Made by a program: the position numbers and the translations under genes. Positions 1-64,000 of a stretch of 64,000 nt of DNA are shown one piece after another. The DNA comes from a virus: positions 76,224 through 140,223 of the IMG/VR virus record IMGVR_UViG_3300044846_005100. One strand, written 5' to 3'. The notes under the pieces are model-generated. The model worked only from the letters and a program-made list of their open reading frames with translations. It did not search any database and was not told the origin of the DNA. How positions within the stretch are numbered: position 1 is the stretch's first letter; each line of letters begins with the position of its first letter.

Positions 1-34
1 GCTAATTCTCTTCTGTCCATTATTTGATAAGTTT

Positions 35-247
35 TTAGTTAATACATCCTTTTACAAATTTCTCAATAGCTTCATCCCAATCTAAATCCTCGTCTTCCCA
101 TTTGTGGTCTTCGGGATATATGAAAATAAATCTTTCTGCGATTGTGATAGCGGTATCTATTTGTTGGAAAAAACTACCATTAATTTTTTCTTCTAATAAT
201 TGGTTGTACATTATGTAACCTACCACTCTTGCTAATTCCTTATTCAT
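35..247 (-). CDS. hypothetical early protein
   Basis: 70-aa ORF in a tightly packed leftward gene string with an A-rich leader. Confidence 0.7.
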   Translation of the reverse strand: MNKELARVVGYIMYNQLLEEKINGSFFQQIDTAITIAERFIFIYPEDHKWEDEDLDWDEAIEKFVKGCIN

Positions 248-248
248 A

Positions 249-461
249 TTATTTGATATGTTTTAATGAATATAAACTCGTCCAAATATGAGCAAATCCT
301 TTCTCTACACAGAAGTTGTATAAATCTTTGTCTGACATTCCTTCAAAATCATGGTCATCAAACATAGTAGATAATTCTTCCTCACAATGTGTTCTTTCAT
401 CCTCTATATAAAAATTTACTACTGAAATTATTGAGGTACGTTCTTCTCTTCCTATGGTCAT
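249..461 (-). CDS. hypothetical early protein
   Basis: 70-aa acidic ORF abutting its neighbours. Confidence 0.7.
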   Translation of the reverse strand: MTIGREERTSIISVVNFYIEDERTHCEEELSTMFDDHDFEGMSDKDLYNFCVEKGFAHIWTSLYSLKHIK

Positions 462-465
462 AATA

Positions 466-774
466 CTATTGGTTTAAATCGTTAAAAAATATTGAATAAA
501 TGAATTCGTAGATAGCCACCATATCATCGGTTTCTAAGTCTCCTAAATCCGTTTCTGTGTCATCGGATGTACGGATAATAATCAAGTTTCTACGCATTTC
601 TATTTCTTTCACTACTTCGGGGGAATAACAATCTCCCACTACTACAATAGACACATCGTCTTCCTTACTTACTGATATGATACTATCTGTTTCAATAATT
701 TCAGAGCAATCTTTTAAAATATTTGCTCTAAGCGTTTGGATAGTTTCATTATAATCTACAAATTGTTTTTTCAT
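466..774 (-). CDS. hypothetical early protein
   Basis: 102-aa acidic ORF directly downstream of early promoter cassette 1. Confidence 0.75.
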   Translation of the reverse strand: MKKQFVDYNETIQTLRANILKDCSEIIETDSIISVSKEDDVSIVVVGDCYSPEVVKEIEMRRNLIIIRTSDDTETDLGDLETDDMVAIYEFIYSIFFNDLNQ

Positions 775-803
775 ATTCTTTTTATTTTAAATAATTAATT
801 TAC

Positions 804-893
804 TGCAAAATTACTACCTTTTGGTGTTTGGGTGTTACAACTTTTGTTGCAATTTATTTAATTTTTGTTGCATTATTTTGATAATTTTGTTGA
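804..893 (-). promoter_or_regulatory. early promoter cassette copy 1
   Basis: Minus-strand TAATTTTGCA (-7 element). Plus-strand TTTTGTTGCA boxes at 842 and 863, with a variant at 885. Confidence 0.75.
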
Positions 894-934
894 TACAAAG
901 GCTATCAAGAATAATATGCCCATAATACAAACTC

Positions 935-1513
935 CTAACCACATACCACATTTTTTATATATCTTTTTTTCATTGAAACAAATATTTCCAAAGTCTTAAA
1001 TTTAGATACTAAACAATCTTCACTAAATTGTAACTTGCTACCCATGATAGGACTATCTCCATGTCCATTTGTAACTTTTTGGCAAATCTCTTCTGCTTTT
1101 TCAGAAGTGAATTGAGTAGGCTCAATAGACATTGTGGTACAAATTTGTTTATTATTATCCACTCCTAAAGAAATACAAGTTTCTTTATAATAAACAATAG
1201 TGTTACATCGTTCCAAACAAGGATATTTTTTGATATTATCAATTATTTTCTCTAATTGACTTATACTTTTTTCAGTAAATTCAATTATGGAAGACATTTC
1301 CTTGATATTGGTAGCAAAAGGGTCTGCTATATCATGGATGATGATTCCATTTTCAGTTTGTTGGGCAAACTTATTTTGATTTTCTAATAGTGAATAATAT
1401 TCTTTTTTGTCCATTGTGTACCCTCCATTATTTGAATAGCCCATATTCTGTGGGAGTTGTCCTACATTTGTTTCTTGAATCGCATAATCTGCGTTTGTTA
1501 CTAATTTGTGCAT
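935..1513 (-). CDS. hypothetical early protein, N-terminus paralogous to 7799..7963
   Basis: 192 aa; contains GYSNNGGYTMxKxEYY...NGxIIH. Confidence 0.75.
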   Translation of the reverse strand: MHKLVTNADYAIQETNVGQLPQNMGYSNNGGYTMDKKEYYSLLENQNKFAQQTENGIIIHDIADPFATNIKEMSSIIEFTEKSISQLEKIIDNIKKYPCLERCNTIVYYKETCISLGVDNNKQICTTMSIEPTQFTSEKAEEICQKVTNGHGDSPIMGSKLQFSEDCLVSKFKTLEIFVSMKKRYIKNVVCG

Positions 1514-1532
1514 AATATATAATTTAATTTTT

Positions 1533-1949
1533 TTAATCTAAAAATAATGATGTAATATCTTCTACATGAACAATATCCTCCTTGCTAAATAGTACTTGAT
1601 AATCTCCTTCTAAATAATCCTTCACTTCAATTAATAATACTTTAAAATCATGATTGGTTAGCAAAAATTTCAACTCTTCCTTTATAATCCATTGGTAGAA
1701 ACATTCAAGGTTTTTATAAGCACAAAATCTACCTTTCATTATTTTATCATCAAATACATCTCTATTTATATATTTTCCTCCATTAATTCCTGCATCCTTA
1801 AAAGGTGCTGGTAATTCCTCATGTAATTTAAGCATATTTTCTGTTTCAGAAGTTTTCCCTAAAACATATCTATCGGAATCAATAGCTCTATTGGCTCTAA
1901 ACATTCCATATCCGTCTGTGTGTTCTACTCTAACTATTTTCTTGTTCAT
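1533..1949 (-). CDS. hypothetical phage protein (RVExxxGxG...QVxF pattern)
   Basis: 138 aa; follows promoter cassette 2. Confidence 0.75.
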   Translation of the reverse strand: MNKKIVRVEHTDGYGMFRANRAIDSDRYVLGKTSETENMLKLHEELPAPFKDAGINGGKYINRDVFDDKIMKGRFCAYKNLECFYQWIIKEELKFLLTNHDFKVLLIEVKDYLEGDYQVLFSKEDIVHVEDITSLFLD

Positions 1950-1978
1950 ATTTTATTATTATTGGTTAAAAAATATAG

Positions 1979-2046
1979 TGCAAAATTATGATGTTTTGGG
2001 ATTCTATCCTAACAATTTTGTTGCAATTAGTTTAAATTTTGTTGCA
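1979..2046 (-). promoter_or_regulatory. early promoter cassette copy 2
   Basis: TGCAAAATTA at 1979; TTTTGTTGCA at 2016 and 2037. Confidence 0.75.
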
Positions 2047-2206
2047 TTGTTTCTAACTTCGGGATTAACTCTTCAAGTAACTCTTTTTTACCTAAAAAAA
2101 ATCCATAAGATTCCGTATCTTCATAATTCATTACATCGGGTGTATTATCTATTATGTTAGAATACTCCTCTAGTCTTTCTTTTAATTCTTTTATAAGATT
2201 TTCCAT
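2027..2206 (-). CDS. small hypothetical protein, 59 aa (not in ORF track)
   Basis: Manual translation MENLIKELKERLEEYSNIIDNTPDVMNYEDTESYGFFLGKKELLEELIPKLETMQQNLN; A-rich leader. Confidence 0.65.
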   Translation of the reverse strand: MENLIKELKERLEEYSNIIDNTPDVMNYEDTESYGFFLGKKELLEELIPKLETMQQNLN

Positions 2207-2237
2207 TTTTTATGCTTTTATTGTGAAATAATTTTGA

Positions 2238-2594
2238 TTATGCTTCTTTTGAGGAATTATACCATTGTACAAATTCAACACAAGCGTTATAAACTGCTTC
2301 AATTTTAGTATTGCAATCATTTGAAAAAGCAAACCCATTCTCTATATATACATCAATAGCACAACCTTGTGGCGCAAATAATACATTTGTAAATTCATTA
2401 TAGTTTTCTATCTTCTCCACTACTTGCATAAGCCAATTCCAATCGGTGTCGTATTTTGTACAATCTAAAAATCTATCAGTATGCCATTTTTTATGATTAG
2501 GAGTATTTTCAAAACCCCAAAATCCTTCATTATTTTGGTAGCAACCCATAAACTCTGCTAATAACTTATTATTTTCTATAATTTGTGTATTCAT
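2238..2594 (-). CDS. hypothetical protein (LLAEFMG...KYDxDWN family)
   Basis: 118 aa; paralogous to the C-terminal half of 2850..3419. Confidence 0.8.
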   Translation of the reverse strand: MNTQIIENNKLLAEFMGCYQNNEGFWGFENTPNHKKWHTDRFLDCTKYDTDWNWLMQVVEKIENYNEFTNVLFAPQGCAIDVYIENGFAFSNDCNTKIEAVYNACVEFVQWYNSSKEA

Positions 2595-2595
2595 T

Positions 2596-2841
2596 TTAAC
2601 AATAATTTAGTATAAAATTTATTAATTTTTCATCAACTCCTTTAGCCTCCAATTCTCTATAAACATGGTCAGCATCTAAGCATTCACTTATCCACTTGTT
2701 ACCATTTATATCTAAAAAGCCTATAACATATCCACTATTCATTTCTCCTTCAACTTCGGGAGTTTTCCAAAAGCCTGCCATTGAAATTTGTTCGTTTGGG
2801 GTGCTTATCGACACACATTTCTTAAAATCTATTTCTTGCAT
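2596..2841 (-). CDS. hypothetical early protein
   Basis: 81 aa, packed in operon. Confidence 0.7.
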   Translation of the reverse strand: MQEIDFKKCVSISTPNEQISMAGFWKTPEVEGEMNSGYVIGFLDINGNKWISECLDADHVYRELEAKGVDEKLINFILNYC

Positions 2842-2849
2842 AATTTTAG

Positions 2850-3419
2850 TTATTTATTTTGATTATAATGTTCAACAAAAGAAACACAACCATTGAAAAC
2901 TCCTTCGATATTCAAATCCGCCAATGAATAATAAATTTTTTCATAATCTTCCCCCATAAATTCACTTAATGAATAACATTTTTTTACCACTTCTACAAGC
3001 AAATTCCAATCCGAATCGTATTTTAAATATCTTGCAATATTCTCAATTATCTTTTCTTTTTCTATTTCTCGTGTGAAATAATAAGGGCTATCACTCCATG
3101 AATAATGCCCTCCATGATATGAAAGATTATCAAATACTCCCATAAATTCTGCCAACAATTGTTTTTTTGCTACTATGTCCGTAATGGAAACTATTTCTTT
3201 TAACTCAATTTGAGATAAATCCATATCTATTGTAAATCCTAAGGTAACATCACAACTATTAAAAACATGATTTGCTTTTTCAAGATTATAAGTAATCTCT
3301 TTTTTTGCCATTTCTAAAGCCTCTTCTCTACTATCTGTATATACTACTCCATTATCGAAAGAAGTCCATATTGTGCTTGTAGTTAAGCTATATTCCCATT
3401 TTTTGTTTGATTGATTCAT
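2850..3419 (-). CDS. two-domain hypothetical protein, C-half paralogous to 2238..2594
   Basis: Contains LLAEFMG, KYDSDWNLL, EGVFNGCVSFVEHYN. Confidence 0.8.
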   Translation of the reverse strand: MNQSNKKWEYSLTTSTIWTSFDNGVVYTDSREEALEMAKKEITYNLEKANHVFNSCDVTLGFTIDMDLSQIELKEIVSITDIVAKKQLLAEFMGVFDNLSYHGGHYSWSDSPYYFTREIEKEKIIENIARYLKYDSDWNLLVEVVKKCYSLSEFMGEDYEKIYYSLADLNIEGVFNGCVSFVEHYNQNK

Positions 3420-3430
3420 TTTTTTAATTT

Positions 3431-3766
3431 TTAATAAGTTAAACTATCTAAATAAGTGCTTGGAAATTCCCACGTTATATCCTCATAAACTCGTTCTACA
3501 AATTCATTGATAAATTTATCATCTATTGTAGGCATAACTCCGTCATAGGATTCTAATAGATATTCCTTTGCTTCTTCTTTGTTAAGCCAATTAGTAACAA
3601 CTTCTTTTATTCTATTCCTACTATAAACATCGTCTATATCCTCTGCATTTTCGGGAATATAACAAGGTGCATCGGGGTTATTTTTGAAATTTTCATCGTT
3701 ATAATACCCTCCCTCCGCATTGGATTCTAAGCCGTATTTTTCTATTATTGTATTTAAATTTTCCAT
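3431..3766 (-). CDS. hypothetical phage protein (CYIPE...WEFPST)
   Basis: 111 aa, operon context. Confidence 0.75.
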   Translation of the reverse strand: MENLNTIIEKYGLESNAEGGYYNDENFKNNPDAPCYIPENAEDIDDVYSRNRIKEVVTNWLNKEEAKEYLLESYDGVMPTIDDKFINEFVERVYEDITWEFPSTYLDSLTY

Positions 3767-4032
3767 TTTATATTTAAAATTGATAAAGATTTTAAAAAAT
3801 TAATAACTTTTTCTTTTTCTTCTTGTGTAGCCTTCGGGAACATACCATAGTCAGAAGTAAAAAAGCTACTACCTACAAATCCTAAATTGTTTTCTTCCAT
3901 TTCAAAAGATATATCTTGTATCTCGTAACAATCAATTGGCTCATCTCCCCAAAATAACTTATTTTCAGCATCCGCCATAGTTACTATATGAATATTTCCA
4001 TTAATGTTTAAAAATTCTATAATTTGCTCCAT
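3754..4032 (-). CDS. hypothetical early protein
   Basis: 92 aa, overlaps the next gene start. Confidence 0.7.
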   Translation of the reverse strand: MEQIIEFLNINGNIHIVTMADAENKLFWGDEPIDCYEIQDISFEMEENNLGFVGSSFFTSDYGMFPKATQEEKEKVINFLKSLSILNIKWKI

Positions 4033-4034
4033 AC

Positions 4035-4301
4035 TTATTTGTTTAAATGATTATTACCTAATAAAATTATATCTGTCTCTATTATATCTTCTTTGGTATT
4101 AAACTCTTGAAATCTTAAATCAAAATTAAGATTATTATCTACTAATAATTTTATATATTGATTCATTTCTTCAATTTGCCAAATTTCAAAAAATTCATCG
4201 GGTTTTACTCCTGCAATTCCATTTGTTTTATCGCACCAAATAGTATAATAAAATGTATTTTTATCTTTTACTGATTCTAATAAGTTTTTTAAATTTTCCA
4301 T
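4035..4301 (-). CDS. hypothetical early protein
   Basis: 88 aa, first gene after promoter cassette 3. Confidence 0.7.
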   Translation of the reverse strand: MENLKNLLESVKDKNTFYYTIWCDKTNGIAGVKPDEFFEIWQIEEMNQYIKLLVDNNLNFDLRFQEFNTKEDIIETDIILLGNNHLNK

Positions 4302-4334
4302 TTTTTATGATTTTTACTTGTTAAATAATTTTAC

Positions 4335-4403
4335 TGCAAAGTTACTGCGGATTCTATTCTCAATGTTAGCAATTTTGTTGCAATTTTATTAATTTTTGTT
4401 GCA
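4335..4403 (-). promoter_or_regulatory. early promoter cassette copy 3
   Basis: TGCAAAGTTA at 4335; TTTTGTTGCA at 4373 and 4394. Confidence 0.75.
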
Positions 4404-4411
4404 ACTTTATT

Positions 4412-4729
4412 TTAATTATTTTTTATTGTGTTTGGTTTAGGCTCTGCCATACTATCCTTTGAGGCACTACCTCCTTCGGGAACAACAAAGTCTTTTTTAT
4501 CACTATTATAATAATACTTTTCTGCTTCCTCTATCTCGTGTACATAGGCTAATTTCAAATCTATCTCTCCGTTTTCTATGCACATGAGTCTAATTAGTTT
4601 ATCGGGTGCATAGTCTTCGGGTATTACCTCCACTCCCATGATAGGAAAAATTATTTTGGTGCTTTCAGGTACATATACCATTGGCGTACCTGCCTTGCAA
4701 CACTTAATTAATTCTTTTATAGTCTTCAT
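4412..4729 (-). CDS. hypothetical early protein
   Basis: 105 aa. Confidence 0.7.
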   Translation of the reverse strand: MKTIKELIKCCKAGTPMVYVPESTKIIFPIMGVEVIPEDYAPDKLIRLMCIENGEIDLKLAYVHEIEEAEKYYYNSDKKDFVVPEGGSASKDSMAEPKPNTIKNN

Positions 4730-4732
4730 ATT

Positions 4733-5413
4733 CTATTGATTTTCTACTTTTTTATAGATACTCTCTCCGTTGCTAAACGTTGCTAAACGTCCGTACTCTT
4801 CACTTGATTCTTTAAAGGCTTTTTCTACCATTTCAATTGCTTCTGCCTTTGTTTTTTCTACCCATTTAACTATGTTTTTAGCTTGCATAGCTTTTAAGCC
4901 TGCGTTCATTTCTGTAGTATATAAAAACTCCTCTTCCACTCTGTCCTCGTCTATTTCATAGCCGTTTATCATAACATCATATTCCCAATCCAATGTAGCA
5001 CCCTCGTAATAACCTGCCACGAGTTGCATTGTTATTTCAAAGGTACATTCTATATCCCCGAAATTTTTACTTTTTTGCATTTCAAAGAAATTTGTACAAG
5101 GATAATTTCTATCCATATCGCATTTATTTACGCAATAGCCATACCATTTTTTATACAAAGGATTTTCTTTTAATTTCTCGATAGTACAATCTTTTTGATG
5201 TTCTATATCATCTAAATCTATCTCTTCGGTTTCTACTCCCTCTGAAAGCATATTGTGTCCACAACTTTGGCACTCGTTTAATGTATCTAAATCATATTCC
5301 CAATCTCTATGTATTTCCTCACAATCTTGACAAACTTTTGTTTGAATCTCTTGGTTTGTAAGTACTACAAAGTAGTTGCTTGCGTTTGTTTTTGCGAAAT
5401 TACTTGCACCCAT
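4733..5413 (-). CDS. hypothetical protein with CxxC...CxxC zinc ribbon
   Basis: 226 aa; CQDC and CQSC motifs, GYYEGATLD, FSNGESIY. Confidence 0.8.
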   Translation of the reverse strand: MGASNFAKTNASNYFVVLTNQEIQTKVCQDCEEIHRDWEYDLDTLNECQSCGHNMLSEGVETEEIDLDDIEHQKDCTIEKLKENPLYKKWYGYCVNKCDMDRNYPCTNFFEMQKSKNFGDIECTFEITMQLVAGYYEGATLDWEYDVMINGYEIDEDRVEEEFLYTTEMNAGLKAMQAKNIVKWVEKTKAEAIEMVEKAFKESSEEYGRLATFSNGESIYKKVENQ

Positions 5414-5419
5414 ATTTTT

Positions 5420-5668
5420 TTATTTTTTAGTGTTATTTAATGTTTTTCTGAAATAATATTGTTCAATGTATCTCAAAGTATCTATAGCTTTAGATGATAT
5501 TCTATCTTTGCCTATTTCAAACCCTATACTTTTAAGATAGGCTTTCTTTGTTTCTATACTATGAATATCTAAAAGATTTTGACTATTTAGCCAATTAAAA
5601 TAATGTGTATTTTCAATTGGAATACTTGTATCTATATCTTTAATTTTGAATAACGTATTTTTAGCCAT
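5420..5668 (-). CDS. hypothetical early protein
   Basis: 82 aa. Confidence 0.65.
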   Translation of the reverse strand: MAKNTLFKIKDIDTSIPIENTHYFNWLNSQNLLDIHSIETKKAYLKSIGFEIGKDRISSKAIDTLRYIEQYYFRKTLNNTKK

Positions 5669-5747
5669 TTTAAGCGTGTTTATTTTTGTTTTGAATAAGA
5701 ACGCCCACTCAAGGACGTTCTGTTTAAATTTGCTATATTAGAGTAGC

Positions 5748-6158
5748 TTAATTGATAGTAGGTAGATAGTTTAAAAAATAATCTTCATCAAACCATTGCA
5801 TAGTACCTTTATAATTATCATTGTATATTAATACTCCATTTGATTCAATTGATTCATAGTGTACCAATACGGCTATGGACTCTTGAAACGTGTCCTTACA
5901 AAGTATTTTTGTAGTGTCAAACAATATAGTGGCTAATTCCTCTACAAAAAAGTCTACATAAATTTTAACCACAATTGTAGGTTCTATTTGTAGCACTCCA
6001 TTGGATTCATATTTACCTTCTCGCAATTGGCACAATATTTCAGTATTGTTTGCTTTTAAGCCTCCATACAATTCAATGATTCTGTCTTTTGTTTTTTCAA
6101 AATCTAATTTGCCTAACGTTCCAATATTCATACCAACGTTTAATTCTATTTTACGCAT
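5748..6158 (-). CDS. putative S-adenosylmethionine lyase (T3 SAMase-like), anti-restriction
   Basis: Start reassigned to ATG 6158 (MRKIELNVG, 136 aa). Motifs GKY, EPTIVV, CKDTFQESIAV and GVLIY parallel T3 SAMase GCY, EKTVRV, CNEWEQDCVLV and GLVY. First gene after promoter cassette 4. Confidence 0.65.
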   Translation of the reverse strand: MRKIELNVGMNIGTLGKLDFEKTKDRIIELYGGLKANNTEILCQLREGKYESNGVLQIEPTIVVKIYVDFFVEELATILFDTTKILCKDTFQESIAVLVHYESIESNGVLIYNDNYKGTMQWFDEDYFLNYLPTIN

Positions 6159-6191
6159 GTTTTTTTCTTTTTTAATGATTAATAAATATGA

Positions 6192-6259
6192 TGCAAAATT
6201 ACTACCTTTGTGTATTGTGTCCAACAAGTTTTGTTGCAAAAAACACAACTTTTGTTGCA
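6192..6259 (-). promoter_or_regulatory. early promoter cassette copy 4
   Basis: TGCAAAATTA at 6192; TTTTGTTGCA at 6229 and 6250. Confidence 0.75.
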
Positions 6260-6263
6260 ATTC

Positions 6264-6494
6264 TTAATAAGTTTTATTTTTATATAGGCTTGAAATTCTT
6301 TGGTTACGCACCCTTGTATTTGTCTTTCTTACTGAAATTCTTATCATTTCAATAAAAGATACTACCAAAAATAAACATCCATAAGATACAATAAAGATAT
6401 AAATATCAAAGTGCAATATATCTAAAATCATTGCGTATGTACTTGATATTATTGTTATTGTGCTAATAGCCAGCACTAAAATTGTTTTTTTCAT
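6264..6494 (-). CDS. small membrane protein
   Basis: 76 aa with two hydrophobic segments and a basic tail. Confidence 0.6.
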   Translation of the reverse strand: MKKTILVLAISTITIISSTYAMILDILHFDIYIFIVSYGCLFLVVSFIEMIRISVRKTNTRVRNQRISSLYKNKTY

Positions 6495-6754
6495 TTTACT
6501 TTAATTTAATTTTTTTTATTAATACACGTTTCACATTGGAGGCATAAACCTAATTTATGTTTTTCTACAAAAAATACATTTTTACACGTATTATTTATGC
6601 AAAGTATTGGATATTTTTTCATTTTACTTTAATTTAATTTTGTTAAGTTTTTCTAAAATTAATACTATAAAAACTATAAATATATACACTAAACAAGGTA
6701 TAGTTGCTATTTTTAAGTCTGTGAACAAAAGTTCTTTTAATTCTACTATCATTT

Positions 6755-6994
6755 TTAATCTATTATTTCATTACCAAACGTGTCTAAATTTTTACCCTCA
6801 AGTATATATATCATTGCTTCAAGGCTTTCATCCCCCCCGAATCCTTCTTCTTTTTCATGTACCTGCTTATATCTTATCTCTATAGCTTTTTTAGCTTGTT
6901 GTTTTGATAGGTATGCACCTAAAAGTAAGCCCACCCCGAAACATATAATAAACATCCCGAATAAATTGTAATAGTTTAAACTTGTCTTTTTCAT
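6755..6994 (-). CDS. small membrane-anchored protein
   Basis: 79 aa with an N-terminal TM segment and the conserved leader. Confidence 0.7.
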   Translation of the reverse strand: MKKTSLNYYNLFGMFIICFGVGLLLGAYLSKQQAKKAIEIRYKQVHEKEEGFGGDESLEAMIYILEGKNLDTFGNEIID

Positions 6995-7024
6995 TTTGAT
7001 TATATTTTAAGTTGTTATTTAATA

Positions 7025-7273
7025 TTAATTTTCTACTATTTCATTTTCAAAAATAGATTGATACTTTTTTGGTAGTTTTTTATACTTTGTAATTTTGTGT
7101 CCACTACTCCATGAATTTATGAACGTCTCAAGGATAACAAACGAATTATTTAAGCCACTTAGCACCCAATGCCCCGAACCCAAAACTCCCTCGTTAAATT
7201 GGTGCGCTATGCCCCCTTTATCAATATAATCATTGATTAATTTGTCCGCAGTTTGATAATTGTATAATTTCAT
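7025..7273 (-). CDS. hypothetical phage protein (EGVLGxG...NSWSS)
   Basis: 82 aa with the conserved leader. Confidence 0.75.
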   Translation of the reverse strand: MKLYNYQTADKLINDYIDKGGIAHQFNEGVLGSGHWVLSGLNNSFVILETFINSWSSGHKITKYKKLPKKYQSIFENEIVEN

Positions 7274-7310
7274 ATCTTTATAATTTTAAGTTGTTATTAT
7301 TTTAAATTTT

Positions 7311-7718
7311 TTATATTGTACTTTTTGAATAATTATTTACCAATTCTTTTATCTGATTTTCACTATATTTTTTGCAAACATACTCCAATGCTTCTGAAAT
7401 ACTTGTAGCGTTTGGTACTTTTATAGTGGCTTTTGTTTTTAAATGTAGTGTATTTAATTCGGGTGCATATTTATGTACCTCCAATCCAATTACTTTATTT
7501 TCAATCAAAGATAGTTTTTTCAATTCAAACGCTAAATTTACCACCTCTATAGTGAAATTAAATTTTTGAATATTTTCGGACGTTAAAGCCTCTAATTTGT
7601 CTATATTTTGAGTATAATAGTCAATCCTTAGCTTTTTAGCTTTTAACCCGAATTTGCCCTTACAATTCACTTTGTATATGCAATTTTTTACTAATTCTAA
7701 TTTGTGTAATTTATTCAT
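7311..7718 (-). CDS. hypothetical early protein
   Basis: Start reassigned to ATG 7718 (MNKLHK); the upstream GTG lies inside a hairpin. Confidence 0.65.
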   Translation of the reverse strand: MNKLHKLELVKNCIYKVNCKGKFGLKAKKLRIDYYTQNIDKLEALTSENIQKFNFTIEVVNLAFELKKLSLIENKVIGLEVHKYAPELNTLHLKTKATIKVPNATSISEALEYVCKKYSENQIKELVNNYSKSTI

Positions 7719-7737
7719 ATTTTTTATTTTTACTACT

Positions 7738-7757
7738 TGCACCCCGAAAGGTGCAAC
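7738..7757 (-). other. stable intergenic hairpin with UUCG loop
   Basis: Minus strand TTGCACCT-TTCG-GGGTGCAA; no U-tract follows. Confidence 0.55.
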
Positions 7758-7798
7758 GCTTTTGGCTTAAAGTCTATTTATAGTTGCCAAAACAACTT

Positions 7799-7963
7799 TT
7801 AGTGTATTATAACTCCATTCGGAGTACGTTCGATTTTTTTGCCTATAGATTCTAAATATCTATAGTATTCGGCTTTATTCATAGTATATCCACCATTATT
7901 TGAATATCCTACACTACTTGGAACGTTTGACACTTGTGTTTCTTTTTTTTGATTTTGTACCAT
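7799..7963 (-). CDS. 54-aa stand-alone paralog of the 935..1513 N-terminus (not in ORF track)
   Basis: Manual translation MVQNQKKETQVSNVPSSVGYSNNGGYTMNKAEYYRYLESIGKKIERTPNGVIIH. Confidence 0.75.
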   Translation of the reverse strand: MVQNQKKETQVSNVPSSVGYSNNGGYTMNKAEYYRYLESIGKKIERTPNGVIIH

Positions 7964-7996
7964 TTTGATTATAATTTAAATTTATGAATAATTTGT

Positions 7997-8305
7997 TTAA
8001 TTTGATTGAATTTTGCCATTTTTTACATCTATAATACCTTTAGGTATTTCCCCCCCTCTAAACATTACTTTTTGCCACATTGGATAAAAGCACCCCGAAA
8101 AATATCTTACCGCAAAACAAGTACTATCAATTGCAATTAGTTTGTAATAGTTAGCCGAAACTCCAATTTCATTATCCATGAATTTTGTAGTATTTGAGAA
8201 ACCGTTGCCAAACCCCCTGCTATTATCTACAAGTCCATTTTTTTCTAATTGTAGCCAATTTGCTTTTGTTAAATCGTAAAAAACTAAATTTTTGTTATCT
8301 ATCAT
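7997..8305 (-). CDS. hypothetical early protein
   Basis: 102 aa with the conserved leader. Confidence 0.75.
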   Translation of the reverse strand: MIDNKNLVFYDLTKANWLQLEKNGLVDNSRGFGNGFSNTTKFMDNEIGVSANYYKLIAIDSTCFAVRYFSGCFYPMWQKVMFRGGEIPKGIIDVKNGKIQSN

Positions 8306-8316
8306 TTTAATATAAT

Positions 8317-8484
8317 TTAATTTTGTGAATTTTGTTTTAATTCCTTAATAATAGTTTTAATACCACCTTGTAAATATCCTATAGTATAGGCATGAGACAC
8401 TTTTTTTTCAGTAAATTGTGTTTCACTATCTTGTAAAAGACTTTCCAAAGTTTTTAAAATTGCATTTTTTTGTTGATTTTTCAT
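8317..8484 (-). CDS. small hypothetical protein, 55 aa (not in ORF track)
   Basis: Manual translation MKNQQKNAILKTLESLLQDSETQFTEKKVSHAYTIGYLQGGIKTIIKELKQNSQN; conserved leader. Confidence 0.65.
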   Translation of the reverse strand: MKNQQKNAILKTLESLLQDSETQFTEKKVSHAYTIGYLQGGIKTIIKELKQNSQN

Positions 8485-8511
8485 TTTGATTATATTTTAA
8501 TTTGTGAATAA

Positions 8512-8847
8512 TTAGTTTAATGTTATTAAAAAGTGTCTATCAAATTTATACCCTAATTCCTTAGCTATGTTATTGCACGCCTTTAGCCAAAGGCTTGTAT
8601 ATAGCACCATTTTTGGACTTGTAGGATATTGTGTACCTAAATACCACAATATAGTATCTTTATTATCTATTTGACTTTGCAAACATTTGTATTTGTGCAT
8701 AGATTCGCTTAACTCGCTTTTTGCCTCGTTTAACGTTTCACAATCTTTGAAAATAACATCCCAAACACTTTGTTCTAAATTATCATTGCTTTTAATAGCA
8801 CCGCTTTTAATCATTGCAAATTTTGCTTTTTTACTTAATTTTTTCAT
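8512..8847 (-). CDS. first early protein
   Basis: Start reassigned to ATG 8847 (MKKLSKK) with an A-rich leader. Confidence 0.65.
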   Translation of the reverse strand: MKKLSKKAKFAMIKSGAIKSNDNLEQSVWDVIFKDCETLNEAKSELSESMHKYKCLQSQIDNKDTILWYLGTQYPTSPKMVLYTSLWLKACNNIAKELGYKFDRHFLITLN

Positions 8848-8974
8848 TTTATATTTTTTTAAGTTTTTAAATATTGTGTTTAACAGGAAACATAGTACAC
8901 CCATTCACTTTTTGACATACCTCTAGCAGTAGCCTTTTAGTGCTTATGTACCAATCCCTCCCGATTAATAACAA

Positions 8975-9043
8975 TGCAAATATACAACATTCCGCACCCC
9001 TATTCCTACAACTTTTGTTACACAAAATAGTAATTTTGTTGCA
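8975..9043 (-). promoter_or_regulatory. early promoter cassette copy 5
   Basis: TGCAAATATA at 8975; TTTTGTTACA at 9013 and TTTTGTTGCA at 9034. Confidence 0.75.
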
Positions 9044-9940
9044 AAAGTAAAATAATTTCACAAAGGCTTCTATCCCCTCCCTCCCGAATATTTGCTATAA
9101 TGGATAATAGAGAGGCAATCCACAGAGAGGCTATAATGGATGAATATACGGAGTTTGTCCTATACCCAACTCTATATTCTCCCACTCGATACAAAATCGT
9201 GGCTTAGAACGCAAATATGGAGGTCATTATATTTCATCCACTGAAATATTTACACAACTCCCCCGAATTTTCCCCGAATCATATCATAATAAACTCCCCT
9301 CGATTGGGTTAAGTAATTACCGCCCCCACTTGTGTAGCGTACCGCCCGAACGTCCGCCCCTTGCCCTTTGTATATTGTACTAATGGAACGCACCGAGTAC
9401 CCACGTCTATACATTGCCTTATATAACTACCGCCTTATATATGTATAAACTAACTCAAGCCTCCGCCACCACCACCCACGCACCCGAACAAGTGCCACGA
9501 GTGCCACCCCCTCGTCTCGATTCGTCCGCCTCGATTCGTTCCGAGTGCCTCCGCCACGTCCTCCGCACCTCCTCCGAGTTATTTTTTTTTGGGTATGCAA
9601 AAACTCCACAGAACTTTTCTCAAGGGGGGATTTCAAAATTGGGCTTTGTATGGTGGGCTTCGTAGGGAGGATACCCCATTTTTTATCCACACAAACCATT
9701 TCGGGTATGTGAGTAAAAAAAATAAAATGGTGATATGGGGGTGATGATTATTTTTTATCCTCATATATGATTTTGGGTAGAGGGTAAAAAAATTTTAGGG
9801 GGTGGGGGTATGGATCTTTTTTTTGGATTTTTTCTGGGTGATTTTTTAGGCTATTTTGGATATTCAAAAACTGCACATAAATAAATAAAGAAGGGATAAA
9901 AAAAGTGCCCAGTAAAATCAAGGGTTCCGAGAGGGCAAAA

Positions 9941-10207
9941 GTACATTTTTGTACTTTTCGTGTACATTTTTGTACTTTTGACACGCTGAAACCCGCATTT
10001 CTTCGTTGAGGGGTTTTTAAAAAATGGGTGACTTAGGGGGTGACTTAGGGGGTTATAATTTGTAAAGTAAAATGCTTATAATTTGTAAAATAATTCTTGC
10101 TATTTGTACAAAAGTTTGTATCTTTGTATTTTAAAAAATAGAAAAAATAATTATGTTCACAAAATAATTATGTTCACAATCCGTGAACAATAAAGAAAAA
10201 TGAACAA
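9941..10207. repeat. cluster of short tandem direct repeats (iteron-like)
   Basis: GTACATTTTTGTACTTTT x2 (9941, 9962); GGGTGACTTAGG x2 (10026, 10038); TTATAATTTGTAAA x2 (10053, 10076); AAAATAATTATGTTCAC x2 (10144, 10161) with inverted GTGAACA. Confidence 0.8.
10097..10128 (+). promoter_or_regulatory. Bacteroidota sigma70-type promoter
   Basis: TTG at 10097 and TATCTTTG at 10119; a near-identical -7 context recurs at 10266. Confidence 0.65.
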
Positions 10208-10292
10208 GTATTAAAAAATGGTTGAAATAATAAAAAATAATAAATAATTTTTATAAAAAAATTTGTATCTTTGTATTTTAAAATAATAAATA

Positions 10293-10676
10293 ATGAAAAT
10301 AGCAATGTATGATTTGGAAGGAAACTTCCTAGATATTTTTGAAGTAAAGAGTTTCAAGGAATTGGAAACTTCTTTAGAGATTCCTAGTGGATCCTTGAGA
10401 GCATGTATAGTGGGTAAACAGTTGTCCACTATTAATAGACAATTCAGATTGGTGTCTGATAAAGGAAGATTGATTAATAGAATTGGAGACATTTCCAGTC
10501 TTACTTCTGATTTTAATAAGCCAGTATTTAAGTTTTATAAGGGAAGGTATATTAATACATATTCTTCTGTGAGAAATGCTTCAGAGATCAATGGTATAGA
10601 TGAGGCAGCTATAAATAGATGCTGTAAAGGTAAGGGAAACTCTGCTGGAGGATTTGAATGGAAATATGCAAAATAA
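10293..10676 (+). CDS. NUMOD1-domain DNA-binding protein, no nuclease domain
   Basis: Two NUMOD1-like units, e.g. INTYSSVRNASEINGIDEAAINRCCKGKGNSAGGFEWKY. Confidence 0.75.
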   Translation: MKIAMYDLEGNFLDIFEVKSFKELETSLEIPSGSLRACIVGKQLSTINRQFRLVSDKGRLINRIGDISSLTSDFNKPVFKFYKGRYINTYSSVRNASEINGIDEAAINRCCKGKGNSAGGFEWKYAK

Positions 10677-10685
10677 ATAAGATAT

Positions 10686-11174
10686 ATGAATTATGTAACT
10701 TATCATGTTGGGGATGTTTTAGTGTTTGATCCAGAAAGCCCAAGGCCAATGAATGCAAACCCAGGATCTCAAGCAAGAGTAATACATCATAGTTCAAATT
10801 ATGATAGTATGGTTGAGGTTGTATGGATTGATGGATTATCAAATGGCCAAGTAAATGGAAAATATTATAAACATAATTTCAAAAAAGTTTGTAGTACTTT
10901 AGAAGAAAGTAATGGATGGCATTCTATGAGCATACCTAGCAATGGAGCATGGATAGAAGATTGTTCAGGTGTAGATAGACAAGGACCTTCTACATATTCT
11001 ATCCCTGCTGACACTTTACCCTGGAATGAAAAAGAAGAAGAAGAAGAACCTGCTTCTAAAGAAGTAATAAAAGGCAGTTTAAAAAATATTTTAGATTGTA
11101 TCAAAGAAGCTCCTGAGTTGGTAGATATTCTTGAAAGGATGGCAATCAATTACGTTAAAAACAAAAAGAAATAA
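10686..11174 (+). CDS. hypothetical protein
   Basis: 162 aa, operon context. Confidence 0.7.
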   Translation: MNYVTYHVGDVLVFDPESPRPMNANPGSQARVIHHSSNYDSMVEVVWIDGLSNGQVNGKYYKHNFKKVCSTLEESNGWHSMSIPSNGAWIEDCSGVDRQGPSTYSIPADTLPWNEKEEEEEPASKEVIKGSLKNILDCIKEAPELVDILERMAINYVKNKKK

Positions 11175-11347
11175 AATGAAAAAGTATTTAATAAATTTAT
11201 TAATAATAACAGCAATATTTGCTTGTATGAGATTCTGTATAGAATTTGTATTTGGTTTAACACCTAATGAAGGCTTAAAATGGTTTTTATTAGTATGTTG
11301 GTTTTTTTGTATAGGTTTTGCAACTGCATCCCATTTAATTAGTTTAT

Positions 11348-11665
11348 ATGAATAATATGATAGAACAATTAAGAGAATATTTTGAAAATACTCCAAGAGA
11401 AAAAGTGTTAGAAGACTGGGGTAAAAGTGCTCATTTAGATAATGTGGGACCTACAATGGATGAATTCATGGATAATACCTATGAAAATTGCATTAAGCAA
11501 GAAGCTTCTATATATGCAGAGGATTGGGAAGAAATCAATCAATTAGATTGGGAAACAATGGTTCCTATTGAAGTTAGTAAGATTGATTTTATTACAGGAG
11601 CCAAATCAGATTCTGCAAAAGCTTATTGGTATAATCAATTTTTAAAAGAAAGGGGAGAGATTTAA
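11348..11665 (+). CDS. hypothetical protein
   Basis: 105 aa. Confidence 0.7.
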   Translation: MNNMIEQLREYFENTPREKVLEDWGKSAHLDNVGPTMDEFMDNTYENCIKQEASIYAEDWEEINQLDWETMVPIEVSKIDFITGAKSDSAKAYWYNQFLKERGEI

Positions 11666-11687
11666 AGTATTTCAATAAAAATATATT

Positions 11688-11873
11688 ATGAAAAATATAG
11701 AATTTTATGAGAAACTTTCGGCCCCATGTGATATACATGTCTGTACATGTGAGCAATGTAGGGCTGTGAAGAGAAAAACAAAAAACAGATCTTTAAAAAA
11801 GAGAATAAAAAGACTTTTAAACAAAAAAAGAAGGAAACAATTTGGTAAAAAGATATGTTATATGTGGGGATAA
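11688..11873 (+). CDS. small basic Cys-containing protein
   Basis: 61 aa; CxxHxCxCxxC followed by an Arg/Lys tract. Confidence 0.6.
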   Translation: MKNIEFYEKLSAPCDIHVCTCEQCRAVKRKTKNRSLKKRIKRLLNKKRRKQFGKKICYMWG

Positions 11874-11884
11874 AGTAAAATTAT

Positions 11885-12406
11885 ATGTACGAGAAGGTAA
11901 TTAAATTAAAACATCACGAGAAAGCAGCTAAAATTAATTTAGAAACTGGAGCAGTGGAAGAAATTGAGGGTAAAGAAAGGGTTGTTAAGAAGCCAAAAGA
12001 CCCTACAATGAATTTTTTTATCAGTTCCGAGAGCTATTCTAGGTTTTTTACAAAAGCTTGGTTACTTTTAGAGACTCAAACTACAGATGTTGAGTTTAAA
12101 GTTGCTTATAAGATGTCTATGATGGCCCATGCCTACACAAATAGTCTGGAACCATTAAGACCAGAGAGTACTATGAAGGAATTAGCGGATTTTTTTAATG
12201 TAGACAGAAGAAAAATTCTCACTATAATAGAAAAATTATTTAAATTAGGAGTTATTGGGAAGTTTCAGGTGTATGATCGGTTTGAAAATCACCATAACTA
12301 CTGGGTATTCAACCCATATTTATCTTTTAACGGCAAAATTATTAAAAAAGATGTACAAGGATTATTTGATAAGACACATTATGCTGCTTTAGCAAAGGAT
12401 TTTTAA
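11885..12406 (+). CDS. repL: RepL-like winged-helix replication protein
   Basis: wHTH segment MKELADFFNVDRRKILTIIEKLFKLGVI followed by YWVFNPYLSFNG; RepL-domain genes occur in crAss-like phages. Confidence 0.65.
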   Translation: MYEKVIKLKHHEKAAKINLETGAVEEIEGKERVVKKPKDPTMNFFISSESYSRFFTKAWLLLETQTTDVEFKVAYKMSMMAHAYTNSLEPLRPESTMKELADFFNVDRRKILTIIEKLFKLGVIGKFQVYDRFENHHNYWVFNPYLSFNGKIIKKDVQGLFDKTHYAALAKDF

Positions 12407-12416
12407 AAAAAAATAA

Positions 12417-12448
12417 TTTGTATTTAAAAAAATAGTTGTATCTTTGCA
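12417..12448 (+). promoter_or_regulatory. Bacteroidota sigma70-type promoter
   Basis: TTTG at 12417 and TATCTTTGCA at 12439. Confidence 0.65.
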
Positions 12449-12464
12449 AAATAAATATAAAAAT

Positions 12465-12674
12465 ATGTCAAATTCAAGTAAAAATTCAGGAGGAATAGGA
12501 ATAGGTTTAATTATATTTCTCATATTCCTTACACTCAAATTAGCAAAAGTAGGAATAGTAGCTAATTGGTCATGGTGGACAGTAACAAGTCCGTTATGGG
12601 GGCCAATTGTAGCGGTGTTTTTGTTGGCTACTATCCTTAGCATTATCAATAAAGTATATGATATTGTAAGTTAA
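12465..12674 (+). CDS. small two-TM membrane protein
   Basis: MSNSSKNSGGIGIGLIIFLIFLTLKL...WSWWTVTSPLWG; ATG start at 12465. Confidence 0.7.
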   Translation: MSNSSKNSGGIGIGLIIFLIFLTLKLAKVGIVANWSWWTVTSPLWGPIVAVFLLATILSIINKVYDIVS

Positions 12675-12686
12675 TTTATTTAAGTT

Positions 12687-12733
12687 ATCCAGGGAACTAT
12701 AGCCTTGGCGGTTGGCAACTCCGTATAAGTTGT
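12687..12733 (+). ncRNA. small pseudoknotted RNA, Flavo-1-like architecture
   Basis: CCAGGG/CCTTGG stem whose loop AACTATA can pair with downstream TATAAGTT; second hairpin CGG..CCG. Family resemblance is from memory only. Confidence 0.4.
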
Positions 12734-12737
12734 ATTT

Positions 12738-12808
12738 GCCTCTATGACCGAGTGGCTAGGTGTAGGTCTGCAAAATCTATTACGGAGGTTCGATCCCTTC
12801 TGGAGACT
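12738..12808 (+). tRNA. tRNA-Cys(GCA)
   Basis: Acceptor GCCTCTA/TGGAGAC, D arm ACC..GGT, anticodon arm TAGGT-CTGCAAA-ATCTA, T arm GGAGG-TTCGATC-CCTTC, U discriminator. Confidence 0.9.
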
Positions 12809-12835
12809 CTTTTTAAAACAAAAAACATTAAAATT

Positions 12836-13117
12836 ATGTATCAAAAATGTCCAATATGTAATGGAGCAGGAAAAATTACTGAATTAGGTGTTTCCTACAC
12901 TACTTGTCCTTCATGTAAAGGAGAAAGAATAATTTCTGAGTTAACAGGGTTGCCGCCAAAAAAACCTACAGAAACAGCAGTAAATCAAAATACTGATTTT
13001 CCTTTTAAACCTTTTATTAAATACAGTTGTTCAGGAGCTTGTTTTTGTGATGGAAGTTGCAAGAAAAATTCAGATATTGATATAGATGCTTTAAAACTAT
13101 TTGCAGGAATATTATAA
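12836..13117 (+). CDS. zinc-finger protein (DnaJ-type CxxCxGxG)
   Basis: ATG at 12836; CPICNGAG, CPSCKGE and a C-terminal CSGACFCDGSC. Confidence 0.7.
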   Translation: MYQKCPICNGAGKITELGVSYTTCPSCKGERIISELTGLPPKKPTETAVNQNTDFPFKPFIKYSCSGACFCDGSCKKNSDIDIDALKLFAGIL

Positions 13118-13134
13118 AATAATAACAAAAAAAT

Positions 13135-13449
13135 ATGTGTAGATTAATATGCATCAATGATGCAAACAGACCGAAAGAAATTCCAAAGAAAAAATGGATT
13201 ACCAAAGACCAAGAGTACACTTGTATTTGGATTACTATTCACCCCGATCAAGGTAATATCCAGGGTGTAATGCTGGCCGAAGTTACTTTAGATGAAACCT
13301 GTGCTCCTTATGAGACTTATAAGCTGAGTAGATTTGGTATTCATATAGATGATTTGGAAGACTTTATTGCTTTGGCAAAAGAATGTAGTGGGTTTAGTTC
13401 AGATACAATTAAAGAAATTATAGAACAAGAAAATCTAGTAATGGTATAA
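13135..13449 (+). CDS. hypothetical protein
   Basis: 104 aa. Confidence 0.75.
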   Translation: MCRLICINDANRPKEIPKKKWITKDQEYTCIWITIHPDQGNIQGVMLAEVTLDETCAPYETYKLSRFGIHIDDLEDFIALAKECSGFSSDTIKEIIEQENLVMV

Positions 13450-13450
13450 T

Positions 13451-13693
13451 ATGAATATAGAATATAGTAGTCCAGAAAAATACGCAGAACTTATCCTGAA
13501 GAATTATTTAAAAACACTTTCTTCTGGAGTTAGTAGAAACTTTGTTCAGCATTATGCAAAACAATGTGCTTTGAATGATATTGAAAGCAGCATAAAATTA
13601 TGGGAAAATATAGCTCCTCCTTATTTATCCTATGAGCCCTCATTAAACTTTTTAAAAGAAACAAAGAATTATATAGTTTCCTACCAATTTTAG
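13451..13693 (+). CDS. hypothetical protein
   Basis: 80 aa. Confidence 0.65.
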   Translation: MNIEYSSPEKYAELILKNYLKTLSSGVSRNFVQHYAKQCALNDIESSIKLWENIAPPYLSYEPSLNFLKETKNYIVSYQF

Positions 13694-13709
13694 TAGGAAA
13701 CTTTTTTTT
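13675..13709 (+). terminator. intrinsic terminator
   Basis: AGTTTCCTAC/GTAGGAAACT stem followed by a T run. Confidence 0.7.
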
Positions 13710-13743
13710 ATTTATAAACGTTATATACAAAAACACAAAACAG

Positions 13744-14160
13744 ATGGGATTATATAAACAAACAATACAAAAAAGCAAGAAAGAATGCTTTATGGATAGG
13801 GCCAGAGTTTTGTTGGCCACAAAAGGATTATTACTATCCGACAAAACACTAGAAGTATTATATTGGGTACTATACTATAAAATAGATTATCCTAAATTAC
13901 ATCCAAACAATGTAGATCAATTTAAGAACATGAATCAAATGCATGTAGTGATTGCAAAACACATGCAGGTATTTTCTTCTTATATCGGGGCCTATATAAA
14001 TGATAGGATTGTTCCTTTTAAGATATTAAAAAAAGTAGTATCAAATCCAGTGGATAAGTTTTCTAAGCCAAGAGTATTGGATTATGAGATACCAGAATGG
14101 CTTGAGAAAATGTACAAAGAAAAAACATTTAACATTAATATAAATTACGTTTATGAATAA
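13744..14160 (+). CDS. hypothetical protein
   Basis: 138 aa. Confidence 0.7.
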   Translation: MGLYKQTIQKSKKECFMDRARVLLATKGLLLSDKTLEVLYWVLYYKIDYPKLHPNNVDQFKNMNQMHVVIAKHMQVFSSYIGAYINDRIVPFKILKKVVSNPVDKFSKPRVLDYEIPEWLEKMYKEKTFNININYVYE

Positions 14161-14537
14161 AAGCATAGTAGAAATAATAAAAAATTTAAACTCTCCTTTC
14201 CGAAAGATTATGATTATGAATCAGGCTACTTACGAAGAATTAAAAAGAGAATTAGGAATGGAGTATTACGAAGAACTTGTTAAATACAAGAATCTAACCA
14301 TAGCAATTAGCCTAGATGATAACTTAAAAATATTATTAGTATAATGGAGATCTTATTTAAACTTTTTTTTACCTGTATATTGCTATCATCTATGATATTA
14401 TTACATTTTAACTCTTTCAGAGAACATGGAAAGTTTCCATATTTGGAAACTAATAACAGTTTTTCTAAATATTTTTTTAAGATACTATACTTTATTTTCT
14501 TAGTATCATTAATCACAGTAATTATTTTAAACTCATA

Positions 14538-14801
14538 ATGACTATTTTTGAAGAAGTAGCTAAAAACCTTGGGAATATTTCTCCAGAAGAAGTGCAAAAA
14601 ATCTATCAAGACTATGTTAAAACAGTTTCAAAAGAAATGAGTGCTTCTCCTGCAAGAGAAATTTACTTTCCTAAATTTGGAAAATTTTCTCCGAGCGTTA
14701 TAAAAATAAGAAAAAGACTTAGAATGTTTTTTAAACTACGAGAAGTAGAAAAAACAAAAAAAATGATAAATACTTTACGAATATTAAAAAATAAAAAATA
14801 A
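14538..14801 (+). CDS. HU/IHF-like DNA-binding protein
   Basis: Helical N-terminus, then EIYFPKFGKF and a basic C-terminus. Confidence 0.6.
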   Translation: MTIFEEVAKNLGNISPEEVQKIYQDYVKTVSKEMSASPAREIYFPKFGKFSPSVIKIRKRLRMFFKLREVEKTKKMINTLRILKNKK

Positions 14802-14862
14802 AAATAAAAATTATTTTCGTATATTTGCAAAATATATTTTAAACACACAAAAAAAATTAATT

Positions 14863-15294
14863 ATGACAATTAAAGAATTCAAAGATCAAGAAATCCCAAA
14901 TTTTGGATTTGAGATCAAAAGAGAAAATCACATTTTAGTACAATGTTATGCTAAAAGAAGTGAATTAGCTTCTCAATTAGTGGGTATGGAAAACCATAGA
15001 AACACTGAAATCAAAAATGCTTTTAAAGTATTAATGGCTAATGGTTCTAAAAACTTCACAGAAGGTGATATTATTTCTATTGGAGATAATCTAGTAGACA
15101 AACCAATTGTAAGTTACAAGCCACCTGTAGGAGGGGATCCTAATGGAGATGCTAGACCTGTATATGGTTTTTATTTACAAGGATTGATGCCTTTTACATT
15201 CTATTGCCACAAACTAGAAGAAACAGAAAACCCTTTGGAGTTGACATTCTTGATTCCAGAAGATTTGATTACAGTAAAACACATAATAGACTAA
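14863..15294 (+). CDS. GroES-like co-chaperonin candidate
   Basis: NHILVQ...SELASQLV...KVLMANG...FTEGDIISI follows the GroES pattern; own promoter TATATTTG at 14820. Confidence 0.45.
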   Translation: MTIKEFKDQEIPNFGFEIKRENHILVQCYAKRSELASQLVGMENHRNTEIKNAFKVLMANGSKNFTEGDIISIGDNLVDKPIVSYKPPVGGDPNGDARPVYGFYLQGLMPFTFYCHKLEETENPLELTFLIPEDLITVKHIID

Positions 15295-15303
15295 AAATAT
15301 ATC

Positions 15304-15576
15304 ATGAAAGAGAAAAATAATAAACAAAATAAGGTTTCTACACCAAAACAAAAGCCATCTACTCCTAAAAGTAAAAAAAGAACTAGCTCAGGAGTATCTA
15401 AAAAAGAAGAAAAAGCTTTCTTAGAAACAAATAAAATTGAGGATAATATTGTAAATGAAACTCCAGTAGTTTATGAGACTCCTCAGTGTTCTTTTCCTAC
15501 AAGAACCGTTCTTAAAAATAAACCAGCAAAATTATCTTTGTGGGAAAGATTTGTAGACTTTATTATTAACCTATAA
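15304..15576 (+). CDS. hypothetical basic protein
   Basis: 90 aa. Confidence 0.65.
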   Translation: MKEKNNKQNKVSTPKQKPSTPKSKKRTSSGVSKKEEKAFLETNKIEDNIVNETPVVYETPQCSFPTRTVLKNKPAKLSLWERFVDFIINL

Positions 15577-15586
15577 CTATAAAAAA

Positions 15587-15907
15587 ATGGAAACCAAAAA
15601 AAGCAAAATGACAATCAGTAAAGAGACAGGAGAAGATAGCGAAAAAGTTATTCTTTCTAAAAGAACTGATACTGAGGACATTACAAAAACAATCGAAAAG
15701 ATTTCAAATGGTTATTTACTTACTGTAGAGATTTGGAATTTTAAAGAAAACATGAAATCAAAAAACATGAAAAAGTTTTTTGAAAAAAACCCTCTTGAAA
15801 TGGATGAAGAAAACGAAGAAGAAGATTCTGAAGATTCTTCTGAAAATTCAAAGATGAAGGGTACATCAGAATTTATGGAAAACTGGAATATATTAGAAAT
15901 AAAATAA
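15587..15907 (+). CDS. hypothetical acidic protein
   Basis: 106 aa. Confidence 0.7.
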   Translation: METKKSKMTISKETGEDSEKVILSKRTDTEDITKTIEKISNGYLLTVEIWNFKENMKSKNMKKFFEKNPLEMDEENEEEDSEDSSENSKMKGTSEFMENWNILEIK

Positions 15908-15911
15908 GACA

Positions 15912-16220
15912 ATGTTTGCAAATCCTGATGCAGCTAATCCTGCAAAAATAACTTTTAAAAATGTAAAGAACTACCTCTCTGCTCAAGTTAGAGAGGCAGG
16001 TTTTTTACCAGAATGGGAAAAAGAACAAGTGTTATGGAGAAATGAAGTAGCACAAGCTTGTTCTTTAAATGGAAGTTGCCTAGAATGTGGATGTGAAACT
16101 CCTGATCTTTACTATGGCACTGATGGTTGTAAAAGAAAAGAAAATCCTTGCTTTCCTGATATGATGAATAAAGAAGATTGGGAAGCTTATAAAATACAAA
16201 ACAATATAAAAATAGAATAA
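15912..16220 (+). CDS. Cys-rich putative Zn-binding protein
   Basis: CSLNGSCLECGC...C...C. Confidence 0.75.
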   Translation: MFANPDAANPAKITFKNVKNYLSAQVREAGFLPEWEKEQVLWRNEVAQACSLNGSCLECGCETPDLYYGTDGCKRKENPCFPDMMNKEDWEAYKIQNNIKIE

Positions 16221-16221
16221 T

Positions 16222-16551
16222 ATGTCAGAAAATATAAATCCAAATTTAAAACTCACTACGGTGGTATTTGAACCAGAGATCATAGTTGTAGAGGGTAAAA
16301 GAGATCAAACAGTTGGAGGGTCCGTTATGGTAAAAAATATAGGAGATGAAACCTTTATATGTCAAAGTGTGGCTAAAAGTTGTGGATGTACAACTCCTTC
16401 AGGTGTAACTACTGGAACAATAATAGAACCAGGAGAAAGTAAAGAATTAAGTTTTACTATTAAACTCGGAACTCCTTCAGATAAGTTTATTTATGTTTAC
16501 GGAAATGCTACGGCTATTTCTTTAAGAATAGCTAAACGCATATTGGAATAA
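16222..16551 (+). CDS. DUF1573-like Ig-fold protein
   Basis: VKNIGDE...SCGCTT...IEPGES signature. Confidence 0.75.
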   Translation: MSENINPNLKLTTVVFEPEIIVVEGKRDQTVGGSVMVKNIGDETFICQSVAKSCGCTTPSGVTTGTIIEPGESKELSFTIKLGTPSDKFIYVYGNATAISLRIAKRILE

Positions 16552-16553
16552 TT

Positions 16554-17078
16554 ATGATAGAAACTACAGAAATGGTTTTAGAACCAAAGAAAATAAATTA
16601 TATTTTTGAAGGAGGATTTGATCTACAAAATATAAACGAAGCTCTTTCTTTTTTAAATGGAAATGATCTTCCTGTTAATTTGTTTATTAACACTCCTGGG
16701 GGGTATGTAAGTTATGTACATCCTTTTAGTAAAGCCATAGAAGAATATGGAGATATTGTCCTCTATCCTATCGAGGAATGTTCTAGTGCAGGATTCTTTT
16801 TATTATTAAATACTTCCGTACCTATTTGTCTATTAGACAGATCTATACGATGTTTGATTCATTTTCCTAGAATAGATTCTATTTTGGATATGAATAAAAA
16901 TCACATTTACGATAAAGTTGATTTTAAAAATAAAACAGAACAAAAAGGATTTTCAGAATTACTAAAAAGTCTTCCTTTACCAAATAAGCAAATGAAAAAA
17001 TTATTAAAAGGAGAAGATATAGTCTTATACTATAATGATTTATTAGAAATATTTAAAACGAGAATAATACATGAGTAA
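16554..17078 (+). CDS. ClpP-like serine protease (S14)
   Basis: INTPGGYV, CSSAG (nucleophile Ser) and IHFP (His). Confidence 0.7.
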   Translation: MIETTEMVLEPKKINYIFEGGFDLQNINEALSFLNGNDLPVNLFINTPGGYVSYVHPFSKAIEEYGDIVLYPIEECSSAGFFLLLNTSVPICLLDRSIRCLIHFPRIDSILDMNKNHIYDKVDFKNKTEQKGFSELLKSLPLPNKQMKKLLKGEDIVLYYNDLLEIFKTRIIHE

Positions 17079-17484
17079 TAATAATAATCATTTTGAAATT
17101 GTAAAAAACAAAAAATTTAAAGAAGTTATTTCAAATAAGGAATTTTTCACTGGTCAGACAGTCCTATTTATATGTTGTGAAGAATCTAAAACACCTACTC
17201 AACACACAATACAATTAGACACAAATTACCATGTATTAGATCCTATTGTAAAATACATAAAACATTCCTTCGATCCTAATGTTAGGGTTGAAGGACACTC
17301 TTTAGTGGCTATTAGAAAAATAAAGCCAGGAGATGAAATAAAGAGAAACTACTACGAAACAGAAGAGATTATAGTAAAAGAATTCACAGACAGAGAAACT
17401 GGAGAAAGAGTTAATACAAAAAATCTTTATTTATTCAATAATAAAAATACAGAAGATGGATTATTATTTGATGCAGAATTTTGA
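17071..17484 (+). CDS. SET-domain-like protein (divergent)
   Basis: YIKHSFDPNV and AIRKIKPGDEIKRNY match SET motifs NHSCxPN and GEELxxDY. Confidence 0.7.
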   Translation: MSNNNNHFEIVKNKKFKEVISNKEFFTGQTVLFICCEESKTPTQHTIQLDTNYHVLDPIVKYIKHSFDPNVRVEGHSLVAIRKIKPGDEIKRNYYETEEIIVKEFTDRETGERVNTKNLYLFNNKNTEDGLLFDAEF

Positions 17485-18010
17485 TTATGAGAAGAATAGA
17501 TATTCTTTCTGGGATGTAAATCCTGAATTTAAATTCACAGAACCTTTTGATGATTATTACAATGCTACTGAAAATAAAGATTATTCTTCGGAAGTAATGT
17601 GGGCCATTTTTTTATTTTGCGATATTAAGTCTCCTAAAATAAGGCTTAGAAAAGACGAAAGAGATCTTGATATTAAGAAATATTTTCTTAAAGATGAGAC
17701 TTTTAGTTTTGATTACCATGAAGATTTAGTAGATGCCTACCCAAAAGTAGTAATGACTAAAATACAGAGAGAACTTAAAGTATGGCAAGATAAGATAGAA
17801 GAAAGAAATAAGTTTTTAGAATCAGTTACTTATGATTTAAGTACTTATGAAGCCCTAGACAAGATGATGAAAGACTCTAAACTTATTTGGGAGTCTTTTG
17901 GAAAAATTTATAAAGAATATCAAGACGAAAATATAGAAACCAGAGCTAGAGGTGGAAGAGAAGAATCTTTCACCGAAAAGCTCGTAAGTAAAGCAAAAAA
18001 AGCAAATTAA
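17456..18010 (+). CDS. conserved crAss-like protein upstream of TerL (possible terminase small subunit)
   Basis: 184 aa, helical, C-terminal RGG; position next to TerL. Confidence 0.5.
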   Translation: MDYYLMQNFDYEKNRYSFWDVNPEFKFTEPFDDYYNATENKDYSSEVMWAIFLFCDIKSPKIRLRKDERDLDIKKYFLKDETFSFDYHEDLVDAYPKVVMTKIQRELKVWQDKIEERNKFLESVTYDLSTYEALDKMMKDSKLIWESFGKIYKEYQDENIETRARGGREESFTEKLVSKAKKAN

Positions 18011-18035
18011 TTATTCACATACAAAACAATAAATT

Positions 18036-18251
18036 ATGTTCCCAGTAAACAAACCAAATCAATACAATCAACCTAAAGCTAAAGCAAATCCTTTAGAGTT
18101 AAAACACGGAAGTTACTTTTGGCTTTCAAGACTTCTTGGCACTTACTCCAAAGAAAGATTCAAAGAGATGCAAGATGCTTTAGAAAAAATTAAGCAAAAT
18201 GCTTCAGAACAGCAAGATGCTCCTGAAAAAGCATTTGAACAAATAGACTAG
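18036..18251 (+). CDS. hypothetical protein
   Basis: 71 aa. Confidence 0.65.
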   Translation: MFPVNKPNQYNQPKAKANPLELKHGSYFWLSRLLGTYSKERFKEMQDALEKIKQNASEQQDAPEKAFEQID

Positions 18252-18257
18252 AATATT

Positions 18258-18476
18258 ATGATAATAATGATTGACTTAAAAAACAACTATATTGAGATAG
18301 ATGGTAATAAAGATCCTGATCTAAATATACAGAATGTTTTAGAAAAAATTTCTCAAAACATAGATAAGTATGATGTAAAACAAGTCAACATTAGGGAAGA
18401 ATTAATAAAAATGCTTTCCAAAAAAATTATAATAAGAAACAAAGATATTATACCTAGAGCTCCTATACAAAAATGA
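18258..18476 (+). CDS. hypothetical protein
   Basis: 72 aa; stop overlaps TerL start (ATGA). Confidence 0.65.
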   Translation: MIIMIDLKNNYIEIDGNKDPDLNIQNVLEKISQNIDKYDVKQVNIREELIKMLSKKIIIRNKDIIPRAPIQK

Positions 18477-20776
18477 TAATTAATACAGAAAATATATTTC
18501 CAAAAATATATGATAACACCCCTTTTATAAAAAATCATCCTACCTTACACCCTCATAGTACAGCCTATGAGGAATATTGGACTAGGGAATTAGAAGAGTT
18601 TATATTAGGGGTTTGGGGGGAGGAAGAAACTCCTGAAGGATTACGTTGGAGATATATGAATCCTCAGTTAAATTATTTCACTAATTATCACACTATTACC
18701 ATTCAAGATGGTAAACAACGTATTAAATCAAGGCCAAGTTTATTGGATATAAACTGGACCATATTAAATTGTTGGTTTATTTGTAGAGGTTTTAGTGGAT
18801 TTGAACAAGATGAAGAATACACTTGTAATTGGACAGTGAAACTAAAAGAGGATAAATTAAACAATCCTCTATCCCCTGACATTCCTTTAAAATTTTTAAA
18901 TAACCTATCTGACCATTGTTATAAGCCTGACGGAACCTTTAAAACATATATTGATCCTTTAGAATACTTAAATAAGACTCATGATAAGAATTTAGGCAAT
19001 CCTATTTATGATAACAATGCTTTAAATTTATTTTTATTAGGATCTCGATCGGGAGGAAAATCCTTTATGGCTTCAGCATTAATGGAACATGAATGGTTAT
19101 CGGATGGTGCTAAAACTGTAGAAGATTATCTTTCAGGAAAAAATAAAGTGGAAATTTTTTGTGGATCGGCCAGTTCGGGAAAATCTTCTCAACTATTAGA
19201 CAAATTCTCCAACTCTTTGAAAAACTTACCTGGAGAATATTTTGATAGAGAGTATTTCCCTTCTCCTTTTAGTAGAACTTTTTCTGGTACACTTAAAGTA
19301 GGAAACTCTAAAAATCCTTATAGATTTGAGTATGAAAAGAAAATCGGGAATTCTAATGTAAAAGAAGGTACAGGATCTCTACTTATCCACGAGACCTACA
19401 AAGACAATAAACAAGCAGCCGTTGGAGGCCGTTACAATGTGTTAGTAGTGGAAGAGGTGGGATTGGAAGATAAAATTCTTACAGTGCATGGTGCCAACGA
19501 ATCTACACAGGATATGGGGGCAGGTAAGTTTGGATCTTCATTCTACCTTGGAACAGGTGGAGACATGGAAAAAGTTATTGAATCTGAGATTATATTTAGA
19601 GATCCTGAAGCTTATGACTTTTTAGGGTTTAAAGATATTTATGAAGGAAGAGGAGTAATAGGTTTTTTCCTACCAGCAATTTATACAAACTTAGCCTACA
19701 AAGATGATAATGGCAATACAGATGTAGAGACTGCTTTGAAGTATGAAATGGAGCGAAGAGAAGAGAAAAAACAAGCTAATAATACTTCGGCCTACGATGA
19801 GTATATCATGTCTCGTCCAATTAAACCTTCTGAAATGTTCTTGTCAAAAACAGGTAACAAATTCCCGATTGTAATGCTTAGAGAGCAACAAGCCAATAAT
19901 GATAGGTATGAGTTTAAAAAACATTTAAGAACAGTAGGATCATTGGTAGAGGATAAAGATTATATTACAGGTGTAAAATTCAAACCTAATCCAGATTTAA
20001 GGCCTATAGATAGATTTCCTCACGATTCTAAATCTGATTTGAGAAGTGCTTGGGAGATTTACGAACATCCTCCTGCTGGCATAATACCTAGAAATCTTTT
20101 TAAAATTGTATATGACCCGATTAGAGATGAAGGCGGAGGTACTTCATTGGCAGCAATATATGTTTATAAATCTAATAATACTGTAGATGCTAATGGTAAT
20201 GAATTAGTTGCATGGTGGGTAGGAAGATATGATATGCCTGAAGAAATACATTTACAATGTGTATTGGCCGCCAAGTATTTTAATGCTGAAGTAATGTTTG
20301 AGAATAACATTATTGACTTTAAAAACTACTGTATGCGTACAGGTAACTATCATATATTAGCTCTCACCCCGAAACAAGTTATTGAAAAAGCAATAAAAGA
20401 TCCTACTTTAAAATATGATGTGGGAATTCCGATGACAAATCCTTTAAAACAATATGCTTTAAGGTTGGCCCAACAATGGCTATTAGAGGAAAAAAAGAAA
20501 TATGTAGAGGAACTAGAAGATGGCACCAAAAGAGAAGTGGTAGTTAGGAATTTACATACATTAAAAGATGATTTGTTAATTGAAGAGCTTATACAATATA
20601 ATGATAAAGGAAACTTTGACCGTGTATCGGCATTTTTACTTCTAATGTTGTGGCTAGAACAAGATAAAGAAATGATTGTAAAAGAAACTGAAGAAATGGT
20701 GCAAACTACTTCCAAAGATTTTTACACTGATTTGTATCGCAATCAATTAAAAAATACCAATTTACTCAAATACTAA
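18473..20776 (+). CDS. terL: terminase large subunit
   Basis: RSGGKS Walker A, VVEEVG Walker B, GTGG, nuclease motifs YDP, ENN and NFDRVSA as in crAss-like TerL. Confidence 0.95.
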   Translation: MIINTENIFPKIYDNTPFIKNHPTLHPHSTAYEEYWTRELEEFILGVWGEEETPEGLRWRYMNPQLNYFTNYHTITIQDGKQRIKSRPSLLDINWTILNCWFICRGFSGFEQDEEYTCNWTVKLKEDKLNNPLSPDIPLKFLNNLSDHCYKPDGTFKTYIDPLEYLNKTHDKNLGNPIYDNNALNLFLLGSRSGGKSFMASALMEHEWLSDGAKTVEDYLSGKNKVEIFCGSASSGKSSQLLDKFSNSLKNLPGEYFDREYFPSPFSRTFSGTLKVGNSKNPYRFEYEKKIGNSNVKEGTGSLLIHETYKDNKQAAVGGRYNVLVVEEVGLEDKILTVHGANESTQDMGAGKFGSSFYLGTGGDMEKVIESEIIFRDPEAYDFLGFKDIYEGRGVIGFFLPAIYTNLAYKDDNGNTDVETALKYEMERREEKKQANNTSAYDEYIMSRPIKPSEMFLSKTGNKFPIVMLREQQANNDRYEFKKHLRTVGSLVEDKDYITGVKFKPNPDLRPIDRFPHDSKSDLRSAWEIYEHPPAGIIPRNLFKIVYDPIRDEGGGTSLAAIYVYKSNNTVDANGNELVAWWVGRYDMPEEIHLQCVLAAKYFNAEVMFENNIIDFKNYCMRTGNYHILALTPKQVIEKAIKDPTLKYDVGIPMTNPLKQYALRLAQQWLLEEKKKYVEELEDGTKREVVVRNLHTLKDDLLIEELIQYNDKGNFDRVSAFLLLMLWLEQDKEMIVKETEEMVQTTSKDFYTDLYRNQLKNTNLLKY

Positions 20777-20833
20777 ATTAAATTTTATAAAAAAATAATT
20801 TTTAATTAATTTTGTTTTTTTAAAAACTAAAGA

Positions 20834-23347
20834 ATGGTAATAAATAGTAGTTTAACTTCGCAATTCTTAAACGCTCCTGGAAGTGACAGGTTGAGTTATA
20901 AGAAAAAAATAGCAGACAACTATGCTTGGGCAAGGCAGAGAATGGATTACCTATGCAACCAATATAATTATTATAACGAGAAAAAAGAAAAGTTTAAAAT
21001 CAACTACGAGTTATACAACGGTAGAATGGATTTTAATAGTTATATAAATACAGGAAACACTATTCAAACCGAATTAGGTATGGATATTCCTGAAATGGAA
21101 ATCAATCAAAGTGATTTTATACACTTTCCAATATTGCAAACAGTGCTTCACGACTTAGAAGGAGAGGAAATTAAAAGACCTTTTAACTTAAGAGTGGTAA
21201 GTACTAACTCTACAAGTGAATCTATTAGACAAAAAACTCGTAGAGAGTTGTTAGTGGAAAATACTTCTAAAATTGTTAAACAAGATCTTTTGAATAAAGC
21301 TAAATTAGCTAATCAAAAGAGAATGGAGCAAATTAAAGCTCAGATGGATCCTTCTATGGACCCTGAGTATATGAATAAGTTACAGGAAATTTCTGATAGC
21401 CTTGATGCTCAATTGGAAGAAACTGTCAATAAAATGACTCCAATTGAAGTAGAAACTTATATGGCTAAAGGGTTTAAGCTTCCTGAAGAAAAACTTACAG
21501 ATGAGCTTTTACAATATCATATCCGAACAGATAGAATTAAATTAGTATTTGATAAAGGCTGGAAAGATGTGATTATTACTGGAGAAGAAGTTTATTGGAC
21601 AGGAGAACTTAACGGAAAGCCTGTAATAAAAGCTTGTAATCCTTTGTATTTCAATTATGCTAAATCTAAAGATGTTGATTTCTTAGATGAAGCAGATTGG
21701 TGTACTTACGATGAATATCTTTCTATTTATGAAATATACCAAAAATTTGGTAATATTATTACCGAAGAAGAAAGAGAAGTATTTGATAAATACGAATCTA
21801 CATTAAATTCTCCAAGTGATTCTAAGATATGGGAAATTATTCCTAACGCTATTATGAATCCTACAGACTCAGAGGCAACTCCTAGTTGGGTAGATCCTTG
21901 GGAAGACAATTATACAGATAATTTTAAAATTAGAAGACTTAGAGTTACACACGTTGTATGGAAGTCTTTGAAAAAAATAAAATATATTTTTAGACTTAAT
22001 GAAAATGGAACCTTAGAGAAAACTATTGCGGATGAAACGTATGTTTTCAACAAAGAAACAGATGTTAAGCAAGAAATTATATTTATTCCTGAATTTTGGC
22101 ATGGATATAAAATCTTCACAAATCCTAAAATTTATTTGAAAATTGAACCTATTCCTAATCAATACAGAGATATTGATAATCCTTTTCAAATAAGGGGTCC
22201 TTATACAGGATCAGTATATTCTGCTAGAAACTCTGCTCCAATCGCTATTGCGGATTTAGGAAAACCTTGGCAATTCTTGTACAATGTAATTATCAATCAA
22301 ATTATTGAATTGATGAAAACAGATATAGGAAGAGTATTGATGGGTATTTCTGAGCAGATTCCAAAAGAAATGACTCCAACACAATGGATGACTTATATTA
22401 AGAAATTCAAAGTGGCTTTAATTTCTGCTTCAAGAGAAGGAGATATGAGAAATGTAGGAGTAGATCCTCAGTATTGGAAATCTATAGATTTATCACACAC
22501 TCAAGAAATTAGTCAAAAAATTGAACTATTAGAATATATTGAGAAAAAAATGGCTCAATCTATGAGTTATAACCCTGGACGTTTAGGCCAACAATCTCCT
22601 TATGAATCTATAGGTAATAACCAACAAAGTATTATACAGTCTTCTAACCAGACAGAGAAATGGTTTTACATGCATAACTATGTAAAAGAAAGAACTGTAG
22701 AAAACTATATTGAGATCTGTAAAGTAATTTATAAGGACAATCCTTTAAAAGCTTCTTATATTCTTTCAGATTTAAGTGTTGCTACTTTAAATACAGAAGT
22801 TGCTAATTTTGCAAATTATAACTATAAAGTATTTATTACCAATACTTTAAGAGATACAGAAATCATAGGTCAATTAAAAAATCTTATTCAACCTATTATT
22901 CAAAACAGTAATGGAGATTTAAGAGTAGCTACAGAGATTCTTACTACAGAAAATGCTACCGAGGTAAAAAATATCATAAATAGAATACAAGAGCAAAAAG
23001 AAGCAAAAGAAGAACAAATGCAAAAAGCTCAACAAGAGCAACAAATGCAAATACAACAAATGCAGATCCAAGCTGAACAAGAAAGAATGAAAGTAGAAAA
23101 ACAAATGGCAGATGATAAAAATGCTACTACTATAAAAGCTGCTGAGTTAAATACAGAACGTTTTGCTAGAGCTAATGATATTAACCAAGACGGTACAAAC
23201 GATTTGATTGAATTACAAATGATGAAAAACGAAAGTGAGTCCGCTACAGACCTTAATGATGCTAAGATAGAGCAAATTATGCTTCAGAATAAAAAAATTG
23301 AAACAGAAATAAGCTTGATGAAGAAAAAAGGTAATGAAAAGAAATAG
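20834..23347 (+). CDS. portal protein
   Basis: 837 aa after TerL; NYELYNG and L.GEE.KRPF motifs, Gln-rich C-terminal coiled coil. Confidence 0.9.
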   Translation: MVINSSLTSQFLNAPGSDRLSYKKKIADNYAWARQRMDYLCNQYNYYNEKKEKFKINYELYNGRMDFNSYINTGNTIQTELGMDIPEMEINQSDFIHFPILQTVLHDLEGEEIKRPFNLRVVSTNSTSESIRQKTRRELLVENTSKIVKQDLLNKAKLANQKRMEQIKAQMDPSMDPEYMNKLQEISDSLDAQLEETVNKMTPIEVETYMAKGFKLPEEKLTDELLQYHIRTDRIKLVFDKGWKDVIITGEEVYWTGELNGKPVIKACNPLYFNYAKSKDVDFLDEADWCTYDEYLSIYEIYQKFGNIITEEEREVFDKYESTLNSPSDSKIWEIIPNAIMNPTDSEATPSWVDPWEDNYTDNFKIRRLRVTHVVWKSLKKIKYIFRLNENGTLEKTIADETYVFNKETDVKQEIIFIPEFWHGYKIFTNPKIYLKIEPIPNQYRDIDNPFQIRGPYTGSVYSARNSAPIAIADLGKPWQFLYNVIINQIIELMKTDIGRVLMGISEQIPKEMTPTQWMTYIKKFKVALISASREGDMRNVGVDPQYWKSIDLSHTQEISQKIELLEYIEKKMAQSMSYNPGRLGQQSPYESIGNNQQSIIQSSNQTEKWFYMHNYVKERTVENYIEICKVIYKDNPLKASYILSDLSVATLNTEVANFANYNYKVFITNTLRDTEIIGQLKNLIQPIIQNSNGDLRVATEILTTENATEVKNIINRIQEQKEAKEEQMQKAQQEQQMQIQQMQIQAEQERMKVEKQMADDKNATTIKAAELNTERFARANDINQDGTNDLIELQMMKNESESATDLNDAKIEQIMLQNKKIETEISLMKKKGNEKK

Positions 23348-23472
23348 CCCATAAATAAAGGATTTCAGAGTAAATTTTTTTATTATAAAAAAAAATAATT
23401 TACAAAAAAATAATTTTTTTTCAATTTTGTATCACAAAGCAATTATAATTCACACACACAAAAAAAAATAAT

Positions 23473-24606
23473 ATGTCAGAAAATAACTTAGATTTTGAAA
23501 TCTTAGAGTTTAACGAAGAAATGCTTGATAGCAATAACTTATCAGACAAGATAGAAACTCTAAATGAAGAAGAACTTAATAATGAAGATGATGAAGAGCT
23601 TGATGATGATGCTTCTCTAGTTAACCAAGATTTAATAGATGAGGAAAACATAGATGAGCTTGAGTTATCAGAAGAAGAGAAAAAAATTATCTTAGAAAAA
23701 AAGAAAGAGAAAAAAGCTTCTGAAGAAGTAGCTGAAGAAGAGGAAGAAGAGTCAGAAGAAAATGATTTGGAGCCTTTAAAAGTGTTTGCAGCAGAGTTGC
23801 AAGAGAAAAATCTCTTAAATCTTCCAGAAGATTGGGATGGAAACGAAGAAACTTTGTTTGAAGCCTATGAGCAAACTCTTGAAGAAAGAGCTTTAAATAT
23901 GGTGAAAAATGCTTATAAAGTAGAGGATCCAAAAGTAGACGGAGTTCTTAGATTTATTAAAGACGGTGGAAACATTGAAGACTACATTAACTTATATAGT
24001 GAAACTAATTGGGTGGATGTAGATATAGAAGATGAAGATAATGCAACAGCTTTAGTAAAAACATATCTAAGTTCTGTAAAAAATCTTGAAGACGATGAAG
24101 TAGATGCTTTAGTAGAAGGATATAAAGAAAAAGGAAAAATCTTTAATCAAGCTAGTAAAATACAAGCTGACTTGAAAGTTTTCAGAGAAAAACAAGAAGA
24201 AGAGCTTATTAAGTCTCAACAAGAATATGCTCGTATCCAAAGAGAAGAATACACTAAGAGTGTAAATAAAATTAGAGAAACTATCCAAAAAGGTAAAAGC
24301 GAAAACATTGTTATTGCTAAAAACCAAAAAAGTAATCTTGAAGACTTTATTTTTAGTCCTCAAGAGATAAAAAATGATAAAGGAGAAGTAGTAGGAAGAG
24401 TTACAAAGTTTAAACAAGTATTGAATAACTACTTATCTGATCCTGAAAAAATGGTAGCATTAGCTTATAAGTTATATGAAGGCCTTTCGGATAAATCAGA
24501 CAAAATAGAAATAGCTAGTAAAGAAAAGAGCAAATTGGCAGAAAGTCTTAAAAGAGCTTCAGGTAAAACTAAGTCTGATACAATAAAATTAGAATTCATA
24601 AATTAA
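23473..24606 (+). CDS. acidic scaffold-like protein
   Basis: Very acidic N-terminus; lies between portal and MCP as in crAss-like phages. Confidence 0.7.
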   Translation: MSENNLDFEILEFNEEMLDSNNLSDKIETLNEEELNNEDDEELDDDASLVNQDLIDEENIDELELSEEEKKIILEKKKEKKASEEVAEEEEEESEENDLEPLKVFAAELQEKNLLNLPEDWDGNEETLFEAYEQTLEERALNMVKNAYKVEDPKVDGVLRFIKDGGNIEDYINLYSETNWVDVDIEDEDNATALVKTYLSSVKNLEDDEVDALVEGYKEKGKIFNQASKIQADLKVFREKQEEELIKSQQEYARIQREEYTKSVNKIRETIQKGKSENIVIAKNQKSNLEDFIFSPQEIKNDKGEVVGRVTKFKQVLNNYLSDPEKMVALAYKLYEGLSDKSDKIEIASKEKSKLAESLKRASGKTKSDTIKLEFIN

Positions 24607-24631
24607 AATATTCAAATAAAATTAAATTAAC

Positions 24632-26209
24632 ATGAAATTATCACAAAGTAAATTCGGTATCATAAAAGCTCCTACGATTACAGGTGATCGTAACTGGGGT
24701 ATGAACTATACCAACCTAAACAACCTATATCAAGCAGGTTTGATCAAAACTGACGTTGATGCATTAGGTGGAATGGGTCAGTTGGCTTCTATGAAAACAT
24801 TGTTCGATGGAACATCTCCATTGTTGGAGCTTGCACAAGGTTCTGACACTATCACTGTTGAAGGTGACAAAGTAGAATGGGAATTCATGGTTTCAGGATA
24901 CAGACCAGCTCTTATCGTTGAAGACGTTGAACCAGGAAACTTAACTAAAGGTATTGCTCAAAGAGAATTCAAAATCAAACTTGATTTGGGTACTTATGTT
25001 GAGGGTGATACATTGGTATTCACTGACAGCAAAAAATTCAACATGCGTGTAAGTAAATCTCCAGTTAAAGAAGGTTCTTTCACAGTGTACACAGTTAAAT
25101 TGATGACTGACAGCCCTAATTTGTTCGTAGACAACAGTTTGTTTACACCAGGAACAAGGGTTATGAAATTGCACTCTACTTATTCTGAGGCTTCTGTAAA
25201 AGGTGGTTCAATGAGTGTTGATGCTATCGGTAAAATTAAATTCCGTTCTGGATTGACAAGATTTAGAAAACAATACCAAATGACAGGAGATGCTGCTCAA
25301 CGTAGATTGAATGGTAACTTGTCTGAGGCAGATTTGTTGATCTTGGCAGGTAGAAAAGCAGGAGAGAGCCAACAAGCTTTCCAAACAAGAATTGCTAATG
25401 CTTTGAACAAAAAGAATACAGGTAACATGTATATCACTTCAGTAGCAGAGGTTAAATTCAACAAAGAATTTGAAATGGAAAAAGAACTTCACTTGATGTA
25501 TCAAAGAAGTACTTCTACAGTAATTGACGAATCTACAGGATACTTTGTAAATCAAGGTCCAGGTCTTCAAGAGATTTTGGAAGATGGATACAGAGAGTAC
25601 TACAATACATTCTCTATCGGTCTTATCAAAGACTTCTTGCAAGATATTTTCTTCGGAAGAGTTGCTTACGATCAAAGAAATGTTGTAATGTGGACAGGAG
25701 AGATTGGATTGAGATTGTTTGATGAAGCTATCAACCAAATCACTCAAGGTTTCTTCAAAGACATGAAAGATTATTTCATCAAAACTGACGGAACTTCATT
25801 AGTACCAGGTGGACCAAGTGGATTGTCTTACACTGAAACTCCTTGGACTCAATACAAATTGAAATTTGGTGGTTCATTGACAGTTATGCACATGAAAGCT
25901 TACGATGACGTTACATTCAACACTATCTTAGATGAGAATGGTTATCCAGCAGAATCTTCAAGATTCACATTTGTAAACTACGGATTGGGAGATGGTTTTG
26001 GTAAAAATATTTCTTACTTGAAATCTAAGAGAGATGTTGCTTACGGATTTGAAGGTGGATTGTCTAGCCCTTACGGAAACAACCAAGGTTCAATGATGTC
26101 TCACTCAGGTGACTTCTGGACTGTACATAGAATGGAATACGCAGGTATCATGGTAAAAGATGTTACAAAATGCGGTGAGTTGATTCCAGCAGTATTAAGA
26201 GGAAAATAA
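24632..26209 (+). CDS. major capsid protein
   Basis: 525 aa; GPGLQEIL and TGEIG motifs, biased high-expression codons, position, followed by a terminator. Confidence 0.9.
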   Translation: MKLSQSKFGIIKAPTITGDRNWGMNYTNLNNLYQAGLIKTDVDALGGMGQLASMKTLFDGTSPLLELAQGSDTITVEGDKVEWEFMVSGYRPALIVEDVEPGNLTKGIAQREFKIKLDLGTYVEGDTLVFTDSKKFNMRVSKSPVKEGSFTVYTVKLMTDSPNLFVDNSLFTPGTRVMKLHSTYSEASVKGGSMSVDAIGKIKFRSGLTRFRKQYQMTGDAAQRRLNGNLSEADLLILAGRKAGESQQAFQTRIANALNKKNTGNMYITSVAEVKFNKEFEMEKELHLMYQRSTSTVIDESTGYFVNQGPGLQEILEDGYREYYNTFSIGLIKDFLQDIFFGRVAYDQRNVVMWTGEIGLRLFDEAINQITQGFFKDMKDYFIKTDGTSLVPGGPSGLSYTETPWTQYKLKFGGSLTVMHMKAYDDVTFNTILDENGYPAESSRFTFVNYGLGDGFGKNISYLKSKRDVAYGFEGGLSSPYGNNQGSMMSHSGDFWTVHRMEYAGIMVKDVTKCGELIPAVLRGK

Positions 26210-26224
26210 AACCTTATAGGCTTT

Positions 26225-26255
26225 AAGGGGTGAGCCGCCTAATCACCCCTTTTTT
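26225..26255 (+). terminator. intrinsic terminator after MCP
   Basis: AAGGGGTGA/TCACCCCTT stem plus T run. Confidence 0.85.
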
Positions 26256-26257
26256 AT

Positions 26258-26328
26258 AGCAGGAGGGAGGTATGGATCTCTCTGGTCTCATAAGCCAGTT
26301 AAACCAGTTCGAGTCTGAGTCGTTGCTA
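26258..26328 (+). tRNA. tRNA-Met(CAT), atypical or degenerate
   Basis: Anticodon arm CTGGT-CTCATAA-GCCAG, TTCGAGT T loop, AGCA/TGCT acceptor; short D arm and irregular T and acceptor stems. Confidence 0.7.
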
Positions 26329-26360
26329 CTATTTTTTAAACACACAAACAAAAAAAAACA

Positions 26361-27272
26361 ATGAGCACATTAACAAACAAAAAGGTAAAAATTTACCCAA
26401 ACATTAAAAAAAATAAGCATTGGCAAGTAAATATTGACCCATCTTATAGACAAGCGTCAGAATCTTATGCTTTTTTAGCAAACGCTAATACAATTAGACC
26501 CCAATTTGACGAAAGTTCTTATAGATACCATTTGGGTCCAATTAATGAAAGATACACTGATGAACAAATTAATACATTGGTTAGAAAACTAGCCTTAAAT
26601 GATGAGATTACTAATCAAAAAATCACATCAGCCGATCCTTCTAATAGAAGAGATCCATTCTTTACACACTCAAAATGTAAAGCAAAACTAACTAGAGATA
26701 TTCAAACTCTTGACCTAAACAAACCAACAGAAGAATTGGTTTATGGAATTATGTCTGCTGATCCAATGACAGTTATAGGAGAAACTTCTCTTTCAAAACA
26801 TCCAACAGCAGAATGGATTATAGAAGACGAAGTAGCAGATGCTACAATAAGAGAATCTAAGCGTGAGAAAACAAGTAAATTGCACGAAAGATATAACAAG
26901 CTTACTTTGTCACAAAAAAGAGATATGAGTACCGCATTAGGTATTAAATTAACAGGAGACGAGAAAGAAATAATTATTGAAGATTTATTGTACTCTAAGA
27001 TTACAGAAAACGAAAATAAAGAAACTCTTTCAGCAATTCAAGATTTATTCATTGAATTGTCCGACCCTAAAAATAAAGCTAAATTGGAAGTTACTATTAA
27101 CGTAGAAAAAATGTACCAATATGCTGTGTTAAGAAAAGAAAATATTAAAGTATTCTTTAACGGAGAACAACTTCAAACAGATACTATCCATATTATTGAT
27201 TTCTTACAAAAACCAGAAAATTCATCATTATATCTAAGCCTAGAAGAGGCTTTAAAAGCTAAAATGAAATAA
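26361..27272 (+). CDS. conserved crAss-like protein downstream of MCP
   Basis: 303 aa, synteny. Confidence 0.7.
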   Translation: MSTLTNKKVKIYPNIKKNKHWQVNIDPSYRQASESYAFLANANTIRPQFDESSYRYHLGPINERYTDEQINTLVRKLALNDEITNQKITSADPSNRRDPFFTHSKCKAKLTRDIQTLDLNKPTEELVYGIMSADPMTVIGETSLSKHPTAEWIIEDEVADATIRESKREKTSKLHERYNKLTLSQKRDMSTALGIKLTGDEKEIIIEDLLYSKITENENKETLSAIQDLFIELSDPKNKAKLEVTINVEKMYQYAVLRKENIKVFFNGEQLQTDTIHIIDFLQKPENSSLYLSLEEALKAKMK

Positions 27273-27976
27273 TGTTTTCAATAAAAGAAGCCCATTATAA
27301 ATTTAAACAACATGCTAACAAAGTAGACGGTTTAAGAAATGCTAATTTCCTAATACCTCAGATTGATGAGTATTTGTGGGAAGCATATATAATTTGGCTA
27401 GAAAACATTTGTGAACAGCTAGAAATAAATCAAAAGAGAAGAGATGATATTAGAGAGTTGGAAATAAAAGACTTTCCTCTCACTGTAACTAAGATCAACG
27501 ATGATTATTACACAGCAGATCTTCCTTTAGACTATTATAGATATTTAGAGTCTTACTCTGTATGCTTTACAGCTACTTGTCCAAAGAAAACAATTAAGAA
27601 TTTTTTCATACAAAAGGATGATATTTATACAAATGATCCTATGTTTAATTCTTCTTATACTTTTGAAAGAGTAAACATGGATATGTCTGGAAATAAATTA
27701 TATCTATACTATGAAGGATTTAATATTGATAAAGTATTTCTCACTTATATAAGAAAACCTTTACGTCCAGGGAACCCTCAAGACTTTATTAATGGAGGAG
27801 GAACATATAAGCTTCCTAATGGTACTTTAGCTGTACAGAGAGATATAGAAGTAAATTCTACTTTCCAATCAAACAAAATTATAGATATTGCAGTATTAAT
27901 CGCAATGAGAGACGTAGGTAATACTATAGATTTTGAATCACAATTAAATAAAATATTAAATATATCAAAAATTTAA
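27272..27976 (+). CDS. head-tail connector/ring protein
   Basis: EIDxxL-like, LPxDY and TYIRKP motifs; synteny. Confidence 0.7.
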   Translation: MFSIKEAHYKFKQHANKVDGLRNANFLIPQIDEYLWEAYIIWLENICEQLEINQKRRDDIRELEIKDFPLTVTKINDDYYTADLPLDYYRYLESYSVCFTATCPKKTIKNFFIQKDDIYTNDPMFNSSYTFERVNMDMSGNKLYLYYEGFNIDKVFLTYIRKPLRPGNPQDFINGGGTYKLPNGTLAVQRDIEVNSTFQSNKIIDIAVLIAMRDVGNTIDFESQLNKILNISKI

Positions 27977-27998
27977 CAAACTTTAAATAAAAATCAAA

Positions 27999-29174
27999 AT
28001 GAGATCAAGAATTCAAAAACAAATGTTCCTTCCTACTTCTGCAGTTGCAGGTAGTGCTACAGGATACGGTATTGTTGCAACTGGTACTGCATTTTACAAT
28101 GCTACTTCTAAACAATATCTTTTAAGACCAGGTCAAATCGGGTTTTACAACGCTGAAACTAATACAGCAGTAGATGCTACTACTATTGTAGGAGTAAAAT
28201 CAATTTATGTTGCTATTGGAGTTGACAAAAACGCTTCAAAAACCACTTCAGACGGAGTTAGATTAGCAGCAGGAGAAACTTTAACTTCATGTTCAATGGA
28301 CGATGCAAGTGTTAAAGCTCCTCAAGAAGGTGCTTCTAACAAAGCTAAGTTTAACTTCTCTTGTACAGATTGTGCTCAAAACTATTCAATCGGTATCAGA
28401 ATTAACGACCCTACATTGAACTTTTTCTACCCAGAAAATAGATACCATGTAGAAACTATTTCAGTTCAATCTGAAGATTGTCCTACATGTGATGGAGATT
28501 GCGACTACACACATGATTGTGAAGAAGTTGCTTTAAAATTCAAAGCTGCTATTGAGTCAAATGAGTTATTGTCAAAATATGTTGACAATGTAAGAACTTC
28601 TGCAGACCCAGTTACTCCAATTACCCCTGCTCCAGGATTTTCTTGTGCAATTGAAGTTACTTTCAAAGTAAACACTGCAGATTGTGTATGTTTCCCTCCA
28701 GCAGAAGCTATCATTGATAGATATACTATTGGATCTATCCAAGTTATCTTGAATTCAGCATGGGCTCCAAATTCTACAAGTGTTTCTGTAGATAATACAG
28801 GAATGCAATTGCCAGAAGGTCATGGTGCTAAATTGCAATGGGAAGAGTACAATGAAATGCCAGGTGGTACAGGTTTCGATGGTTTGAACAGTGAAGTTGA
28901 AACTACAGGAGCTCCTTACTACGCTCAATTGGGTGTATCAAGAACTAAAAACTTGTTAGTTGATTGTAATCAAACATATTGCCAATATGTATTGGGTTAT
29001 CATACAGTATCTCCAAATGAGAATGCAAACGGTATGAATTGGAATCCAAACTTTATCACAACTATCTTAGTTCCAGAAGCACATACTACTACTCAAACTG
29101 CAGTAGAAGCTACTTTGAATGCTTTTGTTACAACAGGACCTTGTGGTAAAACAATTGACCTTGAGTGTCTATAA
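27999..29174 (+). CDS. abundant structural protein (auxiliary capsid-like)
   Basis: 391 aa, Cys-rich, high-expression codon usage, followed by a strong terminator. Confidence 0.65.
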   Translation: MRSRIQKQMFLPTSAVAGSATGYGIVATGTAFYNATSKQYLLRPGQIGFYNAETNTAVDATTIVGVKSIYVAIGVDKNASKTTSDGVRLAAGETLTSCSMDDASVKAPQEGASNKAKFNFSCTDCAQNYSIGIRINDPTLNFFYPENRYHVETISVQSEDCPTCDGDCDYTHDCEEVALKFKAAIESNELLSKYVDNVRTSADPVTPITPAPGFSCAIEVTFKVNTADCVCFPPAEAIIDRYTIGSIQVILNSAWAPNSTSVSVDNTGMQLPEGHGAKLQWEEYNEMPGGTGFDGLNSEVETTGAPYYAQLGVSRTKNLLVDCNQTYCQYVLGYHTVSPNENANGMNWNPNFITTILVPEAHTTTQTAVEATLNAFVTTGPCGKTIDLECL

Positions 29175-29199
29175 AAATTAATATTATTAAGTAAAATTA

Positions 29200-29262
29200 A
29201 TTAATATATTGTTTTGTGTGTGGAGTAGGTAGCAGAGATTTCTTTGCTACCTATTTTTTTTT
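29200..29262 (+). ncRNA. candidate 3'-UTR-derived antisense sRNA with terminator
   Basis: Seed TAATATATTGTTTTGTGTGTGGA directly before the terminator AGTAGGTAGCAGAG/CTTTGCTACCTATT plus T run; complementary to several gene leaders. Confidence 0.45.
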
Positions 29263-29324
29263 ACATACTAAAAATTTTTTATAATATAAAAATTAATACT
29301 TATTTTTGTTGAAAATATAAATAC

Positions 29325-30140
29325 ATGAAAAAAATAAATATTATTTCAGAGGCAATTTATAAAGGCAAGCACAAACTTGTCAATCAAGGTGCCTTTATTA
29401 ATATGTCAGACTTAGTGGGAGACATATTCTCTTGTTTTAACATTCAATGTTGTAATGGACTACTTGATAGTAAATCAGATTTTTTTATAAGAAAATCCTC
29501 TTTAATTTACAGCAGAAAAAAACCAGGAGCTAACTGGCAATCGCTTAACAAATTAGTTTTGGATGTTTATAACTGTTTTACAGGTACAACATTATGTCCA
29601 GGTTCAAGAAGTGCACAATGGTGGATTACTACTGATGTAATCAGACCTGCAAAAACTGTCGAAACGATTAATTTTACCCCAATTATAGAAAAAGTATTGG
29701 AATGTTGTGGTATTATGAATAAATGCATTCCTTTAAATTTTAGAGCGTATGCAGATGGATGGATAACAGCAGGAATAACCAGCAAATCTGATTTCTTAGC
29801 ATTATTGAATGCTATGGGTAACGGATCCCCAGTTGTAAGTAATTTTGCAAAACAAGGAGATTATCTTGCAGCATCTATTTCAGGAGCAGAAATACTAGAC
29901 TTTAGATTTTTAGCTAGTCCTCGATTATTTTCAATTACTACTTTACCAGTAGAGACTACTTACATAGATATTTCTGGCCAAGGATTTAATACAGATAATT
30001 TAGACATTACAGCTGAAACATTATTAAATGGATTTTTGCCTAAAAGTTATTGGAATAGTTCAGCTCAACAAACTGGAGACCAACCTAGTGGAAGTGTTCA
30101 AGCAGATTTAACTACAAATGTAACAAGCGTTACTTTTTAA
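29325..30140 (+). CDS. Cys-rich virion accessory protein A1
   Basis: About 130-aa N-terminus shared with 30153..30746; distinct C-terminus. Confidence 0.7.
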   Translation: MKKINIISEAIYKGKHKLVNQGAFINMSDLVGDIFSCFNIQCCNGLLDSKSDFFIRKSSLIYSRKKPGANWQSLNKLVLDVYNCFTGTTLCPGSRSAQWWITTDVIRPAKTVETINFTPIIEKVLECCGIMNKCIPLNFRAYADGWITAGITSKSDFLALLNAMGNGSPVVSNFAKQGDYLAASISGAEILDFRFLASPRLFSITTLPVETTYIDISGQGFNTDNLDITAETLLNGFLPKSYWNSSAQQTGDQPSGSVQADLTTNVTSVTF

Positions 30141-30152
30141 TAAATAGACTAT

Positions 30153-30746
30153 ATGTACATAATATCAGAAGCAATTTTTAAAGGACAAAGTAAGCCTGCT
30201 AAATTAGCAGGTTATACTAGTTTTAGTAATATATTATGTGATATATTTAGTTGTTATAATTTAACATGTAATGCTACAACAAATACTTACATAAAAAAAG
30301 CGTATTTAATTAAATCTAATAAAAAACCTAAAAATAAATTTATTTCACTTACAAAACTTATCCTAGATATTTATAATTGTAAAAAAGGAACAAGTTTATG
30401 TATTCCAGAAGGAGCATATCAATGGTGGATAGATGGGGGTCAAATTAGACCAAAAGCTACAATAGAAACTTTAAATTTTAATAAGATAGTAGTAAATTTA
30501 TTATCTTGTTGTGGATTAGTGTCTTGTGGAGGATGTAGTTTGGCAAATGCTACGGTAGATTTAACAGATTTAGCAGGTAATCATATTGCATATATATTCC
30601 CTAATAATACTATTTGTCCTGAAGCAACAGTTGTGTTAAATGATTTAGCAGGAAATTTACTAGGATATATACTTCCGTCTAACACAGATGGAACTACAGT
30701 TCAAATAACAGATTTAGCAGGTAATACCCTAGGATGGGCATATTAA
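30153..30746 (+). CDS. Cys-rich virion accessory protein A2
   Basis: Shared N-terminus; three C-terminal DLAGNxxG/AY-type repeats. Confidence 0.7.
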   Translation: MYIISEAIFKGQSKPAKLAGYTSFSNILCDIFSCYNLTCNATTNTYIKKAYLIKSNKKPKNKFISLTKLILDIYNCKKGTSLCIPEGAYQWWIDGGQIRPKATIETLNFNKIVVNLLSCCGLVSCGGCSLANATVDLTDLAGNHIAYIFPNNTICPEATVVLNDLAGNLLGYILPSNTDGTTVQITDLAGNTLGWAY

Positions 30747-30774
30747 AAATTAAAATAATAAAATAAAAATATAA

Positions 30775-32073
30775 ATGGCAACAATAATAACAAGTACAGA
30801 TATAGGAGCAAACTTAGGGTTTACAGGAAGTCCTTTAAAACTTGCAGCTAGAGAACAATTAAGAGGTAATAATTATATAGTAGTTTATGGAAATAATAAT
30901 ACTACTCAACAAAATGGAATTGAATTATTTTCTAAATTAAATTTTGCAAAAATCTCTACTCCTAATGGGCTACCTTTATCTGACAAAAACAGAATGACGG
31001 TAATAGTTGCTCCTGGAGTTTATATTTTACCTGTCTCTATAGACTGGTTAGATATGGATACTCCTTATATAAATTTAGTATCTTTAACAGGTGAAGCAGA
31101 TGTATCTTTAATTTCTTTAAATAGTGCTACTGCTATAAAAGTTACTACTTCAGATATTAAAATAAAAGGATTTAATTTAACAGAACAAAGTAATAATATT
31201 ATTATAGAAGGTGCATATAGTAATAATTATTTTGAAAATATAATTGGAGGAGATTATAACTTTTCTAATGGAACCTTTAGGGGTCAAGTTGCAGGAAATT
31301 TTAAAAATTGTGTAGGAGGAAATCAATGTTTTGCAGATATAAATAATGAAGAAATGTTAATAAGTTCTACATTAGAAAATTGCACTGCTTCAGATTTTTC
31401 ATTTGGTCTTGAAATAGTGGAAAGTACTTTAATTAATTGTTTAGCTGGTGCTCAAAGTTTTGGATATAAGTCAATAATTAGTAGTTATTTAACTGATTGT
31501 ACTGCACGAGGAGAGTCTTTTGGATGTGCAAGTGGAATTTTTGGTTCTACATTAACAAATTGTACTGCTGGTGATTTTTCTTTTGGAAGAACTGATTTAC
31601 TTGGACAACCAACTATTATAGAAAAATCTCAATTAAATAATTGCAAAGCAGGGGTAAATTCTTTTTCAGTTGGGAATGTTGATGACAGTTCATTTATTAA
31701 TTGTGTAGGAGGAGATGAATCCTTTGGTGCAAATATTGCTAATAGCATTTATAAAAACTGTAAAGGTGGAAATAATTCTTTTGGTGCAGGACAACTACTA
31801 AGTTGGCCAGATTTGACTGCAGGAGGTAATTTTTATAATTGTGAAGCAGGAGATGGCAGTTTTGGTATAAACATTTCAAATGGTAATTATTATTACTGTA
31901 TAGCAGGAGGTGATAGTTTTACTGGAAGAACTCAAGGTGGTATGGGAGGTTATGCTGCTTATTGTAAAGGTATGAATCCAACAAGTTCAGGTTCAAGTAC
32001 AGCTATTTATTGTACAGATGCAACTAATAACCCTGTTAATTACGGATTAGGTTCAACAACAAATAATATATAA
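30775..32073 (+). CDS. beta-helix fibre/spike protein with NCxAGxxSFG repeats
   Basis: Many Cys-Gly-Phe repeats; TPNGLPLS..NR..IV.PG.Y domain shared with 38446..39513. Confidence 0.7.
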   Translation: MATIITSTDIGANLGFTGSPLKLAAREQLRGNNYIVVYGNNNTTQQNGIELFSKLNFAKISTPNGLPLSDKNRMTVIVAPGVYILPVSIDWLDMDTPYINLVSLTGEADVSLISLNSATAIKVTTSDIKIKGFNLTEQSNNIIIEGAYSNNYFENIIGGDYNFSNGTFRGQVAGNFKNCVGGNQCFADINNEEMLISSTLENCTASDFSFGLEIVESTLINCLAGAQSFGYKSIISSYLTDCTARGESFGCASGIFGSTLTNCTAGDFSFGRTDLLGQPTIIEKSQLNNCKAGVNSFSVGNVDDSSFINCVGGDESFGANIANSIYKNCKGGNNSFGAGQLLSWPDLTAGGNFYNCEAGDGSFGINISNGNYYYCIAGGDSFTGRTQGGMGGYAAYCKGMNPTSSGSSTAIYCTDATNNPVNYGLGSTTNNI

Positions 32074-32077
32074 GAAT

Positions 32078-32359
32078 ATGAAATATTTAAAATTAAAAAA
32101 TAACAATTGGGTAGAAATTACTGCTACTAAAGTTGATACTAGAAATGAGGAAACTAATTTAGTTAAAACTACTATTGAAAATGTAGAAAGTAAGGCTCCA
32201 AAAGAAGAAGTTAAAAAAGCTCAAGATAAATTAAATACATTATCAGTTAAAGATAACAAAAACTTTGAATTGATTTCTGCTGTTTATATTGGAGGAGAAA
32301 TAAATAAGCTCAATGTAGAATATAATTTATTGGGGGAATATAATCAAAATTTTATTTAG
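32078..32359 (+). CDS. small protein following spike gene (possible assembly chaperone)
   Basis: Similar N-terminus and position to 39533..39856. Confidence 0.55.
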   Translation: MKYLKLKNNNWVEITATKVDTRNEETNLVKTTIENVESKAPKEEVKKAQDKLNTLSVKDNKNFELISAVYIGGEINKLNVEYNLLGEYNQNFI

Positions 32360-32410
32360 TAAACTCAAAATTAATTCTCATATTTGCAATAGATAATTTA
32401 AAATTATTTT

Positions 32411-33079
32411 ATGGCAGATTTTTCAAATGAAAGAGAAAAAACAATAAGGTTCCAAATTAGTTTAAACGAGGAACAAAAGCAAGCAAAAGCAATTATATTA
32501 GATAATAGCATTACTTATATTTCAGGAAAGGCAGGGTCTGGTAAGACATTATTATGCTGCCAAGTTGCTTTAGATTTGTTTTTTAAGAAGCAAGTAAAAC
32601 ATATAATAATAACAAGACCTGCTGTAGAAGCAGGAGAGAAGCTTGGGTTTTTACCAGGTGGTTTAGAAGAAAAGCTTGACCCTTATGTTCAAGCAATTTA
32701 TCAAAATTTTTATGCATTGTATAAAAAAGAAAAGGTAGATAAAATGATACAAGATGGTATTATACAAATAAGACCATTTGCTTATATGAGAGGAAGTACT
32801 TTTTGTGATGCTGTAATTATTGTAGATGAAGTTCAAAATACTACAGAGTCTCAAGTAAAAATGGTTATGGAGAGATTAGGCAAGGGGAGTAAAATGATGT
32901 TATGTGGAGATGTTAATCAAATAGATTTAGCTCGTAATGTTACTTCAGGTATTAAATTTTTAGATTATTTAAAAGAAAATGGTTTAAATAAATTTGAAAA
33001 AGTAGTATTATTAACTAACCACAGAGACCCAATAGTAGAAGATATATTAAACTTATACGAGAGTTTTAAAAATAAATAA
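32411..33079 (+). CDS. phoH: PhoH-like ATPase
   Basis: GKAGSGKT, ITRPAVE, LGFLPG, MRGSTF, DEVQN, GDVNQID and HRDPIV motifs. Confidence 0.95.
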   Translation: MADFSNEREKTIRFQISLNEEQKQAKAIILDNSITYISGKAGSGKTLLCCQVALDLFFKKQVKHIIITRPAVEAGEKLGFLPGGLEEKLDPYVQAIYQNFYALYKKEKVDKMIQDGIIQIRPFAYMRGSTFCDAVIIVDEVQNTTESQVKMVMERLGKGSKMMLCGDVNQIDLARNVTSGIKFLDYLKENGLNKFEKVVLLTNHRDPIVEDILNLYESFKNK

Positions 33080-33081
33080 AA

Positions 33082-33648
33082 ATGAATTTAAACTTAGAAT
33101 TTAGCCAACATAGTTGTACATATATTTATGTAAACAATACTTCAGAGTATGATTTAACATTAGGTGCAATTAAATCAACATATATTAATGTATTGGTTCC
33201 TGGGCAAACTGTTACAAAAAAATTATTAATTCCTTTTGAAGGCCAACTTACTTTAAATGCTAAAAATTTAGGCCAACAAACTAACCTTAGTAAATATTTG
33301 CAAGATATTACTGAAGGATATTACACTATGGAATTAGTTGTTGAACAACAATTAAATCCTAACAGTCCTTTAGTAGTAAACAAAGAAACTTTTTGTTACT
33401 TTAATACATGCCAATTAGATTGTACTATTGATAAGAAAACATTAGAGCTTTTACAAAACAAATGTTGTAATGAAAATGATTGTACAGGAAAATTAACCCA
33501 AGAAACAAAAGATATTGAAACTCTAAAATTATATAGAGAAGGATTGAAGTCTTCAGCTAGTCTTTGTAAAAAAGAAACTGCTATGGAAATATATCAATGT
33601 CTTCAATATAAATTAGGAGTCCTAAATATTGATTGTGGCTGCAAATAA
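33082..33648 (+). CDS. tail structural protein (hub-like)
   Basis: LNAKNLG and EGYY motifs, C-terminal CGC; crAss-like tail context. Confidence 0.55.
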   Translation: MNLNLEFSQHSCTYIYVNNTSEYDLTLGAIKSTYINVLVPGQTVTKKLLIPFEGQLTLNAKNLGQQTNLSKYLQDITEGYYTMELVVEQQLNPNSPLVVNKETFCYFNTCQLDCTIDKKTLELLQNKCCNENDCTGKLTQETKDIETLKLYREGLKSSASLCKKETAMEIYQCLQYKLGVLNIDCGCK

Positions 33649-34265
33649 ATAGAAAAATGAAGTTAAGTACTTATAAAGATTTATTGTGTGATTTAGATGC
33701 CCAGATTTCAAAACTGGTGCAATCTTTTTGTAGATCCGAAACTTACGGATATAAAGTTTGTAAAGATAAACTACAAAAACTAATTCATACAAAACAACTT
33801 TTAGAAAATAATTTTAATCTACCCGAAATGAGTAGATTGTTTTATAGTTGTACTAGCAATGAAGATGGCACCATTAAAACAATAAAAAGATTTAATAAAA
33901 TTGTAGGAAATAAAGTAGAATTAATAGTAAAAACTATTACTAAAACATTAAATACTACTCGTCAATTTTATTTTGAACTTCCAACTATTCCTCATACAGA
34001 AGGTTTTTATATTTATTCATTATGGATAAATTGTCAATTAAATTCTGTAGAAGATGTAGATAAAGTATTAGCAATTTTAGAAAAAGCAAATTATTTAGGA
34101 TTTTATGGGTTTCAATATGATGCATTTAATAATGCTATTGGTGCTAATGAATCTTATGTATATGAAGAAGAATTTTCTTATGAATATGTAGATTTTGATG
34201 TATTAAATACTCTTCAGTGTTTAAATGAAAAGCCTATTATTTCATTAATAGAAAAAATTAACTAA
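33633..34265 (+). CDS. tail-associated protein
   Basis: About 210 aa; start probably at the internal MKLS. Confidence 0.55.
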   Translation: MWLQINRKMKLSTYKDLLCDLDAQISKLVQSFCRSETYGYKVCKDKLQKLIHTKQLLENNFNLPEMSRLFYSCTSNEDGTIKTIKRFNKIVGNKVELIVKTITKTLNTTRQFYFELPTIPHTEGFYIYSLWINCQLNSVEDVDKVLAILEKANYLGFYGFQYDAFNNAIGANESYVYEEEFSYEYVDFDVLNTLQCLNEKPIISLIEKIN

Positions 34266-34312
34266 AAACTTAAAATTTATTTATAGTTTTGTAAACTATT
34301 AAAACAAAAAAT

Positions 34313-35329
34313 ATGTGTGAAGAATGTAATCCTATAGAAAGTAATACTGGAGTAATTCATTACTCTGGGCCAGACTTAGTTATATGTAATGGAAATACCA
34401 TTACTAATGGAGAATTACTTACTTCTGTAATCGCAAAAATAGATAATTGTATTGGAGCATTACAGTTTGAATTAGATTTTACAGGATTAGTTGAAAATAG
34501 TCCTTGTATTAATTTAACAAAAACTTCTTTACAAACAGTATTGCAAAGTATTTTAAACACTGAGTCTGCTTATTGTACTCAATTGCAAACTTTAAATACT
34601 CAAATAACAAATTTACAAACTCAAGTAAATAATTTACTTTTAGCAAAACCTGTTGTAGTAACTGCTTGTGATCCTAGTAGAGTACAATTAACTCAGGGAA
34701 ATGTAGTAAATACTTTTAAAGTAAATGGACTTGTTCCTCCTAAAACTATATTACCTTATTTTGGTTTACCTACCGATTTTAGTCCTACAGGATTAGGTAT
34801 AGCAGGTACACAAACTGCAGGATGGGCTATAGCAAATGGACAAAATGGAACTATTAAAGTTATAGATACTGCTAATTTAATTTTTCCTTTTATAAAATAT
34901 GGTCCTTCAGCAATTACTACTTCAAGTGGAAGTAATACAGTAACTTTAGATGCTCCTAATATTCCAGAAGTATCTTTTACTACAAATGCTAACTTTGATT
35001 TAGATTTTACAGGAGAAACAGATTTAGATGGTAAACATAGACATAAGTTTCCAATTTCTGAAAATGATTGTGGAGATTGTAATGATGGAATTCCTTCTGG
35101 AGATCCTACATCATGCCAAGGTGCAGGACTAAATCCAGAAAGCGGAGATATTCAATGTTATAGCGATGGATACTGTTCTGCGGCAGGAGAACATTCTCAT
35201 ACATTTACTATTAATTCAACTGCAACAGGATCTTTTAATGCTGTAGTAGGAAATCCTGAACCTGAATCTTTTAGTGTTGTCCCTGTTCATATACAAGCTA
35301 TTCCTATACAATGGGTGGGTCTATGTTAA
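34313..35329 (+). CDS. tail fibre protein with collar domain
   Basis: Coiled coil, GWAIANGQNGT collar motif, HRH and HSH metal-binding tip motifs. Confidence 0.75.
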   Translation: MCEECNPIESNTGVIHYSGPDLVICNGNTITNGELLTSVIAKIDNCIGALQFELDFTGLVENSPCINLTKTSLQTVLQSILNTESAYCTQLQTLNTQITNLQTQVNNLLLAKPVVVTACDPSRVQLTQGNVVNTFKVNGLVPPKTILPYFGLPTDFSPTGLGIAGTQTAGWAIANGQNGTIKVIDTANLIFPFIKYGPSAITTSSGSNTVTLDAPNIPEVSFTTNANFDLDFTGETDLDGKHRHKFPISENDCGDCNDGIPSGDPTSCQGAGLNPESGDIQCYSDGYCSAAGEHSHTFTINSTATGSFNAVVGNPEPESFSVVPVHIQAIPIQWVGLC

Positions 35330-35358
35330 TAATAAATAATAAATAAAAAATAAATACT

Positions 35359-37137
35359 ATGTGTAATAATTATCCAAATTGTAACTGTCCAAGTTGTACA
35401 CAATGTCAAGATTGTACTCAAGTAACTCCTACTTGTAATTGTACAACAACTTGTACCTGTACTACTGAACAGTTTACAGAAGAATGTCCTAATGGATTAC
35501 AATCTACTGATTGTTTAGTATATACTGGAGACAACTTAAAAAATTGTCAAAATAATGATTTTTTACTTAGAGGTACAAATTTTAATACATTTTTATCCCA
35601 ACTTTGGGAAACAGTTAAATGTGCTGCAACAGCAACTACAGATACAATAGATTATGTAGGTACAGATATTAAAGATTGTACTAATACTATAACTATTGTT
35701 ACTACAAATACTCCTGTAACTACAGCTTTAAATAATATATGGAATTATATTAAATGTTGGAAAAATGATTTACAAACTTTAATAACTAATAGACAACCTA
35801 TTTGGACAGGAAGTAGTTCTATTACAGTAGGAAGTAGTCAACCTGCTCCTTATAATAATATAAATACTGCTTTAGCTGAATTAGCTAAATATCATTTTAA
35901 TACTACATTTAGTATTTATTTAGAAGATGGTAATTATGGTACAAATAATGAAGTTATTTTTGATAGTTTTTTTAATGATAAAAATACATTAATTGTAGAA
36001 TCATTATCTGGTATTAAAGAAAATGTAATTATAAAATCAATTCCAGGAACAACTGCAATTGAACTAAAAAAAGGAAATTTATTATTTAGAAGAATTAGTT
36101 TAGGTACTAATAATACAAATCCTGTTTTAAAAATAAAAGGATCAGGAACTAATGTAAATTTAGATGAAGTTAAATTAATTACTAATCCTGGAGATAAAAC
36201 TTTAATTGATGTTTCTGAAAGTGCATCTATAAATTTAAAAAATTGTACATTTGTAGATTCAAATACTGCAAATACATCTCCTTTTATTTATGCTGAAAGA
36301 CAAGGAAATGTTACTATTTCTGGAGGTACATATACAGTAAATAGAAATTTTTTTACAGGAAGAAATGCTAGTTTGTATTTAACAGGAAGTTCTATTAATT
36401 TTACAAATCTTGTTGCTACATATTTATTTGTTTTTACAGCAAATAGTACTGGTAATATAATTAACACTACTATAATAAATTCAAATGTTTTAGGACCACA
36501 AAGTACCGCTTTTTATAGTGAACAAAGTACACTTTATGTATATAATGCTTTTAATGTTACTACATATTGTATTGAGGGATTTCAAACAGCATTTAATATT
36601 TTAGAAAATTCTTCGGTTTATATTTATAATCAAAATAATTACTCTAAATACAATAATACATATTTTTGCGTTACAACTTCAAGTAATTTTAATATGTTTA
36701 GTGGACATATTGGATGTTTTGATTATACTATTCCTACACTTGGTGTTTATAATTTATCAAGTAAAGTAAGATTAAATGGGGTATATTTAGAATCTAATAG
36801 AGTAATTAATAGTTGGAATAATGCAGATAGTACTTTTGAAAATTGTACTTTTGTATTTAATACAACTTGGGCTTTAGCAAATCCTACTCAAAATAAATTT
36901 TTTATTTGGGAAGATAATGGTTGTACTTCTACTTTTGCCAATTGTACTTTAGATTTAAATAATTTATCTACAGGAATTAGAAGTTCTGTTAATGGTACAC
37001 AATTTTGGATAGATTCTAGTAATTTTATAAATGTACCTGGTAATGCAAGACTTATTTCAGATTTTAATTCAATTGTATATGCACCTTTAGTTACTGGAAT
37101 TACAAAATTAGCTGGTACTAATAGTCTTATTTATTAG
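35359..37137 (+). CDS. tail spike with Cys-rich N-terminus and pectate-lyase-like beta-helix
   Basis: PYNNINTAL...IYLEDGNY beta-helix cap followed by Asn/Ser/Thr-rich rungs. Confidence 0.7.
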   Translation: MCNNYPNCNCPSCTQCQDCTQVTPTCNCTTTCTCTTEQFTEECPNGLQSTDCLVYTGDNLKNCQNNDFLLRGTNFNTFLSQLWETVKCAATATTDTIDYVGTDIKDCTNTITIVTTNTPVTTALNNIWNYIKCWKNDLQTLITNRQPIWTGSSSITVGSSQPAPYNNINTALAELAKYHFNTTFSIYLEDGNYGTNNEVIFDSFFNDKNTLIVESLSGIKENVIIKSIPGTTAIELKKGNLLFRRISLGTNNTNPVLKIKGSGTNVNLDEVKLITNPGDKTLIDVSESASINLKNCTFVDSNTANTSPFIYAERQGNVTISGGTYTVNRNFFTGRNASLYLTGSSINFTNLVATYLFVFTANSTGNIINTTIINSNVLGPQSTAFYSEQSTLYVYNAFNVTTYCIEGFQTAFNILENSSVYIYNQNNYSKYNNTYFCVTTSSNFNMFSGHIGCFDYTIPTLGVYNLSSKVRLNGVYLESNRVINSWNNADSTFENCTFVFNTTWALANPTQNKFFIWEDNGCTSTFANCTLDLNNLSTGIRSSVNGTQFWIDSSNFINVPGNARLISDFNSIVYAPLVTGITKLAGTNSLIY

Positions 37138-37168
37138 TAAATAATTAAATAAAATAAAATATAAAGAA

Positions 37169-37687
37169 ATGAATGAATTTAGAGTAAAATATGTAAAATT
37201 AACTACAGATTATTTCGTAGATTTTTTATCTCAAGAAAATAAAACTTTTTTAGTTTTAGATAAAGATCAAACTGTAATTTTTGATGCTTTTCAAGTTAAA
37301 CCTGATAATAAATATAAATTTTTAGAGTGGGCACAAAAAGCTAGAATTAAATGGAACTTTCCTGCTTCTTGGAGTGGTAATCCTACTGATATGATTGTTA
37401 CAGAAGATGTATATAAGTTTGGTGTATTAGAATCTGTAAATAGTAATTTATGGTTAAATGTTACAACTTTTCCTGGAATTACTTTTCCTAATACTACAAT
37501 AGTAGATAATGAAGGTAATACAATAGTTATTCCTGGGGGAGGAACACCTACAACTATTACTACTAGTAATAAAACATTTGCAGAAATGTATGCAGAAGCA
37601 ACTTTACAAGGAGTATTTTTTGGAGAAGTTTATTTACCAGAACTATATGTAGGAAAAGCTACAGCAGGAGGAGATTTATTTGTATAA
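37169..37687 (+). CDS. virion accessory protein
   Basis: 172 aa in the fibre block. Confidence 0.6.
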   Translation: MNEFRVKYVKLTTDYFVDFLSQENKTFLVLDKDQTVIFDAFQVKPDNKYKFLEWAQKARIKWNFPASWSGNPTDMIVTEDVYKFGVLESVNSNLWLNVTTFPGITFPNTTIVDNEGNTIVIPGGGTPTTITTSNKTFAEMYAEATLQGVFFGEVYLPELYVGKATAGGDLFV

Positions 37688-38435
37688 TATGACAAGAGAA
37701 GCAATTATAAAACTTTTTGGGTATAAAGGAGGAAGAAAATTATATAACTTATTATATAGTAGTTGTAATAATTTCTGCTGTATGGTTAAAGATTGTCTTG
37801 GAATAAGTTCTTCAGGAAGTGCAACATTGTATTTAAATCAACAAGGAGATTGGAGTGCTTCAACAGGACCTCAAGGACCCCAGGGTCCACAGGGACCACA
37901 AGGTGTTCCAGGACCTGTAGGTATGCCAGGATTATTTGCACAAACAGCAAATAGTACACCTATTACGGGTACTACAGTAGAAACTACTTTAATAAATGGA
38001 GGAGTTGGTACCTTATCAGTCCCTGCTAATGGATTTCAAGTGGGAGATAGCTTTAGAGCTGTCTTTGGTGGTGTTATGGATGCTGCAAATAATCAAACTA
38101 TTAGAATTAAATTAAAAACAGGATCTGTTATTCTTCTAGATAGTGGAGTTCAAAACCTTGGAAGTGCTATTGTAGATGATGTATGGAGTTTAAATGTTGA
38201 TTTCACTATTAGACAAGTTGGAGCTGCTACTGTAGCTTCTATTGTATCATTAGGGTCTTTTCATTACACAAAAACTAATAATGCTTCTGTTCAAGGATTT
38301 GGGTTTAATGTAATTAATAATACTACTTTTAATACTACTATAAATAATACACTAAATGTAACTGTACAATGGGGCTCCAATAATGCTTCAAATAATATAT
38401 ATAGTGATATTTTTATACTAAACAAAACATATTAA
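37680..38435 (+). CDS. short collagen-repeat fibre protein
   Basis: GPQGPQGPQGPQGVPGPVGMPG; N-terminus shared with 38446..39513. Confidence 0.75.
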   Translation: MYNMTREAIIKLFGYKGGRKLYNLLYSSCNNFCCMVKDCLGISSSGSATLYLNQQGDWSASTGPQGPQGPQGPQGVPGPVGMPGLFAQTANSTPITGTTVETTLINGGVGTLSVPANGFQVGDSFRAVFGGVMDAANNQTIRIKLKTGSVILLDSGVQNLGSAIVDDVWSLNVDFTIRQVGAATVASIVSLGSFHYTKTNNASVQGFGFNVINNTTFNTTINNTLNVTVQWGSNNASNNIYSDIFILNKTY

Positions 38436-38445
38436 AAAATAAATA

Positions 38446-39513
38446 ATGAACAAATTAAGTAGAGCAGATATTTTAACAATGTTTGGTTACAAAGGAGGAA
38501 CTAAACTATACAATTTATTATACAGTAGTTGTGCTAATTTTTGTTGCATGATTGAAAATTGTTTAGGAATTTCTAGTAGTGGTAATCCAAATTTAGTTTT
38601 AAATCAACAGGGTGATTGGTTAGATGTAATAAACGGTACTAATTTTTTAAGAGTAGCAGCTACCGAGAATAATGTAAATAATGGTAATAATTTTTTAACA
38701 TTATATAATTTAGCAAAAACTCTTACTCCAAATGGATTACCATTATCTTCCACTAATAGGTTGACATTAATAGTAGACCCTGGATATTATTCTTTTTCAA
38801 CTATGTTAAATATTGATGCTCAATATATTGACATTGTATCTAAAACGGGCAACACTGATTTATTTTTTGAATTTACAAGTCCTAATACTATATATGTAAC
38901 AGCAAATGATGTTTATTTAAGAGGGATTAATGTAGGTACAACTTCCTTTAGAATAGCAACTAATTTAGCTTTACTTAAATGTGAAAAATGTAAAGGAGGA
39001 AATGTTTCATTTAATAGTTTAATTGAAACTGTTGTTGCTAGTGGTACTTTTATAGATTGTGAAGGTGGTAATAACTCTTTCGGTACTTGGAATGGTGTTA
39101 TGGCCTTTCCAGTAAATGGTTCTACTACTGGAACATTTATAAGATGTAAGGGTGGTGCAGAATCTTTTGGTAGTAGAAATAGTTGTGGGGGATTATTTAT
39201 AGATTGTGAAGGAACTAGTCAAAATGCATTTGGAAGAGGTTCAGTTATAACTGGAACTTTTATAAGATGTAGAGCTTTTGGTAATTTTTCTTTTGGTCAA
39301 GGAACTGGTTCAACATCTACAGGATTTTATTATTATTGTATAGGAGGAGTTAATAATTTTTCATCAGCTACAAATAATGGATTTTATTATCATTGTGTAT
39401 CAGGAAGTTCTTCTTTTACAGGATTATCTGGAGCTAGTACAGGAAAAGCTTTGTATTGTGTAAATAATAATAATCCATTTAATTATGGATTTACTGCAAC
39501 AAATATGATTTAA
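38446..39513 (+). CDS. chimeric fibre/spike protein
   Basis: N-terminal 58 aa like 37680; remainder paralogous to 30775 with GTFIxCxGGxxSFG repeats. Confidence 0.75.
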   Translation: MNKLSRADILTMFGYKGGTKLYNLLYSSCANFCCMIENCLGISSSGNPNLVLNQQGDWLDVINGTNFLRVAATENNVNNGNNFLTLYNLAKTLTPNGLPLSSTNRLTLIVDPGYYSFSTMLNIDAQYIDIVSKTGNTDLFFEFTSPNTIYVTANDVYLRGINVGTTSFRIATNLALLKCEKCKGGNVSFNSLIETVVASGTFIDCEGGNNSFGTWNGVMAFPVNGSTTGTFIRCKGGAESFGSRNSCGGLFIDCEGTSQNAFGRGSVITGTFIRCRAFGNFSFGQGTGSTSTGFYYYCIGGVNNFSSATNNGFYYHCVSGSSSFTGLSGASTGKALYCVNNNNPFNYGFTATNMI

Positions 39514-39532
39514 CTTTTTAAATAAATTAAAT

Positions 39533-39856
39533 ATGATTTACTATAATTTAAAAGATATAAATAATTTTAAAGAAATTATTTTACCAGAAGTACAAGAACC
39601 CACTGTATCATTAGATGATGATTTTGAAACTACAGATTCTGAAGAAATTTTAATTAAAACTTTTAAAGAAAAAATAAATGAAAAATTTATTGATTTAAAA
39701 GATATAGAGTTTTGTTCAAAGCTGGTAGAAATTTTTATTGAAACATTTGAACCTGCAATATTAATATCAGTAGATATATCCATAGATGATAATTCTTTTT
39801 ATGGCTTAATTAATTGCAGAAATATTAACTTACAATTACGTCAAATTAGATTTTAA
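39533..39856 (+). CDS. small protein following spike gene (possible chaperone)
   Basis: Similar to 32078..32359. Confidence 0.55.
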   Translation: MIYYNLKDINNFKEIILPEVQEPTVSLDDDFETTDSEEILIKTFKEKINEKFIDLKDIEFCSKLVEIFIETFEPAILISVDISIDDNSFYGLINCRNINLQLRQIRF

Positions 39857-40011
39857 TGGGAAAGTATTTTAATGCATTCATAATGGCCATAATTACGTTT
39901 TTTTCACCTATAGCTGGTTTATTATTAGCTGTAGGAGCTATGATTTTTACAGATACTATATTAGGTGTCACAATCCCTTTTGATCTTGGAGCAACTTATG
40001 AAATATCTTAA
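39856..40011 (+). pseudogene. truncated holin-like ORF, 51 aa (not in ORF track)
   Basis: Manual translation MGKYFNAFIMAIITFFSPIAGLLLAVGAMIFTDTILGVTIPFDLGATYEIS resembles the N-terminus of a Bacteroidota phage holin. Confidence 0.5.
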
Positions 40012-40019
40012 AAACAATT

Positions 40020-40337
40020 ATGGAAAAATTTTTATTGACTTTTTTTGGAAACTCAGATTTAATTGAAATATCTTCAGGAGCCTTTTGGGCTGTGATATGT
40101 TCTTTATTTGTTAATCTTAACAAATTAAAGAAAATGAAAATAGAGGATTATATAAAAATATTATTAAGTATAATTATTACATTGAGACTATACCCTGTAG
40201 CTTCATCATGGATTGGTATGGATTTAGATTTAGGAAATACCACTGCAGTATCGGCAGTTACTGGTGCTATTGCAGGATTAGTTGGAGTGAAGTTTATAAA
40301 TAAGATTACAACTTTTTTAAGCGATAAATTAAACTAA
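40020..40337 (+). CDS. holin candidate
   Basis: 105 aa with three hydrophobic segments, upstream of the endolysin. Confidence 0.6.
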   Translation: MEKFLLTFFGNSDLIEISSGAFWAVICSLFVNLNKLKKMKIEDYIKILLSIIITLRLYPVASSWIGMDLDLGNTTAVSAVTGAIAGLVGVKFINKITTFLSDKLN

Positions 40338-40338
40338 A

Positions 40339-40566
40339 ATGACAAAGACTACCTCAGAAGAAAAAGGGACTTTAATACCTATAAAATATATTATAGCTAT
40401 TATAGCTTTTTTATTGGTAATTATTTCTAAGACATTGGCAGACTATAGAGAAACTGCCAAACTTTGTGAATCTAAATATAGTGATTTACTAAAGGAAATT
40501 ATTCTTAATAGTCAATTAAAAGAAAAAAACAAAGAACTGGTAAATATAAATTCTGATAAAAAATAA
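40339..40566 (+). CDS. single-TM lysis-cassette protein
   Basis: 75 aa, one TM segment plus coiled coil. Confidence 0.55.
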   Translation: MTKTTSEEKGTLIPIKYIIAIIAFLLVIISKTLADYRETAKLCESKYSDLLKEIILNSQLKEKNKELVNINSDKK

Positions 40567-40592
40567 TTTTTTAATTCAAAACTAAGATAGAA

Positions 40593-40988
40593 ATGTTTCA
40601 TTTAAAACCATTATTTGTAGGAACTACAGGAATAGGATTAACTTTATTAACACTATTACCTTTTAATAAAAAAGAAGAGCCTATATGTTATGACTGTAGT
40701 ATAGATATGATTAAAAAAAATAATGATAGCTTGAAAAAAGTAAATACTGTTTTGTATGCTAAAGTAAAAGATACTTTACAAATTGGAAAATTAGCAATTA
40801 AAGAAGTAGCACAGTTAAAAGAAGAAGTAAAAGATTTACAACAAGATTTAGTAAAAAAACCTGAAGTAATATATGACACTATTCATGATACAGTATATTA
40901 TGCAAAAGGAATTTTAGGAAAATATAAACAAATAGAAAAATCTCAATTATTTAAAATTGAAGATACAAAAATAGATACAATAAATTAA
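40593..40988 (+). CDS. membrane-anchored coiled-coil protein (spanin-like)
   Basis: N-terminal TM, coiled coil, YDTIHDTVY. Confidence 0.5.
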   Translation: MFHLKPLFVGTTGIGLTLLTLLPFNKKEEPICYDCSIDMIKKNNDSLKKVNTVLYAKVKDTLQIGKLAIKEVAQLKEEVKDLQQDLVKKPEVIYDTIHDTVYYAKGILGKYKQIEKSQLFKIEDTKIDTIN

Positions 40989-40994
40989 TAAACC

Positions 40995-41459
40995 ATGCAA
41001 TTATCAAAACATTTAGAATTAGCAGAAGTAATCAGATCTTCAACAGCTAAAAGATTAGGTATTAAAAATGAACCTACAACAATTCATTTAGAAAATTTAA
41101 AAATATTAGCTTTACACATATTTGAGCCAATAAGAAATCACTTTGGAAGACCTATATTTATTTCTAGTGGATATAGAAGTGCAGCTTTAAATAAAGCAAC
41201 ACCAGGAGCTAGTACTACATCTCAACATTCTACAGGAGAAGCCATAGATATAGATATGGATGGTACAGAAATTACAAATGCTCAAATATTTGAGTTTATA
41301 AAAAATAATTTAGAATTTGATCAATTGATTTGGGAATTTGGGACTAAATCTAATCCTGATTGGGTTCATGTTTCTTATGAGTCTAAAGGAAAACAAAGAA
41401 AGCAGATATTAGTTGCTACTAAAATAAACGGCAAAACACATTATAGTCCTTTTAGTTAA
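40995..41459 (+). CDS. endolysin, peptidase M15 family
   Basis: SSGYRS, SQHSTGEAID and WVHVS Zn-peptidase motifs. Confidence 0.9.
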   Translation: MQLSKHLELAEVIRSSTAKRLGIKNEPTTIHLENLKILALHIFEPIRNHFGRPIFISSGYRSAALNKATPGASTTSQHSTGEAIDIDMDGTEITNAQIFEFIKNNLEFDQLIWEFGTKSNPDWVHVSYESKGKQRKQILVATKINGKTHYSPFS

Positions 41460-41468
41460 AAAAAAATT

Positions 41469-41942
41469 ATGAATACATTTAGTAAAATATTAATACTTGT
41501 ATTGAGTATTATTTGTGTATATCTCTGGTTTAATAAAAGCAGTAGTATTTCAGAGAAAGAAAGTATTATACAAAAACTAGAAGATAGCTTATCAAAAAAA
41601 GTAGATACTTTTATAGTAATGAGAGATACTGCTAAACACAAATACAATCAATCTAAGAAATTTATAATTAAATATGATACTATTTACAAGCCAGGAAAAG
41701 ATACGATTTGTGACTCTTTAGTAAATGCACAAAGAATAGCATTGAATAATTGCGACACTGTTATAAATATTTCAGATACACTTATAAAAACATTAATAAT
41801 AAGAGATACTGTTAGAACAGAACATATAAAGTATTTAAAAAATAAAAATCTTTTTTCTTTAGTAGGGGGAGGAGGATATGGTCTTACTCCTCTAGGGTTT
41901 CTGCCTCATTTAGGTATTACTTTTGGAATAAAAATAAAATAA
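41469..41942 (+). CDS. spanin-like membrane protein
   Basis: N-terminal TM segment and a C-terminal beta-hairpin GGGGYG...GITFG. Confidence 0.55.
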   Translation: MNTFSKILILVLSIICVYLWFNKSSSISEKESIIQKLEDSLSKKVDTFIVMRDTAKHKYNQSKKFIIKYDTIYKPGKDTICDSLVNAQRIALNNCDTVINISDTLIKTLIIRDTVRTEHIKYLKNKNLFSLVGGGGYGLTPLGFLPHLGITFGIKIK

Positions 41943-41947
41943 AACTA

Positions 41948-41979
41948 TTGACAAGTAAAATAAAGTTCGTATATTTGCG
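41948..41979 (+). promoter_or_regulatory. promoter for ncRNA 1
   Basis: TTGACA at 41948 and TATATTTG at 41970. Confidence 0.75.
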
Positions 41980-41984
41980 GAATA

Positions 41985-42310
41985 TTTATTTCACTGAAAC
42001 AAATTTCTAGTGCCTGACGTTTGAGGGGAAACCCTGGTTCATAAGATTCCACTAGATAGTTTTAAATAAGTAAGGACCTCCGAGGATTAACAATTTAGAT
42101 ACCTTCAGGGAAAGGAGAGGAAAAACAGGATCAATAGACGTAAGAGTTGGGCTTCCCAATTTCCTGTATAATATACGATAGCAGATATATCCTAAGTATG
42201 GTGACATATATGGAATACTGTAACGAACTTACCAATAGAAACAAGATAAATAGTTTTTTTAACATTGTCTTTACCGAAAAATTTAACTTCGGGAGAACCC
42301 TTAATTTTTT
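41985..42310 (+). ncRNA. candidate structured ncRNA, about 250-320 nt
   Basis: No ORF, raised GC, nested stems and GNRA-capped hairpins (see findings). Confidence 0.55.
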
Positions 42311-42389
42311 TAATATTACTTAATTCTAATACTAGTTTAATGGCCAGAACTATGCTTAAAAATTTTTTTCATAAAAATGCATTTTTTTC

Positions 42390-42421
42390 TTGACATTTGC
42401 AAAAAAAGTATTATCTTTGCA
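42390..42421 (+). promoter_or_regulatory. promoter for ncRNA 2
   Basis: TTGACA at 42390 and TATCTTTG at 42412. Confidence 0.75.
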
Positions 42422-42515
42422 TTGTATTTCATAGATACAATATTTATTATTCAAACAAATAATTTTTTGTACCGTAACCCTCGCTGAATTCCCTTTGGGC
42501 GAGGGTTATTTTTTT
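42421..42515 (+). ncRNA. candidate small RNA, about 90 nt
   Basis: Promoter-to-terminator unit with no ORF; 5' hairpin ATTGTAT/ATACAAT. Confidence 0.55.
42475..42515 (+). terminator. intrinsic terminator
   Basis: TAACCCTCGC/GCGAGGGTTA stem plus T run. Confidence 0.85.
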
Positions 42516-42618
42516 GTCTAAAAAGTAATAAAATCATAATTTTTTTTTAATTTTGTAAAAAAATTTTTATACATATATAAAAAAACCTTTATATTTGCAT
42601 AAAAAATAAAATTAATAT

Positions 42619-43881
42619 ATGATATTAACTCAGGAAAAAATCAATCTTTTTATTAATTGGACTAATAAAAATAAAGAATATTTAAGTATTGTTAGGCCAA
42701 ATAAAAGTAAACTTTTAAAAAAATTATTAAAAGAAAATATAAATATCTCTTTTGAAGAACTAGATATTTTATTAAAACAATATGGAAGAAAAAGAAAAAG
42801 AAACATAGTAGAAGGTACTAATGTTTGGGTTCCTTTAGAAATGGTAGAAACAGTTAAAGAATTAAATGCTATTTACAAAGAAAGTTTAAGCATAGGTGTT
42901 CCTGTAAATGACATAAAGCATGGCTGGTTAAAAAATGATACAGCATCTATGTTTTTTACTAATCCTTTATATAAGGATAAAGGGGATTTAGATTTAAGTG
43001 CTATTAATTTTAAAGAATTATTTGGAAATATTGAACCTATTGTTGTTAAAAAAATTGAAAATAATAAAAAAACAGCTTTATTTGATAGACTTGTTTTTAC
43101 AGATGTACATGTAGGTATGGATGTTGCTAATTCTGGTTATTCTTTATATGATTTAAAGTGGGATAAAGAAGAATTATTTAAGAGATTAAATATTATGGTA
43201 GAACATACTGTAGAACATCAAAAATCTAATACATTAATTATTAATGATTTAGGAGATTTTTTAGATGGATATAATGGTCAAACTACTAGAGGAGGACATA
43301 AGTTACCTCAAAATATGAGTACAAATGATGCTTTTGATACAGCTTTACATTTTAAAATAAAATTAGTTAAATCTCTTGCACCTTATTTTGACAAAATAAA
43401 ATTTATAAATATTTGTAATGATAATCATGCAGGTAGTTTTGGTTATATTGTAAATTCAGCTTTTAAAATATATATTGAAGAAGCTATAAATAATGTAGAA
43501 GTAATTAACCAAAGAAAATTTATTGATTATTATATAATAGAAAATAGATGTTTTTGTTTAACCCATGGCAAAGATGATGTAAATATGAAATTTGGATTTA
43601 AACCTAAAGCAGATCCTGCAACTGTAAATAAAGTATTAGGGTATTTAAACCAGATTGAAGTATTAAACAAAGGTTATTTTGAAATAGAATTTGGTAAAGG
43701 AGATAGTCATCTGGCAGTATTAGATGATTCTAGTAGTGATATATTTAATTATTATTCTTATCCTGCATTCAGCCCTAGTTCAAATTGGGTACAATTAAAT
43801 TTTAATAAGGGACGCAGTGGATTTGTTCATTTTAATTATATGGAAAACAGAAAAAATATTAATCCTTATTTTTTTAATTAA
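42619..43881 (+). CDS. calcineurin-like metallophosphoesterase
   Basis: DVHVG, GDFLDG, DNH, THG and GDSH metal motifs; promoter TATATTTG at 42590. Confidence 0.8.
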   Translation: MILTQEKINLFINWTNKNKEYLSIVRPNKSKLLKKLLKENINISFEELDILLKQYGRKRKRNIVEGTNVWVPLEMVETVKELNAIYKESLSIGVPVNDIKHGWLKNDTASMFFTNPLYKDKGDLDLSAINFKELFGNIEPIVVKKIENNKKTALFDRLVFTDVHVGMDVANSGYSLYDLKWDKEELFKRLNIMVEHTVEHQKSNTLIINDLGDFLDGYNGQTTRGGHKLPQNMSTNDAFDTALHFKIKLVKSLAPYFDKIKFINICNDNHAGSFGYIVNSAFKIYIEEAINNVEVINQRKFIDYYIIENRCFCLTHGKDDVNMKFGFKPKADPATVNKVLGYLNQIEVLNKGYFEIEFGKGDSHLAVLDDSSSDIFNYYSYPAFSPSSNWVQLNFNKGRSGFVHFNYMENRKNINPYFFN

Positions 43882-43884
43882 GGT

Positions 43885-44520
43885 ATGGCATATATTTATA
43901 GGCATATTAGGATGGATAAAAACGAACCATTTTACATTGGTATTGGCACTGATAATTATTTTTATAGATCTAAAAGTAAAAAAAATAGAAATAAATATTG
44001 GGAAAATATAGTAAATAAAACAGATTATAAAGTTCAAATTTTATTAGAAGATTTAACTTGGGAAGAAGCTTGTGAAAAAGAAATGGAGTTTATTGCATTA
44101 TATGGAAGAAAAGATTTAGGTAAAGGAACTTTATGTAATTTGACAGATGGAGGAGAAGGAATAAAAAAATGTATACATAGTGAAGAGACTAAACAAAAAA
44201 TTAGAAAAAAATTAATAGGTATTAAACTTTCAGAAGAACATAAAGCAAATATAGCTAAAGGACAAATTGGGTCTAAAAGAACTATTGATACTAAAATAAA
44301 AATGAGTAAAAAAATAAAAGAAGCTTATAAAAATGGAAAGCTTTGTAATAAAGGGAAAAATAATGGAAGATGCAAACAAGTTATAGACTTAACTACAGGA
44401 TTTTTTTATAATTATGCAGGAGAAGCTTTTAAATCTCAAAATCAATTTAAAAATCTTAGTTATTTTATGTCTATGTTAAATGGATACAGACCAAACAAAT
44501 CAAATTTTAAATATATTTAA
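43885..44520 (+). mobile_element. free-standing GIY-YIG homing endonuclease with NUMOD3
   Basis: YIYRH...FYIGIG, catalytic-type R and E, NLTDGGEG, HSEETKQKI. Confidence 0.85.
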
Positions 44521-44531
44521 TTTAAAGAATT

Positions 44532-44747
44532 ATGTTTATGTATAATAATCCTTATATGCAAGGGGGACAGGTCTGGCACAACAACCAACAAAATCAACAA
44601 AATTTCATACAAAATAATGAAATAAGTGTTGATTTGAGGCAAATATATAATCATTATATTATGCACCCTTTTTGTAAATATAGGGATATTCCGTATGCTA
44701 TTTTTAGAGCTATATATACTGATTGGTTAAATAAACAATATAAATAA
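44532..44747 (+). CDS. hypothetical protein
   Basis: 71 aa, Gln/Asn-rich. Confidence 0.55.
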   Translation: MFMYNNPYMQGGQVWHNNQQNQQNFIQNNEISVDLRQIYNHYIMHPFCKYRDIPYAIFRAIYTDWLNKQYK

Positions 44748-44758
44748 AATAAAATATT

Positions 44759-45430
44759 ATGACAATACGAGAAATTATTAGTGGGTATAGGGTGCCTATG
44801 GATCATGGTTTACCTACTGATGATACAGATTTTCCTACAAAATATATCTATCATTTAATGAAAATAGCTAGAGCTAAATTATTGTATGATAGATTGAATG
44901 ATCCTAGATTTAACTATAATCTAGCTTTACAGACTTTAGAGTGTGTAGAATTAGTATTAGCTGACACTAATGAATGTTGTGAAAAATTACCTTCAGGATG
45001 TAAATGGTTGAAGTCAAAAAAACCTATTCCAGAGACTATCAATAACATGATAAATAAAGTGTACAATGATAGAGGAGATACTTATAATAGAGTGTTGTCG
45101 GAATCTTCAGGTTCTTTTAAAAGATATTCATTTATAGAAGAAAGTGATTTTAAATATTTGATAAAAAACAATTACTTATTTGTACCAGACTTGAATAGCC
45201 CAAAATGGGTTAAAATAGAAGGATTATTCTATGATGATGAAATAGTAAAAATGACTTGTGGACCTGTATGTGATTTATTAGATACAGAATTTCCTTTAGA
45301 TAGCAGACTTATAACTGCAATGTATTCTATTATGAATGAAACAATATTGAAAGTATATCCTTATTTTAAGAAGGATGTTACAAATGATACTTCAACAGAC
45401 GATACATTAAATGGCACGAAAGGTAAGTAA
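44759..45430 (+). CDS. tail ring/tubular protein
   Basis: QTLECVEL, IKNNYL and IEGLF motifs; crAss-like synteny. Confidence 0.7.
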   Translation: MTIREIISGYRVPMDHGLPTDDTDFPTKYIYHLMKIARAKLLYDRLNDPRFNYNLALQTLECVELVLADTNECCEKLPSGCKWLKSKKPIPETINNMINKVYNDRGDTYNRVLSESSGSFKRYSFIEESDFKYLIKNNYLFVPDLNSPKWVKIEGLFYDDEIVKMTCGPVCDLLDTEFPLDSRLITAMYSIMNETILKVYPYFKKDVTNDTSTDDTLNGTKGK

Positions 45431-45797
45431 TAAATCCGAGTCTTTTTTTTCTTTAGTAAAAGTTTTAGAAAGAAAAAAAGATATAGATAAAGCCACTTAT
45501 AAAAAAGTGATTGAGGAGCTATTTAAGGTAGCCTCAGAGCGTTTAATTTATAAAAACAAGGTAAAGCTTCCAGGACTAGGACTTTTTTATTTAAAGGCCT
45601 ATAAATCGGATAAAAAAATAGTTGATTTTGGTATGACAAGAAAGCTGGGTAAAACAGTTTATCATACTAATTTTCATAGTAACAGAGTAAGATATAAAAT
45701 TGCTTGGGGAAACAATATAAGGGTTAATTACTATTCATTTAAACCTTATAGATTTTTAAACAGAGAATTAGCTAAAAAAATAATAAACGATGATTAA
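45411..45797 (+). CDS. IHF-like protein of the crAss tail module
   Basis: KVKLPGLGLFYL, VDFGMT and VYHTNFHS motifs. Confidence 0.75.
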   Translation: MARKVSNKSESFFSLVKVLERKKDIDKATYKKVIEELFKVASERLIYKNKVKLPGLGLFYLKAYKSDKKIVDFGMTRKLGKTVYHTNFHSNRVRYKIAWGNNIRVNYYSFKPYRFLNRELAKKIINDD

Positions 45798-46740
45798 TAT
45801 AGAACTAGTACCAATTAGTACAGTTATAGAAAACTGGAAACAAATTGCCGTTTCAGAATTAAATTTTAATGAAGATTTACTTACTGAATGGATTTTAGAT
45901 GCTTATAATGACATAGGCACCTATAAACAATACAAAGAGAGAGTACAGAAAATAAGTGTAAAAAATTACAAAGCTGAGTTGCCTTGTGGGTTTAGACAAA
46001 CTTTATATGTATTAGCTCAACCTCGTCTTATTGAAGAAGACCCTTTCTTCTTGACAGAGTATGTTAGACAAGAACCTGGAAATGAAAATTGTACATGGGA
46101 GTTTAAAAGAATATGTAAATGTCCTGAAAATACTTCATGCAGTTGTGAGCAAAATTACATAGAAACCGCAGGGTATTTGTATATTAACAATTTAGAAAAA
46201 GCAAAAGGATTTAAGTTTGCTTCAGTACAAGACTTTACTCAATGGTATTCTACTAATCCTAAAAGATGGGTTATATTACAACCACAAAAAAATCAAGTAT
46301 CTTTATTAAACTACAGAGAACTAGGTTTTCATTTAAACCCTTCACATACTTTTAATATTGATAATGGATATATTATAACAGATTTCAAAGAGGCAGAATT
46401 ATTGATAGGATATTTAGGTATTCCTATTGGAACAGATGGATTGCCATTAGTTCCCAATATGGGAAGTTTTACTAATGCTTTGATTGCCGCCATAGAAAGA
46501 AAGTTTGCTTATATTCAATACAGAAAGAGTAGAAGTGGCCCAGATTTAAACTTTTTCCAATTAGCAGATAAAGAATACTCTAAATGGAAATTAAAAGCAA
46601 GAGAAGATATGAATGCTCAAACATTTGATGAAATGTGGGCTATGGGTGAAGCTACTAATCAATTTTTAGTTCCTAACTCATATCACGGATTAGATCAAAG
46701 AAAATCTCAGAAAATAAATAATGGTTTCACCCGATATTAA
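45790..46740 (+). CDS. tail ring/tubular protein
   Basis: VKNYKAELPC and YLGIPIGTDGLPLVP motifs. Confidence 0.75.
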   Translation: MINIELVPISTVIENWKQIAVSELNFNEDLLTEWILDAYNDIGTYKQYKERVQKISVKNYKAELPCGFRQTLYVLAQPRLIEEDPFFLTEYVRQEPGNENCTWEFKRICKCPENTSCSCEQNYIETAGYLYINNLEKAKGFKFASVQDFTQWYSTNPKRWVILQPQKNQVSLLNYRELGFHLNPSHTFNIDNGYIITDFKEAELLIGYLGIPIGTDGLPLVPNMGSFTNALIAAIERKFAYIQYRKSRSGPDLNFFQLADKEYSKWKLKAREDMNAQTFDEMWAMGEATNQFLVPNSYHGLDQRKSQKINNGFTRY

Positions 46741-46748
46741 TATAAAGT

Positions 46749-49700
46749 ATGGCCGATCAAAATAATATAAACAAAACAAAGACTTTACAGGATGTTGCCA
46801 ATTATACCTTTACTAAAGGTATGAATCAAGATGCATCTCCAGAAGCACAACCTAAAGATACTTATAGAGCAGCTTTAAATATGGTAAAAGAGTCTTCTGA
46901 AGGGGATGAAAACTTTTTAACCACAGAATACTCCAATACATTTAGAATAAAGTTGCCTGGAAAAGTATTACACTCTAATTTGATTAAACAATTAAATCAA
47001 GTTGTAGTATTTTTACATACAAATGAAATAGGACTTTATGATCCTAATTTAAATACATACACTACTTTATATTCAGACCCTGCATTAGATTTTTCTATAT
47101 ACCTAGAATCAGTGTCTTTTACAAAGACAGAGTGTGAAGATATTGTATTAATATTTTGGGATGGAGTTAATAGAGTGAGAAATATAAATGTAACTCAGTA
47201 TTTGAAAGAGGGCCCTGGTTCAGGTAATATACAGGATTTGGAATTGTTTAAAACTGCTGAAACTTGTATTAAATTAGCAGATGTAAGTTTTATTGAAAAT
47301 GCTGCTTATAATGTAGATGCTGGGGTTTATAGACCGTTTATTCAATATGAAGATGAAGATGGTAATACTACTAATATTTATATTATAAATGAAAATATTC
47401 CATTAATTGAAGATAGTATAAATGGAACATTCCAATATATTGATGGTAATGCTTCAAAAACATTAAACAAAAGTATTGTACTTTTATTTGAAAATGTAGA
47501 TACCAAATATCCTTATATGAATGTTGGATTCATAAAAACGGTTAATGGAGTATCTACTTCTTTTATATTTAAAAAGTTACAACCTGTTGCAGAAAGCCTT
47601 ACAGTTACTTACGAAGGAGACACCACTTTTAATCAAGGAATAGATTTAGCAGAAATTTTGAACAAAAGAGCTTTTTATGTTTCTGCAAAACATGGTTTGA
47701 TTTATAATAACAAACTTTTACTTGCAGGAGTAAGAGGAATAAAAAACGTTGATTATCAGCATTATGCAAATAATATAAACGTAAAATATGTTACAGGAAA
47801 AATAAATTTAAGTAGAACAAAGGGATATAAAAATCCTGAACATATTATTCATCACAAATCTTGGATGAGAGATGAAAACTATATGATTGGAGTTGTTTTG
47901 GAGTTTGAAGATATGTCAGAGTCTCCTGTATTTCCTTTGATTAATAAAAAATATACTCCTTTCCCTGACTTTACAGGTTCGGGAGGTCCTAGACCTGAGA
48001 CAAATGATACAAAATTATGTTGTACAGATGATAGAGTTTATTGGAAAGAAGTTAATACAGCAAAAAGAACTGCATATAATCATTTTGCAGGAGACCTTAG
48101 TGTAACAGATTTTTGTTCAGGAACTATAGATAATGATTCTAACAATATTAGATCTGAGGGTTATTTAGGTTATTTTGAATCGGAAGAAAGATACCCTATA
48201 ATTCCTAGATGTGATGTAGGTCCATTTAACCCTAGTACTTATGATCCTGAGGATTATATGTATCCCACTGAAGTTATTTTGGGTAAATTATATGGCAAAC
48301 CTATTACTTTATTTAAAATGCCAGATTCTACCATTGAACCTTTTCATAATAACCTTACAGACACTTATGCTATTGAGGAAAATAAAAATAGATTTGATAG
48401 TAAATATGATAGCTTAGAAATTTATCCTTTGGGTATTAAATTAGAGGGGGTAGAGATGCCTACTCTTGAAGAAACAGGAGGAGTAAAAGTTACAGGGTAT
48501 AGAGTAGTGTATGTTAGAAGAGATACTTTTAATAAATCAGTACAGGACAAAGGATGGTTTGTAGAAATGTTTAAAAATAATTTCAATGGCCAAGATTATA
48601 TTTACCCTAAACACAATGTTAATGCAGGTGCCAAATGGGATTATTTTTCAAATCTTAGAGATAATGCTATAGAAAATCAAAGTCCTATTCAAGATTTTGT
48701 TAAAAATTGTGGATATGGTAAGCATTATGATAATGGTATTATGTTTTATGGAGGTAATACGCTATCCTCTCAACAAGGCTTAAATGTAAATTATGTTAAA
48801 ATAGAGCAACAATATAATACAATAGGTTATTATATTGACTCTATAAATCAAATAAATACTACTCCTCCAGGTGTTGGAGCAGGTGTTATAGACCCTTCTA
48901 CTTTTAAAGATAAAGATGGAAGACTAAGATCCACTGCTATTCAAATTTATAATTTCTATGATTATGGGTATATACAAAATTCCGATGGATCAATAGACAG
49001 AACAAATGGATATAAGAATAGATCTTTAAAGTATAACTTTAAAAATATTTGTACAGATAATTATTCTTATGTAAATGACAATGTAATCTTAAATAAGATA
49101 TTAAACTCTGATTATTCTTTAGTTAATTTTTACAGAGAAAGTGGAGTTTATTTGGATTATCAATTAAAGTCAGATTTATCTTTTAATAAAAACTTACAGT
49201 TTTTTAATTCAGATACAAGTAGTAAGAAATGTGATATGTTTTCAGGTGGAGGAGGGGCTTCTCCTTTTGATTTTACTAATGTATCAAATTATTCTACATT
49301 ACCAGGAAATCAAATAAGATTCAATGTACCCTCACCTAATACTATTACTATAGGAGACATTTATTTTGTTTGGAATGGAGGTCTTTTTTCTCCTTTAGAC
49401 CCTGGAGATGAGTTTCAAGTAACTTCTATAGGTAGTGTTTCAGGGTTTCCTCCAACACAAACTGTTACTTTAACAAAAGTAAATTCAGGGACTTTTGCAG
49501 GGGGAAGTGCTTTCTCTTTTCTTATTTTACAAAAAATACCTAACTTTGCAGCAGAACAATCTTTTACAGTAGCTACTCCAAGTACTGTAACTTATAATAA
49601 TAATTATCCTGTAGGTACTACAATTACTGTTAGTAATTCATTAGCTCCTACACAAATAGCCAACACAAATACATTTATTGTAACAAATAGCACCACTTTA

Positions 49701-51734
49701 ACTCTTACAGGAGGTCCTCCTCTTACTTCAGGCCCTCCTGTTGAGGTTTTTGTCACAGCTTCCGCACCTTTCACACCTTCAGGGGTATCTTATTTCCAAG
49801 ATTATTTAGATAATACAACTGCCCCTAGCATATTGGATAGATGTAACAATGGTTATATTTATTATGGGTCTATAAAAAATAATTTGCCTAGACAATATGG
49901 AAGTATTGATGATATGTTTTTTATTGATACAGGATTAAAAGGATGTGCAGGTCAGAAAAACTTAACAGGGTTTTATGGGGATAGTTATATTAATACTTTT
50001 TCTTTTGTAAGGACAGGTGTGACAGGTATGTTAGAAGATTCTTATATAGATGATAATAGTGCTGCTTGGATGGATAGAGGGGATCCTACATATACAATTC
50101 AAGAGATAATTGGTAGAGACAAAAATTCTTGGTTATTAAATCTTTATTTAGCCCAAAAAGCAAATGTAACTCTTATCAATACTATTACAGAGTCCGATGT
50201 AAATTTAGATTTGAGATATGAAGGACCTAATTTTAATGAGGTATATTATCCTAAATTATCTAACGGTAAATACTATTTATTTTCTACTAGAAAAAATGAA
50301 TATGCAGAAGACTCTTTTTTAAATGCTTATTTTTATGAGTTAATTTGTAGAAATGATCAAGATAATTGTACAAGTACAAATTATGATGAGGTAGAATATA
50401 ATGATGCATATAAAAATTTCCACAATAATAAAATTAATCTAAACAACGATTACAATGAGTTGAATGGAATGAGATTTAATTTCTTTAAACCTATAAACAA
50501 AAACTATAAAACTTGTGATTGTGATGCAGAATATGATAACAGAATTGCTATATCATCTGCTGATAATCAATCAGTTGGACGATTAAATTATAGTAAGTTT
50601 CTTAAAAATAGTTTTGTCACTCTTCCTCACAAAGAAGGAAAAATAACTAATTTGTTTAAAGAAAGTCAAGTTTTATATGCACATACAACAGATAATATTT
50701 GGAAACTATTAACTTTAGAGTCTAAATTACAAGCAAATAATAATTTAGTGTATTTAGGAACAAATGATTTTCTAAGTGCACAACAATTAGAATTATTTGC
50801 TTCTAACGAAGGTTACATGGGATTACAAGATAAAAGATTTTCTTTCCAAAACAATACAGGATATTTCTTTGTTGACTTGAAAAATCAAAGTTTAAATTTA
50901 ATGTCAGGAGGTAAATTAGATGCTATATCTACTTATGGTATGAATAGTTTCTTTAAAGATGTATTTAATAAATATTTCAACTCATACTCTCTTAATAAAC
51001 CATTGTCAGAGGTTCAAATATACTTTGGGTATGATTATAGACATAAGAGACTTTTATTAACGGATATTGAGAATGATTACACATTATCATACTATCCAGA
51101 AGATAAAGCCTTTTATTCTTTCCACTCGTATAAACCAATGGCTTATATTCAGAATAGAGATACATTCTTTACTCAAAGTCAAAACTATGATCTTTATTTA
51201 CATGAAGATAATTTTAACTCATATAGAAACTTTTATGGAGTAAATTACCCTTCGATGGTAGATGCAGTGTTTACTTACCATCCTTTGATATACACTACTT
51301 TACAAAACATAGGTATAAAAATGGATGCATATAAAAATGTAAACGATCAACTTATACTAATAGATGAACCGCCTACGAGTGTTTCTGTTTGGACAAGTAG
51401 ACAACATAGTGGAGAAATTATGTTAAAGAAAACAGTGGATGCAGATTATATGCACAATATTGTATCGAGCACAGAACCTTACACGTTTATAAATGGTACA
51501 ATCTATTGTAATAATTTGTCTAATTATATTTTGGATAGTAGTATAAACTTTTTACAAGGAGGTATTTTTAAATACCCTACATCAAATGTTTCTTTTGCTA
51601 AAGATTGGACCCAAATAGACAGGCTTGAAAATAATTTCTTTAACTATAGAATCAATATAGATAATAAAGATTTAGAAAATTTAAAATTTATACTTAAATT
51701 TACACTTCTTAATTATAACATTTCAATGCGTTAA
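46749..51734 (+). CDS. tail stabilization/muzzle protein
   Basis: 1661 aa; FTKGMNQD N-terminus, MRDENY and YSFHSYKP motifs. Confidence 0.8.
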   Translation: MADQNNINKTKTLQDVANYTFTKGMNQDASPEAQPKDTYRAALNMVKESSEGDENFLTTEYSNTFRIKLPGKVLHSNLIKQLNQVVVFLHTNEIGLYDPNLNTYTTLYSDPALDFSIYLESVSFTKTECEDIVLIFWDGVNRVRNINVTQYLKEGPGSGNIQDLELFKTAETCIKLADVSFIENAAYNVDAGVYRPFIQYEDEDGNTTNIYIINENIPLIEDSINGTFQYIDGNASKTLNKSIVLLFENVDTKYPYMNVGFIKTVNGVSTSFIFKKLQPVAESLTVTYEGDTTFNQGIDLAEILNKRAFYVSAKHGLIYNNKLLLAGVRGIKNVDYQHYANNINVKYVTGKINLSRTKGYKNPEHIIHHKSWMRDENYMIGVVLEFEDMSESPVFPLINKKYTPFPDFTGSGGPRPETNDTKLCCTDDRVYWKEVNTAKRTAYNHFAGDLSVTDFCSGTIDNDSNNIRSEGYLGYFESEERYPIIPRCDVGPFNPSTYDPEDYMYPTEVILGKLYGKPITLFKMPDSTIEPFHNNLTDTYAIEENKNRFDSKYDSLEIYPLGIKLEGVEMPTLEETGGVKVTGYRVVYVRRDTFNKSVQDKGWFVEMFKNNFNGQDYIYPKHNVNAGAKWDYFSNLRDNAIENQSPIQDFVKNCGYGKHYDNGIMFYGGNTLSSQQGLNVNYVKIEQQYNTIGYYIDSINQINTTPPGVGAGVIDPSTFKDKDGRLRSTAIQIYNFYDYGYIQNSDGSIDRTNGYKNRSLKYNFKNICTDNYSYVNDNVILNKILNSDYSLVNFYRESGVYLDYQLKSDLSFNKNLQFFNSDTSSKKCDMFSGGGGASPFDFTNVSNYSTLPGNQIRFNVPSPNTITIGDIYFVWNGGLFSPLDPGDEFQVTSIGSVSGFPPTQTVTLTKVNSGTFAGGSAFSFLILQKIPNFAAEQSFTVATPSTVTYNNNYPVGTTITVSNSLAPTQIANTNTFIVTNSTTLTLTGGPPLTSGPPVEVFVTASAPFTPSGVSYFQDYLDNTTAPSILDRCNNGYIYYGSIKNNLPRQYGSIDDMFFIDTGLKGCAGQKNLTGFYGDSYINTFSFVRTGVTGMLEDSYIDDNSAAWMDRGDPTYTIQEIIGRDKNSWLLNLYLAQKANVTLINTITESDVNLDLRYEGPNFNEVYYPKLSNGKYYLFSTRKNEYAEDSFLNAYFYELICRNDQDNCTSTNYDEVEYNDAYKNFHNNKINLNNDYNELNGMRFNFFKPINKNYKTCDCDAEYDNRIAISSADNQSVGRLNYSKFLKNSFVTLPHKEGKITNLFKESQVLYAHTTDNIWKLLTLESKLQANNNLVYLGTNDFLSAQQLELFASNEGYMGLQDKRFSFQNNTGYFFVDLKNQSLNLMSGGKLDAISTYGMNSFFKDVFNKYFNSYSLNKPLSEVQIYFGYDYRHKRLLLTDIENDYTLSYYPEDKAFYSFHSYKPMAYIQNRDTFFTQSQNYDLYLHEDNFNSYRNFYGVNYPSMVDAVFTYHPLIYTTLQNIGIKMDAYKNVNDQLILIDEPPTSVSVWTSRQHSGEIMLKKTVDADYMHNIVSSTEPYTFINGTIYCNNLSNYILDSSINFLQGGIFKYPTSNVSFAKDWTQIDRLENNFFNYRINIDNKDLENLKFILKFTLLNYNISMR

Positions 51735-54700
51735 TGGCTAAAAAGAAAGCTAACTTTAATAAACCAAATTCTTCAGGATGGTTGGATAACTATTCTGAAG
51801 AATTTTCTATTAGTAAACATCCTGATGGAGGAGGAGTATGGGAAGTTATAAAAGAAGAATTCAATACAGAATTGATAAATCCTGTAAAAAACTTTTTCTT
51901 TCCTGAAGAAAAGAAAAAGATAGTATATACGGACCCAAAAACATTACCAAAGTCTTTTAATTTACAAGATAATAGAAAAATAAATCCTATTACAAAAAAA
52001 GCTTTAAATCCTACTAGAGATTTAAAAAACTTTAAAGGAGTGAGTAAGGAAAATGTACAAGCTATTATTAAGATGGCAGATTATTTAGGTTATCCTAGAG
52101 ATCTAGCTTTGGCAGTTTCTTTACAAGAAAGTGGATTAGGTAAAACAGATGCTAATTTAGGACATAATCTTGATTATGACTTTACTCCTAAAATGGAAGG
52201 AGAAGTTTTTACTGATGCAGAAAAAGATGCAGGTGCATTTATATCAGGATTAAAAGATAAAGCAAATTATACAAAAACACTTTATAAGCAAAAGAAGATA
52301 CCTAAAGATGATTTAATTTATCAATTACAAGCTTATAATGGATTTGGTAAATTAACACCTAATACAGAGTTGAATTATTATCAAAATCCAAATCAAAAGT
52401 TTTATGGAGTAGATGTAAAAGGGAAGCCCTTATCTTTAAAAGATAATCCTTTATATGGGAAAACAATTATTAACTATAGAGATTCTATTATTAATCAAGA
52501 CCCTATATTAAAAAAATTCCTTAATCTTCCTAAGTATTATGAAGAGGGAGGAGAAGTTAATTCTTATTTACAAGAAGCCGAAACTTTCTTAAATGATTAC
52601 TATAACTCTCCAAGATACAAAGAAATGGTTTCTAATTCAACTATTGGAGATTTAGAAAAACCTGCTAATTATTTTACAGAAAATAGATTGAATAATTTAA
52701 AAACTAAAAAACCTTTAGTTTTTATGTCAAAAGATAAAGGAAATTTAGGTGGTACTTCAAATGCAGAAACAGGAGAAATAAAAATATATCCTAGAGATTA
52801 TGATAATATGTCTACTTATTTACATGAATTAGTTCATTCTTCTGATAGACCTTTAAACAAAAAAGATTTAAAAGAGAATATTAGAGTTATACCTAATAAG
52901 GATATAGAATTGATTAATAAATTAGTTTTTCCTGATTTAAAATCTAAAATGTCTCCAGAATCTTATAACAAATATAGTGATAAAGAAAAACAAGAAAAAG
53001 AAAATTATTATAAAAAGAAAATAAAAAACTATATTGCTACTCCTGAAGAAGTTAGAGCTCGTTTAATAGAAATAAGAAAAGCTGGTAAAGATAACAATAT
53101 TTTTGACCCTTTTACACAAGAAGTTGGTTATCCTGAATATAAAAAATTATTAGAGTTAGAATTTAATAGATTAAATAGCAATGATAAAGGTAATTACCCA
53201 TTATTAGATTTGTTTGAGGGATTTGATAATGATGGTATAATTCAAATGCTAAATGAAATCTCCCAAAACCAAGAAAACGATAGTTTACCTATGGCTAAAA
53301 ATGGGGGAGAAATATATAATGATATGAAAAAAAATATTAAAAAATACCCTGCAGGAGGTTATCTTAATTACCAAGAAGGATACAAAGGATTTGGTGTTGG
53401 TCCAGAACTTTATCAAGACAATAGTTACTTCAGATCTGTGATGCCTGACAATATTGAAAATATGGAGGAACAGATTAATCAACCTAGTGTATTTTCAGGA
53501 ATTAATAATATATTAGGTTCTGTAAATCAAGGTGTTAACAAGATAACAGGCTTGATGAGTAATATACCACAAAGTAGTAAATCTAACCCATTAAATCTAC
53601 CTAATCCCGAAGATAGTTTTATGCAAAATTATCAAAGTGCTCCTGCTAAAAAATTAGATCTTAATGGAGAATTAGATTTAACAGGGATAGAAGAACCTGA
53701 TATGTCTAAATTATGGGGAGAATATTTTAATAGTGGTCAATCTTCATCTACTCCTTTTCCTTCAAAATTATTAGAATCCGTGTCTTTTAAAAATGGGGGA
53801 AAAGTTAAAAAATATCAAAATGGAGGAGATATGGATATGTTGCCTGTAGGTTCTCCAGAATATATTCATAAAAGTAATGTATTTCATGAAAACTATAATC
53901 CTGTACCAAGAGTTCATTTTAGTGATGATACTACTCCTTATGATATGGGAGTTAATCTTAATGATTTAGTTAACATGAATGGAGGAAGGATAAACAAGTA
54001 TGCAGGAGGAGGGTTTGCGGAAATGTATGGTAATAGTTATGGAGGATCTAGTAATAGTCCTAGATTATTCAATGCTAATACAGGAAGAGCTACTCTACAA
54101 GATTTACAATCTGCAAGGGAAAACGACTTTTTGCATACAAAAATGAGAAATGATAGACAAGGTTATGAAGATGATAAAGTAGACTGGGGTTTTATGGATT
54201 GGGCTAAAGAACCTGTAGGTGCTTATTTAGGAATGATGAGCACTGTTCCAATTGTAGGAGATATTACAAAAGATATTGTTGGAGATTCATTCTTAACAAG
54301 AACTTCTGGTTATCAAGTTGGAAAAGGTATAGGTAAAACAACTTCAGGTTTACAAAAAGTTATTGGCGGAGTTGCTTTAACAGCTGCAGGAAGCCCACAA
54401 GGTATTTCAATGATTGGTCAAGGTGTTGGAGATGTAGGTTCAGGAGTAGGTGGTACTATTGGAAACTTAAATGCTAAGTCTGCTATGGGAGATTACGATA
54501 AACAAGGATATGTTTCAGGAAAAAGAATGGAAAAATCTTCTCAGGATTTTGGTAATATGATGTATACTGCTTCTGACTTGTTTGGTAATATATCAGGAGG
54601 GGTAAATCAAATGAAAGGATTAGGAGGAAAAAGTGGTATAGGTGGTCAACAAGGAGCAGGAGGATTTGACTTTTCACAGTTAGCAGGTATGATGAAAAAT

Positions 54701-54910
54701 GGAGGGTATTTAAATAACTATCAAGAAGGAGGAATGGTTTCAATGCCAGAAGATTTCGAGATAGCTAAATTCAAAAAAGGAGGCCTAACTCCTGCTAAAG
54801 CAGAAAAAATGTTACAAGATAAAAGCTTTACAACAGACAAACAAAGAAAATATTTTGGTTACATATCATCCCAGAAAAAAACTAGCGGTGGATGGCTAGA
54901 CGAAATTTAA
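51734..54910 (+). CDS. cargo/ejection protein with SLT-like and zincin domains
   Basis: ALAVSLQESGLG...AYNG (lytic transglycosylase-like), YLHELVH...PEEVRARL (HEXXH), many xxGG motifs. Confidence 0.7.
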   Translation: MAKKKANFNKPNSSGWLDNYSEEFSISKHPDGGGVWEVIKEEFNTELINPVKNFFFPEEKKKIVYTDPKTLPKSFNLQDNRKINPITKKALNPTRDLKNFKGVSKENVQAIIKMADYLGYPRDLALAVSLQESGLGKTDANLGHNLDYDFTPKMEGEVFTDAEKDAGAFISGLKDKANYTKTLYKQKKIPKDDLIYQLQAYNGFGKLTPNTELNYYQNPNQKFYGVDVKGKPLSLKDNPLYGKTIINYRDSIINQDPILKKFLNLPKYYEEGGEVNSYLQEAETFLNDYYNSPRYKEMVSNSTIGDLEKPANYFTENRLNNLKTKKPLVFMSKDKGNLGGTSNAETGEIKIYPRDYDNMSTYLHELVHSSDRPLNKKDLKENIRVIPNKDIELINKLVFPDLKSKMSPESYNKYSDKEKQEKENYYKKKIKNYIATPEEVRARLIEIRKAGKDNNIFDPFTQEVGYPEYKKLLELEFNRLNSNDKGNYPLLDLFEGFDNDGIIQMLNEISQNQENDSLPMAKNGGEIYNDMKKNIKKYPAGGYLNYQEGYKGFGVGPELYQDNSYFRSVMPDNIENMEEQINQPSVFSGINNILGSVNQGVNKITGLMSNIPQSSKSNPLNLPNPEDSFMQNYQSAPAKKLDLNGELDLTGIEEPDMSKLWGEYFNSGQSSSTPFPSKLLESVSFKNGGKVKKYQNGGDMDMLPVGSPEYIHKSNVFHENYNPVPRVHFSDDTTPYDMGVNLNDLVNMNGGRINKYAGGGFAEMYGNSYGGSSNSPRLFNANTGRATLQDLQSARENDFLHTKMRNDRQGYEDDKVDWGFMDWAKEPVGAYLGMMSTVPIVGDITKDIVGDSFLTRTSGYQVGKGIGKTTSGLQKVIGGVALTAAGSPQGISMIGQGVGDVGSGVGGTIGNLNAKSAMGDYDKQGYVSGKRMEKSSQDFGNMMYTASDLFGNISGGVNQMKGLGGKSGIGGQQGAGGFDFSQLAGMMKNGGYLNNYQEGGMVSMPEDFEIAKFKKGGLTPAKAEKMLQDKSFTTDKQRKYFGYISSQKKTSGGWLDEI

Positions 54911-54920
54911 AAAAATTAAT

Positions 54921-57452
54921 ATGAAAGAATTACTTTTAAAAATAGCAGGAGTTAAAACGGAAGAGGACTTTTACAAGAAGTTTCCTAATAAGGAAACATT
55001 TTTTAAATCTCATCCTGAAGCTAAGGAAATAATTGCTCAGTATCAGCAAGAAATGATGGCAAATTCCCAAGAAGAAATGCAAGGTAATCCTGAAGCATCT
55101 ATGGAAAAAATGGCACAAGGAGGTTTGATAAGAAGAGCAGACGGCTCTTACTCTCAAAGAGGGTTATGGGATAACATAAGAGCTAACAAGGGTTCAGGTA
55201 AAAAACCTACAAAAGAAATGTTAGAGCAAGCTAAGAAAATCCAAGCAGAAGAAATGATGTATGGAGGGATGATAGATGAATATGGAAATGGAGGTTACAC
55301 TGTAAGAAGAAGTAATGATAGAAAAGGTAAAACGCATGTCGTTATTGGCCCCGATGGTACCAAAAAATATTTTGGAGACCCTAAAATGGGAGAAAGAGGT
55401 AAATCTAAACATGGTAAAGATGCTTTTTATGCAAGACATAAAACTAACTTAAAAAATAATCCTTTCTTTAGAGCTTATGCTAGAGCAACTTGGGCAGATG
55501 GAGGAGTTCTTCCTGATATGCAACAATTAATGCTTGCTGGAGAAGATGTATATAACATGGGAGGTATGGTAGAATACCCTACTTATTTAGAGAGAGGAGG
55601 AATGTTATACGAAGAAGGAGGGATGTTAAACAGTATGACAGAAGCTATTCCTGTACAAACTGAGAAATTCCAAGGACAAGCAGAACAAGTTGCTTTACCT
55701 GATGGTACTATTAAATCAGTAGATGCTACAACTTCTCACGAAAATATGGCAGATAATACTGTAACAGATTTCTTACCAGGAGGCTCACATATTCAAAGTG
55801 CTCGTAATAAACTTAGTCCTGATCAGTATGCACAATTAATGCAAATGTTCAAACCTGAGAGTGCCGAACAAGATATTAAAAAACTTGCACAAGTATATCA
55901 AAGTAAATACGGTAAGAAGAATGGTAAAAAACTTTCTCCTGCTGATATTTCAGAATATGCTAAAAATAAATATCAAACAGAATCTACACCAAATGCATTT
56001 GATACTGATAAATTAAAAGAAGGAAATAAAAAAGCCTACTTGGAATTGAGCATGCAAATGAATGATTTGATAAAATCAGGAAAAGAAATTGCTGAAGGTA
56101 AAATGCCTGAACAAAATCCAATGATGGCTTGGGGTGGAAATGTAAGTAAATATGTTGATGGTACAGGATTTACAGGAGTGAATCCTATTGCAGACGAATA
56201 CGATGAATTAATGAAAGCAGGTTATATAAAATATGACCCTGCTATTGGAAAGATAAGAGCAAATTTACCAAAAAATATGCCTTATAAAGAAAAAATTCGT
56301 CTAGGACAGGCTATAGAACAAATGGGTTTACAAAATATTAGACAAAGCAAAACTCCTGGATATGATAATTTTTTTGGGGGAAACACTCCTTATGATTATG
56401 CACGTTTTTTTGTAGAAAATACTACAGGAAAACCTTATAATGATAATGTTACTGAAAAAGAGGTAGTAAAAGATTATTTTAATTTATTAAAAATTAATCC
56501 TTCAGAGGAAGATTTAAAAAATCCTGCTTCTTTATTTAAAATACCTGGATTTGACAAAGCTTATCAAGCCTATGTTAATGAAACTCCTGGTATGAGAGAA
56601 TCTTTTGGGATACCTACATTAGGAGATACTCCTAATATATTAGGAATACAACAATGGAAAGCAAGACCTTTAAAAACCCAGTTAGAACCTGCAGTAATAC
56701 CACCTTCACAACAAACTCCTGGAGAAAAAGTAGCTAGTCCACAATTAGGAGAAACAACTCCTGTGTCTCCAGCGGCCAGAATTCCTATGCAAAATAGATT
56801 TAACTATGGATTACTTGAGGGCCAACTAGGAAGAGGGTTATCAGCAAATCAAGCTATGTTAAATGCAAGTTTAGGTTTGAATCCATTATATGTAATGGAA
56901 ACTCCTGATACTTACATTAGAAGTAGAAAAAATGAAATTCCTGTAGGAAATATTTTATACAATATAGAAAAAGCCCAAAGAAATACTGCTAATGCTTTAG
57001 CTGATCAAACAGGAGATTGGAGTACATTGGCAGGTAATATTGCCAACTCAGGTGCCTCTGCTTATAACCAAATAGGAGACACTTTGAGTGCTTTAAACGA
57101 GAAAAATATTAACTTATATAATGAGACACAAGGTCTTCAACAAGGATTACTTGGAGAAAATGTAGATGTAAGAAATCAGAATCTAACAAATATGCAAAAT
57201 ATGTTGAACTTTAAAAGGAACTTATTTGGACAAAAAGCTGTTAAAGATGCAGAGCTTTATTCTAATTATGCTAAAAGCATGTCAGAAAATGCTCAAAAAG
57301 AACAAAATCAAAAAATGGAGTTGTTAAATATTATGGCATCTAAACCAGATATGTTTAGAGGAGAGCAAGGTCAAAGATTTGCAAATCAAATTATGGGTAA
57401 CTACGGTTCTTATAACAATCCATTTGCAGGAACTTTACTTAATTTTATATAA
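54921..57452 (+). CDS. cargo/ejection protein with xxGG motifs
   Basis: 843 aa; small basic modules separated by MAQGG, MYGG, YGNGG, WADGG and YEEGG. Confidence 0.7.
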   Translation: MKELLLKIAGVKTEEDFYKKFPNKETFFKSHPEAKEIIAQYQQEMMANSQEEMQGNPEASMEKMAQGGLIRRADGSYSQRGLWDNIRANKGSGKKPTKEMLEQAKKIQAEEMMYGGMIDEYGNGGYTVRRSNDRKGKTHVVIGPDGTKKYFGDPKMGERGKSKHGKDAFYARHKTNLKNNPFFRAYARATWADGGVLPDMQQLMLAGEDVYNMGGMVEYPTYLERGGMLYEEGGMLNSMTEAIPVQTEKFQGQAEQVALPDGTIKSVDATTSHENMADNTVTDFLPGGSHIQSARNKLSPDQYAQLMQMFKPESAEQDIKKLAQVYQSKYGKKNGKKLSPADISEYAKNKYQTESTPNAFDTDKLKEGNKKAYLELSMQMNDLIKSGKEIAEGKMPEQNPMMAWGGNVSKYVDGTGFTGVNPIADEYDELMKAGYIKYDPAIGKIRANLPKNMPYKEKIRLGQAIEQMGLQNIRQSKTPGYDNFFGGNTPYDYARFFVENTTGKPYNDNVTEKEVVKDYFNLLKINPSEEDLKNPASLFKIPGFDKAYQAYVNETPGMRESFGIPTLGDTPNILGIQQWKARPLKTQLEPAVIPPSQQTPGEKVASPQLGETTPVSPAARIPMQNRFNYGLLEGQLGRGLSANQAMLNASLGLNPLYVMETPDTYIRSRKNEIPVGNILYNIEKAQRNTANALADQTGDWSTLAGNIANSGASAYNQIGDTLSALNEKNINLYNETQGLQQGLLGENVDVRNQNLTNMQNMLNFKRNLFGQKAVKDAELYSNYAKSMSENAQKEQNQKMELLNIMASKPDMFRGEQGQRFANQIMGNYGSYNNPFAGTLLNFI

Positions 57453-57464
57453 ATAAAAAAGAAT

Positions 57465-58889
57465 ATGGCTAAGAAAAATGCTTATTTAGGAAATTATGGA
57501 AACAATACTTCAGGTATTGGGGACCAGGATTTATATAATCCTGCTTGGGCTAATATAGATTTTGCAGATTTCCAAGGATTGAATATGGGTCTTGTAAATC
57601 AAAATGCTCAATTTGCACAAGAAGTAGCGAATGATAGGCTAAAAGAAGTTTTGAAGCAAAGAGAGGCTATTTTAGATAAAGTAAAATTGCATAAAAGATT
57701 TAGTGACTTACAAGGTCAATTAGATAATAAATTAGGGTCTATTATAGATAATATGGGCAATGTTCAATTATCTGATGCCGCAAATTATACCTCACTAAAT
57801 ACTAATTTGATAAAAGCTAAAAATGATCCTATTTTACAATCTGCTGTAAAAGTATCAGAAGAGGCTATGGCTTATGAAAAATATAAATCAGAACACCCTG
57901 AAATTGCAGATCAAGCTTGGAATAATGGAGGATTAGATAGTAATAATGAAATTAATTTTCAAAGATTTTTGAGAGGAGAAACAAATGATTTTCAGTTTAA
58001 TCCAGTATATAAAGAATACGATTTACAGGCTAAAGCAGATGCTTTTGCTAAAGATCTTCCTGCTGAAGAGAGAAATTCTATAGAAAAATATGGAGTTTAT
58101 GGTTTGCAGGAAAAAGCAGTGGAAGACAAATCAGTTGCAAGAGTTCAACAAGCTTTTGAAGGATTTAAACAAGGGTTGATGCAAGATTCTGAGTTTATGT
58201 CTTGGTACAATAGAAGAGGTAAATTTGAGCAAAATAGAGGAGGAAGTATTGATGATGTAATAAATAATATGTTTAAATCTTCTGCCGCTAGATATGGTAC
58301 AACTACTCCAAATGTAAAAGTAGGAATGCCTCAAACAAGAGTAGATTTTTCAGCAGGCATTCAAGCGGATGAAAATGCTAGAGCTTGGGGTAGGTATAAT
58401 GCTGAATTAGCCGCAGGTACTTTAGGGGGAGGAAAAGGAACTGCAGATAATACCCAAGTATCTTCGGTAAATTATGGAAATAAAAGTATATCTCTTGGTA
58501 AGGATAAGATGGAGGAAAAAGAAAAAAGATTTGCTATTGAAGAGTACCTAGATAAAGCAGTAATTATTACTAAGGATAAGGACGGAAAAAAAGTCATTAA
58601 TAAACCAAAAGTAGAGGGTTTACAAGAGCTTTCTTCAAAAGATAAAGTAAATAAACTTGCCCCTGTAGAGTATTCTAAAGCATATAAACCTACAGGAAAC
58701 TTTAAGGATAACGGAGATGGTACTGTATCTATTGAGTTAACGGATAAAATTACTGAAAAGAAAACTGGATATGTTAAAGTACAAAAAAACAATTTTGAAC
58801 AATCAATAACAGGTAATAGGGGTAATGTTTCTAATACCTCAAATCTAGGTGATGAAGAATTGATTAACACTTATGTTAATAAAAAATAA
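57465..58889 (+). CDS. cargo/ejection protein
   Basis: 474 aa, helical; position in the cargo block. Confidence 0.65.
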   Translation: MAKKNAYLGNYGNNTSGIGDQDLYNPAWANIDFADFQGLNMGLVNQNAQFAQEVANDRLKEVLKQREAILDKVKLHKRFSDLQGQLDNKLGSIIDNMGNVQLSDAANYTSLNTNLIKAKNDPILQSAVKVSEEAMAYEKYKSEHPEIADQAWNNGGLDSNNEINFQRFLRGETNDFQFNPVYKEYDLQAKADAFAKDLPAEERNSIEKYGVYGLQEKAVEDKSVARVQQAFEGFKQGLMQDSEFMSWYNRRGKFEQNRGGSIDDVINNMFKSSAARYGTTTPNVKVGMPQTRVDFSAGIQADENARAWGRYNAELAAGTLGGGKGTADNTQVSSVNYGNKSISLGKDKMEEKEKRFAIEEYLDKAVIITKDKDGKKVINKPKVEGLQELSSKDKVNKLAPVEYSKAYKPTGNFKDNGDGTVSIELTDKITEKKTGYVKVQKNNFEQSITGNRGNVSNTSNLGDEELINTYVNKK

Positions 58890-58903
58890 TTTAAAATATT
58901 TAT

Positions 58904-61900
58904 ATGTCTTATAACGAAGAAGAATTAATTATAGGGTTAAGAAAAGCCCACGCAGCAGGTGATACTAGAGCAGCGACTTTAATTGCTAATAAAATAGCAG
59001 AATTGAGAAGATCTAAATCTAATAATAATTCGCCTACACAAAACCCACAAGAACAATCTCCTATACAACAAACACCAAAACAACAAACTCCTGTACAGCA
59101 AAACAAAGTTGCTACAGTAAAAAATCAACCTACTCAAAAAGAGGAGCCAAGTATTTGGGAAAAAACAAAAAGTTTTTTAGGGTTTGGAGATGAAGAAGAA
59201 ACTCAATCTACTAAAAAACCTTTGATTGGCCAAGAATTTGTAGAAAAACTTCCAGAAAAGGATTATCAGGCTCCTAAGCAAACCGTTACCATGATAGATA
59301 ACGAGTATGCAAAGAAAATGAAAGCAGTAGAGGATAAATATAATAAGTTACAGGAAGATCCTAGTAATTTTTCTCAATATGTACCAAGTATGTTTTCTAT
59401 TTTTGGGGCTGACCCAGTAGCAAAAACATATAAAGTAGATTATACTGCACAAAAAGAACAAGAAATTCTTAATTTAAATGCAGAAAAACTTAACAAACAA
59501 GGTAAAAATATTACTCCTATAGAGCAAAAGTATTATGGTTCTAAATATGAAGAATCAAAAAAAGCTTCTCAAACTAAAATTGAAACTTTAGCCAAAGAAA
59601 AAAAGAGTTATAAGGCAGAATTAGAAAAAGTTCAGAGTTCTCCTATGGGATTTGATTTATTTGGTACTATAAAAGCAATAAAGAATACTTGGGATCATAA
59701 TACACAAGTAGATGCTCAAATTGCCGAGTCAGAAAGACAAGTACGTCAAACAGATAAATTATTAAAGCTTAATAAATCAGGTGTAGCTCCTTTTAAAGGA
59801 GTAGATCCTCAAAATGAGGCAGAATTAATGAAAGCAGCCGCATTAATTGATCCTACAATAGCAAGTGACCTTGAAGAAGCTAAAAAATCTTTTGGGGAAG
59901 TAACAACAAAACTATACCCTACAGCAATAAAACAAACTAAACAAAAAGAAGATACAGGGTTTTTATCTTTCTTACCTGACTTTAGTGCAATTAACCCTAC
60001 TGTAGCTTTAATGGAGGGATTTATAAATTACACCAAAGTTGGTAAATTTAAAAATCTTACTTATGAGCAATACCAAAGACAAGCTTTGGAAAAAACTTAT
60101 AATACTTACCAAAATGTACAAAACATTGAATTAAACCCATATTATGATGATATTCAATCTTCTATGGGTGTACCAAAGACAAAAGTAAATGAAAAAATTG
60201 ATGAGTTTTTGAATTTACCAAATGGTTTTAATATAAATGAATTACCTTTAGAGGATCAAAAATTATTTGGTAATCCAAGTTTTCAATCATTAGCAAATGT
60301 ATATGTAAATAGAACTATTCCTACTATAGCTGAAGATAAGAAACAAGTTATCTCTATGGCTAATATGAATAAATTTCTTGAAGAGAAAAGAAAAGCTTTT
60401 GGTAATCTAAATAAAGTTGAAAATATAGGAAGAGAAGAAGCAGTAGCTTCAGCTATTCTTGATAAAAATTTAGAAGAACAAGGTACCCTTAGTAAAGCAG
60501 GTTATGATAATTTACTTTATAATAGTACTAAATTTTTAACCCGATCAGGAGATTTTGCAGTAAATCAAACAGCTTCTGCCGCTCAGATAGCTACACAAAT
60601 TGTTTCATTAGATAAATATACTCCAAAATGGACTGAAAATATACTTGATAATACAGATTTATTTGATAATCTTACTCAAGAAGATAGCCATTTTAAATTA
60701 GATTTTTTTAAAGATGATAAATATTATATTGGAGAAACTCCTTCAGGTATAAAATACCAAGCTAAGTTGGATGCCAATATGGATATTGAGAATGCTTTCG
60801 GAGGAGGATTTGAATATACTATTAATAACCCTGAAGTAATGAAAGAAATCGCTCAAGATTTTTATTCTAATAAAGAAAAATATGTAGCTGAATCAAAGAC
60901 TTTATCAGATATTGAAGGAGGTACATCTGTTTTTATAGAAAACTTATGGAATAGTGTTCAAAAAGAAATTGCTCAAGAAATACCTTCAATGATTATTGAA
61001 GGAGGAGCAGGAAGCATTGCAGGGTCAGTTATTAGAAGAAGGTTGGCTTCAGGAGCTATTTCTAGTGCAGATAAAGCTCAAAAAATAGCTAGAGGAGCAG
61101 ATTTTTTAATTAATACTGCAAGTGCCATGACAGAAATGTACCCTTCCATTTATAAAAAATATAAGGAAGCTGCAGAGGATAAAGACAATCACATGCCTGC
61201 GTTATTGGCTTCAGGAGCGTTAGCAATGGGTACTTATATGACTTCTTTCTTACAGTCAAAAGCTATTGGATTAAATGGAGACTTTAGTACTCAAAGAATC
61301 CTACCAGAAGCTATGGATGCTACTTTAGAGACAGCAAGAATTCTTAGAAGAGAATTGGCCAACGTAGCAGATTTATCATTAAGAGAAAAACTCTTCAATG
61401 CAAATCTAAGAAAAGCTATGTATCAAAACGTAATGAAAGTTGCAGGACAGTCCATGAAAGATGCTACTAGATCAGCATTGGAAGAAGGTGTAGAGGAGAC
61501 TGTTTTAGAACCCCTTATTAATGTGGGAGTAAACTTTTTGAACGAAAAAATTACAGGAGATAAAGCTTACAATCAAGAAAGTTTAGCGGATTTAGGATTT
61601 TTGGACCCTAACACTTTCGCAGTATCTGCATTGACTGGAAGTAGTTTATCTACAGGAATGGATTTGATGAAAGCTATGACTTCAAAAAATCCATATTCAA
61701 GGGAAGACTATTTAAAAGCGGCCTTTGATAATGAAGCTACTTTTACTTCTTATGTTGATGTAATGACAGAAAGTAGTAGTAATAAATTTTCTAAGGAAGA
61801 TCAGGTTAAAATGATGTCGGATTATAAAGCATTAAAAGATGCTTATAATGCTAAAAAAACTGAACTTGGAGTAAATGAAGATGCTCTTGCTACATTAAAC

Positions 61901-64000
61901 TTTAAAAATCCTGTCATTAAAAGTATGATGGGTAATATAGGTTTAAATGAAGAGGATTTAGAAAAAGTAAATAGTGAAAAAACTTTTGATAATGCTATTA
62001 TCAGACAATCTCTTAACGAAAGAGATTTGGCTGAGAAAAAAATTGCATTAGATGAAGAAGTAGATAAAGGAAATTTAATTCTTACTGCAGAAGGAAATTA
62101 TAAAACAGTAGGATCCAATCCTTTGACAAAAGAACTCGAAACCAAAATTTCTGACTTTGAAAAATTACAATTAAGTAACAATAATTTGTCTACTTTTATA
62201 GACACTTTTAATAAAAGTACTAAAAATGTACAAAAAGAATATGTATCAGAATTAAACGAAGTTACTTCTGTGGCTCCTGATATTTTAGATGTTAAAAACA
62301 GTTCAGAAGGTAGTTTTGCTTACAAAGCTTTGAGTACATCTATTATGGATAAACAAATGGCTGTAGCTCAATTGGCAGAAGTAAATAATAAAATAAATGA
62401 TGCCAAATTAGATGGACAAGATACTAAAGAATTAGAGGCCACTAAAAAACAATTAGAAACTACTGTAAAAAATAGTGACAAAGTAATTAAAAAAATTAAA
62501 AAACAATACAAAGCAGGTAGAACAGAGACTCAGCTAGAAACAGAATCTAAATTGAGAGATGTAAATACTGCTCAAGCTGTTTTAAGTGAAAAATTGCGTA
62601 CCTTAGCTCAAGTAGAAGCTTCTGGAGAAGAAGTAGATGAATCAGAAGTGGAGGAAGTTTTTACAGAATATGAGAATGCTGTAAAAGATCTAAACAAAGC
62701 CAATAATAAACTTAAAAAAGAATACGGAGTTAATTTGGTTAATAAAGAATTTAAACCTATGACTAGGCAAAAATTCACTGAATTAAAAGAAAAAATTAAA
62801 GAAAAAAATGTTGTATCTGAGAAAGTAGCTGGTGGGAAAGCTTCTTTAGGAGAATTGGAAAGTTTGTTAAGCCTCGAATATGAAACAGGTTCTAAAGAAT
62901 TTACAGGAAGAACAGATATAACTACCCCTAAAACAAAGGAAGATATTGATGCTATTTTAGCCAACAATGAACAACTTTATGAAGTTGCAAAAAGACTTGG
63001 TTTAGACAATAAAAAAACTTTAGCTCAAACTAAAAAAGCTGTTAAAGCTTACCTTACAAAACAATTATCTTCTCAAGATGAAACTAAATTGGAAAGCATT
63101 TCTGCAATATTTTCACCAAAAAGAGTAGTGCAAAAAAATGGGAATACATTATTTGAGGTGAATGGAGAATTGTTCTTGCCTGTAGGAAGTACAATGTCTA
63201 CAGCTACAATGAGTCAAGAAGATAAAAATACTGTATTAACAAATGCTGTTATTACTGAAATAGCTAAACAAATATTTAATAATGCTTTAGTTTATACTCC
63301 TTATAATATTAGACAGCTTGTAAACAAAGTTATAACTGATTCAGGATTTGATACTGAAATTTCTATTAATGAAAATACTTTGGCTATTATTATTGCTACG
63401 ATTTCACAGTTAAAATCTGACTTAGATGCTAAAGGATTTGCTTATAAGTTAAATGACGAAGTGGTTACAAGTTTATTATCTTTGTCTTTTGATAGAGGGT
63501 ATGAAGGAATGGCTACCCCTCCTATATTAACTGTAGTGGATGATGGAGGAAATATACATTTAATTGATTTTCGATCATACTCTAATAACTATGTTGCAGA
63601 CACTAATACATGGTCTAAAGAGCTTACAGAAATGCAAGGAATTTTTGCAGATAATGGCATACCAGTATCTTCAATTAATGTATTACCGATACGAGTAAAT
63701 AACTCTTATAGCACGGAAAACGGCTTAACTACCTTAAATATAAACAAACAATCTTTTAATGTTATAGCTAACAATGATAATCCTATTAGTAAAACTCTTT
63801 TACAATTGGCAAATGACCAACCTACTTTAGAAGTTTTACAAGAAGAAGGTCTTTTAACAGAGGAAGAAGTAGAGGATTTTGCTATTATTCCTATGGAAGA
63901 AGGAGTTACTGAAGATGAAACTGTGGAGAAAGAGTTGGCATTTACAGAACAAGAGTATGAAGAAATGGTTTCAAATGAGTTTGAAAATGTTAGTGATACT
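58904..64000 (+). CDS. giant cargo/polyvalent protein, 3'-partial (>1690 aa; not in ORF track)
   Basis: ATG 58904 MSYNEEELIIGLRKAHAAGDTRAATLIANKI; frame appears open to the window end; EEGVEE motif near 61480; degenerate PD-(D/E)xK-like domain near 63500. Confidence 0.8.
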   Translation, partial: MSYNEEELIIGLRKAHAAGDTRAATLIANKIAELRRSKSNNNSPTQNPQEQSPIQQTPKQQTPVQQNKVATVKNQPTQKEEPSIWEKTKSFLGFGDEEETQSTKKPLIGQEFVEKLPEKDYQAPKQTVTMIDNEYAKKMKAVEDKYNKLQEDPSNFSQYVPSMFSIFGADPVAKTYKVDYTAQKEQEILNLNAEKLNKQGKNITPIEQKYYGSKYEESKKASQTKIETLAKEKKSYKAELEKVQSSPMGFDLFGTIKAIKNTWDHNTQVDAQIAESERQVRQTDKLLKLNKSGVAPFKGVDPQNEAELMKAAALIDPTIASDLEEAKKSFGEVTTKLYPTAIKQTKQKEDTGFLSFLPDFSAINPTVALMEGFINYTKVGKFKNLTYEQYQRQALEKTYNTYQNVQNIELNPYYDDIQSSMGVPKTKVNEKIDEFLNLPNGFNINELPLEDQKLFGNPSFQSLANVYVNRTIPTIAEDKKQVISMANMNKFLEEKRKAFGNLNKVENIGREEAVASAILDKNLEEQGTLSKAGYDNLLYNSTKFLTRSGDFAVNQTASAAQIATQIVSLDKYTPKWTENILDNTDLFDNLTQEDSHFKLDFFKDDKYYIGETPSGIKYQAKLDANMDIENAFGGGFEYTINNPEVMKEIAQDFYSNKEKYVAESKTLSDIEGGTSVFIENLWNSVQKEIAQEIPSMIIEGGAGSIAGSVIRRRLASGAISSADKAQKIARGADFLINTASAMTEMYPSIYKKYKEAAEDKDNHMPALLASGALAMGTYMTSFLQSKAIGLNGDFSTQRILPEAMDATLETARILRRELANVADLSLREKLFNANLRKAMYQNVMKVAGQSMKDATRSALEEGVEETVLEPLINVGVNFLNEKITGDKAYNQESLADLGFLDPNTFAVSALTGSSLSTGMDLMKAMTSKNPYSREDYLKAAFDNEATFTSYVDVMTESSSNKFSKEDQVKMMSDYKALKDAYNAKKTELGVNEDALATLNFKNPVIKSMMGNIGLNEEDLEKVNSEKTFDNAIIRQSLNERDLAEKKIALDEEVDKGNLILTAEGNYKTVGSNPLTKELETKISDFEKLQLSNNNLSTFIDTFNKSTKNVQKEYVSELNEVTSVAPDILDVKNSSEGSFAYKALSTSIMDKQMAVAQLAEVNNKINDAKLDGQDTKELEATKKQLETTVKNSDKVIKKIKKQYKAGRTETQLETESKLRDVNTAQAVLSEKLRTLAQVEASGEEVDESEVEEVFTEYENAVKDLNKANNKLKKEYGVNLVNKEFKPMTRQKFTELKEKIKEKNVVSEKVAGGKASLGELESLLSLEYETGSKEFTGRTDITTPKTKEDIDAILANNEQLYEVAKRLGLDNKKTLAQTKKAVKAYLTKQLSSQDETKLESISAIFSPKRVVQKNGNTLFEVNGELFLPVGSTMSTATMSQEDKNTVLTNAVITEIAKQIFNNALVYTPYNIRQLVNKVITDSGFDTEISINENTLAIIIATISQLKSDLDAKGFAYKLNDEVVTSLLSLSFDRGYEGMATPPILTVVDDGGNIHLIDFRSYSNNYVADTNTWSKELTEMQGIFADNGIPVSSINVLPIRVNNSYSTENGLTTLNINKQSFNVIANNDNPISKTLLQLANDQPTLEVLQEEGLLTEEEVEDFAIIPMEEGVTEDETVEKELAFTEQEYEEMVSNEFENVSDT

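Follow-up and report, generated by a model that had tools for sequence, protein, structure and literature searches.

A conserved GU-rich block directly upstream of an intrinsic terminator in a lake phage is complementary to CA-rich stretches at several gene starts of the same phage and to a site inside a SET-domain gene, and it changes in step with the latter site among related phages. The element is probably a terminator-linked base-pairing RNA that acts on phage mRNAs, a reading in which our confidence and our doubt are evenly balanced. A stable RNA species, its pairing in the cell and the sign of its effect are what we infer; the anatomy, conservation, strand bias, enrichment and covariation on which these steps are built can be read directly from the sequences.

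The window, i.e., the whole stretch of 64,000 nucleotides analysed here, comprises bases 76224-140223 of a complete, 140,223-bp IMG/VR phage record with a G+C content of ~30%. The genome of this phage is labelled G000 in the scans, and positions refer to the window unless stated otherwise. The host is probably a member of the Bacteroidota. The leaders of G000 consist of 54% A, a Shine-Dalgarno-like 4-mer occurs in only 11 of 226 leaders, and a TAnnTTTG box is located at most 100 nt upstream of 24 genes. The combination of A-rich leaders, scarce Shine-Dalgarno motifs and TAnnTTTG boxes corresponds to a Bacteroidota pattern, as in PMC7366714.

The genes for the large terminase (gene 18473) and the portal (gene 20834) lie near the element. 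A 377-aa gene (gene 23473), termed “scaffold” by position only, is found between the portal gene and the major capsid gene (24632-26209), and the latter is followed by genes for proteins of 303, 234 and 391 aa, in that order, to which no function was assigned. Pfam and PHROG searches likewise yielded no function for the genes 13744, 14863, 18036, 23473, 26361, 27999 and 29325 or for a 280-aa gene outside the window, and the term “GroES-like”, under which gene 14863 had been introduced in the original prediction, has no Pfam or PHROG support. A megablast search of 27000-31000 against GenBank phages gave no match. The large terminase ORF of one relative (L140, also G001; IMGVR_UViG_3300044716_000476) comprises 1119 aa versus 767 aa, and its tblastn match is split by an insertion of ~350 aa, perhaps an intein or a homing-endonuclease insertion.

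The GU-rich block, the putative seed, spans positions 29197-29229 (+), with the core ATTGTTTTGTGTGTGG at 29208-29223, and extends into the base of the terminator stem (GGAGTAGG). The adjoining intrinsic terminator, which had been correctly predicted, consists of a hairpin with a 16-pair stem at 29222-29257 and a U run reaching to 29262 (+). To call it the terminator “closing the capsid module” is loose, since the major capsid gene has a terminator of its own and the element follows the 391-aa gene. The 391-aa gene (27999-29174, +; stop codon 29172-29174) harbours the element in its 3′ UTR, and the element ends at the intrinsic terminator of this parent mRNA, which is the layout of a 3′UTR-derived sRNA. 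The 391-aa protein has no match in Pfam and a weak one to a PHROG without function. It contains many invariant cysteines (e.g., C122, C125, C161, C164, C168, C229, C231, C323, C328, C382 and C390), and no family was assigned to it.

The fold of 29175-29266 has a z score of -5.4 as a whole and leaves the GU-rich stretch mostly unpaired. An unpaired block directly 5′ of a strong hairpin is the usual layout of a seed, which supports this reading of the block. No comparable block occurs at the other terminators of the window, and no TAnnTTTG box was found upstream of the seed. For the element, Rfam including c4 (RF01695) gave no match at the gathering score over the window, and no meaningful match up to E = 5 over 26150-29400. 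The element was also considered as a minus-strand promoter or leader; this interpretation was rejected, as no ORF follows on the minus strand, where the hairpin itself takes the upstream position.

Searches with the 391-aa protein yielded eighteen related contigs, and alignments added further ones. In all related contigs found, the block TTAATATAT..(A/G)TTGTTTTGTGTG(TG)G(GA)GTAGG is located directly 5′ of the terminator, and in every relative the element follows the 391-aa gene. Four seed variants can be distinguished: S1 in the window clade and its close relatives, S2 in L076, S3 with CTGTTG...GGGTAGG and S4 with CTATTG...GGGTAGG. The block is identical in all S1-type relatives; in clades whose flanking protein is 60-64% identical, it is nearly unchanged (..ATTGTTTTGTGTGGG(A)GTAGG). 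The sequence between stop codon and block varies among the relatives, and so does the upper terminator stem, which differs on both arms (TAGC../..GCTA, TGGT../..GCCG, AGGT../..CCTC). The seed is thus both conserved and unpaired, as is typical of the accessible seed of a 3′UTR-derived sRNA. A scan of IMG/VR with the seed pattern detected the element in this phage group only; other matches were unrelated and mostly coding. Alignment-based scans of viral and metagenome contigs with the 391-aa protein and the large terminase returned no clade beyond ~57-73% identity. All clades retain the stretch TTAATATAT (29197-29207, +), which adjoins the seed core on its 5′ side, including those in which the 18036 leader has lost its matching part; this stretch may serve as a processing site, as a phage-type promoter element or as an extra seed.

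When the entire sense transcriptome of G000 was scanned for ungapped pairing, three outliers emerged, namely a site within the SET-domain gene (score 24.0), the start region of gene 18036 (22.6) and the leader of the 280-aa gene (22.2), with the next match at 17.3. The pairing of 29202-29224 with 18014-18036 (+), the leader and start of the 71-aa gene 18036-18251, had been described before and is exactly as proposed: 22 of 23 positions are paired (20 Watson-Crick, 2 G:U, one mismatch), the match ends on the A of the ATG, and the duplex energy amounts to -23.6 kcal/mol, making this region the best leader partner within the window. The 280-aa gene is located outside the window on the minus strand (54542-55384 of G000), and its leader contains ACACACAAAACAATAT, an exact complement of 16 nt of the seed (16/16).

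The four shorter CA matches named in the original prediction are also present at their positions. These are the leaders of the scaffold gene (23451-23463, +; an 11-nt match, with CACACACAAAA at 23453), gene 14863 (14843-14852, +; ACACACAAAA), gene 13744 (13733-13742, +; ACACAAAACA) and gene 26361 (26340-26351, +; ACACACAAACAA), the last being the 303-aa gene, which opens the operon ending at the element. In G000, all four matches remain at background level (16.0 for the scaffold leader; the other three below the top 15 of the scan), and thus only 18036 stands out among the five leaders proposed as targets. Nor is the set of partners limited to head-assembly factors, as had been assumed, since the SET-domain gene and the minus-strand 280-aa gene are among them.

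How exceptional these scores are depends on the background chosen. Among 200 shuffled seeds, none reached the third-best value and two reached the best. Natural intergenic 40-mers give P = 0.024 for the third-best (three-target) score, and RNAduplex energies compared with natural intergenic 29-mers yield P = 0.04-0.13 (top 4-13%), a comparison which discriminates weakly, because tRNAs, hairpins and repeated promoters score high. The intergenic sequences that exceed the seed are these repeat families themselves (tRNAs, promoter cassettes). The excess of pairing over background is clear with shuffled seeds and weaker against natural intergenic sequence. With the terminator left intact, the cofold gains are -19.3 kcal/mol for 18036, -15.7 for the scaffold leader, -12.2 for 14863, -12.0 for the SET site, -11.4 for 13744 and -8.1 for 26361. 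The drop of the SET gain to -12.0 with an intact hairpin indicates that the advantage of this site depends on opening the lower stem.

The relatives assign a larger part to the scaffold leader. In all 12 relative loci examined, each extending over 10-15 kb around the element, it ranks first or second among the leaders by pairing, and the leader of the 303-aa gene, too, is among the best or nearly best local partners of the local seed. In the complete genome G006, whose 391-aa protein is ~62% identical, the scaffold leader ranks first among the leaders (-26.5 kcal/mol vs a genome mean of -9.2, sd 3.3), and the six best pairings include the leaders of the scaffold, 18036, 14863 and 303-aa homologues. 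The top four leaders in G007 are those of the 14863, 13744, scaffold and 280-aa homologues. In both genomes, a sliding-window scan showed that numerous coding windows attain energies like those of the leaders.

The complementary tag ACA[CT]ACAAA is present in 8 copies on both strands of the 140-kb genome. Five of these are located in leaders in sense orientation and none antisense of leaders, as opposed to a mean of 0.48 sense-leader copies in composition-preserving shuffled leaders (P = 0.0005); the proposed enrichment of the tag in leaders over background is thereby confirmed. The five leader tags are positioned 3-31 nt from the ATG, all in one orientation, and the tag is in sense even on the minus-strand 280-aa gene, which implies that its role depends on the direction of transcription. 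In orthologous leaders of the relatives the tag is kept, often as a fuller ACACACAAAACAAT, as in the homologues of 18036 and 14863. The 18036 homologues retain CACACACAAAACAAT, and the 14863 leader has the full ACACACAAAACAAT in clade-B relatives and is weak in G000. The CA box of the 26361 leader is kept in all clades and pairs weakly, and that of the 13744 leader is variable among relatives and weak. The distance between the 18036 tag and the ATG is ~23 nt greater in clade-B relatives, so that simple occlusion of the start codon cannot serve as a general mechanism. Since G006, moreover, lacks the tag in the 280-aa leader, the target set appears to be fluid.

A/C-rich, unstructured leader tags might also act as enhancers of Shine-Dalgarno-less initiation, with the GU block serving terminator function or the stability of the mRNA 3′ end, in which case the complementarity between them would be without function. 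The base composition of the genome lends itself to such an explanation: leaders are rich in A and poor in Shine-Dalgarno-like motifs, the window is replete with AT-rich inverted matches (301 pairs of at least 18 nt), and in k-mer counts of seed-complementary leaders (P = 0.08-0.13) T-rich sequences match more leaders than the seed does. These counts are uninformative, however, because T runs pair with A-rich leaders and so outscore the seed. We give this explanation only a slim chance, as the seed is an exact complement of 15-16 nt to the tag consensus, the block is conserved far past its flanks, other terminators of the window are devoid of such a block, and both covariation and synonymous constraint are seen at a coding site, which cannot be a leader enhancer.

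This coding site (17194-17215, +; CCTACTCAACACACAATACAAT) covers codons 42-49 of the SET-domain gene 17071-17484, the domain being assigned by Pfam (PF00856, 25.2 bits). It tops the transcriptome scan with 20 of 22 positions complementary to the seed and the stem base. S1 seeds (..GGAGTAGG, ATTG..) occur together with CCTACTC..ACAAT at the SET site, S4 seeds (..GGGTAGG, ATTG..) with CCTACCC..ACAAT and S3 seeds (..GGGTAGG, GTTG..) with CCTACCC..ACAAC. This pattern has no exception among the 12 loci containing both elements, nor among the total of 15 when metagenome loci are included. It involves two separate exchanges of A:U for G:C, both of which are synonymous in the SET gene (ACT/ACC, TTA/CTA). 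Accordingly, the SET site pairs best with its cognate seed in each of 10 distinct combinations, with a tie between S3 and S4 seeds on S4-type sites; cognate duplexes range from -24 to -30 kcal/mol, and non-cognate ones are mostly 2-5 kcal/mol weaker. The scaffold leader favours its cognate seed in 9 of 10 distinct combinations (compare the G006 leader TACCCACATAAAACAATA with the S4 complement TACCCACACAAAACAATA), and at the 26361 leader no cognate advantage exists outside S1. Compensatory change in related phages, as expected for a 3′UTR-derived sRNA, is hence found at a coding site that was not part of the original prediction and, in weaker form, at the scaffold leader.

The nucleotides of the SET site are also constrained beyond the protein sequence. 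Among invariant residues, the mean pairwise codon difference is 0.08 inside the site vs 0.39 outside (56 columns), and four of its six codons never vary, vs 18% of the codons elsewhere in the gene. Other clades (L135/L153 and L130) encode the same TIQ motif with other codons (ACT ATT CAA; ATT CAG) and have a degenerate seed-complementary site, which demonstrates that the protein does not dictate the nucleotides at this position. Synonymous codons differ between clades by 28-41%. The covariation comprises only two independent events in a small and shallow tree, and by our own estimate there is perhaps a ~10-15% chance that each arose by accident. In L120, an S1 genome, the SET site is disrupted by an A-to-T change. 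The idea of a 12-kb invertible segment with the SET site and the element as its boundaries was rejected, since the order is the same in the 12 loci (15 with metagenome loci) and a crossover would break the SET gene.

Concerted change of this kind would also be expected if the tag were an asymmetric binding site for a phage or host protein, the alternative named in the original prediction. The site could act in RNA or in DNA, in the latter case in the manner of the mycobacteriophage L5 stoperators. Such sites would be placed in sense at gene starts and in the SET gene and inverted once at 29.2 kb, and since all copies share one consensus, they would shift together with the specificity of the protein. 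The tag has an orientation bias, oriented 13-bp stoperators exist in Cluster A mycobacteriophages (mentioned in PMC3203893), and the copy in the 14863 leader occupies an operator-like position just downstream of a host-type, i.e., Bacteroidota-type, -7 box (TATATTTG). Furthermore, as judged by reading the alignments, wobble-compatible changes are not clearly in excess where targets deviate from perfect complementarity. The inverted copy, however, has a fixed and conserved junction with the terminator hairpin and has no minus-strand promoter nearby, the sequence upstream on that strand being the hairpin instead of an AT-rich promoter region. In the S3 clade, where the seed has acquired a G, the SET site has switched to C at the opposing position and the scaffold leader still has T, a combination which departs from a shared DNA motif and fits G:C plus G:U pairing in RNA better than a single protein motif. 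No protein emerged as a candidate for binding, and on balance we regard a protein site as rather unlikely.

Pairing might also take place at the RNA level without repression in trans. The 3′ end could pair in cis with the CA leader that begins the operon to which it belongs (26361-29174), or a CA-bearing RNA could weaken the terminator and thereby cause read-through into gene 29325 and beyond. The icaR mRNA of Staphylococcus aureus is closed by pairing between its 3′ end and its leader, for control of stability or translation. The operon that ends at the element indeed starts with a CA box in every clade, and the complementarity to the SET site, including one covarying position, reaches the 5′ base of the terminator stem, where it would matter for hairpin formation. 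Yet the own-operon leader is the weakest partner (see the cofold gains above) and lacks a cognate advantage outside S1, and the strongest partners are 11-12 kb away or on the other strand. Antitermination in trans would presumably require pairing within the short time before the hairpin forms. Taken together, these variants appear improbable.

The favoured interpretation is therefore a base-pairing RNA whose 3′ end is set by the terminator following the 391-aa gene and which exposes the block 29197-29229 as a single-stranded seed. The RNA species would be either the mRNA 3′ UTR itself or a derived fragment of roughly 55-70 nt, and the seed would pair in trans with CA-rich stretches of the phage's own mRNAs. 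In G000 the main partners would be the 18036 start region, the SET coding site and the minus-strand 280-aa leader, and across the phage group the scaffold leader would be the conserved partner, such that several partners may constrain the seed. The outcome is likely lower translation or faster decay of the partner mRNAs once the late operon is strongly transcribed. From the trans-acting sRNA as originally proposed, this model retains a conserved, single-stranded, terminator-adjacent element, a leader-enriched and strand-specific complement and covariation; it abandons occlusion of the start codon as the general mode of action.

The arrangement resembles trans-acting sRNAs that are derived from 3′ UTRs and share the terminator of the parent mRNA, such as MalH from malG (PMC8081044) and the UTR-derived candidates of Bacteroides thetaiotaomicron (PMC7366714). 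As in these cases, the element is placed between a stop codon and an intrinsic terminator and has a conserved single-stranded seed 5′ of the hairpin, and its complementarity reaches several mRNAs, mostly at their start regions. It differs in that it resides in a large, apparently lytic phage with a host devoid of Shine-Dalgarno initiation and has genes of the phage itself as predicted partners. GibS of B. thetaiotaomicron uses a long single-stranded, AU-rich seed to repress Shine-Dalgarno-less mRNAs at their start regions without Hfq or ProQ (PMC7366714), and the extended single-stranded seed described here is predicted to be directed against the same type of region. GibS, however, is transcribed from its own promoter as a separate intergenic gene and carries its seed at the 5′ end, and there is no sequence similarity between the two.

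A striking formal parallel is provided by the SAS of Cluster K mycobacteriophages (Pope et al. 2011, PMC3203893). These conserved, asymmetric tags are found a few bases before gene starts in one orientation and are tied to particular gene families across subclusters, and a single opposite-strand copy that is not at a gene start is present in four Cluster K phages; their function is still unknown (PMC3203893). The tags reported here share the position, the uniform orientation and the single opposite-strand copy. Their sequence, ACACACAAAACAAT in leaders without Shine-Dalgarno motifs, departs from the SAS consensus GGGATAGGAGCCC with its Shine-Dalgarno core; the host phylum differs as well, and no terminator-associated antisense RNA has been proposed for SAS. 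The c4 antisense RNA of phages P1 and P7 sets a precedent for a phage RNA that pairs with repeated sites in phage mRNA and blocks translation (review PMC12197685). Unlike the element, c4 is a processed, structured RNA of temperate enterobacterial phages and acts on one operon.

For the predicted pairing at codons 42-49 of the SET gene, well inside the coding region, MicC and ompD offer a comparison. In work attributed to Pfeiffer et al. 2009, MicC is said to pair with ompD inside the coding sequence, dependent on Hfq and RNase E in enterobacteria. When pairing occurs deep in a coding region, blocking of the start codon cannot apply, and induced decay is the usual outcome.

Most known phage sRNAs act on host genes or on a single phage operon. 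Those described so far come mainly from temperate phages of Proteobacteria (PMC12197685). A conserved terminator-linked seed with covarying phage targets in a large phage of the Bacteroidota type would be a new variation on known RNA regulation. If the model holds true, a seed has been kept over tens of percent of protein divergence in such phages, with several of their own mRNAs as partners and a coding site that changes in step, and the timing or dosage of phage genes would be set post-transcriptionally in hosts without Shine-Dalgarno initiation or Hfq. The seed and its targets would also constitute a compact, testable set for RNA control in Flavobacteria-like systems. A broader proposal, possible in our view and at the same time doubtful, is that one terminator-linked RNA forms a post-transcriptional hub in this group of lake phages of Shine-Dalgarno-less, Hfq-less Bacteroidota, co-evolving with the SET site and the scaffold leader, and that it exemplifies a wider habit among Bacteroidota phages, by which a short leader tag marks sets of genes for control by a single antisense RNA.

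Several conserved features adjoin the CA boxes. Upstream of the scaffold gene, a conserved block (TTTTTTTTCAATTTTG..) is located at 23400-23445 (+) and at the homologous positions in L114, L126 and others. Most relatives possess a second seed-complementary box (GTACAAAACAATTA) before the scaffold CA box, which is degenerate (CACAAAGCAATTA) in the window phage. Between the capsid terminator and the 303-aa gene, positions 26257-26336 (+) contain a conserved structured element with a tRNA-like anticodon stem-loop (CTCATAA loop, CAT) and a T-loop-like stretch (GTTCGAGTC), which ends with GCTACTA and a T run just before the CA box. Neither ARAGORN nor Rfam called this element; it is kept in most relatives, and in the S3 clade it has a different tRNA-like 3′ part. 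Two further RNA genes were annotated in the window, a tRNA-Cys (GCA) at 12738-12809 (+) in the late-strand region and a Pistol self-cleaving ribozyme at 7731-7797 (-) in the minus-strand early region (Rfam RF02679, 65.1 bits vs a gathering score of 34.5).
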